Assembly (NCBI GenBank): GCA_951406725.2
Contig: OX597818.1
Span: forward strand, 3,038,001 to 3,102,000
Origin: Octopus vulgaris
Taxonomy: Eukaryota
Direction of reading: 5' to 3'
Length of the DNA: 64,000 bases
Positions 1 through 64,000 of the stretch are shown here, piece after piece. A program made the translations under genes and the position numbers. The first letter of the stretch is position 1. Each line of letters starts with the position of its first letter. The notes under the pieces are model-generated. The model was given only the letters and a program-made list of their open reading frames with translations, was not told where the DNA came from and ran no database searches.

Positions 1-606
1 CACCTCTAACTACCTATACATCACATCCCAACTGCCACCAACCAGCACTAACAACAACATCATCAACACACACGCACAAATCGACCCCAATACCCTTCCC
101 CTTCAATATTCTGATTCCTCCGACATGTAGTATGGTAAAGGCGACACAGAAGAATGGCAAATGGCCACGGGGGGGTGGGAGAAAAAAAAGGGGGAAAAAA
201 TGATTACTCTGTCAAACAAAGCAGGGAGATATACCACTCCCAATGTCAAAATTTCCACACACATTAACAATACCAGCACCAACACTACAAACACACAAAT
301 GTGCCAAGTGGCCCCACAATACTAACATCAGGTCTCACACTGATATTACACGAAACAATTTGAAAAAAACAACCACCCATACAAAACACCACCACAACAC
401 ATACAAATTTTACACACTACACAAAGTACACATAAATTCATGAAATCTCTCTACCCTAATTTGGTAGGGAGATTTCAAAAACATTTGTCAAAAAAACTTT
501 ACAAAAATCTCCTCACAGAAACTTCTGAGGAGGAAAACACCGTTTTTGAACAGCAAGTGACTCTCTTTTCTCTCTTTGTGTGTAAAGCAGAACTTTTGCT
601 AGGTCC

Positions 607-3600
607 ATGCTCAGACTAGGTAGTATAAATGTGTGTGGCTTGGGGGTCATCTTGGAGAGACAAGGCTACCTGTTGAATGACATCAAGCCACTAAATGTAG
701 ATATTACAGCCATCAATGAAACCAGACTCTCCAACCTGCAGGCCCTCAAGCCCATGTTCAGCAGTCAATTCGACATTTATTTTTCTCTGTGTCTGTCAAG
801 AATGGGTGGTGGTGGCACCAGGGTGCTTTTTCAAAAGGGTCTGGATCCCAAAGTAAGGGTAGTTTTCTTAGACCCAGAGGGCAGGCTGGTTGTCTTGGAT
901 GTCGATGGCAGTAATGGGTGTGCTTTCTGACTGATTATGATATATGCACCGTCCTTAAGTTGGTTGGATTTCTTTTGACGTCTAGAGGTTTTCCTGGGAA
1001 CGTCTCAATCTTTACACTTAGTCGGGGATTGGAACACTATCTTGGACACATGTCTAGAATATGTAGGGAGAGATAGGAAGAGAAGGGGATGCAAATGCCT
1101 CAAAGACCTTCTCAGACGTTTCCAACTGTCTGACAGGTACCAACTGAACTACTTGAACGTGCCAATGTGGACAGGGACCAACAGCATTGGGTCATCCAGA
1201 TCATATTTAGATAGAGTATTCTGTAGGGCAGTAGATAGGGATAGTGTAGTTTGTCCACAGTTTCACATAGTCAGTTACACAGATCATAAATTCATGACCT
1301 GTACACTTGACTTAGATAAGAATAATAGGCAGGGTCCCGGATACTGGAAGCCGGACATATCACTCCTGGTGCAACAGGCTTACAGAGACCGGATTAGCAC
1401 AATAGGAAGGTACTGACAGGAGTCATCATCAACAACATATGGTGACTTGCCCTAAAGAGGGCAATTAAAGCAGAATCACTTAGCAAGAAATCGAAATAAA
1501 ACAGAGGGAGACCTAGTTAAGAAATTAGAAGGGACACTTAGAAGTGGCATTGTGACCAACATGCTGGCGGTGAGGTTGGCCCTTGATCGACACTTCAATG
1601 CCAAACACAAAGGTTGCATTGTCAGAGCTAGGATGTGTGCCTTAAGAAATGAGGGAACTGGAGCCACCCAAGAGGCCCAGGTGGTGGAGGTGCAACGTGA
1701 CAACAAAGCCACCATTTGGTCCTTGATAGATCAATAGAGATATGAGTTACTCAAGCCCGAAAGGATGTGAGGCCTTCAAGCAACTGGTGGGTTGGAACAC
1801 AGGATAAACTTTAGTGCCTACCTGCATGGCTTGCCATGACTCTTGGCAAAGCAAGCTGAGTGATGTGAAAGTCCCATTACAGCTGCTGATGTATGGAATG
1901 CAATGGCAGGTTGCATGAGAGACAAGTTGCTGGGCTTGGATGGTCTGGCCTATGAGCTTTATTGTCATATGCCAGACACATTTGAAGATGTCTTGGCAAC
2001 AGTCTACTGCAACTAGCAGCAAAACAGGAGTATTTTGTGAGCTGTTTTGTGAGCTGAGGAGTAGTGACTCTGCTAAAGAAAGACTCAAACAAGGGAAACG
2101 TTATAGATAATTTCTGGCCCATCACTCTGCTCAATGCTGATTTGAAAGTTTTGGCCAAGGTGCTAACCGAGAGGTTGGCACTTGTCATCGAGAAACTGGT
2201 TGACAAGGCGCAAACATGTGCCATGTCAGGCAGAAGTATCCATGACAACCTCCACCTCATGTGTACAACATAGACAGGGTACTTAAGGAACCTGGCATGG
2301 GTGGGCTCTGATCAATTTGGATAGGGTTGATCATCGATACTTGGAGGCTGTCATTAGGCTGGCTGGTTTCTGTCCAGTCTTCCACGGTTGGATTGCTGCT
2401 TTATACAGTGACATCCACTTAGTAGTTTGGGTAAATAGCCATCTATCTAGACCATTTAACATCATGTGTTTGGTCTGTCAAGGACGCCCACTCTCATCAC
2501 TTCTGTATGTATTGACTCTACTGCACAAGCTGGCGACACTGAAGGGCATCCCACGAGAACTGGGATGCAGGAGAAGCATGTCTGCATCATGGTATCAAAC
2601 CACAGACATACTGACCTGGACAATGAGACACTAAAAGAATACAAATTGGTAATTGGAGCAAAAAAACGTCAGTGGGCTTGCAGCTTGACACCTGGAGAAG
2701 CAGCCCATGCTGTCCAACAGTATCTCCATCGTGGGACGCTGGACTGATGGACCAGTTAAATTGCTCAGGGTCTGGTTTGGTCCAGACCTCCAAATGGAGA
2801 ACTAGGATGAGATAACAAGCAGGGTGGTCACTCTCACCCAGCTATGGGCCGAGAGAAAGCTATCTCTAAAAGGTCAGGCTGAGGTGGCGAATGTGTATAT
2901 CACATCTGCCATCTACTACCGTCTGACCATTGTGCCTTGTTCTGACCCTATCATCATGAAACTGGAATGCATACTCTTCCACTTTTTGTGGAGGGGAAGC
3001 CTTCCAATGGTTGGGTGATCCATTTGCTGTCAACATCTGCTAAATGGGGGACTGGGTATGCCATGGTTAATGATGTGCAGACATGCGCTGAGACAATGAC
3101 ATCTCCAGTGTTTCATAGGCGATGGTGAACAGGTGTGCTTGCCTTTTGCAGGATATGCCTTTCCGCAGCTTGTCTCATTGACCAAACTGCAATCATGGAT
3201 CAAGCAGGGACTGAATGGGCAAATGGTACTGCGAGTGTCACCATGCTCTCAAGCAGCTCTGCCATCCCGGTTCAAAATTGTGTGATTTCAATTCCACCAA
3301 AGTGTTCTACAGAGGATTAATGGAGAGGAGGTGCTATGATGTTCTTGGAGAAACTCTGGACATCGACAGGGAATACCTGACGGCTCTTTAGGACCACTTT
3401 TGGGCCAGGACCTATGGACAATTTCCAGAGATCCCTGGCCTGGCAGTGCTATCAGGGAGCATTGCCCATTCAATATAAGGTCTGCAGACATGGTTCAAGA
3501 AACACCAATCTGATCTGCCCAAGATGCGGTCAGAAAGACAAAACTGTTCTGCACGCACTTGTGCTATGTCCAAATATTTCAGACCTGTAGGCCTATGTCA

Positions 3601-3895
3601 AACGGCTGCTGTTATGTGTGGGATGAGTCCGGTTGTCAATGAGTCTATCATAAATATTGCACCACTACCTTCCTTTAACCAGGAAGGCAAGGCAGTTTTC
3701 ATTGTATTGGTGGCGATGGCAAAAGAATGTGTATGGTGGACTCATTTGAAAGGCTTAGAGACAAATACTTTCCTCTCTAGCCAACATCTCATCAACTTTT
3801 TTGAGTATTACTTGAAAAGGAAGGTGAGAGTAGAGAGGGAAGTTTAGTCTTATGAAAAGTTTAATAAAAGGTGGGTGAATGTAGTAAAGATGGTT
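607..3895 (+). mobile_element. Decayed L1/Tx1-clade LINE ORF2 (APE endonuclease + RT), many stops and frameshifts
   Basis: ORF fragments 607-930 (SINVCGL, INETRL), 1042-1416 (YLDRVF, YTDH), 2064-2273 (NFWPITLLNADLKVLAKVL), 2317-2634 (QGRPLSSLLY), 2824-3018 (LSLKGQ) follow L1/Tx1 motif order. Confidence 0.85.
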
Positions 3896-3999
3896 ACATA
3901 CATGCATGCATACATACATACATACATACACACATACATACATACTGAATAGATAAGAATAATATATCCAGGAAGGTAGCACAATGCAATCTTCCTAGT

Positions 4000-5130
4000 G
4001 AGATAACTAACTGTGGAAGAAATATTTGAGCTAAAAGTAAACCACTATACCTGGCATTTATTGACTTGGAGAAGGTCTTAGTGAGGGCGCCATATTGTAA
4101 ACTTGGTGGTCAATAAGAAAGCCAGCTATAAATGGATGCTTTATTAAGGATATACAAACTACGTACAAAAGTGCAGTAAAGAGAGAGACAACAATGAGTT
4201 CGGAGATGAATTTAGCATGAGGATATGTCTGTCAAACATCAATCCTCAGTACCCTCGCTTTCATCAGTGTCCAACAGCCATCAGAGATTAATTCTCATAG
4301 CTGAATCAGTAGTATAGAAGAAATTTCAACCACAAAAGTTAAACTTAGAATCAAGAGGACTAAGGTAAATTTAGCAAAGACTAAGGTGTTAATAAGTAGA
4401 TAGAAGATAGGACCCTGACAAGTTCAACAAAATGCTTTTCTTGATATGCAGACAAGGTGAAGGTAGGAATACTGTATGTGATACTCAGTCAAAGGTATAG
4501 TCATAAGAGATATAGCAATATCCCAGAAAACTTAACTTTGTATATGGCAGATGCACAGGAGCAATATGCATTAAGGGTATATAAGAAATAGATTCTCTTA
4601 AATGACATGCTGGCTCACTAAAAGTAGCTGATATCTTCTATTGTCTAGCTGATATAATTCACAAGGCTGTACAGAAAATATAACAGAAAGGGTAAGAACA
4701 GCTTGAAAATTGTTCAGGGAGCTATTATCCCTGCTGATAACAAAAAGAACTTTTCCTCAAAATGGAGGACAGATTTTATGTATGTGTTAGGTGAGTGATG
4801 CTGCATGGGTCCTGAATGCAGAAGACTTGTAAAGACAAGAAAGAAATGAAGCAATTACTCTCTGGATAAATGTATCATGTTAGTGTGCATGGATACCAAA
4901 GTACAAATGAGCACAAAAAAAAACTAGTTATAAGTGGAATCATGTGGAGGGTGCAAGAAAAGGCTATGCTGGTATAGACTTGTCATGCACATGAAGGATG
5001 ACTGCTCCATTAGGAAGTACCAAGTGTTTCAAAGTAGTGAAACCTATGGAAGAGGGAAACTGAGGAAAATATGGGATAAAGATTGATCTGAAGATGCTGC
5101 ATTTAAAGGAGATGACAAAGGACTAAGACT
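4000..5130 (+). mobile_element. Highly decayed RTE-clade LINE 3' half
   Basis: Nucleotide similarity to the minus-strand RTE at 18240-20404, e.g. gaatcaagaggactaaggtaaatttagcaaagactaaggt (ESRGLxVNLAKTK-like). Confidence 0.7.
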
Positions 5131-5313
5131 CGACCACTCACAGCAAAATGTACAATGAAATAAGTAATATTTAGAAACCAGGATATTTTGTACCCTATAA
5201 AGCCTACACTTGCTACCACCCAAATTACATCTTTGATACTCTCTTTCATCTACCTATTACTCATCTCAAATTCTCCCTTTGCTTATCACCACAACCTGTG
5301 CTGACAGCACCAT

Positions 5314-5395
5314 CATCCTCATCACTAATTCTCTCACCTGCATCAGCCCATCCTCATCACTAATTCTCTCACCTGCATCAGCCCATCCTCATCCT
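5314..5395. repeat. Short tandem duplication (~35-nt unit)
   Basis: catcctcatcactaattctctcacctgcatcagcc occurs twice in tandem plus a partial copy. Confidence 0.8.
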
Positions 5396-5857
5396 TCTAC
5401 AACACTCTCTTACTTCATAGGTTACCTAGAACTTGATACATTTATATAGCCATAACAGAAAGCCCCTCCCGCCAGTTCCTTTAGAAAAACTGGTAAGACA
5501 ACTCTAGTGCTGATACTATGGAAAATATACCCAGTACACATAATAAAGTGGTTAGGAAATGAACAGGTAAAAACGTAGGGTTGTGAAGTTTCACTGATAA
5601 TTTACCAACACACACACCAGTGCATGCTCAATAATACATCAATAATTTCTATAGTTAATCACCATATTATGTCAGGTCACTTTGTAGTGCACTGGTAGTA
5701 TGTAATAGCATGTAACCCAGTACAACCTGTTGCATGGTCAGCTCATCAGTGACAAAACCAGCAATCCCACCAAGCTTGCTTTATGAGGAGGGTGATTTTA
5801 GGCACCTAAAAACAAAACTGACAAAGAGTCAAAGAACACAAGTCAATGGCCATCCAA

Positions 5858-5893
<36 letters not shown>

Positions 5894-6414
5894 GTGTGTT
5901 TGTGTGAAAGAGAGAGCGGGTATTGTTTTCGAGTGCATGTGTACATATATAGGTAAAATTTCCAATTTATGTACATGTATATATATAATTAAAATCTTTA
6001 AAAAATTTTTAATTTCAAATTTAAAAAAAAATCCCTTTGCAAGGTCTGTGATAGACCATTCCAGATAATGGCTTGTGACATCACCCAAGGGTAAAGATAA
6101 ACAAACCTATCATCCTGCCAGCTACTGCATTATTATACTGAAGCCAGCATGTCTTGACCTGTCTTTGCCTGCTGGACAATGTTGCAAAAGCTAGTTTCAC
6201 TTCAATCATCATATACAGCCAATTGCAAAAGCTAGATGTCACAGCTGGATACTCTGTCTTTTCCCAGCTTCTTTCTCAGTCTGTCTGTTTTGTCACTCAT
6301 TTGCTTTCTATCTGGTTGTCAAAAATATCTTATTTATTTTGTTATATCAGCTTTTAATGGGCATGTTGGTCAACACGACTATGAATTTTGTGAGAACCAT
6401 GATAGGCAGACCAT

Positions 6415-7620
6415 TCATCATCATCATTGTTTAATGCCCATCTTCCATGCATGCATGGGTAGGATGGTTCACAGGAGCTGGCCAGGTAGAAAAACTACAC
6501 TATACTACTCTGTTTTGGCAGGGTTTTTAAGGCTGGATGCCCATCCTAACACTAACGACTCTGCAGAGTGAACTCAGTGCTTTTACATGGCACTAACACA
6601 GGCAAGGTTAGTTTTGGCATTCTTTTAAAGCTGGATGCCCTTCCAAATGCCAACCATTTTACAGCGTGGACTGCATGCTTTTTACTTGGCACCAGAACTG
6701 GCAAGACAAGAAATTATAAGAGTGACAGGGATATTTCAAGAGGGGAACTCATGTCAGAGGATGAAAAGTTAGAGAGTGATAAAGAGACAGAGAGGCAGAA
6801 ACAGATATCTTGCTATAACAGAGGGGGTATTGGATGATGATGAAAAGTTAGAGAGTGACAGAAATAGGTGTCTTGTCATAGAGGAGGTACATGGTTATCC
6901 AGCAAGAGAGAGAGAGAGAGTGACAAAGAATGAGGGCAGAAACAGGTGTGCTGCTTATAGCAGGTCATAATATGCATGGTCAGGTGTTGCCAAGAAGGTG
7001 CATGTAGGGAGTGGGGATTGCAGTGACTGGTGAAAACCTGGGCAGAGGGCAAGAAAGAGGATTGGAAGACAATCATAGTTTATGAAGACGAAATGCAAAG
7101 AAGAGAAAGATGCTGTTTAGAAGGGGAGATGTAGTTTGGTTTCTTGGGGTAGGGTGTGTGAACTGTTTGTTGTTATATGTAGGTGGGTCACAACTCTTCT
7201 AGTACTCAGTTTCACTGACATGAGCAAGTCTTGTCTAGAACATCAAATCACCAAACATCTTGGACCATTGTCATTTCCTCCATGAGCCCCAACATCCTAA
7301 CTCCTAACCATGTCTACCTGGGTCTCCCTCTTCCACGTGTACTATCCACTTTCAGTGACAGACACTTCTTTATACAGCTGTCTTCACACATACGCATCAC
7401 ATGTCCAAACCAATGCATTCTCCTCTCCTGCATGCCACATTTAATCCTAATGCCTAATTTTTCTCTCAACACACCTGTGCTTTGTTGGTCATGCACACTA
7501 ATGTTGCAAATCCAATGGAGCATACTACTTTCATTCCTCTCCAGTCTACACATATCCTCTACAGTCATTGCCCATGTCCCATTACCATGTAATATAACTG
7601 TTCTCACACAGGTCTAATAC
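6415..7620 (-). mobile_element. RTE LINE 3' end and 3'UTR remnant with (GAT)n tail
   Basis: ORF 7314-7607 (ERNESSMLHWICNIS...WFGHVMRM...RGRGRPR) is the RTE C-terminus; catcatcat tail at ~6415-6428. Confidence 0.75.
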
Positions 7621-9167
7621 TATCTGTCAGATCTTGTAAAACCATCCAATCCATGCCAGCCAGCATGGAACATGGAAATTAAATGATGATGATGATCTAT
7701 TATGTGGTTATTCAGATCCGTTACTTGAGTTTCATTATAACTCTCCTGGGGATGTCAAACAAAAAAGTTACCGACATTTTGACCCAGTAAGCATTATCAA
7801 ATAACAATGACTTCTTAACAAATTGATCCTACTGTTTTTACTCAAAGAAAGATAAAACTATTTTTGCAAATATTGTGCTTTCTTTTCACAGGGCAAAAAC
7901 TGCATGTTTATTAAAAAAACAAAAAGATATGCTGTAAAAACCCATGTAATTTGCACACCTGTGTAATTTACACATGTGATTTTCATGATAAAAATTGTTA
8001 GGAAAGATTTGTACCCAAAAGTTTGCAGGATTACCAATATGGCCAGGGGAAGAAGTTTTCAATTTAGTTGTATTTAGCATAATTTCACTTAGTTATGATT
8101 GGATTTTATTAAATTTTCATTTAATAAAGATAATTTCTGTTTAACAGGTATCACATTAAAAGCTATTAAATTACAAAGTGTTTGGGTTGTTTATAATAAA
8201 CTTTATTTTACATTTCTTGCCCACAAGAGATTATGTCTGATCTTTAGCATACTGCTGTATGTATTCTCAAATCCCAATCACAAGAAGAATTATTATCAAA
8301 TAAAACAAAGCTGATAAATATGCACAGGTGTTGCAAATTAAGTTTAATTACCAATAAACATCCACCTGGATGACACTTTACTCAACTGACAGAGGAAGGT
8401 GACTAATCAAACTGATTATGTAAACAGAATTCTGATTGGTTGAAAGTGTCTTCTTGTCTCAAGCTCTGATTTTCCACCTATTCTTGGAGTATCAAAATTT
8501 TAATCTCTTTCACACTTATAAACTGTGAAGCAAACTTAAAAATTTGTCATTACCAGTATTGTCAGTCTGAGCAGAATTTATGAATCATTTACTGTGAAGG
8601 AGAATGCAGACCAAACCCTGTTAACATTTGATTTGCTGTATGACACAACAGTGACACATGTTAATGATAAATCAATTAAAATAAGAACAACTGGAAATGA
8701 AAGAATAGATTTACTGTGATGCTAGCATGCTTAGGAGACAGAGCAAAATTACCACCATATGTTATCTTCAAAAGAAAGAAATTGCCAAAGTTAAACTTCC
8801 CAAAAAGCATAATCATCAGATCCATGAAAAAGAACTGAACCAGAAACCATGTGGTTGGGAAGCAAGCTTCTTACCACACAGATATATATATATCTTTTCT
8901 TATACCTTATAAAACTGAAACAGTCAGTTGGGCTATTTTTTTGATGAGAAGGGTGCAAGAGTGTTATTGTGAGGGAAATGAGGTGACATAGGAAGAGTGA
9001 CTGATATGAGGGAAGGGGAGAACAGAGTTGTGTAAGTGATTAATATGAAGTGGCAGTGTGATGATAACGTTAATACAGCTGTCATTCAGGGATACACATG
9101 TGATGTTGCATACATACTTTCATAAATACATAGATACATGCATACATGCACACACACACTCACACAT

Positions 9168-9567
9168 AGGTGTATGAGTGGCTGTGCGGTAAGTAGCTTG
9201 CTTACCAACCGGGTTCAGTCCCACTGTGTGACACCTTGGGCAAGTGTCTTCTACTATAGCCTTGGGCCGACCAAAGCCTTGAGTTGATTTGGTAGACGGA
9301 AACTGAAAGAAGCCCATCGTATATATGTATATATGTATGTATGTGTGTGTGTGTGTATATGTTTGTGTGTCTGTGTTTGTCCCCCCAACATTTCTTAACA
9401 ACCGATGCTAGTGTGTTTATGCCCCCGTAACTTAGCGGTTCAGCAAAAGAGACCGATAGAATAAGTACTAGGCTTACAAAGAATAAGTCCTGGGGTTGAT
9501 TTATTTGACTAAAGGTGGTGCTCCAGCATGGCCACAGTCAAATGACTGAAACAAGTAAAAGAGTAAA
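9168..9567 (+). mobile_element. tRNA-derived SINE (octopus OR-type, tentative)
   Basis: A-box-like tggctgtgcggtaag, B-box-like gggttcagtccc, shared body and tail tcaaatgactgaaacaagtaaaagag; at least 6 related copies in the window. Confidence 0.85.
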
Positions 9568-10339
9568 GGAGACAGAAGTAACTTTTAAAATGCCAAGGAA
9601 GGAAAAGAAAGGTGGGTGTGAGGAAAACGCATGGTTAGTTGACAACAATTGTCCACAGACGCACACACACATACAATGTCTACTATGTACCACTTTAAAC
9701 TCGTGATTACCTGTGTGTATGTTTTCAAATTTGTGTGTGTGTGCACGTGATCATCACGTTTTATAACTGTCTGTCTCTCTATTTCTCTAGGGCCTTCTTT
9801 GTTGCTGTTACATATTGTGAAATTTTAAAATTGTCAAAATTTTCAAATTTTGTATATTGATATCATTTTCCATGTTAAATCTGATTTTGCTATTTACTTG
9901 TCCAAGAAAAATTGCAGAAAAATGTTACAGAGGTTTAAAGTTTAATCAATTTTACCTAATCAAAAAACAGGATTTGGAAGCTGGCATTTTCTGCATGACA
10001 GCTGTCTATCATATAATGAAAGCAAAATCACTACGAGGAGGAATTTTTATTAAACAAAACGAAAGCAAAGCGTTATGATGACCAATATTGTAAGAACTTC
10101 TGAAGTTTTAATAAGTTTTAATGAATAAAATCAATGAATGAAATGGTCGAACAGATATGTAAATAATCTAAAAAGGGAAAAATCATCAGCAAAGTTGTTT
10201 TTTTGTGAAAAGTTGCACAAATCTGTTCTGATCAAGACACCTATCTGTCATGGAAAGTATGGTCTGGCATGGTATAAGCAAAAATTTATATAAGACAACT
10301 TATAGCAAAAGTTGCCCGGCAATGACAGGCTAGTATCAT

Positions 10340-11690
10340 CTGCATGGGTAGGAAGGTTCACAGGAGCTGGTCATGTAGAAAAACTACCCTATGCTAGTCT
10401 GTTTTGGCAGGGTTTTTACAGTTGGATTCTCATCCTAATACCGACCACTCTGCAGAGTGGACTCAGTGCTTTTCACGTGGCACTAACACAGGCAAGGTTA
10501 GTTTTGGCATGATTTTTACAGCTGGATGCCCTTCCAAATGCCAACAACTTTACAATATGGACTGAATGTTTTTTACTTGGCACCAGAACTGGCAATGTCA
10601 CCAACTAACTTGCAAGAGAAGGAATTATGAGAGGGGCAGGGGCATTTGAGGAGGGGAACTTGTGTCAAATGATGAAAGGTTAGAGGGTGACAAAGAGATA
10701 GCAAGGCAGAAACACATGTCTGGCTATAACAGGAGGTGCATTGGAGGAGGTGATCCAGTAACAGATGATGAAAGGTTAGAGTGTGACAGAGAAATAGGGA
10801 GGCAGAAATAGGTGTCTTGCTATAGAGGAAGTACATGGTTACTCAGCAACAGCAAGAGAGAGAGAGAGAGCTTGATGAAGAATGAGGGCAGGAATAGGTG
10901 TGCTACTGTAGAGGAGATACGTGGCTACCCAACTAGAGGAAAGAGTGACAGATGAGAGAGAGAGAGAAAGAAAGAGAGAGATGGTGAAGTGTAAGAGTAT
11001 ACACACAAGTAACAAGGATCAGATCATGGATGTGATGGTAGAGTAAAGAAAAGAGAGGTATGAAGGTTGTAATATGTGCAGCTAGTTGTTGCATTGAAGG
11101 TGCAAGTAGGGAGTAGGGATTGCAATGACTGGTGAAAACAAATTTAGTCTTTGCTAAGTTAACTTTAAGGCCCTTTGATTTCAAGTTTTGCTCCCAAATC
11201 TGGAACATCTCCAATTCTGCTTTAGATTCTGCAAGATCGTCAGCATATAGTAGTTCCCATGGGCATCCACTTTTGAATTCCTTTGTTATGGCCTGGAGAA
11301 CTATGATGAATGAGAGTGGACTAAGGTCTGATCCCTGGTGTGCTCCAACCTGTACACTAAATTCATTATTATATTCAAGGCTGACTCTCACCTTACTGAC
11401 AACATTGCTACACATAGCTTAAACAGCTCTGACAAGCCATTCCTCTACTCCTAGCTTCCTTAGAGACCACAAGATAGAAGAGCAGGGAACCCTGTCAAAG
11501 GCTTTTTCTAAGTTGACAAAGGCTAAGTACAATGGTTTACTTTTGGCCAAATACTTTTCTTGAAACTGTCTCACTATAAAGATGACATCTGTGGAACAAA
11601 ACCAAACTGCATCTCATGTATCTTAATTTTATCCCTAATTAGTTGAGATATAACTCTCTGTAATTTTCATGACCTGGTCCAGTAGTTTGA
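10340..11690 (-). mobile_element. RTE LINE fragment (RT region plus 3'UTR-like sequence)
   Basis: ORF 10933-11415 contains GAHQGSDLSPLSF and ELLYADDL; flanking sequence matches 6415-6970. Confidence 0.8.
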
Positions 11691-12190
11691 TACATATATA
11701 TATTGAATAGATAGGAATAATATGTATATATATTAATATATGGAAGACAATAAGAAATAAAAGAAATAAGGAAGACAAAATTTTAATAGTTTCGCACATT
11801 GTCCAAATTCAGTCAGATCAAACACATGCCATATTTTCAAGGAGTTCATAAGCCACAAGTAATAATGGAAGCAAAAGCTAACACGCAGAATATAGCTGTA
11901 TAGAGAACAAGGATTGATTTAAACATAAAATTTAGTGAGTTAGGGGACAAAGAAATAAAATGACATGCTACACAAAAGCAAACAGAAATTTGGCAAGTTA
12001 TTCTCCTCATCATTATTTTATGTTCCAGTTTCCATGCTGACATAGGTTAAACAAGTTGTTATAGTCTAAAAAAAATAGGACAAAACTGCTTTACAAGCAA
12101 GGACAACAAGTACATCTATGTAAAAATAAAATCTGAAAGGATCTACTCTTTTTACTAAATATAAGTTATTGAAAATACAGAAATACTTAC

Positions 12191-12272
12191 CCAATGGACT
12201 ATTGGAATCTGTTTCAAGATATGTAGGATCAATGTGAAATTTTGCTTCCTGTGTATCACTTCTATTTATGTG
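12191..12272 (-). CDS. Candidate host-gene exon (82 nt; HINRSDTQEAKFHIDPTYLETDSNSPL)
   Basis: Minus-strand acceptor tatttctattttag, consensus donor G|gtaagt, open phase-0 frame, non-repetitive context. Product not recognised. Confidence 0.55.
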
Positions 12273-12789
12273 CTAAAATAGAAATACATAAAATTCATTA
12301 ATATATACAAATTTATTTGGCATGAAAATATTGTTATCTAAATTAACAGATCACGCATCTGTATTGAGTAAACCATGATAGCCATTAATAGTTACATAAA
12401 ATTCTGTTAAAAATAGTAATGTTAAAACTCACTTTATGCCAAGTAATTATTCTGAATATATGTGTATATGCTTGTTATTATTTTCAAATAACTGCATGTT
12501 TATATGAAAATAAGAGGTATGCACTAAACTGTTAACTTAACTTTTGTGATGAAAATAAAAATACAAAAGGGATAGTTTGTTCAACAGATTTTCAATGTAT
12601 TACACATAATTGTGAAGAAAGCTGAATGAAAAATAGATCTAGCTGCATCTGTAAAGCAACATTTATTGGTTTTCAACATCTTTTGCTACAAGAAATAAAA
12701 AAATAATATTTGGTTTCATACCTTACTGCAACTTGAAATTATATTCCATAGTTATCTTGCATTAGTTTCTCCTAGTTCCCGATCCGACT

Positions 12790-13310
12790 CAGGTGTAGCA
12801 GGCGACCGAGGACCCGAAAGATGACGATCCAAGCCCGGTCGAACACGGGTCAGTCGGTCCTAAGAAGCAGGCAAAAGCTCCCACGAAAGGCGCCAGGTCC
12901 GTCGAATGAACGAAATGAAACAAAACATAACACACGGACGGCCTTGCATCGAAAGGGAATCGGATTAATATTCCCGAACCCGAACCCAGAGAGTGCCTGT
13001 CCAGCGGCGGGAATGCGGCATGCTCCTAGCAGTGCATCTGTCATCGAAGCTAGTGGCCGGGCGAAGCAGCAGCAATGCAAGTGAGCCCAGAGACGTTGCT
13101 GGGAGCCCTGGGAAGAGTTCTAACTTCTTTATAAAGGACTGCGTCCGTGGAATCAGCTTGTCCGGAGATATGGATATGGTGCCTGTAGAGCGCCACATCT
13201 CGGGCAGCATCCAGTGCACTCTCGGCAGCCCTGGAAAATCTGGGTCCATAACAATTCGCAGCTCTCGAATCAATCCGTACCCACAATCCACAGCAAGTGT
13301 CCAAGGTGTA
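12790..13310 (+). pseudogene. 28S rRNA-derived fragment (D7/hidden-break region), diverged and internally deleted
   Basis: Conserved LSU motifs in order: ggacccgaaagatg (12810-12823), gggtcagtcggtcctaag (12847-12864), cgaaagggaatcggattaatattcccgaacc (12950-12980), gggagccctgggaagagttct, gccctggaaaatctggg, ccgtacccacaatccacagcaagtgtccaaggtg (13275-13308). Confidence 0.85.
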
Positions 13311-13589
13311 AAAGACATGAAGAACTATGAAAAAAGGTGAATAGGTACCAGGGGTGGGGGAAAGAAAAGAGAACTAACAGTCGATCGTTCTAGAACTCCC
13401 AGAATAAAAATATAAACACCTGAAAGACTTTCACTTTATTCATTACTAAATGTCTTTCCCTATTTTTCATTGTTAAAAGCAAAGAAGCTAGAAAAGCTTG
13501 ATTGTATTTCAGTCTAATTGTCATTGTAAATGACAGACTTCCCTTTCTTTGTCTGTGTCACTTTGCTCCTTTTCTCTAAGGTTAAGAGA

Positions 13590-13910
13590 GTGAAGGTACA
13601 TGGCTCAATGTTTAGGGATATTCAGCCTACGATTGTAAAGTCATGAGTACAATTCCCTGCAGTGCACTGTTTTTGAGCAAGGTACTCTACTTCACCTTGC
13701 TGCAGTCCACTCAGCAGGCAAAAATGAGTTGTAGCTGTAATTCAAAGGGGCCAGCCTTGTCATATTCTGTGTAAAACTGAATCTCCCTGAGAACTACCTC
13801 ATGGTATGCATGTCTGTGGAGTACTCAGTCACTTGTGTGTTAGTTTTATGAATGGATTGTTTGTAGATCAGATAAACAGGAACCTCGTCATCATAACCGA
13901 CGGAGTACCA
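13590..13910 (+). mobile_element. Second SINE-like family
   Basis: tRNA-like head (tggctcaatgtttaggg...gagtacaattccc); body shared with 14225-14350 and, inverted, 49260-49560. Confidence 0.6.
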
Positions 13911-14999
13911 TTTTTTAAAAAAGAATTAAAGGAAAGGAAATGTTCCATATTGTAAGGCAAAAACGTCATATGTGTAGTATAAGCAGTGAAAGCTAAGATG
14001 AAATAATTGCTATTCTGTCATGTATTCGCCCTTCACTTTTTTGATAACAACAATCTGCACATTGGTGTTTATCTGGGGCCTTGGCCTCCAGATCTGTGAG
14101 ACCCACAAATGCTGCTGTTAGGACCGGATTAACACCTACAGTGACCCTAATGACTAAAAAAATTTTCCTGCCCTTATATAGGATCTTTTTTGTTTTCTTC
14201 CAACCACTTGAAGGTTTATCTTGCTCCAGTCCACTCAGCTGGCCAAAATGAGTTGTAGCCTTGTCATATTCTATGTGAGGCTGAATCTCCCTGAGAACTA
14301 CATTAATGATATGCATGTCTGTAGAGTACTCAGTCACTTGCAAGTTAATTTTATCCTAGTGTGGTAACGAAAAGTGAAAGTGACAAGCAATATTTACTGT
14401 GTCTATGTATCTATGTATCAACTTTTCTTTGGATCTATGTATTTACTGTCTCTCTCATTTCCACTGTGTCTCTCCTCTCCCCCGCTTTTAATTTAACAAT
14501 GTGTGTATGTATCTACTTTTCTTGCAATGTGATAAACATTTAAAAACACAAAACAAACACCATCACCACTCACCGTCTCATTCACTCTCTCTTTTTCTCT
14601 GTTACTTCCTCTCTGAAACATTTAAAAACACAAAAAGAAAGCTGTCACCACTTACTGTCTCTTTCACTCTCTCTCTCTCCCTTACTTCCTCTCCATCCTC
14701 CTCTCTCTTGCTTTGCCATTCACTTCTTTGAAGTAAGTGTGATACACATGACAGGTATGTACAAAAAGAACAAATTGGCATATTAATATTATTGATACTT
14801 CTATGTTTCTATTGCTTTGATTTATGCACTCTATCGAGTAACATTGCCTCAAAGACCTTTCAGAGGAACACCATTTCTACCACTTGTATTCACAGTTGTG
14901 TTATTTCAATCATTATCCAAGATTTATGACCATAGATAAGGGTAGGCATGAACACTGAACTGAAAATAGCAAGTTTAGCTTTTACACATACTCCCATCT

Positions 15000-17260
15000 T
15001 CTGATGATTGAATGCTGAAAATGGTGCATTACTGAACCAGCTTCTGCAATTCTTGCACTTAATTCAGCCTCCTCCCTCTATTACTTATTAAAATGACTCC
15101 AATACATGTGGTAAGAATGTCCCAGGAAAAAATCATTGGATAGGTTTTATGGGCAAAATGAACTGGCAGGAGACACAGGGATAGACTGCAAACAAGATGG
15201 TTAGATATCATCCATGAGCTCAGATGGCCACACTTGGGGATCCAGCTGGATAAATTGGAGACAGCTGTTTGTGATAGGACTTGATGTAAGGCATGCTTTA
15301 AGACTCTGCTCCCATAGCCCTTCCAGGAATAACTGGGTGAAAAAGATGAGATGATATTTCTATTGCTTGTATATGGTTAGAATATATTTTTTCCTCCAAT
15401 TTATTAACTGTGAATATAAACATCACTACATTACCTGCACTTTGTTCATGCTGAACACATTCCATTTGCAGACCTAGGATTTGAACCACATTTTCTAAGT
15501 TATCAGGCTAGTGTCACAAATGAATTTGCAGGAAATGATGCCACAAAGTCAGAACAAAAGTAAATGTCCTTGGATGTCCCCCTTTTTCTAGTGATAAAAC
15601 CAAAACACCTGTCTAAATCAAGAACAGAAGTTTAGCAAGATTTAGTGAACTCACATCTCCTTGCATCTCTCCCCAAGAAAACCAATGGCTGAGTAATACA
15701 GTTAATGACACATTATTTCACTCTTATCCAAAGAACATCAGAGATGTGAGTAGATTCAGATAAACTCACGTCTGAATTTTCATTCAAGACCAATTCTCTC
15801 TTGTCTCTAGAGTAAGCTATTAATGACAGTAGAATTTAGACACTATGAAAGTTGAGCCTTATTATAAAATGTTTGTGAGCTTCATTCCTGTTTACAATAC
15901 ACACAGCAGTCTAATCTGACACCACTACTATGGGAAAAAACCTGGCAACTACCATAACTTATGTGTTTAGCAAGCCAGATTACACAGAGGTACAATAGAA
16001 TAGCTCTCTGAAACAGACCACATACAAATTCGTTCTTCACAATACCTGGAGCTGCTTTCAGATATGATCCATCCCATTCTTATAAAAATGATAATTCTTC
16101 CCAAATTGGTGTGCCAAACTCAAATTGTCATTTATGCAAACCTTTAACATTTACTCCATAAATGTTTTGTTGTTAATGCTGCACTTTACTGTTTTAATTC
16201 TGAGCAATGCTGGGTATCTTTGATAGTGTTTTGTATCATATAAAGATCAATTCTGCATGAAGAACACTTTTCTTTTCACTAATGGAAGGTAAGTCTCTGT
16301 AAAATTTCTTTTACTCTATCTTCTAATTCCTCAAGTGTCCTACTGTCAATACATATGTCTTCTTGATAAATAATTATACCTGTAATATCTCTCAACATAT
16401 TCTCCATAGCTTGCTGAAAGACAACACTTGCTGTTTTTATACCATATGGTAAATGTGTCCATCTCAATAATCCAAGTGAAGTACAAATAGTTGTTATTTC
16501 CTAGGCTTCTTTAGATATTTCGGTTTGGTTCTTTCTCTTACTTAGATTACACGATTTTTTTCCTAAAAACAGGATACCTTCCAACATCATGCTAATAGCC
16601 ACCAAACTTGCATGTTACCTTCATTTAATGATCTTTATCTTCAAGTGAAACAGTAATTTATTTTATTATACCATTATTCTTGCTAGTTGGGAACAGAATA
16701 AAATCATTTATCTCAAATTGTTGAATATGACTGACACAATTGGTAACATCATCTGCTGAAATTGCATGTTTTCTAATATTTTAGATCGATGAGAAGGATT
16801 TAATAGTCCATCTATCAGCTACATTTGTATGCAGGCTGTTCTTCGGCCCCAACTAGTCAAATTCACAAAAATGAGAAGTTTCTTTTAATCTTTCATAATA
16901 CTTTTGAATAGGTTCTAATAGAATTTGTTTTAAAGCCAGAAATTGTTTCTTCCAGCAATAACCAACTTCTTTGGCGTCGTCAATGACATTACCTTTATAT
17001 CCTCAAATTTCATTTCTTCACACAATCTAAAATATAACATTATTAAACACTCTTTTAATGTTCTCACCTCCTGCTTCTGATATGAAGAGATCAGTTATTT
17101 CCTTGGATTCATCCTTGTCAACTGTTTCATTCTTTTACTAGTTGAGAAACACCTCAACCAGGCGTCAGTGAAATCTGGATCAGATAAAATGAATTCTTCA
17201 TGTCCTGCTGGTGATACCATTTCATATTATTACCTTTTCAAAACTAAATTCGCCCTGTTT
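15000..17260 (-). mobile_element. Decayed Gypsy-type LTR retrotransposon internal region
   Basis: ORF 16279-16467 (LPYGIKTASVVFQQAMENML...IYQEDICI) matches the Ty3/Gypsy RT core (LPFG..SAP..FQ..M; YLDDI). Boundaries approximate. Confidence 0.6.
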
Positions 17261-17636
17261 ATTGTTGTAAGTAACTCTCATTAGTTGTTACTAATCAACA
17301 TTGTGTCAGTGACATAATTATTTCATTTATGAATGATACTACAAATACTTTTATTCTGATCAACTGTTTTTAACTTTTCAGTGTGTCAAGCTTTTCTATA
17401 GCTAGATTTTAACAAAGCACTATTAGAAGTGGATAAGGATAGAAGTTGCTTTTTTCTTCTTTTACATCATCCAAAATTATTCTGGTTTCAGATTGTACAA
17501 TACCAAGGCAGTTGTATGATTGTTCAGAAGTTCTCCTATTGTTAATTTGCATTTAATTTTTTGTCTTTAAACAAGCCAATGCACAAATAATAAATTAATT
17601 GTTGTAAATTAAAACTTCAAATTGAAAAAACTTATC

Positions 17637-17732
17637 CATCATCATCATCATCATCACCATCACCATCACCATCACCACCATCACCATCACCACCACCACC
17701 ACCACCACCACCACCACCACCATCATCATCAT
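17637..17732. repeat. (CAT)n/(CAC)n microsatellite expanded from the RTE tail
   Basis: Direct reading; abuts the RTE 3' terminus tttaacgtccgctttccatg. Confidence 0.9.
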
Positions 17733-20404
17733 TTAACGTCCGCTTTCCATGCTAGCATGGGTGGGACGATTTGACTGAGGACTGTTGAGCCAGATGGCTG
17801 CACCAGACTTCAATCTTGATCTGGCAGAGTTTCTACAGCTTGATGCCCTTCCTAACGCCAACCACTCCGAGAGTATAGTGGGTGCTTTTACGTGCCACCG
17901 GCATGAGGGCCAGTCTGGCGGTACTGGCAACGGCCACGAAAAAATCATGTTTTTTTACATGTCACCTGCACACTGGCACAAGTGCCAGTAAGGCAACTTT
18001 GGTAATGATCATGCTCGAATGGTGCTTTTTACGTGCCACAGGTACGAATGCCAGTTGGCCACTCTGGCAACGATCATGCTCGGATGGTGCTCTTAGTGCT
18101 CCACTAGCACGGATGCCAGTCATCAAATTTGATTTCGATTTCACTTGCCTCAACAGGACTTTGCAAGCAATGTCCACTGAAAGGAAGGTATGCAATAATG
18201 AGCTGGTTACACCTCTGGCATAGGCCACAAGGTTATGGTCTCACTTGGCTTGCCGGGTCTTCTCAAGCACAGCATATTTCCAAAAGTTTCGGTCACTGGT
18301 CATTGCCTCCGTGAGGCCTAATGTTCGAAGGTCGTGCTTCACTACTTCATCCCAGGACTTCCTGGGTCTACCTCTTCCACAGGCTCTCTCAACCACTAGG
18401 GTGTGGCACTTATTCACACAGCTATCCTCATCCATTCTCGCCACATGACCATACCAGCGCACACTACATCTGATGCTTCTTAGGTCCAACTTTTCTCTCA
18501 AGGCACTTACACTCTGTTGAGTAAGCACACTGACATTACACATCCATTGGATCATACTGGTTTCATTCCTCGTGAGCTTACGCATGTCCTCAGCAGTCAC
18601 GGCCCATGTTTCACTGTCATGTAGCATGGCTGTTCATACACATGCGTCATACAGTCTACCTTTTACTCTGAGCGAGAGACGCTTTGTAACCAGCAGAGGT
18701 AAGAGCTCTCTGAACTTTGCCCAGGCTATTTTTATTCTAGCAGCTACACTTTCAGCGCACCCTACCTGACTTGGTCACCTAGTTAACGGAAGCTATCAAC
18801 TACTTCTAGTTTTTCTCCCTGGAATGTGGCAGAAGTTGTTCGCTGCACAATTTCAGTGTTATTTATTGCTCCTGAGCATCTGCCACATACAAAAACTATC
18901 TTCCCAGTTAGCCTTCCTTTCATATTGCTGCACCTCTAATGTGTCCATAGCTTACACTGGGTACATCTTATAGAGTTTCTACCTATGCCTTTTCTACAGA
19001 TCGAGCAGAGCCATTTACCTGAAGGGATTTGCGGTTTGCCTGCCTTCCTACTTATTAGGACTTTGGTTTTAGCTAGATTGACTCTAAGGCCCTTCGATTC
19101 TAATCCTTGTTTCCACACTTGAAACTTCTCCTCTAGTTCTGATAGTGACTCAGCAATTAGAGCAAGGTCATCAGCATAGAGGAGCTCCCAGGGGAATCCT
19201 GTCTTGAATTCATCCGTTATTGCCTGGAGGACTATGATAAATAGGAGGGGGCTGAGGACTGAACCTTGGTGGGCCCCTACCTCCACCCAGAATTCTTCAC
19301 TGTACTCGTTGCCAACCCTCACCTTACTGACAGCATCCCTATACATGGCTTGCACAGCTATCACTAACCATTCATCTATCCCTAGTTTCCTCATTGACCA
19401 CCAGATAAGGGATCGGAGGACCCATGTCAACAAATGCCAGGTACAGAGGTTTATCTTTGGCCAGATATTTCTCCTGCAGCTGTGTTACCAGAACTATAGC
19501 ATCAGTAGTGCTTTTCCCTGGCACGAACCCAAACTGCATCTTATCTAAACTGACTCTCTCCCTAATTAGTTGGGCTATGACCCTCTCCGTGACCTTCATT
19601 ACCTGATCTAACAACTTGATACCTCTAATTATTTGTATCTAAAGCGTCACCTTTTCCTTTGTAGCAGTTGACTATAGTGCTGCTACACCAGTCATTGAGT
19701 ATGACTCCGTGTATCACATGGTTAACTATACAGGTGACTAGGCTATAGCTGACACTGCCAGATATTTTGAGCATCTCTGCAGTGATTCCTGATGGGCTGG
19801 GGCTTTCCCTGTCTTCATACTCTTAATTGCTTTATCTACCAAGGAACTGTCAACTTGGATAGCAGGTCCCTCTGTTGGGTCGGTATTTGGTAGACTCTCT
19901 TTTTCCCATTCATTTTCTTTATTCAGCAACCTTTCATAGTGGCGTCTCTAAACCTCTCTCTTTGCAGCCTCGTCTGGTGCAAGTGAGCCATCATCCATGC
20001 GAACACACTTCTCTCCTACCATATCACGATTCTCTCTCACTCACTGTCTTGCAACACGAAATACCTCAAGTCTTTGGTCCTCACGGCGCAGAACATAGGC
20101 AAATTTTTTCTTATCTGCTTCCCCTCTGGCTAAATAAACCTGCCTCCTAGCTTCCTTTCTGGCAGTCTGATACAATTCCTTGATACCACTGTTCTTCCAG
20201 TCCATCCAAACCTGTTTTTTTTTCTCTAATAACCCTGTCAACAACATTGTTCCACCACCATGTTATTTTGGGTCGAGAGGCAACTTTTCACCATCCGCAG
20301 ATCTGGTCAGTGGCCCTCAGCAGATTGTCCTGTAGAAACCTCCAGTTGTCTTCTACATTGTTAGAAGCTATATCTCCTGCAATTTTGTCAAAGGCTTCAA
20401 GTAA
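17733..20404 (-). mobile_element. RTE-clade LINE, 3' portion (RT, C-terminus, 3'UTR); continues at 30137
   Basis: ORFs 18241-18627, 18936-19433 (QGSVLSPLLF, LLYADDL), 19372-19614 (QFGFVPGKSTTDAI), 19738-19929, 20041-20247. Confidence 0.9.
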
Positions 20405-20952
20405 TCTATATATATAAAACTGAGAATGTGTGTCTGTCTGTCTGTGTGAATCCCTAAAACTTGAGAACTACACAACCAATTTCATTCAAATTTTACACAT
20501 GTCTTACTTAAGATCCACGTAGTGTCATGGGTAAAAAGAATTTTCGACTTCTTGCCTAGGGCGAGCTGACAGCAATATCATACTTCACTATTTCAGTATT
20601 ACGTGTTAAAAGTGAAACAAAAACATCTCTCTATTGTAATGACAGATGCTTTCACTTTAATACTGAAACTATTAAAGTCAAACTATTATATAAGAGGGAT
20701 GAACCATTAACAGTGGACATCCATTTTGCTAGAAGAAGATCAGCTATGGTCTTACCACTAACAAAGGAATGGGAAGACCATAGTGGATCTTCTAGCATAA
20801 TGAATGTCCATCACTCTTATATGTATGTAATATAATTTTTTCTGAAATTTCAGACTTTTCAATATGCTACACCACTGGTTTTAAATTAATATTAATCAAA
20901 TTAACATTCAATTTTTCACCCTTATTATTTAAAATTTAAATTTACATGTATG

Positions 20953-20985
<33 letters not shown>

Positions 20986-20990
20986 TATAT

Positions 20991-21369
20991 AGGTGCAGGA
21001 GTGGCTGTGTGGTAGCTTGCTAACCAGCCACATGGTTCCGGGTTCAGTCCCACTGCGTGGCATCTTGGGCAAGTGTCTTCTGCTATAGCCCCGGGCCGAC
21101 CAATGCCTTGTGAGTGGATTTGGTAGACGGAAACCGAAAGAAGCCTGTCGTATATATGTATATATGTGTATGTGTGTGTGTTTGTGTGTGTGTGTTTGTC
21201 CCCCTAGCATTGCTTGACAACTGATGCTGGTGTGTTTACATCCCCATCACTTAGCAGTTCGGCAAAAGAGACCGATAGAATAAGTCCTGGGGTCGATTTG
21301 CTCGACTAAAGGCGGTGTCCCAGCATGGCCGCAGTCAAATGACTGAAACAAGTAAAAGAGTAAAGAGTA
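20991..21369 (+). mobile_element. tRNA-derived SINE copy
   Basis: Near-identical to 59212-59615. Confidence 0.9.
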
Positions 21370-21567
21370 TTATATATATATATATATATATACATATATA
21401 CATATATACATATATATATATATACATATATACATATATACATATATACATATATATATATGTATATAGCGACGAAAATATTTTGACAAATTAAACTTAA
21501 ATGTTGAAATGAATCGAACGGCTTTTGTGTGTTTCTTAAATGGCTTATAAACACCTCCCACGCTGCA

Positions 21568-21603
<36 letters not shown>

Positions 21604-21680
21604 TGCAGCGTGGGAGGTGTTTATAAGCCATTTAAGAAACACACAAAAGCCGTTCGATTCATTTCAACATTTAAGTTTAA

Positions 21681-21730
21681 TTTGTCAAAATATTTTCGTC
21701 GCTAAGATCCGCGACCTGTTCACTGACAAA
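21681..21730 (-). ncRNA. Mirror copy of the candidate G3:C8 hammerhead
   Basis: Exact reverse complement of 21750-21799. Confidence 0.6.
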
Positions 21731-21749
21731 AATCCATGCAGCACGGATT

Positions 21750-21799
21750 TTTGTCAGTGAACAGGTCGCGGATCTTAGCGACGAAAATATTTTGACAAA
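21750..21799 (+). ncRNA. Candidate type I hammerhead ribozyme, G3:C8 core variant
   Basis: Stem I tttgtca/tgacaaa; core GTGAACA; stem II GTCGC/GCGAC; GAAA; palindromic stem III AATATT. Confidence 0.6.
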
Positions 21800-22205
21800 T
21801 TAAACTTAAATGTTGAAATGAATCGAACGGCTTTTGTGTGTTTCTTAAATGGCTTATAAACACCTCCCACGCTGCAATTGTTTTCGTTTCAGCACACGAT
21901 CTCAGATCAAATTACTTGCTATGCGAGTACATCTCCATAATATATATATATAATTATATATATATATATAATTTTTTCTTTCTCGCTAGACCACTGGTAA
22001 CTAAGAATTTTTCTCTGAATATTCTTGCTACCCTAAGATTTTAATTAATGATAACATATATATATATATATTGCATCTGGTCATATATTGAAGTGGATAC
22101 AACTACAACATTCACATCAGCAGCTAAAAGAACTAATAGACCTGTCATTATCGTCATCATCATTGTTTCCATCTTCTACTGCTACTTCCCCTTCTTCATC
22201 TTCTC

Positions 22206-22584
22206 TCCCCCTCCTCCTGCTGCTACTCCTAGTGGCCAAAGCCAAACATTCCATTCTACCTCACCAGTGACCCATCCCAACCACCCTTACTTTCTCCATA
22301 TCCCACCACCATAGCTCCACTAACAACTCAAGTACCATTGCTACTACTACTACTATCTCAGCCAGTGTACAAAATCAACCACTGCTCCTTCCCCCTCCTC
22401 CTGCTACTACTCCTAGTGGCCAAAGCCAAACATTCCATTCTACCTTGCCAGTGACCCATCCCAACCACCCTTACTTTCTCCATATCCCACCACCATAGCT
22501 CCACTAACAACTCAAGTACCATTGCTACTACTACTACTATCTCAGCCAGTGTACAAAATCAACCACTGCTCCTTTCCCCCTCCT
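22206..22584 (+). repeat. 184-bp tandem duplication upstream of CR1 ORF1
   Basis: agtggccaaagcc starts at 22231 and again at 22415; the two units differ by only a few bases. Confidence 0.9.
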
Positions 22585-22643
22585 CATTCAAGTCAAACAA
22601 TTCTAAATCTCAAGCTATTCACAATCCACTGCCCACATAAACG

Positions 22644-24003
22644 ATGACTGGTAATGGAAATCCACAGACTGCCAGCCCAGAGAGCAACACTTGCCTGGCC
22701 ACAGACATCATATTGAAAATCATCTCATCAACACAAAATCAAGATATAAAAAGTGTCTTGTCGAAATATGATATCAAACAGGAAAGTGGAGCAATATACA
22801 AAAATATCTTCACCAACTGTAAGTTTACGGATGTTAAAGAAAGCAGCAGCTTTCTTGAATGATGGTGTCCAAGTTGAGCTCACAAATCCAAACCTCACCA
22901 ACTGGATTATAGCAAGGATTGAAAACTTCCTCCCGGAGACTTGCAAAATGTGTGACAAACAGTACTGCATTACATTTGGCCAAAAACCAGCTTTGGCATG
23001 CTTCATCTGTGGACAAGGAATACACGAAGCGTGCTACTTAAAAAAGATAAATAACCACACCATTCCAGATATTCTAGGCCTACACTGGCTATGCAGTTAT
23101 TGTTCACCAAGGGCCACAATAATGAATGAACCTAGGACCCTACCACAGACAGGCCGTTCTAAACAGACATTGATTGGCGAAACTGACATGGCAAATAAAT
23201 CCTGCCACACACAGGCCATCCAAGTGCCTCTTGTAAATGACAAGAATGAAGACAATGACATGCAAACACCTACAAAACAAGAAACAGGAGATCCTGCAGA
23301 AAAAGACCAAACTTCCCACGAAAAGAAACAGATCCAGAGCAAACGCTCAAATGAAGAAAGGCCAGTATGTATCCATTACAGGCGCAACAAGTGCAAACAT
23401 GGTCTTTCAGGTACAGGGTGCATGTACAGTCACCCCAAACCATGCAGACCATATATCAACTTCGGTACTGATCGAAAAAAAGGATGCCAAAATGGCCGAG
23501 AATGTGAACTCCTTCACCCAAAGATGTGCCACAATTCGCTGAGAAAAAAAGAATGTTTTGGTGAGAATTGCAAATTTATGCACCGGAAGGGTACAATTCG
23601 CATAAAAACTACTGAACCCACACCACCAGGACCAAGCTCAGCAGGGTATGAAAACCATTTCCCAAAAATGCGGAACCCAGGTCATGGCTCAACAGTGAAT
23701 GAAAACCATGCTACTCAATTGCGTACATCAGCTGTAACAAACTCAAACTCGCAGAAATTCGATATAGTAATGAATGAAAGCAGTTTTTTAGGCATAATCT
23801 ACCAACTACAACAACAGCTGTACTCCATACAGACGACTCAGCAAAACCAGGCAACATTGATACAAAGGCTGATACCTGGACTTACAGGGCACATACAACA
23901 AATACAGACAGCCCAGCAGACCGAATATCCAGTCAGCACAGTCCCAGCAACTACAACAGTCTTGCCAACAATAGGGCAGATGTATCTGGTACAACAAGCA
24001 TAA
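22644..24003 (+). CDS. LINE ORF1: PHD finger + three CCCH zinc fingers + Q-rich tail; one apparent 1-nt insertion near 22840
   Basis: ORFs 22644-22862 and 22753-24003 join (FTDVKE-AAAFL) if one A is removed from gaaagca. PHD: CKMC...CFIC...HEAC...WLCSYC. CCCH fingers: CIHYRRNKCKH...CMYSH, CRPY...CQNGRECELLH, CHNSLRKKECFGENCKFMH. Confidence 0.85.
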
Positions 24004-26990
24004 TAACAGCAAATATCCAGGGTCTTTATCCGAAAACAAAACAGTGTAAAGTCCCTTTCTTGGAAGAATTAGCAACAGAAAACAACTCCAAAATAATTGG
24101 AATTACTGAAAGTCATCTCAACGAAAACATCCGCAACAGCGAAATCACAATCAATAGATTCAACATCTTCAGATGTGATAGACAAGGCAGATCCCATGGG
24201 GGCGTTATCATGTATATCCATGATACCTATGCATGCATAGAACTTGTCAATGAATCAAATGCCTACTGCAACTTGCTGTGCATAAAAATCATCCAACTTA
24301 ATACAGTTGTAACAATAATGTACAGACCGCCAAACAGCCCAACATTATCCTTCACTGAGCCACTGACGAAGCTCCAACAAATTCTGGGAAACATGGCAAG
24401 TCCAATGCCAGACATTATCCTCCTTGGTGACTTCAACTTCCCTAACATCATCTGGCCACATGGACACATACTAAAACTGGGGACAAAAGCTGAACAAATA
24501 CAGGCAGCCAAACTGTTGAAAGTCACAGAGAAATTATACCTCAAACAAATGATGACAGAAGCAACAAGAAATAATAATACGATCGACTTGGTTTTCACCA
24601 ACAACGAGGACACGCTATTTGACCTTCACTCAACCCCAACAATCCTTTCAGACCACAATATTATTGAAATGCATTTACACATTGGTAATGAGCCCAATGC
24701 CACAACTCTTAAACAAAAGGACATGCCAAAGCTATGCAGGTATGATTATCACCAGGCAAATTGGGAAACTATTAACAACCAGTTACAAATCATTGACTGG
24801 GATCTCTACCTTACTGGGCCAGATAAACACAAGAAATTCTTAAACAAGATCGAAGAAATATGTGAAAAAAATGTTCCTCTAAAGAAAACCAAGTCCACAA
24901 AAAAACCTGTACCACGGGAGCGAAAGATCCTGATGCGCAAAAGGTCAAGACTAAGAAACAAAACATCTAAGCTGACATCAAAACATGAATTACAGAAAGT
25001 CCTTGACCAAATATACAGATTAGAAGACAATCTAAAACAACACTATGATGAAGAACGTAACAATGCAGAAAAGAGAGCCATAGAAAACATCAAGAAAAAT
25101 CCAAAATGTTTCTACAGTTTTGCAAAGAAATACTCGAACACCAAGTCAACAATAGGACCTCTCCAGAGACAAAATGGGGATGTAGTGAATAACCCTATTG
25201 AAATGGCAGAAATGTTGGGTCAACAGTATGAAAGTGTCTTCAGTGAGCCATCTAAAACCATGAAGATCCATGACCCAGGAAAATTCTTCAAGGATATCGA
25301 CCATACTAAACCTACCCTATCCGACATTGATTTCAACCCAGAAGACATAGCAAGAGCCATAGACAAGCTCTCCATGCACTCGGCTGCGGGGCCTGACGGT
25401 TTCAATGCCATGATACTTAAAAACTGCAAGGTTCAATTGTCGAAACCCCTTTACATGATATGGAGGGAATCTATGGAGAATGGCAAAATACCAAATACAT
25501 ATAAAGAAGCACACATAACTCCAATACATAAAGGGGACAGCAAATCAAAACCAAAGAACTACCGACCAATCTCACTGACATCACACATTATCAATGTCTT
25601 CGAAAGAATAGTTCGTGGAAAACTGGTTGAGTTCCTGGAATCCAACAATCTGATGAATTGCAACCAGCATGGATTCAGGTTAGGTAGATCATGCCTTTCC
25701 CAACTACTGGCACACCATGACCAAATCCTAGAAAATCTAGAGAATGGATACAACACAGATGTTATCTACCTCGACTTTGCCAAGGCATTTGACAAGGTAG
25801 ATCATGGCATCCTGGGTCACAAACTTCGAAAGCTAGGAGTAGGAGGAAAAGTTGGTACATGGATACACGAGTTCCTTACAAATAGAACTCAAACAGTCAC
25901 TGTGAATGGAACCCATTCAACACCATCACCTGTGACCAGCAGTGTTCCTCAGGGTACAGTACTCGGCCCAATCCTGTTTCTCATCCTCATCTCTGACATA
26001 GATGAAGATACAACCAGCAACGTCTCATCCTTTGCTGATGACACCAGGGTCATGAGACAAATCAAAGACGAGGTGGATACAGAGGCCTTACAAAAGGACC
26101 TGACCACCATATATAAATGGCAGGAAACAAACAACATGTTGTTCAATGATAAGAAGTTTGAACTAATTCGCTACGGAACAGATCAAGATCTGAAAAATAC
26201 AACAAACTACAGAAACCCATCAGGACAACAAATAATGGAAAAACAGTATGTGAAAGATTTAGGCATCCACATGGGAACCAACCTAAAATTCAGAGAACAC
26301 CTTGACTCAGTCTGTCTTACTGCAAGAAAGTACAGCGGGTGGATCTTGCGCACCTTCAAATCAAGAGATACCTCAACAATGAAAACCCTCTGGAACAGTA
26401 TGATACTTCCGAGGATTGACTACTGTTCTCAGTTGTGGTCACCAACAACAAAGGGCCAACTATCTAAGATAGAATCGCTCCAAAGAAATTTTACCTCATA
26501 CTTCTCAGAAACGAGGGACCTGGACTATTGGCAAAGACTCAAAACCTTGAGGATGTACTCAATAGAAAGAAGATTTGAGCGATACCGAATTATATACATT
26601 TGGAAAATGATAGAGCAGAAGGTGCCAAACTTTGGTATCAAAACCTACCACTCACTGCGCCACGGAAGACGCTGCCAGCTGCCACCAATCAACAAAAAGG
26701 CTGGCCAGGCAGCAAAAACCCTGCGAGAATCAAGTCTGTTGGTTCGAGGAGCACAACTGTTCAACTCCATTCCGGTACATGTCAGAAATCTATCAGGATG
26801 CAGTGTGGAATCATTCAAATTGCAACTGGATAGATACTTAAGCACCATTAGAGATGAACCCCATCTCCCAGGATATACACAACGAGCACAAACTGACTCA
26901 AACTCGCTCCTACACATGTCAAAATTAAGCAGAGAATACAACCTGGCAACCACACCAGACTCTGAGGGTGGAGTCTTCGACTTGGCCTGA
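23778..26990 (+). CDS. LINE ORF2: APE endonuclease + reverse transcriptase; frame open from 23778, no ATG until 24210
   Basis: Motifs IITANIQGL (24000), [57 protein letters not shown]; no stop until 26988-26990. Confidence 0.95.
23784..23790 (+). promoter_or_regulatory. Candidate -1 ribosomal frameshift slippery heptamer T-TTT-TTA
   Basis: Correctly phased in ORF1 (AGT TTT TTA GGC). The -1 frame is ORF2 and is closed by TGA at 23775-23777, just upstream. Confidence 0.7.
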
Positions 26991-27105
26991 GCATGGACTC
27001 AAACCCAAATGAAATGAAATGAAAATGAAATATATATATATATATATGTACACATATATATATATATACATACATATCATCATCATCATCGTCGTTTAAC
27101 GTCCG

Positions 27106-27143
<38 letters not shown>

Positions 27144-27144
27144 C

Positions 27145-27255
<111 letters not shown>

Positions 27256-28862
27256 CAGTTGCGGCCAAAATGTTCAGAATGGCATTGTTTTCGTCAGAAA
27301 AGTAAGTATAAGTTTTTATCAAAGTAGTTTTATATTCTATAATTTTCACAGACAATAAATACAATATTAATTGTTATTGTCTGAGATGTTGGTGTAATTT
27401 GAGAGGATAATACAAAAGTTATGGATGATTTAATGATTTACTGCAAAACCCATGGCGGCCACCAAAATTATCAGAACGGTTGAAAAAATAACAAAATAAT
27501 CAAAAATGACACAGAATACTGGAATTATTTAATATTTAGTGTGAAGCCCTTTAGCTTCAATCACACTCTGACATCTTCGACTGCATGAGGAAATTAAATT
27601 TTCAATTTTTTGCTGGGTGATCTTATTCCATTCTTCCTGAAGAGCATTCCATAATTGCTCAGTTGTTTTAGGATTTCTGGCTTTCGAACGTTCTCCTAGA
27701 ATATTCCATACGTTTTCAATAGGATTGAGATCTGGGCTTTGAGCAGGCCAATCCATACCAATAACCTTTCCAGCCTTGAGGAAGTTCATGGCCACCTTAG
27801 CCTTGTGACATGGGGCATTGTCCTGCATGAATATGGGTGGTCGCTTAGTTGAATTTCTCAGCACAGGCAAGACATGATCTTTTACAAGTTGTTTATAAAC
27901 TCCTGCATTTACCTTTCCATGTAATCGCACCAAAGGGCCCACACCATCTCCAGATATCAGCCCCCAAACCATGATACTTCCTCCACCGAATTTAACACTA
28001 GTCTTAAGGCATTTAGGCGACAATTTTTCACCTACTTTTCGACGAACGTACCTTTTCCCATCTGAGCCAAATAACATAAACTTAGATTCATCACTGAATT
28101 GCCATTTTTCTTGAGACCACAACACATGTTCGGTTGCAAAGGTAAGACAACACATTTTATTCTTGGGGCTGATCAGTGGCTTCACTGTAGATGCTCTTGC
28201 TTGTAGGTCATGTTTAACTAAACGACGAGACACAATTTTTTGAGATAAAGTTTTCTTCAATATAATGCTCATTTTCCGAGAAACAGCAGTAGCAGTTTTA
28301 AATCTGTCCTTTTTAACCAACTTTACCATAGCATGATCTTGTTCGTTTTTCTTGGCCTACCTGTAAACTTTCTTGCTTCACACGAACCACAATCATCGTA
28401 GACCTTAAGAATACCATGTACAACACTTTTTGACTTGTTAACAATAGATCCAATACTTAAATTATCCTTCCTTCGAAGCTTAATAATCTGCTGACGAATT
28501 GGTAACGGAGTAAGTGGCATTATATTAACAAAGTACACTGCAAATATTCATACTAATGTTTAGTAAACGAACCGTCATGTAAACAAATTCAAAACATTAG
28601 AGTTCGCCGGTTAAATATACTAAAACACTGAGTAAAAGCAACCGTTCTGATCATTTTGGCCGCCATGGGTTTTGCAGTAAATCACTAAATCATCCATAAC
28701 TTTTGTATTATCCTCTCAAATTACACCAAAATCTCAGGCAATAACAAATAATATCGTATTTATTGTCTGTGAAAATTATAGAATATAAAACAACTTTGAT
28801 AAAAAATTATATCTACTTTTCTGACGAAAACAATGGCGTTCTGAACATTTTGGCCGCCACTG
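27256..28862 (-). mobile_element. Tc1-family DNA transposon (DD34E) with long IR/DR-type TIRs and TA TSD
   Basis: ta|cagttgcggccaaaatgttcagaa ... ttctgaacattttggccgccactg|ta; TIRs ~225 bp (27256-27480, 28641-28862), each with an inner repeat of the terminal motif. Confidence 0.95.
27529..28520 (-). pseudogene. Tc1 transposase, frameshifted near 28330
   Basis: MPLTPLPIRQQII...GRPRK, then FSDESKF, FMQDNAPCH, SPDLNPIEN; 34 residues between the second D and the E. Confidence 0.9.
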
Positions 28863-28979
28863 TACATACATACATGTATATATATGGATGTATATGTATA
28901 CATGTATTTCTATAGATATAGATGTATATGTATACATGTATGTGCGTAGATGTATATATATGTACACATATACATGCAT

Positions 28980-29290
28980 GTGTGGCTGTGTGCTAACAAA
29001 CTTCGTTCCAAAACATATGGTCCTGGGTTCAGTCCCACTGTGTGGTGACTTGGCATGTCTTCTGCTATAGCCTCAGACCAACCAAAGCCTTGTCAGTGGA
29101 TTTTGTAGACAGAACCTGAAAGAAATCAATTGTATATGTATGTATGTATATATGTAAGTCTATGTGTGTGTCTTTGTGTTTCTCCCTCAATACTGCTTCA
29201 CAATTGCTCTTCGTTTATTTAAATCCCTATAACTTACTGGTTTCACAAGAAGAAACTGATACAATAAGTACTAGGCTTATCAAAATAAAA
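28980..29290 (+). mobile_element. tRNA-derived SINE copy (older)
   Basis: gtggctgtgtgctaac...gggttcagtcccactg...taagtactaggctta. Confidence 0.8.
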
Positions 29291-30136
29291 AAAAACACTA
29301 GGCAGTGTCTCATATTTTTGTTTGCCCACTCAGTTGTATCTATCAATTTATCTTTATGTGTGTGTGTGTGTGTGCGTATACATATATATAATACACACAC
29401 ATAACCAGTGACTGGTTATTCAAAGACATTTATAGATTGTAAATTTATTCTGTCAAGTTACATATCAGTATAGTGGTCATTTGCAAACTCCAGAGGTGAC
29501 ACATTCATTTCTCCTTAGCCCTCAAGTCACACAGTTGTTAATGTTTATTTCAGTTGGGTCACGCCCTTCCAATTGCTATAGATTCATAATGCATCTTATG
29601 GCTGTGCCTGTCACCTGGATGGTGAGGAATACTACATTAGGAGTGGTAACGACTAGGGTACTGTAGATGACTGCTTATTGTGATCATTTGTCTTTTGGTT
29701 TCCTGTAGCTTTGCTCTCTTTTACAAACCCAATGAATATATATTTCCTATTTCAAAGAAATTCAAACAATAGATATAGGACCAAAGTTAAAAAGATTCTC
29801 AACAATTCAACTTCTCTAGTTGACAATAAGACACCCACCCCCAATAGGGGCCTTCTCACATTTTAGAGCTCCATGACCTCCATTTTTTAGGAGCTAAATC
29901 CTTTTAACAGGTTCTATAAGACTGGAATTTTGGAATATGCGCATAAAAATCAGTAGTATGGGATACATGTGGCATGATTACAATTTTTTTATGGTGTGTA
30001 AAGAGGGAAATAACCCTCATCTGCAATTTTGATGAAATTCGAAACATAGGTATTCCACTTCATTACAGAAAATATGACAGAAAAGTCTAATTCTTCAATT
30101 GCATGTCACACGGGCAACGCTGGGTAACTCTGCTAG

Positions 30137-30712
30137 TATGTTTCTAAATCTCTGCCCCTTGGCAGGATCGTTAAGCTTCCAGACCCTTCTCCATGCTGGT
30201 CATCTTCTGGGCATCCAGAAGTCACTAAATACATGTGTATATATATACTATATGTTAGGTTAGGTTAGGTTAGGTTGGTATAAGATACTATATGTATAAG
30301 ATACACATACATATAGTAAGTAACTAACTACCAGTCTATGTTGTAGGGTACATTCTTCACCAGGGAAGGTTTTGGCATTTATAAGCAGCCACCTTTCCCT
30401 TTTTCCGGTGAGGATGTAGTCAATTTGGCTAGTGTATCTGCCAGAACAGTAGGTGACTAGGTGACTGGCAGGTTTTCTGAAGTTAGTATTGCAAACCATA
30501 AGATCATTTGCATTGCAGAACTCCAGCAGCCTGGTTCCTTCCTCATTGCAGGAGCCAAAACTGTAGCCTCCATGTATGCCATGGAAGCCTCCAGCATGTT
30601 GTCCAACATGTCCATTGAAGTCACCAACCACAAAGAGAAGGTCCCTGTCATTTGTCAACACAGTAGTCTGCAAGAGGGTGTCATAGAATCGGTCTTTCTG
30701 TCCATCAGGTAG
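30137..30712 (-). mobile_element. RTE LINE endonuclease portion (continuation of 17733-20404)
   Basis: ORF 30260-30673: VGDFNGHVG, NEEGTRLLEFC, SQIDYIL, QHRLV. Confidence 0.88.
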
Positions 30713-32934
30713 AATAACAGAAAGAACTTAAAAAACTTAATGAAGGCCCATAATTCAAACTAACAGCAGTGAGAATATAGACAGATTGACAACAATGTTT
30801 CTGATTTAAACACAAGACCAGAAGATTTGAAGGGAGGAAGTTAACTGATTACACTGATGCCAGTAATACTTTATTTTCTCAACCCCAAAAGGATAAGAGG
30901 CAGAATTGACCTTAGAGTAATTTGAACTTAGAATGTAAAGAATAAGAAGAAATATTTCAAGGTATTTTGTTCAATGTTCTAATAGCCCTATCAATATATC
31001 ACCTTAATAATAATCCAAAAGTATATCAGCAATAATGTGGAGAGATGGATGAGTGGAGAGAGAAAGCAGCTAACTTGTTCAGAGAAGTAACTGTTGTGAT
31101 AGTGGTAGAAGAGGCATGATGAGGAAACAGGGTTTATGTGAGCTTGTGGTTTAAGCATGTTAGTAAGTGAATCTTTACCAACCAGTCAAATAACCTTCTT
31201 TTAGATGTATCCAAGTGCATTTGTAGCAGCAGTTACATTTCATATACATAAGTAGCACTCTAATGTTGGTCTACTTTGAACTTTGCAGAATGTTAGCAGC
31301 TGATCAGGGCTGATATATTTCTCAAAGTTTTTGTCTTTGTGTTGCAGTTTTGGCTATGCCATACATGTGGAATCATTATGAGTGATCTAGTAGTCTTAGT
31401 TAATGTTGATCATGACTGAATGGAGTGAGGAACAAAATAGCAACTTTGATATATGAAGCAAACATATCTACGTACCATTGAAAAACACTAAGTCATCATG
31501 CTCTTAGTGAACTTCCTTAAAGTACTGAAAGTTTGGTATGAGATAGTAAGGTTATATGAATAATATAGAAGGTTAAGGATCAAAAGAAGTCCATATAGGA
31601 GTGAGTATTGTTAGAACAAGCAATAAATATTTTTCTATATGCAGAAGAAAGGGTGTGGGGACACTAACAATACAGAGGATGACAGAGATGATAATGTGAG
31701 CCAGAGAGGAAGCTTCTGGCCCTAGTAGAGAGATAGGTGGCATCTATAGATGGGTAACCTCGCTATGTTTTCATGCTACACAAGGTTAAGTGAGTAGTTG
31801 ATGTCAAAAGCAATAACATGGCATGACAAAAGTTTTTAAGAGTGACAGTTTCTAATTTGATCTGGATCTATGGAAACATAGTGGTGGTCTCTGAAGATTG
31901 TTGCTAGCAATTGTTTCCATTGCCTTTAAAATGTTGAAGAGTGAATAGTAAGTTGGCTGTCTCCGGAGTTAGAGGGGTTTCACTTTTTAGAAATGAGACA
32001 CAGTGTTGCCTACTTATATAGGATGGTAATCTCTATATTCCAAATTCAAATCTTGCCAAGGTCAACTTTGCCAATAAAAAAATACCAATTCAGGATGATG
32101 GATTAGCTTGCACATTTCACTATAACAGTCTTTGACATTTTAACCTATTCAGATAACTTTGCTTCAACTTTGGATTACCTCAGGTATGTACAGAACCTAT
32201 TTACGTTTCCACTTTTTACTTATAACTGTCATTTCCAAACTCTTCACACCTGATCAATATTGCAAGCACAAACATAATAATTTGATCAGTGACAATAATG
32301 AATGAAGAAAAAGGTGCAGGAGTAGTAATATAGTATGTGAAGTGCAGAGAGTCAAAATGTTCTAAGCCTTTGCAGCAAATATAAATTAAAAAGTATCTAG
32401 TTTCAAGTTTAGTACAGTTCCAAGTATACAAGAGATCACAATGTCTAGAAACAATATTACTATAGCAAAGAAATCTCAACTATAGTTATGCATTCTCAGA
32501 ATGCTAAGGAAATTCGCACAGCAACTTCTATTAGTATATGTAATTAAGAACATTCTGACCTGCTGCATTGCAGTAGAGTGTCATAACTGCTTTCTATTTA
32601 ATTTAAATAATTTGAAGAGTTATAAAAAACTGTTTAAAATGGCATTAATATATTGCTTCCATCTATGGAAGAGATTTACTAGAATTTCATTTACTAATAT
32701 ATTTAATTCAATAATAAGATTTTTGCATTTATAATTTTTTAAATCATAGTTTAAAAAATTCAGGCCTGCTGTTTAAGTATCATCAATGAAAATCTCAATG
32801 ATTCAATAAATAAATGTAGGATATGCAATTCATATAAAAGAAATAACAATCCACTGGAAATTTAAAATTTAGTAATAAAAATTTTTGATTATTATTTTTC
32901 AGTAATGCAATATCATTAATCTAAAACATATAAC

Positions 32935-33034
32935 CTTTTCTGAATTTGTAGAAACGTAGCTTTTTCTTAAAGTAGTTTCCATGCTATCTTTTTCTCCAAA
33001 CTGTTCTTTATTGGTTTTAATTCTTAGTTTAATT
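32935..33034 (-). CDS. Candidate host-gene exon (100 nt; IKLRIKTNKEQFGEKDSMETTLRKSYVSTNSEK)
   Basis: Strong polypyrimidine acceptor ttttcctttttttttag, donor AAG|gttata; ends in phase 0, compatible with exon 12191-12272. Confidence 0.5.
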
Positions 33035-33199
33035 CTAAAAAAAAAGGAAAAATAAAATATTACTTGTAATATATCATTAATTAAATGTAAATGTAATTTA
33101 AAAAATGTTAAAAGCATAACACCACCTGATAAAAACAAAATTTTAAAGAATGTTTAAAATATAAAAATTGTTCCATTGCTCAGATATATTGCTGCACTA

Positions 33200-33360
33200 G
33201 CTTCTACCCACTGGAATACCTGGTTTTGGCTTCCACTTCATACATAATGGTTTTTTGGCACATTGGCTGTTAAGTAGGCATGTGTTGCTACTTCTGCATG
33301 AATAGTTTATCTCTATATTATGTCTGAGACTATTAGCTAAGACTTCTTCAAATTTGTTAT
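33200..33360 (-). mobile_element. Penelope-like GIY-YIG region remnant
   Basis: Translates as SCRSSNTCLLNSQCAKK then (shifted) TIMYEVEAKT, matching the PLE CxC...CPL.G.C...IVY pattern. Confidence 0.5.
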
Positions 33361-33659
33361 GAAGTTAAAAGAAATATAGAAAATCTACTGAATAGTTTTC
33401 TATATTTATGTGCAAATGTAAAATGTTTATCTGTTAGTCTAAGAATGGCCCTACATACACAGATTTTAACATTTAGAGAGAAAAGTGTGAGAACCAAATA
33501 ACTTTATGGTAGTGCTTTCTTTTGTGGAGGCACGGGTCAAACATATAATGAATTTATTTCTTGAAACTGCTAGCAGCCACAGCCTCATTATAGTAAGGGG
33601 TAGTGGCCCCTTACCATAATGAGGCTGTGATTACTAGCTGTTTCAAGAATCATATTAAG

Positions 33660-34043
33660 GCACAGGCATAGCAGTGTGGTAAGAAGCTTGTTTCCCATCC
33701 ACATGGTTCTGGGTTTAGTCCTGCTGCATGACACTTAGTGCAAGTGTCTTCTACTATAGCTTCAGGCCAACCAAAGCCTTATGAGTGGATTTGATAAATG
33801 GAAATTGAAAGAAGTCCATCAAATATACATATATGTTTATGTGTCTGTGCACCCCCTACCTTCGCTTACCAACTGATGTAGGTGTGTTTACATACCCATA
33901 ACTTGGCAGTTTTGCAGAAGGGACTTATAGAATAAGCACCAGGCTTACAAAGAATGAGCACAGGGGTCAATTTCTTTGACTAAAAAGTGGTGCTTCAGCA
34001 TTGTTACAGTCAAATGACTGAAAGAAGCAAAAGAATAAAAGAA
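33660..34043 (+). mobile_element. tRNA-derived SINE copy (older)
   Basis: Colinear with 9168-9567. Confidence 0.8.
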
Positions 34044-35009
34044 TATGCTTACTGGAGGATTTGAAGATTCTCTTAGTTACATTTTGCATGAGGTTTTTAA
34101 ATAATTAGGGTTGTAGCAGGAAAATACTGTAACTCAGCTTGTCATTTGGCTTGCAGAAGGGTATATAAGACCTAGTGCTTTGAGAGTATGGACCTTTTCT
34201 GATTCAATCTAGGGTGTGTCCATTTGCACCTTTAGATATGGCCAAGGAGTCATCTCTATATAGGCCAAACAGAATTTTCTATATAGGGTGTTTAGACAAT
34301 ACAACCTTAATGGTCTTTGCTGGTACTGTCAAAAAAGCTGATCTGCTGGCAAGTATTATATCCCTTTCACTAATATCCATAGTTTTTAGCAAACATGAGT
34401 ACCTTACACAACAGTTACCTCAATACAGAGGGATAAAAATCCACAATGGGGCAAGCCTAGCTCTGCCCCTACCATGATTGTTGCATCATAGAGAGAGATG
34501 GGAGGCTCTCTTTTTGCTACTATTAATCCTCCTAAATAGATGTTTACAAGCTTTGAAGAGATAATAACACTTGCTCACTTAATAGCCAATATAATGCAGA
34601 GACAGTTATATAGGGAGTGGAGGTTGTAGCCAATGACCTCTGAGGGATGATGCAAGTACAGTGATATGTAAGAACAATAGAAAACCTTGTCAAGATGTGA
34701 CTGAACAGCTATAGGTCTTCTGTGAATCCAGGAAAGGTTAAATCTTGGCATATGTGATGTTTGATTTCAACTGGAGGCTGAGTGAAAGATGCAGGCCATA
34801 TCTTAACAACAGCAGGAGATGAAGGCTCTGCTTTGTAAAGATGTTGGTTTTCATCATCTGGAGGTCTCCTTTAACCACAAAATAAGTGTTTTTATGACCT
34901 ATGAGCATAAATATGTTCTCAGAAACAAGTCAAGTGTCTCCAAATAGCAGACTAGTAATTGCTTTTATATGAGATTTACTCTCTTCTAACATAATGGACA
35001 TTTTAAGTA

Positions 35010-35958
35010 CAAGAGTGTGCTGAAAAGTTTATAGGCTGACTATGAAGGAGTGGGGCTAGAGCTGTGAAATCTTGCATGCATTAATTTCAGCTATTCTTAT
35101 TAATAATTGCATTGTTTCTTTTCAGGTAAACTGATATCTGACTATTCAAAGAACACTTTAAAAGTAACTAGTAGCAACTTCTCTTGAAAATCAACAAAAT
35201 TTGGCATCGGGAAATCATCAAGTACCTGCGGAAAAAGGGTTTAGTCCCAAATGGCATTTATGCTGATATGGTTGCTACATTAAGGGATGGTACACCAGCT
35301 TTATCAAATGTGAAAGTAGGTAACTGAATTTAAGAGGGAAAGAATCTTCAAGATGACCCAAGGTCTGGACATACTGCAACTGCCACCACTGAAGAAAACA
35401 TTGATTATGTTCACCACATGATGATAGATGACAGATGATTGACAATAAATCAAATAGCCAATACTATTAACATATCCTATGAAAGAATGGAGAATATTCT
35501 GCACAATGAACTTGGCATGATGAAGGTTTCTGCTTGGTGGGTGTCACATCTTCTGACACCTGATCAAAAGTGCGCCAAGCTGATCATATCCCAGGAAAAT
35601 CTGACATTGTTTGAGGCAGATCCAATTGGTTTCTTTGAACATTTATTAACTCAGGATGGGTGTTGGGTCCATCACTTTGAGCCAAAGACAAAGCGACAAT
35701 CCATGCAGTGGAAACAACCCTCATCTGTTCACCAACATGAAAAATTACTTGACTGGGAATCAGTATCACAGTGATGATGTCATCATGTCTACTGTTGATT
35801 ACTATTTTTGAGCAACAGAATGAAAGCTTCTTCACCAATGGGATCCAAGCACTGCAAGTGTGTGGACTGCAAGGGGACTATGTTGAAAAATATACCTCAT
35901 TTGGTCACATTCCATCAGAGTCTCTTGGTCAGCCTATGAACTTTTCAGTTGACCCTTG
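35010..35958 (+). mobile_element. Internally deleted mariner transposon
   Basis: TA-flanked TIRs caagagtgtgctgaaaagtttataggctgac / gtcagcctatgaacttttcagttgacccttg; ORF 35439-35774 has WVSHLL (WVPHLL-like) and TQDGCWVHHFEP. Confidence 0.85.
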
Positions 35959-38224
35959 TATCCTTCACACTTCTGTTGCTCTCTCTCTACTTGTCTCCCA
36001 TTCACTGTCTTTCCCTCCTTCCTTCTCATTTATTTGTATGCATATAAAACATAGTTACAGACAGTTTTTGTCTTTTACTAATCTACCTTACCTTACTATA
36101 TGACTTTACCTCTTTTTAATCCACAATAAGAGATATAACTCTAGAAGTCTTCCAGCAAAAGGTTTTGATAAAATCATACTTTCCTCAGGTTTTATTCCAG
36201 TTTTCCTGAAGCCAAGTGGTTTGTTTTTACCCTTGTCATTCTGCCTAGTTAGATGTAAATTTTTTGCATACCCAGTGTGAAATGGATCTAGCAATACTGT
36301 TCATGTCAATCATACTGGATGACTGTCTGGTACTGTCCATTAATTATGCTTGGCCACAAGGAGGTTCATAATTTATAATTTTGTATTCAATATGTGCATG
36401 CATAAGTGTATGTATGTATGTATAATAATATAAATAATATATATATATCATAGAAATATGGTTGAAAATAGAAACTACACGCAGAAGTGACCCCACATTT
36501 ATCTAACTCAAGCCACAGAAATCTAGGGGACACAACTCCACCAACCTAACCTCCCTTATACCCCAAAATAACATTCAAACAACAAACAGGAATTCAGCTC
36601 GTAATAGAAAATCCGGACGTAATTTTCAAGGACCCCTACATACAAATCAAAAGATCCATCCAAGTCTCCAGACTAACCTAAACTTTCGGGAACCACTACC
36701 TACCAGTCTACCCCCAACATCTGGAAAAATTTGCCTCTCAGACTTAACCCTCAATATAGATACTTAAAGCATTCAACTAGACACACAACCTAACTAGACA
36801 ACATAACTTCTCCCTCCACGCACATTACAAAATGAAAAATAAATTTAATCCAAACCACATCAACCATAGACAATATAACAACCCTCAGTACACAGTCACC
36901 CCACCATAAACATACTACCACAGACACACTACATCCCATTTTCTCCTCACCAAACCAAACACAATACAGACTTCTCACGAGAATCCACCTACTACAACCA
37001 TTTTTTAGACCTAAATCAGAGAAACAGAGATGTGAAATGGAACAAAATGTACAAGAACAACCAAAAATAATCAACTTATCAAAGAAAGTCCTAAGTACTA
37101 CACAAACTACAATTCTAGTGAGAGGTTTAAAGTTTACACCAACCCCTCACAGATCGAACCCAAATGAAATTAAGGATAACACTATGGATTTTTGTTGCAA
37201 CTTGCACCTCACAGAAGCATTCCACAACTATATCAGCGAAGATGATTCAATAGAAAAAAAATAAAACCAAATACTGTCTTACAAAGGGGAGAAATAAAGC
37301 ACTTGATGATTTTTCTGAACACATTACCAATTTTCCTTTCAATACCCTACAAAAACAAGGAATTAAATCCAACCTTAACACAAATGAGTGGAAAAACCTA
37401 ATTGAGTTAAAAAACGATACAAACCTGACCATTAAAGAAGCTGATAAAGGAAGAGCAGTAGTAGTGATGGACACAGAGTACTACAAAAATTTAATACTCT
37501 CCATGCTGGAAAACAATATTTACTATGAGAAGATAGTACAATACAACCCACAGAAGACACTTAAAAATTTATCCTCCTTACTTCAAATACATGGAAAGGG
37601 CCTCACTAAAAAAGAAATTGACTATTTATCCAATTTTAAATACAGACCAAGTCTATTCTACAGATTACCTAAAAAACACAAATATCTACATATTTCTAAA
37701 GCTTGCAAAGATTCTCCAAGCCTATGCATTAATGTTCCTCCTCCTACTGACCTCAAACTAAGACCGATCATTGCTGGCCCTGATTGTAAAACTCACTGTT
37801 TGAGCAATTTCCTCGACATCTTACACAAACCATTTCTACAATATGTGAAAAGCTTCATCGGGGATGACTTAGACATGCTTAACCACCTCCCAAAGAGAAT
37901 AAATGAAGGAACCCTGTTAGTATCATTCGATGTGGTAAACCTGCACACCAATATCCCACACGATTATGGCATAGAAGCAATCACCTTTTGGCTAGAAAAA
38001 TACTCAGAAGAGATCCCAGGATGCATCAACCACAGAGTCATAATTGCAGCACTGAAATTCATCCTACTGAGCAACTATTTCATGTTCAATACAGTCTACT
38101 ATTGACAAAAATGTGGAATTACAATGGGAACCCAAGCTGCCCCAGTGATCATGAATCTTGTAATAGGTTACCTAGAGCTTAAAATATACCAATTATCACT
38201 ACAAAAATATGGCACCTCAATTCA

Positions 38225-38587
38225 TCTCTATATATATAAACGGCAAAATGTGTGTGTGTGTGTCCTTTATACAAATTCACAACTTTTCAGTTAGAGGGCT
38301 CGCACTTTCTATGGTCATTCAAAACCATCCAAGGGTGGTCGTGCACATCTTTACATTTCCCCAGTCATCCCGCAAAGCCATTAAAAAATCAATAGGAGTG
38401 ATTTTTTGTGAATTTTCTATCCAAAACCCAATCAAAATGCCCAAAACTTGATACGCCAATTGGATGCCAGCTAGCAGTATGAGATTGGTTGGAGATTTGG
38501 ACAGTACTCGCATGTATGTGTGCACGCACACAGCTGTATATGTATGCACTAGCACTATGACCTGGCATTGCTGGGTCATAGTGCTAG
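38225..38587 (+). mobile_element. Short non-autonomous Helitron inserted in PLE RT
   Basis: A|TCTCTATATATATAAAC ... gacctggcattgctgggtc hairpin ... CTAG|T; no TSD. Confidence 0.85.
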
Positions 38588-39410
38588 TTGCTATTTAAAG
38601 GAGAACTGGAAGAAGTATGATTGCTTCATACTTTGGAAAGACAGCATGGACAAACTCCTCGATTTCAAAATAATGCTCAACAATATCAATAGCAACATAC
38701 AATTTACCATGAAACACAGCAATAAACAACTTCCTTTTCTTGACATCCTAATTAAAATAGTCAATAACCACATCGAAACAGACATCTTCTATAAACCCAC
38801 AGATTCAAAACTACCGATTACTCAACTCATGCCACCCCAAACACATAAAAATTAATATACCTTATAATCTAGCGAAAAGAATCTGTACCACAGTTTCAGA
38901 CACCAATACTCATGAACAAAGACTCCTTGAACTCAGATCAGTACTAATCAAGAGACATTACCCAACATCATTAATAAATGATGGGATTAAACGAGCAAAG
39001 GAAATACAAACACTAAGGGAAGTCAACCAAAATACTACACCAGACTTAAAAATACTCCTATACATCTCCACACGTAACCCTAGAGACAACAAAGCCTTCA
39101 ACATTATCACTCAAAATCTACCCATTCTCACAGGAGATAAAACAATGAACAAAATTTTAGGCTCACTCAAAATTATGAAGAGCAAAATGCAACTGAAATC
39201 ATTGAAAAAAATATTAACCAACGCAAGACTATATCCATTAACAAAAGAACCAAAAGTGAAAAAAATGTCGTTGGTCTAACTGTGGCACATGCCCCCACCT
39301 TTTAGATGGTACAGAGTTCCACTTTAAACAAGGTGAAATATTTAAGATTAAATCAAATTTCACTTGGGCCTTGGAAAACCTAATCTATGCCATTACCTGC
39401 TTAGGGTGCA

Positions 39411-40433
39411 TCATCATCATCATCATTGTTCGACCGTGGTCGAGACAATGGAATTTACCATGCTACGCCAGACTTCACGGTCCATCATGGTATTACGGAG
39501 GTCCTGTTGCTGGACGCCTGTATCCCTGGAGATTACATCAGGGTAGGAGAGTGTGCGCCCTCTGGTATTGCGAGTAGATGGCTTCCAGAGGAGAAGAGTA
39601 GAAATTACTTCTTTTTCAGCTCTACAACAATGTCCAGCAAACTGGACTCTCCTACCTTTCACAAGAGATGACACAGGTGGTAGTTTCCCATATATTTGCA
39701 TTTTGGTTGGATGGCGCTTCCACGAGAGATTTTGAGCTCTCATAAGGAGGCGAGTGTAGGTTCCATCCAACCACCTCTCAAGCTTCTTTGATAACGTCCA
39801 GATTTCTGAGCCATATAGTAGAATTGGTTCGACTGTGGCTTTGAAGATTTCAAGTTTGAAGTCTCTACTTAGATTTGATGACCAGATCTTATGCATGTCA
39901 TTACAGGCTGACCAGGCCATACCCTTTCTAGTTAGAAAGTCTTTTCCAGATGATGATATGTATGACCGAAGATATTTATAATCAGAAACCATATTTAAGG
40001 GCGCATTGTTGAGAGTATGGATGATGCAGTCACTGTTGGACAGGCACTTGTTTATGTATTCAGTTTTGGCCTCATTGAGGTAAAGACCTACACAATTTGA
40101 GGCTTGTTCAAGAGATTGTAAAAGAGACTGGGCATTGGGGAGAGAATCACTGATAAGAGCAATGTCGTCAGCAAAGTCAGTGTCTGTCAAGTACTCAGCT
40201 GGGTGTCTGGAACTTCTTGGTTTTATTTCAAAGCCCTTGCCAGAGATGGTATCAACTGACATACGTAGCACATAATCAACAACAATGATGAAAAGAAATG
40301 GGGCGAGTGTGTCTCCCTGCAGTATTCCGGCTTTGATTGAGAAAGATGATGTTTCTCCATCAGGGGTTAAGATGGTTGAAGACGTATCTGTGTAGAGGAC
40401 CTTGATAGCAGAAATGATTTTGTCTGGTATCCC
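39411..40433 (-). mobile_element. 5'-truncated RTE-group LINE (second family) with 8-bp TSD
   Basis: TSD agggtgca at 39403-39410 and 40434-40441; open frame with QGDTLAPFLF, DFADDIAL, LLYGSEIW; (GAT)n tail. Confidence 0.9.
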
Positions 40434-41126
40434 AGGGTGCAGTAATCAATATATTGGCCAAACAAGAATATCACTCTGTCGAAGAACAAATCTACCACCC
40501 ACAATACAGACAGATACAGGTCAATGAACACATAGATAGGTTTGCTAGGAACCTTAATCCTAATTTCCTAATTTTCCCCTTCTATCAATGTTCACAGAAT
40601 ACTTCAGTACAGCAAAGAATGAATAAAGAAGCAACTTTTATCAATAAATATCATCCACAACTTAACATGAACACAACATAATACAGAACACTACCAACCT
40701 TACCAATAATACCACTAACACCTATACATTCCTTACACCATTCATATTATAGTATTATATTGATCCTAATTGCACTATGTCTACTTGCCTCCCTTACACA
40801 ATCTTTTTACTCAGGGACTAGTAGACCCGACACTGTTTGATAATCAGTGTGCATTCAAAGCCAGTGAACAGCAATGACAATACATGTTCGACATTGAATC
40901 TCTTTAACAATTCAAAATAATGAATTTAATTCCTCTTAATTCTACTCATTTCATCTAATTGTATTTATTTATTGCTACTTTTCATAAAAAAAGCCTTTAT
41001 TTTTTTGATATTCAAAGCGCCATTTCACTTTTTCTTCTTACTTTCCCTGTATATATATGACCGTGTGTGTACCGTTGGCGATTTTTTCCCTCCATCTTCC
41101 CTTCTTTGGATCTTTCCTTTTCCTAT

Positions 41127-41161
41127 GTTTCTGACGAAGAGCTCTGCTCAAAACGTTAAAC
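41127..41161 (+). ncRNA. Minimal hammerhead ribozyme, probably inactivated (G12->A)
   Basis: gttt CTGACGA A GAGC tct GCTC aAAA CG T T aaac. Confidence 0.55.
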
Positions 41162-41239
41162 CCTCCTTCTTTCCTGAGCGTCCAATAACACTATACTTGT
41201 TCCACGTCCTCGCATTGTTGTGTTTTCATGTTTGGATTA

Positions 41240-41284
<45 letters not shown>

Positions 41285-41455
41285 ACAAAGGGTAAAATTA
41301 ATTAATTAAGAAGTAATCAATAATTTCACCAAGTAGAATTCGGCATGAAAAAAGGACCATTTCATGGTAAACTTAAGTAATACTAAATAATTAGGGTTCA
41401 GCAAAGATTTGCTTTACCACATAAACTTCGGTATGTGGTAAAGCAAATTATTTAG

Positions 41456-41488
<33 letters not shown>

Positions 41489-41870
41489 GCATATATGGGT
41501 ACAGACCGTCACCAACAGTAAACAACATGAAATACGAAAACAAATGAGTTCAATATGCAAACAATGAGAGAAACAAATGGAAAACAGTAGTAACACAAAG
41601 AATGACCTTTCATCAGTTGTCAGCTGTCTATCTACTCTTCATTTCGAGCATTAAATGACAAGTTAGATCAGAATGAGAGTATATATATGTATATATACAG
41701 TTGTGAGTGGACACAGGTATGCACTTATATCTAAGTGTATGTGTGTTTGTGTGCGTGTGTGTGCCTTTTTATGAATCAGCTATTTTAAGGCTTATATATG
41801 TAGCTTGACTTAATCTAATTGTATTCTGATTCCTGTCTGATGATGAGATCAGTATACTTGAACACAGAAA

Positions 41871-42544
41871 GGATCTTTACCTTTTGACCTACAGATTTAA
41901 AAAATAATTTTTTGTAACAAAACACTTTCAAACTTTGGACACTGGTAGAATGTGTCATATAAAACATCTTTACTTTTAGCATTTTTGAGAAAAACTTATA
42001 TTTACAAAGTTATTTCATGTTAAAGTTCTCGTATTTCAGTAATTTCAACCAATCAATGACGTGTATTCAGCTGAATAAAATTACTGCTGTTGTTTGTCAA
42101 CAAGAACTTCTGGCAGTGTATATTTCATTTGTCACTGTTATTTATAACAACCATAACCCTAAAACCTTAACCCTAACCCTAAAACACTAACCCTAACCCT
42201 AACACCCTAACCCTAAAACTCTAACCCTAACCCTAAAACCCTAACTTTAAAATCTTAAAACCAGTACAAACACATGAACAATGTCATAAATAACAGTGAC
42301 AAATGAAAAATACACTGCTGATAGTTGTTGTTGACAAAAGTAATTTTATTCAGTTGAATACACGTCATTGATTGGTTGAAATTACCGAAATACGAGAACT
42401 TTAACAAAAAGTTCTCAACTTTTTCTCAAAAATGCTAAGAGTAAAAGATGTTTTATATGACACATTCTACCAGTGTCCAAAGTTTGAAAGTGTTTAGTTA
42501 CATAAAATTATCTTTTAAATCTGCAGGTCAAAAGGTAAAGATCT
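41871..42544. mobile_element. MITE with ~270-bp TIRs, 8-bp TSD and telomere-like core
   Basis: TSD cacagaaa at 41863-41870 and 42545-42552; TIRs 41871-42149 and 42282-42544 begin ggatctttaccttttgacct; degenerate (taaccc)n at ~42150-42250. Confidence 0.9.
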
Positions 42545-42949
42545 CACAGAAATGTGCATTACATATGAAATAAAGAAATACCAACTTCATATTTCATGTT
42601 TTTCCCTCATACTAGCTGTGTTCTTTATACAAAAGAATAAACCTGCTATAAAATTGTTTGAACTTCACTGGGTCAAGTAACATGGATACTATCAAAAGCC
42701 ACAACCTTTGTCACACAGCTAGCATATCCATTTCCACTTATATATGTGACAAAAGCCAAGAGGCTTGAAACATAAATGTCTAGGATTCCGAATGAACCAG
42801 ATGTTTTCATACCTTTTTACCATAAGAGAGACATATTCTTTATGGTAACTACAGTGTATTTGCCTTTTAGCAGTTGAAATATGTCACAAATATATTATAA
42901 CTAACCTAAATTCTGTTTATGTCTAAGCACTGCTTAGCGCTAACATTTC

Positions 42950-42993
<44 letters not shown>

Positions 42994-45244
42994 AGACAAA
43001 TGGGTTATCTGATATTGCTACAATTGTTTCATTAGAAATTTTTGTGCCATAAGCATAATACAATTGATTGATTATATAATACAATTGATGTTATATAACT
43101 CCCAACTCATCAGGCCACCAAATAAGCAGGTGAATGATGACTTGTTGATTAATCAACGAGTGAAATTTCTATCAGAATTACTAATATTTAAGAAAATTCT
43201 AGAGGGTGTGTCTCCAGCCTGCCAATCTAGGAGAGTGGGTAATGTAATAAGGTTGTAATAAGGATAGTTATAGGCATTAATATCCTAAGGAAGTCATTAA
43301 GCCAAGCAATGTCATCTGCAAAGGACAGGCATAAATATCCCATATTAAGCAATCTAGTTGTATTATTTTGTTGTGTCAGGGGGGGGGGGTTATACTGCCT
43401 TAATATCTAAGACATTCAATTTCCAGTTATTTATCATTTATATTTTTCTCTTTTCCAACATTTTCATTGCTTTTGCAATCTTGTCAGTGGATGTTGACTG
43501 TCCGTTATTAGAGCTGTATTCCTTTTGTCTGTTTGTGCACATGTATGTGCACTAGTATGCAAGTCTCTGCACATATGTATGTATGCATGTATGAATGTGT
43601 TGACTTACCTATGTATTTATCTGTTTACCTACATATCAATTTACCTGCTTCATATATATATATATTTCTCACAATATATATATAAAAAATTAGAAAAAAA
43701 ACCCACCTTTTATCAATTCAAAATGAACAATTAGATTACACCATCTAGAAAATTACATATAATAGAAATATTCAAATTAAAATAACAATAAAATGTCAAT
43801 GATTAAGTAAATTGCAAAAACATTTTATCGTTTCTCTATTTCGTTGTTTTTGAAATATTATTATTGTTGTTGTAATATTATCATTTATTTATAATTTATT
43901 ATTGTTATTGTTATTGACTGGCTTTGTATAGGACTGGTGATTGTGATTGTACATCTTCTTAGTGTATTGTTCTTTGGTTCTAATATTTTTGCACCTTTCT
44001 TTAATTTTGGGGTTGATAGGTTTTCTTACTATTATTTACATTTATATTCTAGTGATTCTTCTCAACTAACTTAGCAACGTTCTTTTCTCCTTTTCGTTTG
44101 GATTTTGTATTATTTTGTATTATTTTGGGATTAATGCTTAGCTGTGATTAAATTTGTTATTGATATATTAATAGGTGTCTGTTAGTTTTAGTTGGGTGTC
44201 TTCATATTAATTTCTCCATAAGTTGTGTTTTTTTTCTCATATTTCTTTAGTTCATGAGGTTTTAATGTTTTTTCGTTTTTTCGTATTTTTCGTTGATAAA
44301 AAAATTTTGCCATTTTCATTGAGTATTTATTTGATTTCTTTGCACTAAGTCTAACCGCGATAAATTTTATAAACGCTTTAACTATTTTACTTTAAAAATC
44401 AGTTACTCTTTCACTTCACAAAGCTAAGTTTGACATTTTATCGTTTCTCTATTTCGTTGTGTTTTTGAAATATTATTATTATTGTTGTTGTAATATTATT
44501 ATTTATTTAGAGTTTCTTGATAGTATTTTTTATGTTCGATATTGGATATGTTATCCTTTAATTATTATACAAGATTTTAACGTTTTACATATTATTTAAT
44601 TTGAAAATTAATATTGTTAGACTATATTTCTTTTAATAATTAGATAATATTTTCATTAAATAGTATTATTTTTAAATAAACTAGTTTTTATTTTAATATA
44701 AAGTTTATGCTTAAATTTTTTATCATGTGATATATTAAATCTATAGATATTATACATGGATATTAATATAACTAGTTTATATAATGGATTTGAGTATACT
44801 TGTACTATTTCAAATTTTTGATTGTATTATTCATGAAGAGGAATTGTATTGAGTATATTAATTAGACGCTAAAACATATTAATAAATTTAAAATCCAGAT
44901 AGATTAACTTAATCGTTGAACTTAGTAATTTAGTTTGTTTATCAATATTGGTTAGATCTTGTTATTATTTTGAGTTTGATTGTTGTTATTATTGTTATTG
45001 TTATCGACTGGCTTTATATTTATTATATTGTTATAGGACTGGTGATTGTGCTTGTATATCTTCTTAGTGTATTGTTCTTTGATTCTAATATTTTTGCACC
45101 TTTCTTTAATTTTAGGGTTGAAAGGTTTTCTTACTTTCCATTAACATATTATTCTCGCTATTATATCTTTTTATATATATATATTGATAGATATAAGTTA
45201 CGATAGATATTAATTCTTATATCTCTCTTTTTTTAAAAAATATA

Positions 45245-47203
45245 TCTCTATATATAAAACTGAAATGCGTTTCCACCGCTTAGATCGCTTTCAAGGCCAC
45301 TACATCCCGTCCAATTGACTCCAAAATTTACAGGGACATGTAAAATGAGGTGACGATGCCCGTGGGCTATCCTAAAAAATCCCTATTTTAAAAGGTGTCG
45401 TTGCTAGGGCCAAAAACCCACTTTGACAAGTCCACTCCCGTTCTTTAATGTATCTGTCTTTCTCACTATTTATCTCGCTATTTCCTCTCTTCCCAGCACT
45501 TTTTCACTCACTCTATTTCCTACATTCCCATCAATTTCACTTCCTCAAACGGCCTTCTTTTATGTATCTGTCTGCATTCATAGAGAGAATTACCATCGCC
45601 ACCACCAACACACAATCGTGACAACAAATATTATGAATCTCGCCATCGCATTCAATTGTCTGCCTGTTCGTGTTCTGGTGATAATGTACGTTTTTCGTAT
45701 CTATTACATTTTAACATTTATTTAGAACCCTGCAAATTTTTCGTGCTAAATTTTCATTTTTTACTACTTTATTACTTTTTCTTAAATTGATGCTTTTATT
45801 AAAATTAATTCTAATTGTCTGGGTCAATAGTTCGTTTCCTCGGAGGATATGGAAATTCCTATTACCCGTCAGAGAAATAACTCCAGCAGCTCACAACTAT
45901 TTCAACAAAGACAAGGTTACCTGCTTACCAGTCGAATTCAGCGTCAACGCTCACGTATGACAGAGACTCCAACACACACACACACACACATATATACATA
46001 TATATATATATAATGTATGCATTATGTGGTCAGTTGAGCTGAAAATATGCACACCTATGTTAAAAGTGCTGGCAAGTTTGCATGACAACTATTTTTTTTC
46101 CTCAAATGAAACGCGTGTCCTCTAGGACAAAATTCCTCATCTTATAAAATGTGGCCCCAGTACACCTGAATGAAATCGGGTTATATTAACCAAAATGTGA
46201 AAAGGGGTCTAAATGGGGCTGGAAGGGGATTAAAATTTAAAGGAGCGGGTGTTTAGGAATTCTCTGTTACAGCAAGCTAAAGAATTTGCGCCAGCCTTTT
46301 AATCGTCAATGTGTTGCCGTCCATGATGAAGAAGTTTTGAATGCTTGCCATGGTGAGTCTACTGTCATGAGAAAGAATCACTTCAAAACTTGGTGTTTAG
46401 GGATTTTCTTTTACATCAAGTTCAAAATTTTACGCCAGCCGTTAAACTGTCAAAATGTTGCTGTCCGTCGTTAAGAAAAGCCAGCCATTGTGACTCTACT
46501 ATCCTCACATTCTATCCCTTCAAACTTTGGTTTCCAATATTTTATTATTTTTATTCAGCTCGCAAGTTCGTCTGTCCCTTTTAAATGTTAGTATTTTGCT
46601 GTCTGCCTTGAAGCAGACCTTTCCGTTGTTACTGCCTGATATTTATGATTGATCTTTCTAAATATTTTATTTCTCAACTTACTCAACATCTTTTGTTGTT
46701 TATAAATGGGAGAGAGATAGATAAAGATAGAGAGTAAGAGAAAGCGAGGGAGAGTCCGAGAGAAAGGAAGAGTAAGAGAGTGGGGAAAGTGAGAGAGAAA
46801 GGAGAGAGAAACAAAGAGGGAGAATCATCATCATCATCGTCGTTTAACGTCCGTTTTCCGTGCTAGCACGGGTTGGACAGTGTGACTGGAGTCTGGGAAG
46901 CCAGGAGGCTGCACCAGGCTCCAGTCTGATCTGGCAGTGTTTCTACAGGTGGATGCCCTTCCTAACGCCAACCACTCTGTGAGCATAGTGGGTGCTTTTT
47001 TCGTGCCGCCGGCACAGGTGCCAGGGGGGGCTGGCAGCGGCCACAATCGGTTGGTGCATTTTACGTGCCACCGGCACAGAAGCCAGTTAAGGCGACGCTG
47101 CAATCGGCCACGTTCGGATGGTGCTTTTTACATGCTGAAAGGAAGCAACAGAAAGTAACAACCACACTCTTACCCGTGCGTAGAGCGGGTCACCTTCAGC
47201 TAG
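45245..47203 (+). mobile_element. Non-autonomous Helitron nested in the AT-rich element
   Basis: A|TCTCTATATATAAAACTG start; acccg...cgggt hairpin followed by caccttcagCTAG|T end. Confidence 0.7.
46825..47135 (-). mobile_element. RTE-tail retroposon (short RTE 3' end or RTE-dependent SINE)
   Basis: Colinear with 17733-18030; (CAT)n tail. Confidence 0.8.
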
Positions 47204-47582
47204 TATATATATATTTATATATAAAGGGATCTAACGAATTACATTTATTTTAATTTAATTTAAGAATTAATTTCGTCAGACAATATAGTATAATAATTAT
47301 TTGGTGGCTTATTTATTTGTAATATTAAATTTTAATTTAATTAGGTATTATATTATTTGATATTTAGTCAACTTTGTTATAGATTGTTATATTAAATCTA
47401 TAGATATTACACATATATATTTATTATATGGTTAGCTTATTTAAGGAGTTTGTCTATATTTGAACCATTTCTTATTTTAATTACAATTTAATGACTTGTA
47501 CTAGCTTTGTGTATTTTATTTAATTTTAAAGTATTTAATAATTTAAGTATTGTTTTAGTTTTCACTTATGTATATTTAGTAT

Positions 47583-47627
<45 letters not shown>

Positions 47628-47667
47628 ATATTTATTAATTAATTATTTTATTGTTCTAGTTTATTTT

Positions 47668-47756
47668 TAACCTGATGAGTGACTATATTTATATCAAAGT
47701 GATTTCTCTACTACTATAATCATTTCTTAAATATAGCCACGAAACATGTGTCATTA
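47668..47756 (+). ncRNA. Type I hammerhead ribozyme with long stem II
   Basis: CTGATGA (47672), stem II GTGACTATATTT/AAATATAGCCAC, GAAAC ATGT GTC; short stem I taac/atta with one mismatch. Confidence 0.7.
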
Positions 47757-47953
47757 TTCTACAAATTATATACGTTTTTATTATTATTATTTTTTGCAAT
47801 TTACTTAATCACTGACATTTTATTGTTATTTTAATTTTAATATTTCTATTATATGTAATTTTCTAGATGGTGTAATTTAATTGTTCATTTTGAATTGATA
47901 AAAGGTGTTTTTTTAAAATTTTATATATATATATATATATATTTATATGTATG

Positions 47954-47992
<39 letters not shown>

Positions 47993-48081
47993 GGGGGGAA
48001 TTCACAAAAAACAAAAGACGAAGACAGGTGGTGCAGACAACAAACAGATGTATTAGTTTATACCTCAGGAAGTGAAGAAGT

Positions 48082-48117
48082 CTTTAACGTTTTGAGCCTA
48101 TGCTCTTCCACAGAAAG
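48082..48117 (-). ncRNA. Degenerate minimal hammerhead motif
   Basis: Minus strand cttt CTGTGGA A GAGC atag GCTC aAAA CG T T aaag; same architecture as 41127-41161 with core deviations. Confidence 0.4.
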
Positions 48118-48189
48118 GAACATAGAAAGAAACAAAGAGAGAAAATAAAGAATGTGTAGTGGCTAGTGATCTATATATATACATATTTG

Positions 48190-48990
48190 CTTACAGAACA
48201 GCCTACAAGTAAATGTACCTATGTATGTATATTCTGTGGGTATTGGGGTATCAATACCTTCTACATGTATTTCCCATTTAGTACAAGGGATGTTTCATTT
48301 ATGAGAGCGTACTCCTGTATTTGTCTGAGTGATGGGTCCTTTGGGTGCTTTGATAAAATGTGGATGTCAAGTCAGCCCAGTGTGTTTCCATGTTGGTCTT
48401 TGGCATATTGATAGAGTATGGAGGACTGTTTCTTGTCATATTGCTTCAAGTGTCCATATATTCTCTCCACAATACTTCTAGAGGTCTCTCCAATGTATGT
48501 TGTGTTTTTGTCCTTACAAGCACTCTCTATGCACCTAATGCTGTAGACCACATTTCTAGTTCTACAATTAATACCAGGGTTAATCTTACATGCCAATCAG
48601 TTCTCATTAGTGCATGTAGTATTTTCGAAGGTGTATGTCCTCCATAATTGTAATCTGATGGAGCTCTCTAGCTTCTCAACAATCTTAATGTTAGGTTTGG
48701 TCTCCCTCAGAATCTTCCTAAATCTACAGGCTAATTCCCCATGGGGTGTGGCCAATACAACATCACTCTTTGATATTTGTTAGCCTTGTACCATATGTTC
48801 TTATTGTTTGCTTTGTCACAAACCGTCTGTATATTATTCTAGTCTTTACCTCTGTATCTAGGGCAGGTACCACTGGCTTCATTACATATGATGCTATCTA
48901 ATTTCTTTCTAGCTCCCCGGTATACACAAATCCTATCTTTCTGGTCATATCCAGAGAATTTCATGTGGTGCATGAAGTTATGTACATGTT
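48190..48990 (-). mobile_element. Penelope-like element 3' fragment (GIY-YIG endonuclease)
   Basis: ORF 48372-48596: CRTRNVVYSIRC...YIGETSRSIVERIYGH. Confidence 0.85.
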
Positions 48991-49259
48991 TCCTTGTTAG
49001 CAACATCATATAACCCATTTATCTGTTTTTATTATGTTTTAATACCATGCTTAAGTTTCCATTCATCTTTCATTACTTTTGAATCATATTGGAATTGTGA
49101 ATTACCAAATGACAGTGATCATAGCTGCAAAGATAATCAATAACTTGACAGCATGTTTTGCCTAACCAATTTGTGGAATGCTTCACTTTGATATGCCTTG
49201 ATCCTTTATGGATCCCATTCAATAAAAACAATATATATATACACACACACACACATTGG

Positions 49260-49560
49260 AAACTGGCATGCTGTTGGTTTGACAAGTTTTCCAGTTGATC
49301 CAACCAACAGAAGAGCCTGCTTGTGAAATTAATGTATGAGTGGGTGAGCACTTCACAGATATACATAGTTCTCAGGGAAACACAGGATGACACAGATTGT
49401 GATAAGGCTAACCCTTTGAATTACAGATACAACTAATTTTTACCAGTTGAATGGACTAGAGCAACATGAAATAAAGTGTATTGCTCAAGGACAAAACAAA
49501 CTGCCAAGTATCAAATTCAGAGCCTTACAATTGTGAACTGAATATCCTAACCACTAAGCC
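49260..49560 (-). mobile_element. SINE-like copy of the 13590-13910 family
   Basis: Reverse complement of the body at 13700-13860 (ccctttgaattacag, tagttctcaggga). Confidence 0.6.
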
Positions 49561-49584
49561 ACATTCCTTCATACACACACACAT

Positions 49585-51537
49585 ATCATCATCATCATTA
49601 TTCAACGTCCATTTTCCATACTGGCATGGATTGGACAGTTTGACTGGAGCTGGTGAGGCCAGGGGCCACACTAGGCTCCATTGTCTGTTCTGGTATGCCC
49701 TTCTTAGTGTAAATCACTCCATAAAGTGTACTAGATGCTTTTAACATGGCACCAGTACAGGTGATTTTTATGCAGTATCAATTCTGCTGGGGTGGACAAG
49801 TCTTCTTGAGTAAAGCAATATGCTAGTTAGCTCAGTCCTTAGTAATCTCCTTTGTATCTTGAGGTTGGCCTTCAATACTTCATCCTATGTCTTCCTGAGT
49901 CTTCTCCACAAGGCTTTCTTTGTATCAACAAAAGTCATGTACAGAGGTTTATTTTTGGCTAGATACTTCTACAGCTGCCTTACCAGAAACATAGTGTCAG
50001 AAGTGCTTCTCTCTGGCACAAAATCAAACTGCATCTCATCTGGACTAACTCTCTTTCTAATTAGTTGGGCTATGACCTTCTCTGTAACTTTTATCATCTG
50101 ATCCAACAATTTGATACCTCTGTAATTATTTCTGCCTAAGGCATCACCTTTACCTTTGTAATAGTTGACTATGATGCAACTACAACAGTCACTGGGTATG
50201 ACTCACACACATACCTGATTAACAATACATGTAACTAGACCATAACCCACACTGCCAGATATTTTAAGCATGTCAGCTGTTATTCCTGATGATCCATGGG
50301 CGGGCTTTCTCCGTTTTCATATTCTTTATGACTTTGTCTACCACGCTACTGTCTATTCAGGTTTCTAACCCCTCTGTTGAATCCACAGTAGACAGACTCT
50401 CCTTCTCCTATGAGTGCGTTACATTTAATAGCCTTTCATAGTGACACTTCCAAACCTCTTTCTTTACAGAGCCACTAACTGCAAGTGAACCCTCATCCAT
50501 GTGAACACACTTCTCTCCAACATCACAATTTTCCCTGGTACACTGTCTTGCAAACCAAGCCACTGGTCCTCACACTGCAGAACATTGGCAAACTTCTTTC
50601 TTTCTGTTTCACTCTTGGCTATGTATACCTGCCTCCTAGCTTCCCTTCTTGCTGCCTGATATAACTCTTTGCCACTACTACCCTTCTAGTCCTTCCAAGC
50701 CTGTTTCTTTGCTCTAATGGCCCTGTCAACTACACTGTTTCACCACCACGTCACCCTAGGCCTGGTTGGGATTTTGCACCAGCCACAAATTTGGTCTGTA
50801 GATCTCAGCAAGTTGTCTCGGAACTTCCAATTATTTTCCATGTTGCAAGTCTGTAACTCATTAAATGCTTCAGTTAGGACAGCTCTAAATCTCTGAGTAT
50901 TCAAAGGATCCTTAAGCTTCCGTATCCTTCTTTTCCAAACTGGCTTGCTTCTTCGAAGCCTTCATGCCTGTAGCTTGAAGTCACTAATTAGTAACCCATA
51001 CTGTGGGGTACATTCTTCTCTAGGGAAGGACTCTGCATTTATGAGCAACCATGAGTCCCATTTTCTGGAGAGAATGTAGTCAACTTGGCTTGCATGGTCA
51101 CTGGCTTTATAAGTTATCAGGTGATAGGCTGACTTTCTGGTGTCATTAGGTCATTCACATCATAAAACTCCCACAGCCTTGTTCCCTCTTCATTTCAGGA
51201 ACCAATTCCATGGCCTCCATGCACCCCATGGAAGACACCTGTGTGCTGCCCAACATGTCCATTGAAATCACCAGCCACGAAGATAAGGTCACTGTCACTT
51301 GCCTTTGATGTAGTCTGCAAGAGTGCCATAGGAATAAATAGTCCTTTAGTTCATTTGGCAGACCAGGTTGGGTGGGGCATAGGCAGAGATGATTACTGCT
51401 ATACTATTCTGCAAAACTAGTCTAAGCTTAAATATCCTGTCACATACTCTGACAACTTCAATCGCCTTATTTACCCATTTCTCTGCTAGAAGTATACCAA
51501 CACTTTCTACTCATCACTGTTGCCCTCCCAGAAGATA

Positions 51538-51540
<3 letters not shown>
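49585..51540 (-). mobile_element. Decayed RTE LINE (endonuclease to RT start, internally deleted, with 3' tail)
   Basis: Colinear with 19430-20400 and 30140-30700. Confidence 0.8.
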
Positions 51541-51604
<64 letters not shown>

Positions 51605-51605
<1 letters not shown>

Positions 51606-51750
51606 AGGCTTCTTTCAGTTTCTGTCTACCAAATCCACTCACAAGTGGTTGGCCTGAGGCTATAGTAGAAGACAGTTGCCCAAGGTGTCATGCAGTGAGA
51701 CTGAACCCAGCACCATGTCATTGGGAAGCAAGCTTCATCCCACATGCCAC
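51605..51750 (-). mobile_element. tRNA-derived SINE 5' fragment
   Basis: Reverse complement of the SINE head (tttcagtttctgtctaccaaatccactcacaag...actgaaccc). Confidence 0.75.
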
Positions 51751-52909
51751 TTCTGCACCTGTATATGTATGTCTACATGTGTGTGTGTGCATGTACATAA
51801 ATGCACGTGCGTGTATGTGTATATGTACGCATGGCATTGTTGTTTTTATCATTACTTCATTTTATTGTTATTGCTTTTGTTGATGTTATTATTATTAATG
51901 TTACACGTTCTCATCATTAGAGTTGCTTCTTTTCTTTATCATCATCATCATTATCATTGTATAAACATAGAAAGACATTTGTATATGTATGCATATATAT
52001 GTGTATGTACGTGTGCATGTCTACATGTATATGTGCAGGAATGTATGTGTGAGTGTGTATTTGTGTGTGTGTATATATATATATATATTAGGTATCATTG
52101 TAGAGCTTTGTAGAAGGGGTAACAAGCACTGTTTGACCATGCAAGACCCCATTTTTTCTAGATAATTTTGTGTGTGTGTGTATACACACACACACATACT
52201 GGCATGTGTTGGAGAGGTTCACAGAAACTAGCAATTCAGAAGACTGCACCAATCCCTGCTGTCTGCCTTGGCATGATTTCTACAGCTGGATGCCCTTCCC
52301 AACACCAACCAATTTACAGAAAGTATTAGGTGCATTTTTACATGGCACCACCTGCAGTGAGGTCAAGTAACTTGCAAGACAAGACCCCTGAGCTGAGGTG
52401 GGTAGTAGTATTGAGGGACATGAAAAAAAGTCTTGCATTAGAGGCTGCCTCAGGCAGTGAAAGAGTGGGGAGAGAAGAGAGTGAGTGAGAGAAGATGACA
52501 GTGAGGATGAATGGGCTGGATTTTGGAGAGAGTGAGTGGGTGAGTTAATAAGATTGCAAAAGGAGTGATAGATGGAGTTGGTGTAATGGGTAGGCACAGG
52601 TAGGAGGGAATATTGGGTAGATAAGTTGCGGGGATGAGATTCAATGGGAACATATTGTGTGCAGGTAGGTATGTGAGGGAGAATGGTGGGAATGCAGCGG
52701 TTGGTGAGTATGGGTGGGGAAGGGGTGCTGGGGAGATGAGTTGGGGAGGGGGTTGTTGCAGTGGGGGAGGGAGTAGATTGTGTGCAAGAGGTGGTGGTGC
52801 AGGGGATATAAAGGACAACCCTTCATGGCCTTCAGTTTACTTAGCTTGGTGAGTCTTCTCAAACTCAAGAAATCCCTAGAAATTAAAAAATATGAGGATT
52901 TAAAATTTA

Positions 52910-52957
<48 letters not shown>

Positions 52958-53189
52958 ATATATATATACATACACACATGTGCACGCACACACGCACACA
53001 CACACACACACACACTCAACCAGTTTCACATTTGATTTTTAAGTGTATGGTATGTGGGTCTGTGTTGCAAATTGAGTCTTCTGCGGTCATTGTGAGAGTC
53101 ATTTGTTTTTATACAAAGAATGTGGCTCAGAATGCTATTAGTTAATGCACAAACTGGTTTTCAAGAATGCCATGAACACTGGAACCAAA

Positions 53190-53730
53190 ACTCACAATAA
53201 ACCAACAGACTAAACAGTACCTACTATTTATTTCATATCGCCCAGAATATACCAAAACAAATATTCCATTTAATCTGGCAAGAAGAATCCAAACAATTGT
53301 CTCCAATCTGGAAATTCAGGATAAAAGACTCTTGGAACTAAAAGAGGCACTAATTGAAAGAAAGTACCCATCTACTCTAATAGAGAATGGAATAAAACGT
53401 GTCAAAACAATAGACATTGAAGAGTTATAAAAAGCCAAAAACATTTCAGAAACACCCAAAACTATCTTTAAATACAACATGCAACCCAAGAAACAAGAAC
53501 TGTTCAGCATTATCCATCAGAATATATCATTATTGAGCTGAAACCTAAGAATAAAAAAGAAACTTGAATCATACAAAATAATCAAATGCAAAAGACAACT
53601 AAAATCCATAAAAAATGACTTAGTAGCATGAAGCTACACACAATGGACTCAACTCCAACAGCTAAAGTGTGTGGCACCTCTAATTTCAGAACTTGTGACA
53701 ACATTATTGAGGACACAACCTAAATTTAAA
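53190..53730 (+). mobile_element. Penelope-like remnant (RT thumb/linker)
   Basis: Colinear with 38790-39320 (NIPFNLARRI, RLLELK, YPSTLIENGIKR). Confidence 0.75.
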
Positions 53731-54329
53731 TTGAGACAATGAGAGGTGGGGATGTGTAGGTAATAAAGCAGTTGTAAAAAAGACAATAGATGTCATCTGT
53801 AATGGTTTTAGAGAAAACTAGGAAGGCCCTACATAAGTTCTTTGCTAATTTCCTAGATGTTACATTAGATTTAAATTCTTCTAAAGCTTAATGAATATCT
53901 AAAATATATTAATATATACTAATTAATGAATATCTAAAATATATTAATATATACTCAAATCAGCACAGATCTATTTTTAATAGCATGATTAAAATTATAT
54001 TGATTAGGATCCCAGATCTATCAGCAGCAGAGGAAATATTTAATAACCAAGAACTTGCAGCTAGTGGCTTCTCACAAGAAATTACATCCTTATCTAACAT
54101 TAGTCTTAAGAACTATTTATCCCAACTATGCCTCAGTAGCATGAATATAACATCCCCCACAGCAGATATGGATGCCAAACAGCCCTCCCCACCACTAGGA
54201 ACTGAAAAGAGCATAAAATGCTGCCCTAATGATTGTGTTAATTACTGAAATACAACTAGCGGTAACTTTGATAATATTGATAATATGAGTAATGACAATG
54301 CTAATAATAACAATAATAAAAATAATAAT

Positions 54330-54680
54330 GATCCTTTCTATTAAAGGCAGAAAACCTGAAATTTTTGAGGCAGGGACTAGTTAATTTCATTGACCTCAGT
54401 GTTTCACTGGTACTTAATTTATCAACCCTGAAAGGATGAAAGGCAAAGTCGACCTTGGTGGAATTTGAATTCAGAATGTAGTGACGGGCACAAAGCTGAA
54501 ATTTGTGGGGAGGGTTAAGTTGATTTTATCAACCCCAGTGCTCAACTGGTATTATTTCATCAACCCCCAAAAGGATGAAAAGCAAAGTTGACCCTGGGGG
54601 AATTTGAATTCAAGATGTAAAGATGGATGAAATGCTACAAAGCATATTCTCTGGCCCTCTAATGATTCTGCAAGCTCACC
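54330..54680 (-). mobile_element. Third SINE-like family, tandem partial copies
   Basis: caaccccaaaaggatgaaaggcaaagtcgacc motif twice here and at ~30880. Confidence 0.55.
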
Positions 54681-54839
54681 ACTTTAATAATAATAAATTT
54701 AATAGTAGCTATGACAATAGCTACTCAGGAAGTACTGATATTAATAGCATTGATGGTAGGAGCACCTATATTAATGACTATGTAAGAAGAATGAAAAATG
54801 ACAGGCACTCCCATAAACACCATAATTGATGGAGGTTAT

Positions 54840-55041
54840 GTAACACTGACATATTGTGGTATAATCCACCATGGTTTACAAATGTCAAACAACTTACCAA
54901 GAAACATTTTGGTATTTTGGAATGACATTTTCCTCCATCTAGTAAATATAGTCATATTTTTAACAAGCATAAATTAAGTTTTCGTTTTCAATAACACCAA
55001 ATCTAGCTGATAATATCAGTGCTATTAACAAATGCACAATA

Positions 55042-55102
<61 letters not shown>

Positions 55103-55960
55103 TTAGCCCTAATGAGGACTAACCCAATCTAATCCTGTCCATTCAGCTCACATATCTAGTAGTCAGAATGAGTAATCTTCAAATAGAATGGTTGTCAGCA
55201 ACGATTTGTGACTGCTTGTTCTACTACTATCATCTCCAACAGCCATGAGACACTGGAATTTTACAGCCATACAATCATAGACAATGGCACTGAGGATCAT
55301 AATATTATCAGTAGTGATGTTGAGAATAACAACAATGGTAATTTCAATAGCAGTGATACTACTATTACTAACAATAATAGCAGTTATATTGGTAATGGCA
55401 GTAGCAATAATATTAGTAGTGACCAGAATGATTATAATGATAGTTATATCAATAACAATAATCTTAATAATGGTAACAGTAGTAATTCTAATGGTAACCT
55501 GAGTGCTGCCAGTAGAATTGATATATTACACCAATTATGATCCCAGATCTTTGCATCATCTAAACTATGTAACTGTAAAAATAAATTTCACCACCATCTA
55601 AGTAACAGGTGCCTGACTAAAAATATAGTGTACCAATGTAATATTCATACTAACCAGACTATTTTTATTGATATAGTTTGAACTTTCCCCTCGTCAAACT
55701 AAGATTACATAACAATGCTCACCTTTCAAAAAAAGATAAAGCTAAAACCTACATCACTTGCTATAAAAATCTGGGAGTTAAAAGATAGATTCCCAGAGTA
55801 TTGTGAAACATGCTAAGCCTTTCATTAACAATAAATATGGTTGTAACCTTTGTTATATGGAATTATTAGAAGTCCTAAGATGCTCAGGTAAGGTTATTAA
55901 TAGACCAGGTGAACTTAGGATTAAATACCTGCATTCTATATAGAAAACCTTAGGTATTTT
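54840..55960 (+). mobile_element. Decayed Penelope-like element with (AAT)n expansion
   Basis: ILWYNPPW-like start, CNCK...CLTKNIVYQC, IWELKD, CNLC motifs across frames; (AAT)n at ~55037-55101. Confidence 0.65.
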
Positions 55961-56599
55961 AAACCTGTCTATAATCCTAAGCCATAAACATTAATCTTTA
56001 ATAATAGGTTACTTGTCTCACCTTAGTGTGACCCAATATTACTATTGTTGTAACTGAATTGTCTAACAGTTCCAGTAAACCCTGGTTCATTTATGACTCA
56101 CTTACTTTCAGGTATTAAATACTAAATATACAGATTTCAGAATTTAGGATATCCATATTTGCTGTTCTCTTTTTTCCATATTTTATTTTTTCTTTCATTT
56201 GCTTTAACTAATAGTTTAAGACAACCAGTTATCTTATCACTGTGTGACCAGTGATAAGATAGTACTCTATTATTCTTTCTATAAATTTCTTTCTCTCTTC
56301 TTCTGTCTTTACTCCTTCCCTCTTTCTGTATAATGTATTTACTCTCTTTTTTTTTCATGTCTTAATATTTAATTCATCCCTGTTCATTATCCTTATATAT
56401 GTTGTCTATTTTTTACTATCCATTCCCTCCTTTTTATCTCAGTTCACTAATGCAAAATTTACAGTTCTAAGTATGAGTATGTATGCATATATATTGATAT
56501 GTATGTACATAGGTATATGTGTTTGTTTTGTGTGTGTGAGTATATATATCTAGATCTATTAAATATAAATTAACTTGGGAGGTTATTTGTAGGGCTAAA

Positions 56600-58420
56600 T
56601 CATATTGTATAGGGAGCAATTATTGTTCATTGTGTAATAATGAATTCAAAGAAATATTATTTAATAACAATTATGTGTTGGTAAATTCATTAGAGGAATG
56701 TAAAATTAAATGTAAACATAAATTAAATTACCTATATAATAGGTTTACCTAATAAATAAATGATTATATAAATCTATTAAGATATATTAATTATAGTAAT
56801 ATAAATTAATTTAAATATAATATATTTTACGTATTTATTATATGGTCTTTAAATTTATAGTAAATAGTCATTTAAAAATAAATGCTAACATAAATTTATT
56901 TACCTATAGGATACGTTTAGCTAATTTTTCTGTACGTATAAAACCTTATTTCTTGTTATGTTATTTCTTTCTTGTAGATATTATTTAGTAGTATTAGTGT
57001 ATAATTTACTATATTATTATATGTTATATTAATATATTTGAATAATTTTAAACAGATATTTCTTAATACATAAATGATTATATATAATTTTATTAAGACC
57101 AATTAGTTATAGTAATATAAATTAATTTAATATTATATGTATATTTTACGTAATAATTATCTGGAACTTAATTTATAGTAAATAGTCATTTATAGTTGTT
57201 TTGTTATTCTATTTTTCTTTAATTCTTGAAGCTTAAATATTTTTCATCCTTTTCATTAATAAATATTTTTTGTCTTTTTCATTAATAAATATTTCTTGGC
57301 ATTTTTATTGATAATTTTATTCTATTTTTTTACACGTCTTCACGAGTTTAATTTCTTATAAACGCTAAGACCTACATTTTTACATTTAAAATTCAGTTAT
57401 ATTATTTTCATCGACAAGCTAAGTAACATTTTTTATTTAACAATATTATTTAACTTTTGAATTGTATTAAGTTTGATTATTATTATTATTATTGTTGTTA
57501 AAATATCAATTTATATATAATTTCTTGATAATTATTAGTTATGATATGTATATCTATTTATTTATTATATTTATTATTATTTTTATAATGTGATTTAATG
57601 TATTACATATAATTTAATTTAGAAATAGTTTTGTAAGACAATATACTATTAAATAGTTAGGTGGTCTATTTATTACATAGTATTACATTTAAGTAAATGA
57701 GTTTAATATTAATTGATATTTTGGTCAACTATATAATTAAGTAAAATATTAAATCTATAGATACTACATATATATTAATAATATAGTTAGTTTATCTAAT
57801 AGGTGTGTATATATTTGAACCATTTCCTATTTTTAATTCTAATATTTATAGCTGTACTAACATTATGTATATTACTTAACATTAAGGATTTTAATATAAA
57901 TTACTTAATAATTTTTATTTAGATGTTTATTAAATAAATTAATAATTTAATTTAATATATATAGATTTAATTATAGTATTTAGTTTTCACTTAATGTATA
58001 TTTTGTATTTTATATATATGTTTTAAATATTTTAATTAATTGTATCTTATTTTTTATTCTATTTTTTAATGTAAACAAGAATATATTTGTTAAGATATTT
58101 TGTATTTTACAAGATTATTTACGTATATTTATTAATTTACCTAATTAATTATTTTATTGTTTTTATCTTTAACCTGAAGAGTGACTATATTTATATTGAA
58201 GTGATTTTACTATTATTATTACTATTATCATTTCTTAAATATAGCCACGAAACACGTGTCATTATTCTATTAAATATATACATGTTATTTATTTTTTTGC
58301 ACATTACTTAATCATTGTCATATGTTTTATCTTATATTTAATCTTTCTATAAGATGTATTCTAAATGGTATAATTTAATTTTTCATTACTGAATTGATAA
58401 AAGGTGTTTTTTTTCTAATT
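56600..58420 (+). mobile_element. Second copy of the AT-rich hammerhead-bearing element
   Basis: 57360-58420 is colinear with 44360-44900 and 47330-47920; internal direct duplication 56755-56872 / 57070-57192. Confidence 0.65.
58170..58264 (+). ncRNA. Type I hammerhead ribozyme with palindromic loop 3
   Basis: CTGAAGA (58174), stem II GTGACTATATTT/AAATATAGCCAC, GAAAC ACGT GTC. Confidence 0.75.
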
Positions 58421-58441
58421 TATATATATATATACACATAC

Positions 58442-58492
<51 letters not shown>

Positions 58493-58496
<4 letters not shown>

Positions 58497-59079
58497 AAGT
58501 CATCCACGTAACATTTCATATCTCGAACATTTAATTACATAATGCTTTTTCTTTCACATAGAATATACATGTATAACATCACGGAAGATGAAACATAACT
58601 CATCAGTACAAGCATATAAGAAAATGCAAGAAAAATGTGTGAATACAGTTCATCACGGTTAAAAGTTAATACTTTAGCGATTAAGAAATATATTTTTTTC
58701 AAAAACATTACAACACCTAGAATAATAAATACGTAAAAATATAAAGTAATATATAAATATATAGATATATAAAAAATATATAAAAATACATATATATAGG
58801 AAGCATATAAATAAGTAATATATAATATATAAGGTAAGATAAAAGTTCATTGTTTAGAAATTTTTTTCATTAAAAATTACTTTTCAGATAAGGGAAACCT
58901 ATAGTTAAAAGCCATTGTCCAAGCAAAATAGAAGAAACCATATTTACATTCCCTATGGCCATTTCAGGGGTACATCACTGTATTTAATGCACGAGGGTGC
59001 ATCATAATGATTATTCCTTCGTCAGGGGAAAAAATGATTAAATGTTCGAGATATGAAATGTTACATGGATGACCTTGTA
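58493..59079 (-). mobile_element. Short non-coding element with 43-bp inverted repeat enclosing a hammerhead (PLE pseudo-LTR-like)
   Basis: 58493-58535 is the near-exact reverse complement of 59037-59079; left end abuts (TA)n. Confidence 0.65.
58949..59030 (-). ncRNA. Type I hammerhead ribozyme with intact core
   Basis: Minus strand ttccc CTGACGA AGG...ATGCAC cctc GTGCAT...CCT GAAA T GGCC A T A gggaa: 5-bp stem I, palindromic ATGGCCAT stem III, AUA cleavage triplet. Confidence 0.8.
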
Positions 59080-59211
59080 TTTGTTTGTTCTGCAACCATA
59101 GTTTAATATATTTATCTCATTTAATTGAGCACTTCTATAGCAGTCCTATTAAACATTTTGTTCCTGATAAGAAACAATCACTGTATTATTGATATATACA
59201 TACATAAACAT

Positions 59212-59376
59212 AGGTGCAGGATTGGCTGTGTGGTAAGTAGCTTGCTAACCAACCACATGGTTCCGGGTTCAGTCCCACTGCGTGGCATCTTGGGCAAGTG
59301 TCTTCTGCTATAGCCTGGGCCGACCAATGCCTTGTGAGTGGATTTGGTAGATGGAAACTGAAAGAAGCCTGTCATA

Positions 59377-59410
<34 letters not shown>

Positions 59411-59613
59411 AGTGTGTGTGTATATGTTTGTGTGTCTGTGTTTGTCCCCCTAGCATTGCTTGACAACCGATGCTGGTGTGTTTACATCCCCGTCACTTAG
59501 CGGTTCGGCAAAAGAGACTGGGCTTACAAAGAATAGGTCCCGGGGTCGATTTGCTCGACTAAAAGTGGTGCTCCAGCATGGCCGCAGTCAAATGACTGAA
59601 ACAAGTAAAAGAG

Positions 59614-59615
<2 letters not shown>
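59212..59615 (+). mobile_element. tRNA-derived SINE copy
   Basis: Near-identical to 20991-21369. Confidence 0.9.
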
Positions 59616-59649
<34 letters not shown>

Positions 59650-59709
59650 TGAAATTTGATTTAGTATTTCTAAATTGAATTTTTCCCTGTAAGTTTGGAA
59701 TATTTTCTC

Positions 59710-59753
<44 letters not shown>

Positions 59754-60101
59754 GCTGCTATTATGTTAAACTGTTGTATGTCCAAATTTGGCCAAATGTG
59801 TTTTTTTCAATATTTAATTTTGCTTGATATAGCCAGTTCTTTTGGTCAAACTATTGTATCTCCAGCTGCTTCAGATGAAAATTGTCAAAGTGTAGTAAGT
59901 CCCACATACAACAGTTTTGCAAAAATATTTCTGACTGAAAATATCATACATTCACAATTCTATGCACCCGACAAAGTATTATAGTAAAGCTGAAACTGTT
60001 TTTAACGTAAAAAGAAATGGAATGGTGAAACTATTTTTTTGTTTTCTGAAAAAGCAACATTTTGGACTTTTGCATAATAGCAAAAATATATACATATATA
60101 T

Positions 60102-60148
<47 letters not shown>

Positions 60149-60199
60149 GTAGCTGCTTTCTTGTATACAAGCAAAGCCATTGCAAGAAAGCATCAATGA

Positions 60200-60640
60200 A
60201 ATGAGTCATTGATGATGCAATGTGAGGCCTTTGTATGACTCTTGAGCCTGGCCAAAGATTTGCACATCCTATTGCATAATGCACAGCTTAACTGGCTGGC
60301 AGATGGAACAGGTGCCACAGTATGAAGTCTTTAGACATGCCTTTTCAATCCTCCAACTGAAAGGTACACCTTTCCACAGGCTGCACATGCTCTATTGCGA
60401 ACAATAGCTGTATTTACAAAGGGATGATTCTTGCGAGTTCTCTGATAGCTAACCAGGCCTGCATGACTCAAGCATTTCCTCCAACAAATCACACACATAA
60501 AAAGCAACACTCCCTCATTTTCCACAGGTTCATTCTTTCTAAGCCTTCTCTTGATCTTCTCATGCTTCATTCTCTCTCCTTCAAACTTCGAATAACCATC
60601 GTGCACTCTTTTCCTCCATCCATTTCGGTCTTGTGCCTCC
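60200..60640 (-). mobile_element. RTE (BovB-like) LINE 3' end with C2H2-like fingers
   Basis: ORF 60331-60606: CVICWRKCLSHAGLVSYQRT, CAACGKVYLSVGGLKRH. Confidence 0.55.
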
Positions 60641-61289
60641 CTCTCCCAATCATCAACTGAAACTGTCTATGAAAGTGATATATATATATACTCTGAAAAT
60701 TAAAAGGGTAGAAAATTTAGAAAAATTTTATGCCAGTGGCTAGCACGCATAGTAAAAGTCAATAGACTACATATTTTCATATATAAAAGTGTATAATATT
60801 TTCATAATTTCAAAGATTGGTAAGCAGTTTTAATTTTATTATTTGCTGCTAACTATATGACTGCACTTGGATTGAAAACATAAATGTATAAGTATGCAGC
60901 ACACATGGAATTTTGGTGTGTATTTGCTACATAATTATATATTGTCTGAGGCGATCCCACAGAGAGATGACAAATTAATTTATTTGTTCATTAATACAGA
61001 AACTCAAGTTTGGGACTAACTATAAATAACACAGTGCAACACTCAAAAAAGTACAAGAGATCTGTGGCCATTTTTATATGCAAAATGACATGGGAAATCC
61101 ATTTCTGGCCTTCTTTTTGTTGAATTAGGCAGGGTTTCTACAAAATTGTCACTGTATACCCTTTTTGTCATTATTATTAAATAAAATTCTCCACTGCATT
61201 GTAAAATGTGTTTCAACCCAGGGCTAGAGATTCAATGTGATTCAAAGCTTGTGTTTAATGTTATTTTTATCTTTCAGATCTTATTTGTT

Positions 61290-61640
61290 TTCAACAATGA
61301 GTGCAAAAACGATCCAAACAGATTCTGTTATATCTGTGGGGAATTGACTTTTGCTAAAGAAAAGCACAGTATTACATGCCATATCAAGAAAATATAAGGC
61401 ATACTTCGATTGTTACTTAGGAGACCAGGATAAGTCATGTGTGTTGCCTTACATGTGTGAAGACATTGAGTGCCTGGTATGCAAGAAAAAACGTTCACAT
61501 GAAGTTTGGTGTGCCAATGATTTGGTGTGAGCAGAAAGATCACTCTAATGATTGCTATTTCTGTCACCATGACTTTACAGGTTGTACTACAGCAAAGAAA
61601 AAGAAACAAATTGTTTACCCAAATTTGCAATCAACAATGC
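61290..61640 (+). pseudogene. DNA transposase N-terminal Zn-finger remnant, probably Chapaev3
   Basis: CKNDPNRFCYICGE...GDQDKS...CCLTC...W...FGVPMIWCEQKDHSNDCYFC across frameshifts; family assignment is from recall of the motif. Confidence 0.6.
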
Positions 61641-61642
61641 AA

Positions 61643-61695
<53 letters not shown>

Positions 61696-61769
61696 GTATC
61701 TGTTTATGCAGTTATTGACTTATTTCAATCATTAATTTGTATCACTCACACAAATTTTTAATTTATTTG

Positions 61770-62110
61770 TCATTTGACTGTGGCCATGCTGGAGCACCGC
61801 CTTTAGTTGAGCAAATCAACCCCAGGACTTATTCTTTGTAAGCCTAGTACTTATTCTATCGGTCTCTCTTGCTGAACGGCTAAGTGACGGGGACGTAAAC
61901 ACACCAGCATCAGTTGTCAAGCGATGGTGGAGAGACAAACACAGACAAACAAACATATAAATACATGTATGTATATATATATACAACAGGCTTCTTTCAG
62001 TTTCTGTCTACCAAATCCACTCACAAGGCTTTGGTTGGCCCAAGGCTATAGTAGAAGACACTTGTCCAAGGTGCCACGCAATGGAGCTGAACCCAGAACC
62101 ATGTGGTTAT
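61770..62110 (-). mobile_element. tRNA-derived SINE copy
   Basis: Reverse complement of 9168-9567. Confidence 0.85.
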
Positions 62111-62225
62111 ATGTTTATAATTATTTAATAAATAGATATAATTGAATGTTTACTGGCTGATGTTTGTTGATTTGATATCCTCTCCATTTTCTTATTTGCC
62201 TTATGTATATATATATATATATATA

Positions 62226-63250
62226 CTAGCATTATGACCCGTCGTTGCCAGGTCATAGTGCTAGTGCATGTATATATGTGTATATATATGTGTACATATT
62301 ATATGTACATCTATATATATACATCTACACAAAGAATACAAAATACAAAGTTATATCTTGATATCGCTAGTGATAACAATACTCAAAATATATAACAGAC
62401 TGGAATTGTAAGCCCCTCTCTTGCAATTTCGATCAATTGTATCTTGTCCTCCCTCTTGTATAGAAGTGTGGCTACAACCCAGCCTACCTCAACTTCTGAA
62501 AGGGTGGGGACATTTTTAATTTTTATCCAGCACATCCTATGGTAAAAATAAAATATTTCCACTTTGCAAGTTCGAGTCGAGTACTCCCTTGCATACTCCG
62601 TTGACTCAAACCTTGCGTCTATTGTGGCGAATTTACCGCCTCTGATTAGATATCTTTCATAGTCGCACCAAGACACTTTTCAATGGTGCTTTCCTCCAGG
62701 TGTTCAAATCTTCTTTTTTCTCTACATTGTATACTTTATAGACAATAGTCTTTTCTTTAATTTAATTTTTTATTATCCATCTGGACTATTCCATTTCTGC
62801 ACGCTAATTTTATTTTTAATTTATTCCCATTCATGTGAAACCACTTATTCAAGATCAAGTCATTGATGCAATTTTATACCAATTGCTATTTTTACTTTTG
62901 TTATGTTACGACTATATTATGCTTTAGTTTGATTTTAATTATTACTTACTACATATAATTCAATTGTTATTATTATTTTTATTGTTGAAGTGAAAGTATC
63001 TGACATAAAATAGAGAAATGTTTTTGTTTCACTTTTAACACGTAATACTGAAATAGTGGAGAAGATATGATATTGCTATGGGCTCGCTCTAGGCAAGAAG
63101 TTGAACTTTTTTTTTCCCATGAAACTACATGGACCCTAAGTAAGGCATGTGTAAAATTAGAATGAAATTAGTTGTGTAGTTCTCAAGTTTTGGGGAAACA
63201 CACAGAGACAGACAGACAGACACACATTCTCAGTTTTATATATAGAGAGA
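62226..63250 (-). mobile_element. Non-autonomous Helitron
   Basis: Minus-strand 5' TCTCTCTATATATAAAACTGAGAATG (matches the 20405 element); 3' gacctggcaacgacgggtc hairpin + CTAG (matches the 38587 end). Confidence 0.8.
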
Positions 63251-63252
63251 TA

Positions 63253-64000
63253 CTAGCAGAGATACCTGGCGTTGCCCGGTTACATTCAATTGAAGAATTA
63301 GACTTTTCTGTTATATATATATATGGATACACACACACATATATGTATATTAATATAAATACATGAAAGTACATGAAGTTTGTTAAAAAAAAGGGGATCA
63401 TGTATATACCTCCTGGTTGTGGAGATTATAACACCTCCTTGTAAACAATGTTCCTTGTTTTTCCTTGTGGAGCATATACCAAAAGGTTTCTTTTGGTTCC
63501 TACTCTTGAGCAGCCAACATACAGTTGCCCATGCGAGAAGCAGGGCTCTTCCAAGAGAAGACCAGCTACAGAGAGGGTTTGACCCTGAGATTTGTTAATG
63601 GACATGGCAAAGCTGACACGAAGGGGGAATTGCAGTCTTCTGAATGTAAATGGAATTTCTGCTCCTGATGGAGTAAGAGGAAATCTTGGAATAAAGACAT
63701 CACCTTTTCCACACCCAGAAAGAATGATCGCCTTGATAACAAGTGACATCATTTTCTTTATCACCAGTCGTGTTCCATTGCAAAGTCTTGGTGGTTCCAG
63801 ATTGCAGAGTAGCATTACAGGAGTTCCAACTTTAAGTGCTAATATGTGTGGAGGTAGTCCAGGAGGCTCCAGTGGATTGAGAAATTCAGGAGGATAGTTC
63901 ACAACTTCATTTATATCTGGAATTGTATCAACAGACTTGTAAGTGTGTATAGTGCCGGGAAGAGAATGCATTAGCTGTTGATTAATTTTGTTAACAGCAA
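63253..64000 (-). mobile_element. 3' end of a RepHel-coding Helitron (runs off the window)
   Basis: Helicase ORF followed by accgggcaacgccaggt hairpin and atctctgCTAG terminus. Confidence 0.9.
63426..64000 (-). CDS. Helitron RepHel PIF1-type helicase C-terminus (partial)
   Basis: GLPPHILALKVG, LCNGTRL, RRLQFPLRVSFAMSINKSQGQTL, FSHGQLYVGCSRV. Confidence 0.9.
   Translation of the reverse strand, partial: AVNKINQQLMHSLPGTIHTYKSVDTIPDINEVVNYPPEFLNPLEPPGLPPHILALKVGTPVMLLCNLEPPRLCNGTRLVIKKMMSLVIKAIILSGCGKGDVFIPRFPLTPSGAEIPFTFRRLQFPLRVSFAMSINKSQGQTLSVAGLLLEEPCFSHGQLYVGCSRVGTKRNLLVYAPQGKTRNIVYKEVL

Follow-up and report, generated by a model that had tools for sequence, protein, structure and literature searches.

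The window analysed here is a 64,000-nucleotide stretch of the Octopus vulgaris genome (contig OX597818.1, positions 3,038,001 to 3,102,000). It contains a LINE with two overlapping reading frames, ORF1 and ORF2, which we take to be a CR1 element from familiar motifs and from its anatomy. Its parts are as follows.

22066..22643, + strand: 5' UTR of the LINE; the window copy is truncated at its 5' end, and other copies reach further upstream
22206-22585, + strand: tandem repeat of two copies with a ~184-nt period, within the 5' untranslated part
22644..24003, + strand: ORF1, ~452 aa in intact copies, with a PHD-like finger, three CCCH fingers, a coiled coil and a Q-rich tail
22942..23103, + strand: PHD-like finger of ORF1 (Pfam PHD, E=0.01, under the curated cut-off)
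23356..23601, + strand: three zinc fingers of CCCH type, characteristic of this LINE group, from comparison with ORF1 relatives
23775..23777, + strand: TGA, the last stop in the ORF2 frame ahead of the overlap
23784..23790, + strand: slippery heptamer T TTT TTA, x-Phe-Leu in the ORF1 frame, followed by G
23785..23860, + strand: predicted coiled coil of ORF1p, starting at the Phe-Leu of the heptamer, judged from the residue pattern
23790..23999, + strand: dual-coding stretch, with the Q-rich ORF1 tail in frame 0 and a Met-free, T/S/N-rich linker in frame -1
24001..24003, + strand: stop codon TAA of ORF1, placed over the codons that open the endonuclease (ATA ATA), as also in family C (see below)
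24003..24656, + strand: APE-type endonuclease of ORF2 (Pfam PF03372, E=8e-7; PF14529, E=8e-13)
25530..26189, + strand: reverse transcriptase (RT) of ORF2 (Pfam RVT_1, E=6e-29; L1 ORF2p and R2 structures by sequence)
26990, + strand: end of ORF2
27007..27030, + strand: short tandem-repeat 3' tail of TGAAA units; the same tail was seen at 6/6 3' ends examined, the window copy included

The ORF2 frame is uninterrupted from 23778 to 26990 (1070 codons) and overlaps ORF1 by 226 nt. At the putative shift site ORF1 reads AGT TTT TTA GGC, with the heptamer 6 bases after the point where the ORF2 frame opens. No ATG, GTG, TTG, CTG or ACG occurs in the window's ORF2 frame before 24000, and the first ATG is at 24210. 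The original prediction, made from one copy, had proposed a retrovirus-like -1 frameshift at this heptamer; its positions for the TGA, the overlap, the ATG-free stretch and the first ATG were all correct, as were its account of the two products of the dual-coding stretch and its sizes, with ORF1 at ~452 aa and the predicted fusion at 382 + 1066 = 1448 aa. The window copy carries one additional base near 22829 that disrupts ORF1 and is absent from 12 of the 14 copies covering this position. Searches of the window ORF2 by Pfam and by PDB sequence gave the APE endonuclease and the RT, and no match to an RNase H domain or a C-terminal knuckle. A 3' tail of short tandem repeats and truncation of copies at the 5' end are features of CR1-lineage LINEs; the 5' ends of the window LINE's family (family A) are staggered. 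ORF1 often bears a PHD finger in CR1/L2 lineages; here PHD is matched at E<=0.01 in 34 of 89 aligned ORF1 relatives (Pfam), and a second octopus family (family B) carries a different N-terminal domain. As a lead, the top Atlas cluster for the CCCH region has zf-CCCH in 24% of its members.

Family A is young, with 40 matches in the O. vulgaris genome that are 97–100% identical. We fetched 30 copies, 29 of which cover the heptamer site. T TTT TTA is kept in 28 of the 29; the -1 frame from the TGA to the endonuclease is open in 22/29, has a stop or indel in 6/29 and is unscored in 1. None of the features that the original prediction had named as speaking against it (an in-frame ATG ahead of the endonuclease, stops within the overlap, loss of the heptamer) characterises the window's family. 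The 226-nt overlap had also been read as a sign of frameshifting. It is indeed open, but synonymous resampling of the family A ORF1 tail left the -1 frame open in 65% of cases (P=0.65), and we rejected the open overlap as evidence from family A alone. In-phase X XXY YYZ heptamers number four in family A ORF1. Family A by itself is weak evidence, and it is the other families that take the pattern beyond chance.

DNA at the site was available for five families: A, B (from the same octopus genome) and the metagenome families C (L150/L151), D (L148) and E (L149). D is kin of E, and the five families represent about four independent lineages. Their ORF2 sequences are 34–50% identical, and synonymous sites are saturated. 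We observed T TTT TTA in the same ORF1 phase at the Phe-Leu site in 5/5 families, with the -1 frame open beyond the heptamer in each (as far as the contig end in D and the endonuclease in the other four), extending to related families what had been predicted from one. The chance of these codons, given x-Phe-Leu, is 0.006–0.04 per family, with a joint value of 1.3e-9, or ~4e-8 when D is left out; the joint chance of open -1 frames in the five families is 3.6e-5. The -1 frame has 6–9 stops in the 300 nt upstream of the site, and opens 3–9 nt ahead of the heptamer in four families. As a codon control, 0/33 invariant ORF2 columns share one codon across four families; across three families, all-TTA occurs at 0/28 invariant Leu and all-TTT at 1/16 invariant Phe. 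ORF2 is likely to be made by a -1 slip, because the octopus LINE and its distant relatives keep the heptamer at the same spot. No Met precedes the first endonuclease motifs in families A and C, where the first Met is at codons 142 and 105, respectively; families B and E have in-frame linker ATGs, in B in 68 of 69 scored copies. Searches of the O. vulgaris genome with the relatives P0015 and P0126 returned families A and B again, judging by coordinates, plus a few weak new places.

We also compared 137 ORF1 relatives at the protein level, each from a separate 50%-identity cluster and with the same CCCH fingers. Phe-Leu is kept in 127 of the 137 (shuffles: mean 25, maximum 46). The residue before Phe-Leu is K, E, Q, M or W, which have no U-ending codon, in 0/125 relatives, against a background of 25%, and the hydrophobic positions adjoining Phe-Leu vary freely. 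Signs of a coiled coil were seen across 125 relatives, with hydrophobic peaks at +0, 4, 7, 11, 15, 19 and 22 and with Pro and Gly nearly absent over ~25 residues from Phe-Leu. Phe-Leu is missing from 10 of the 137 relatives, all long-tailed; some of these tails are probably cut short, and a subgroup comprising P0006, P0010 and P0025 (with P0014) seems, by its sequences, truly to lack the motif. In P0083/P0162 the CCCH fingers, Y-F-F-R, the linker and the endonuclease all lie in one frame, matching the expected -1 product; these proteins look like derivatives of a copy with one extra base. In P0184 (3 members) a single frame holds fingers, endonuclease and RT but no Phe-Leu motif; a natural fusion or a rearranged copy could explain it. 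The ORF2 relative P0174 is called from a Met right at the endonuclease start, and L152 has related fingers with neither Phe-Leu nor a downstream endonuclease. Word-indexed protein searches with ORF1 gave only octopus proteins (3 matches) and none among longer proteins, which is weak evidence; scans of viral and prokaryote collections found no DNA of relatives.

The original prediction had noted no strong stimulator near the site. MFE folding gave no fold after the site better than shuffles in families A and B (z -0.4 to +1.1). A hairpin of about -17 kcal/mol begins 4–8 nt past the heptamer in families D and E (z -1.6 and -2.1), and family C has one at +26; no stimulatory structure common to the five families was found by this method. 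The 5-bp ctgta/tacag hairpin at 23818-23832 was rejected as a stimulator, being no better than shuffles.

Based on the conservation of the heptamer and of the open frame beyond it, we conclude that the window LINE very probably makes an ORF1-EN-RT fusion by programmed -1 ribosomal frameshifting at U UUU UUA. As part of the same reading, and just as probably, the fusion is predicted to retain the PHD/CCCH fingers and to lose the ORF1 coiled coil. The latter point is new relative to the original prediction: the shift site forms the opening turn of the predicted coiled coil, and the fusion would therefore lack the oligomerisation helix. The majority of ribosomes would complete ORF1p, with its zinc fingers, coiled coil and Q-rich tail. 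A minority would slip back one base at Phe-Leu, with F-L-R or F-F-R at the junction, like that of HIV-1 Gag-Pol, and would read on through the linker, endonuclease and RT to produce a single protein of ~1450 aa. The outcome would be many ORF1p per few RTs, each RT having its own RNA-binding fingers. The shift rate is probably low, since no 3' structure is conserved, and slow decoding of UUA perhaps helps the slip, by inference from HIV-1 work. The group with a triple-CCCH ORF1 comprises up to ~2,300 clusters at 50% identity, from ctenophore to octopus. It is probable that this wide, old group of animal LINEs makes its RT as a Gag-Pol-like fusion via U UUU UUA, the enzyme keeping its zinc fingers and shedding the coiled coil, without a conserved RNA stimulator.

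Two features of the site that did not figure in the original prediction suggest other routes to ORF2: T6AG resembles a splice acceptor, and the ORF1 stop lies on endonuclease codons (TAATA). T6AG might be conserved as a 3' splice site; the ORF2 frame would then be joined, in a minor spliced transcript, to a donor further upstream in ORF1 or to the 5' end. The sequence is TTTTTTAG in families A, C, D and E, and a G-starting codon comes next in 102/123 proteins (background 23%), or in 34/55 against a background of 14% when Asp and Glu are left out. An acceptor would also account for the opening of the frame at the site and for the pyrimidine before Phe. However, family B has T6A followed by C, not G, in 96% of 110 copies, the G is missing from 21/123 proteins, and T is found in all five families at three places where C would serve. 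Moreover, contigs of three runs guessed to be RNA (of four) read through the site with no joint, although contigs drop rare forms, and 0/40 genomic matches start at the AG, the nearest (L030) having non-element DNA upstream. We consider splicing at this site unlikely.

We regard it as very unlikely that ORF2 is instead translated by SART1-like termination-reinitiation at the ORF1 stop, from the AUA in UAAUA or a nearby AUG, with the heptamer and overlap incidental. Such a route leaves both the nucleotide-level conservation of the heptamer and the open -1 linker unexplained. In A and C the ORF1 stop coincides exactly with the first codons of the endonuclease, and the TAATA there is one base from UAAUG; in one family A copy (L026) the codon at 24003 is ATG, giving TAATG, and family E has an overlapping TGATG at its ORF1 stop. 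SART1 and L1 are reported to take such routes, and any sense codon is reported to be tolerated at the L1 ORF2 start. Nevertheless, coding sets the position of the stop: the Ile/Leu/Val/Met codons with which the endonuclease strand begins produce TAA or TGA when read in the ORF1 frame. Family B shows no stop-start, its ORF1 ending at +7, within a pair of Leu codons, or else 47-59 nt upstream. The 120 nt past the family A stop have no stable fold (z -1.1). Overall, A and C have UAAUA (UAAUG in 1/30 A copies), B has no overlapping stop-start and E has UGAUG; reinitiation could be a second, minor route to ORF2.

Finally, Phe-Leu might be kept for the protein, as a helix cap and first coiled-coil turn, or the T run might serve transcriptional slippage, with ORF2 starting internally. 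The residues flanking Phe-Leu, S/D/N/T ahead of it and E/D behind it, are like those of a helix capping box, and B and E have linker ATGs, but this is highly improbable: protein constraint is unable to fix codons, as the saturated synonymous controls indicate, and slippage is disfavoured because T7 would be expected in DNA copies made from slipped RNAs, yet it occurs in 0/29 family A copies and in 1 of 117 family B regions (T6 in 83, T5 in 5).

It has long been asked how ORF2p is synthesised from a two-gene LINE RNA; L1 and SART1, the cases tested, point to reinitiation. If programmed -1 frameshifting is the correct explanation here, a retrovirus-style frameshift across a wide LINE group would be a third answer; a simple mechanism would set the ORF1p:ORF2p ratio, the real ORF2p would bear PHD/CCCH fingers overlooked by annotations, and there would be hundreds of natural contexts for an HIV-type heptamer, apparently without a common stimulator. 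Family A, being young and apparently transcribed, is suited to direct tests. We found no earlier description of an HIV-type -1 frameshift for ORF2 in this kind of animal LINE. Our literature search found no report of slippery-site frameshifting in CR1-type non-LTR elements and nothing on ORF2 of octopus CR1 LINEs, and gave only off-topic papers for CR1 ORF1 with CCCH.

The closest likeness is to HIV-1 gag-pol, for which U UUU UUA is a demonstrated shift site, encodes Phe-Leu in frame 0 and is usually followed by G (PMC6547452); there, too, a structural protein in frame 0 and an RT in frame -1 share a long dual-coding overlap. Unlike HIV-1, the window element is a non-LTR element with an endonuclease-RT, without protease or integrase and without a conserved stem-loop, and its frameshift is deduced from sequence. 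U UUU UUA is also a demonstrated shift site in alphavirus 6K, where 3' stimulators vary widely among species (PMC2569925). The 6K/TF case was found by the same logic, from an invariant 'FL' with U UUU UUA, but it is viral and yields a short transframe protein rather than a replicative enzyme. CR1-lineage LINEs with a PHD finger in ORF1 resemble the window LINE in having an APE-RT ORF2 and, if its PHD-like finger is a true one, an upstream PHD finger (PMC4120745). The main text of that survey contains no 'CCCH', 'frameshift' or 'overlap', and a triple-CCCH, coiled-coil ORF1 is not among the ORF1 types that it lists. The original prediction had held that characterised LINEs use reinitiation or coupling instead. 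This stands for L1 and SART1, but -1 frameshifting is stated to be needed for ORF2 of the APE-type non-LTR elements TRE5-A and TRE3-A of Dictyostelium (PMC5911963). Those elements differ in having amoeba hosts, a C-terminal zinc finger, an oligo(A) tail and tRNA-gene targeting, whereas the octopus LINE and its relatives are animal elements whose ORF1 is of PHD/CCCH type, whose tail consists of TGAAA units and whose heptamer has been conserved across many lineages. Like the window LINE, SART1 and human L1 have a bicistronic RNA and an ORF2 level below that of ORF1, but they are described as using stop-start coupling or reinitiation to make a separate ORF2p (PMC5972666, PMC1965478, PMC5009743); the window LINE, by contrast, is predicted to make a fusion and has a long overlap, with no AUG ahead of the endonuclease motifs in families A and C.

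We observed a nearly full-length LINE in the window, with an ORF2 frame that is -1 relative to ORF1 and starts after a TGA at 23775-23777:

about 22066-27030: LINE, nearly full-length
22644-24003: ORF1, broken in the window copy by one extra base near 22829
23778-26990: open ORF2 frame, encoding an APE endonuclease and RT
23784-23790: T TTT TTA heptamer, in ORF1 phase

The extra base is absent from 12 of the 14 family copies covering its position. No ATG, GTG, TTG, CTG or ACG occurs in the ORF2 frame upstream of the endonuclease strand at 24000, and its earliest ATG is at 24210. The TGA, the in-phase heptamer and the first ATG lie where the original prediction, an HIV-like -1 frameshift joining ORF1 and ORF2, had placed them.

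The family of this element (family A) has 40 genomic matches at 97-100% identity and, judged from sequence, is young. We fetched 30 copies; 29 cover the site, 28 retain the heptamer, and the full linker, the -1-frame stretch between heptamer and endonuclease, is open in 22. Because the Q-rich ORF1 tail seldom yields -1-frame stops, the -1 frame was open in 65% of synonymous resamplings, and ORF1 contains four in-phase slippery heptamers. Hence, the features of the single-family case are real, but they were not yet beyond chance.

A two-copy tandem repeat (~184-nt period) occupies window 22206-22585 in the 5' UTR, and alignments suggest that its copy number varies among family A members. Seven of 27 copies carry a 51-nt in-frame ORF1 duplication (window 23636) between the CCCH zinc fingers and the slippery site. 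(TA)n adjoins three of six examined 3' ends, including that of the window copy (window 22056-22072 and 27030-27050; loci L155 and L158), a possible sign of preferential insertion into microsatellites. Immediately downstream of the LINE is a 275-codon frame (window 27529-28356, minus strand), which by its motifs resembles a Tc1/mariner transposase. Public octopus gene models P0003 and P0178 ('fission process 1' and 'PARP14-like') contain pieces of the family A LINE, and are probably annotation artefacts in this respect.

A CCCH-region search of the same genome gave 148 matches, and nearly all of the 117 non-A regions fetched belong to one family, B, with 38% identity to family A in ORF2 and a different ORF1 N-terminus. 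Family B ORF1 (L034, 403-1749) has a helical N-terminal domain that by eye resembles Myb/SANT; it carries five CCCH-like fingers rather than a PHD and three, and the heptamer is unchanged. Family B reads TCT TTT TTA in ORF1 phase, 3 nt past the opening of the -1 frame. The site is covered by 110 of the 117 regions, with 92-99% identity per heptamer position; by strict match the run is T6A in 83/117, T7 in one and T5 in five. In most of 74 scored copies the endonuclease lies 126 or 222 nt from the heptamer, and the linker is stop-free in 32/34 and 19/23 copies, respectively, while the 126 nt upstream of the site contain 2-6 stops in all 74. An in-frame linker ATG is present in 68/69 scored copies. 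One B copy (L042, 860-5179, minus strand) lacks two bases at the T run, such that ORF1 and ORF2 form one 1439-codon frame; this single case is probably a mutation.

A CCCH-region profile had hits (E<=0.001) in 2,289 clusters built at 50% identity, and distant ORF1 counts were drawn from the best 150 of these, one of which is labelled Mnemiopsis leidyi. Phe-Leu is present in 127 of the 137 relatives with at least 40 residues after the fingers (shuffle control: mean 25, maximum 46). With one short tail included and P0014, P0031 and P0083, whose first Phe-Leu is non-homologous, left out, we scored 125 relatives. The position before Phe-Leu holds K, E, Q, M or W in none of them (background 25%), and the codon of the following residue begins with G in 102/123. 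An alignment of hand-picked relatives has Phe in 86/88 and Leu in 83/88, with variable hydrophobic positions thereafter; a heptad pattern, the predicted coiled coil, starts at Phe-Leu. In P0083 and P0162, the fingers, Y-F-F-R, linker and endonuclease lie in a single frame, the arrangement expected of the predicted -1 product. A subgroup (P0006, P0010, P0014 and P0025) keeps the coiled coil and lacks the preceding Phe-Leu, and may have an altered route to ORF2p.

Because the protein data fit U or C before Phe equally, DNA of relatives was needed. A metagenome scan yielded five loci: L150 and L151 (family C), L148 (D), L149 (E), and L152, which lacks both Phe-Leu and endonuclease. C, D and E all read TCT TTT TTA G, so that the proposed heptamer and its phase recur in B, C, D and E. 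In C, the -1 frame runs from heptamer into endonuclease for 853 codons (first Met at 105); in E it likewise enters the endonuclease and is cut off by the contig end after 327 codons (Met at 37); in D it is open from the heptamer until the contig ends. Calculated from the codon usage of the individual elements, the joint probability across families is 1.3e-9 for the heptamer codons and 3.6e-5 for the open -1 frame. D and E are 67% identical in the fingers, and without D these values are about 4e-8 and 3.5e-4. One codon is shared in four families at 0/33 invariant ORF2 columns and at 2/19 invariant finger columns, and 0/28 invariant Leu are all coded TTA; by codon comparison, synonymous sites among the families are saturated. 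On this sequence evidence, the slippery-site feature is real and far beyond chance across families.

Programmed -1 frameshifting is the best explanation, and a very probable one. A shift at the heptamer would produce an ORF1-ORF2 fusion of 382 + 1066 = 1448 aa that keeps the fingers and drops the coiled coil. No stimulatory structure is common to the families, and MFE folding gave none in A or B; in D and E a hairpin (about -17 kcal/mol) starts at +4 to +8, and C has one at +26. The frameshift rate may be low.

T6AG looks like a splice acceptor, and splicing there, putting the ORF2 frame into use, would also account for the open -1 frame and the G after the run. We consider this improbable: in family B the run is followed by C, only T occurs at positions where C would do for an acceptor, none of the 40 genomic matches begins at AG, and contigs of three runs guessed to be RNA traverse the site with no joint, although minor forms could be missed. 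Still less probable as the main route is reinitiation at the ORF1 stop, although the overlap of the family A ORF1 stop with the initial endonuclease codons (TAATA) suggests stop-start coupling: it leaves the heptamer and open linker unexplained, the initial aliphatic endonuclease codons predict the stop position, and family B has no stop-start. It may, however, act as a second route, given TGATG in E, TAATG in one A copy and an ORF2 relative beginning with Met at the endonuclease.

The frameshifting reading has close parallels. The heptamer of families A-E is identical to the HIV-1 site U UUU UUA, described as yielding F-L-R and F-F-R products and as sensitive to how much UUA-decoding tRNA is available (PMC6547452). 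The families also share the signature through which the alphavirus 6K frameshift is described as having been discovered (PMC2569925): an X XXY YYZ in phase, conserved in its nucleotides, at the 5' edge of an open -1 frame. Among LINEs, SART1 and L1 are described as translating ORF2 by coupling or reinitiation (PMC5972666, PMC1965478), and ORF2 of Dictyostelium TRE5-A and TRE3-A is stated in a review to need a -1 frameshift (PMC5911963). A 2016 frameshifting review handles LINE ORF2 as unusual initiation, with HeT-A Gag the sole non-LTR mention in the part searched (PMC5009743), and the main text of a survey of CR1/L2/Jockey ORF1 types is free of 'CCCH', 'frameshift' and 'overlap' (PMC4120745). 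We found no report of frameshifting in CR1-like elements, to which family A is assigned by anatomy rather than tree, in the open-access literature searched; subscription papers and Repbase notes may mention overlapping ORFs. Programmed -1 frameshifting would thus be a known mechanism in a setting that is, as far as we found, undescribed: a widespread animal LINE group with a triple-CCCH ORF1.
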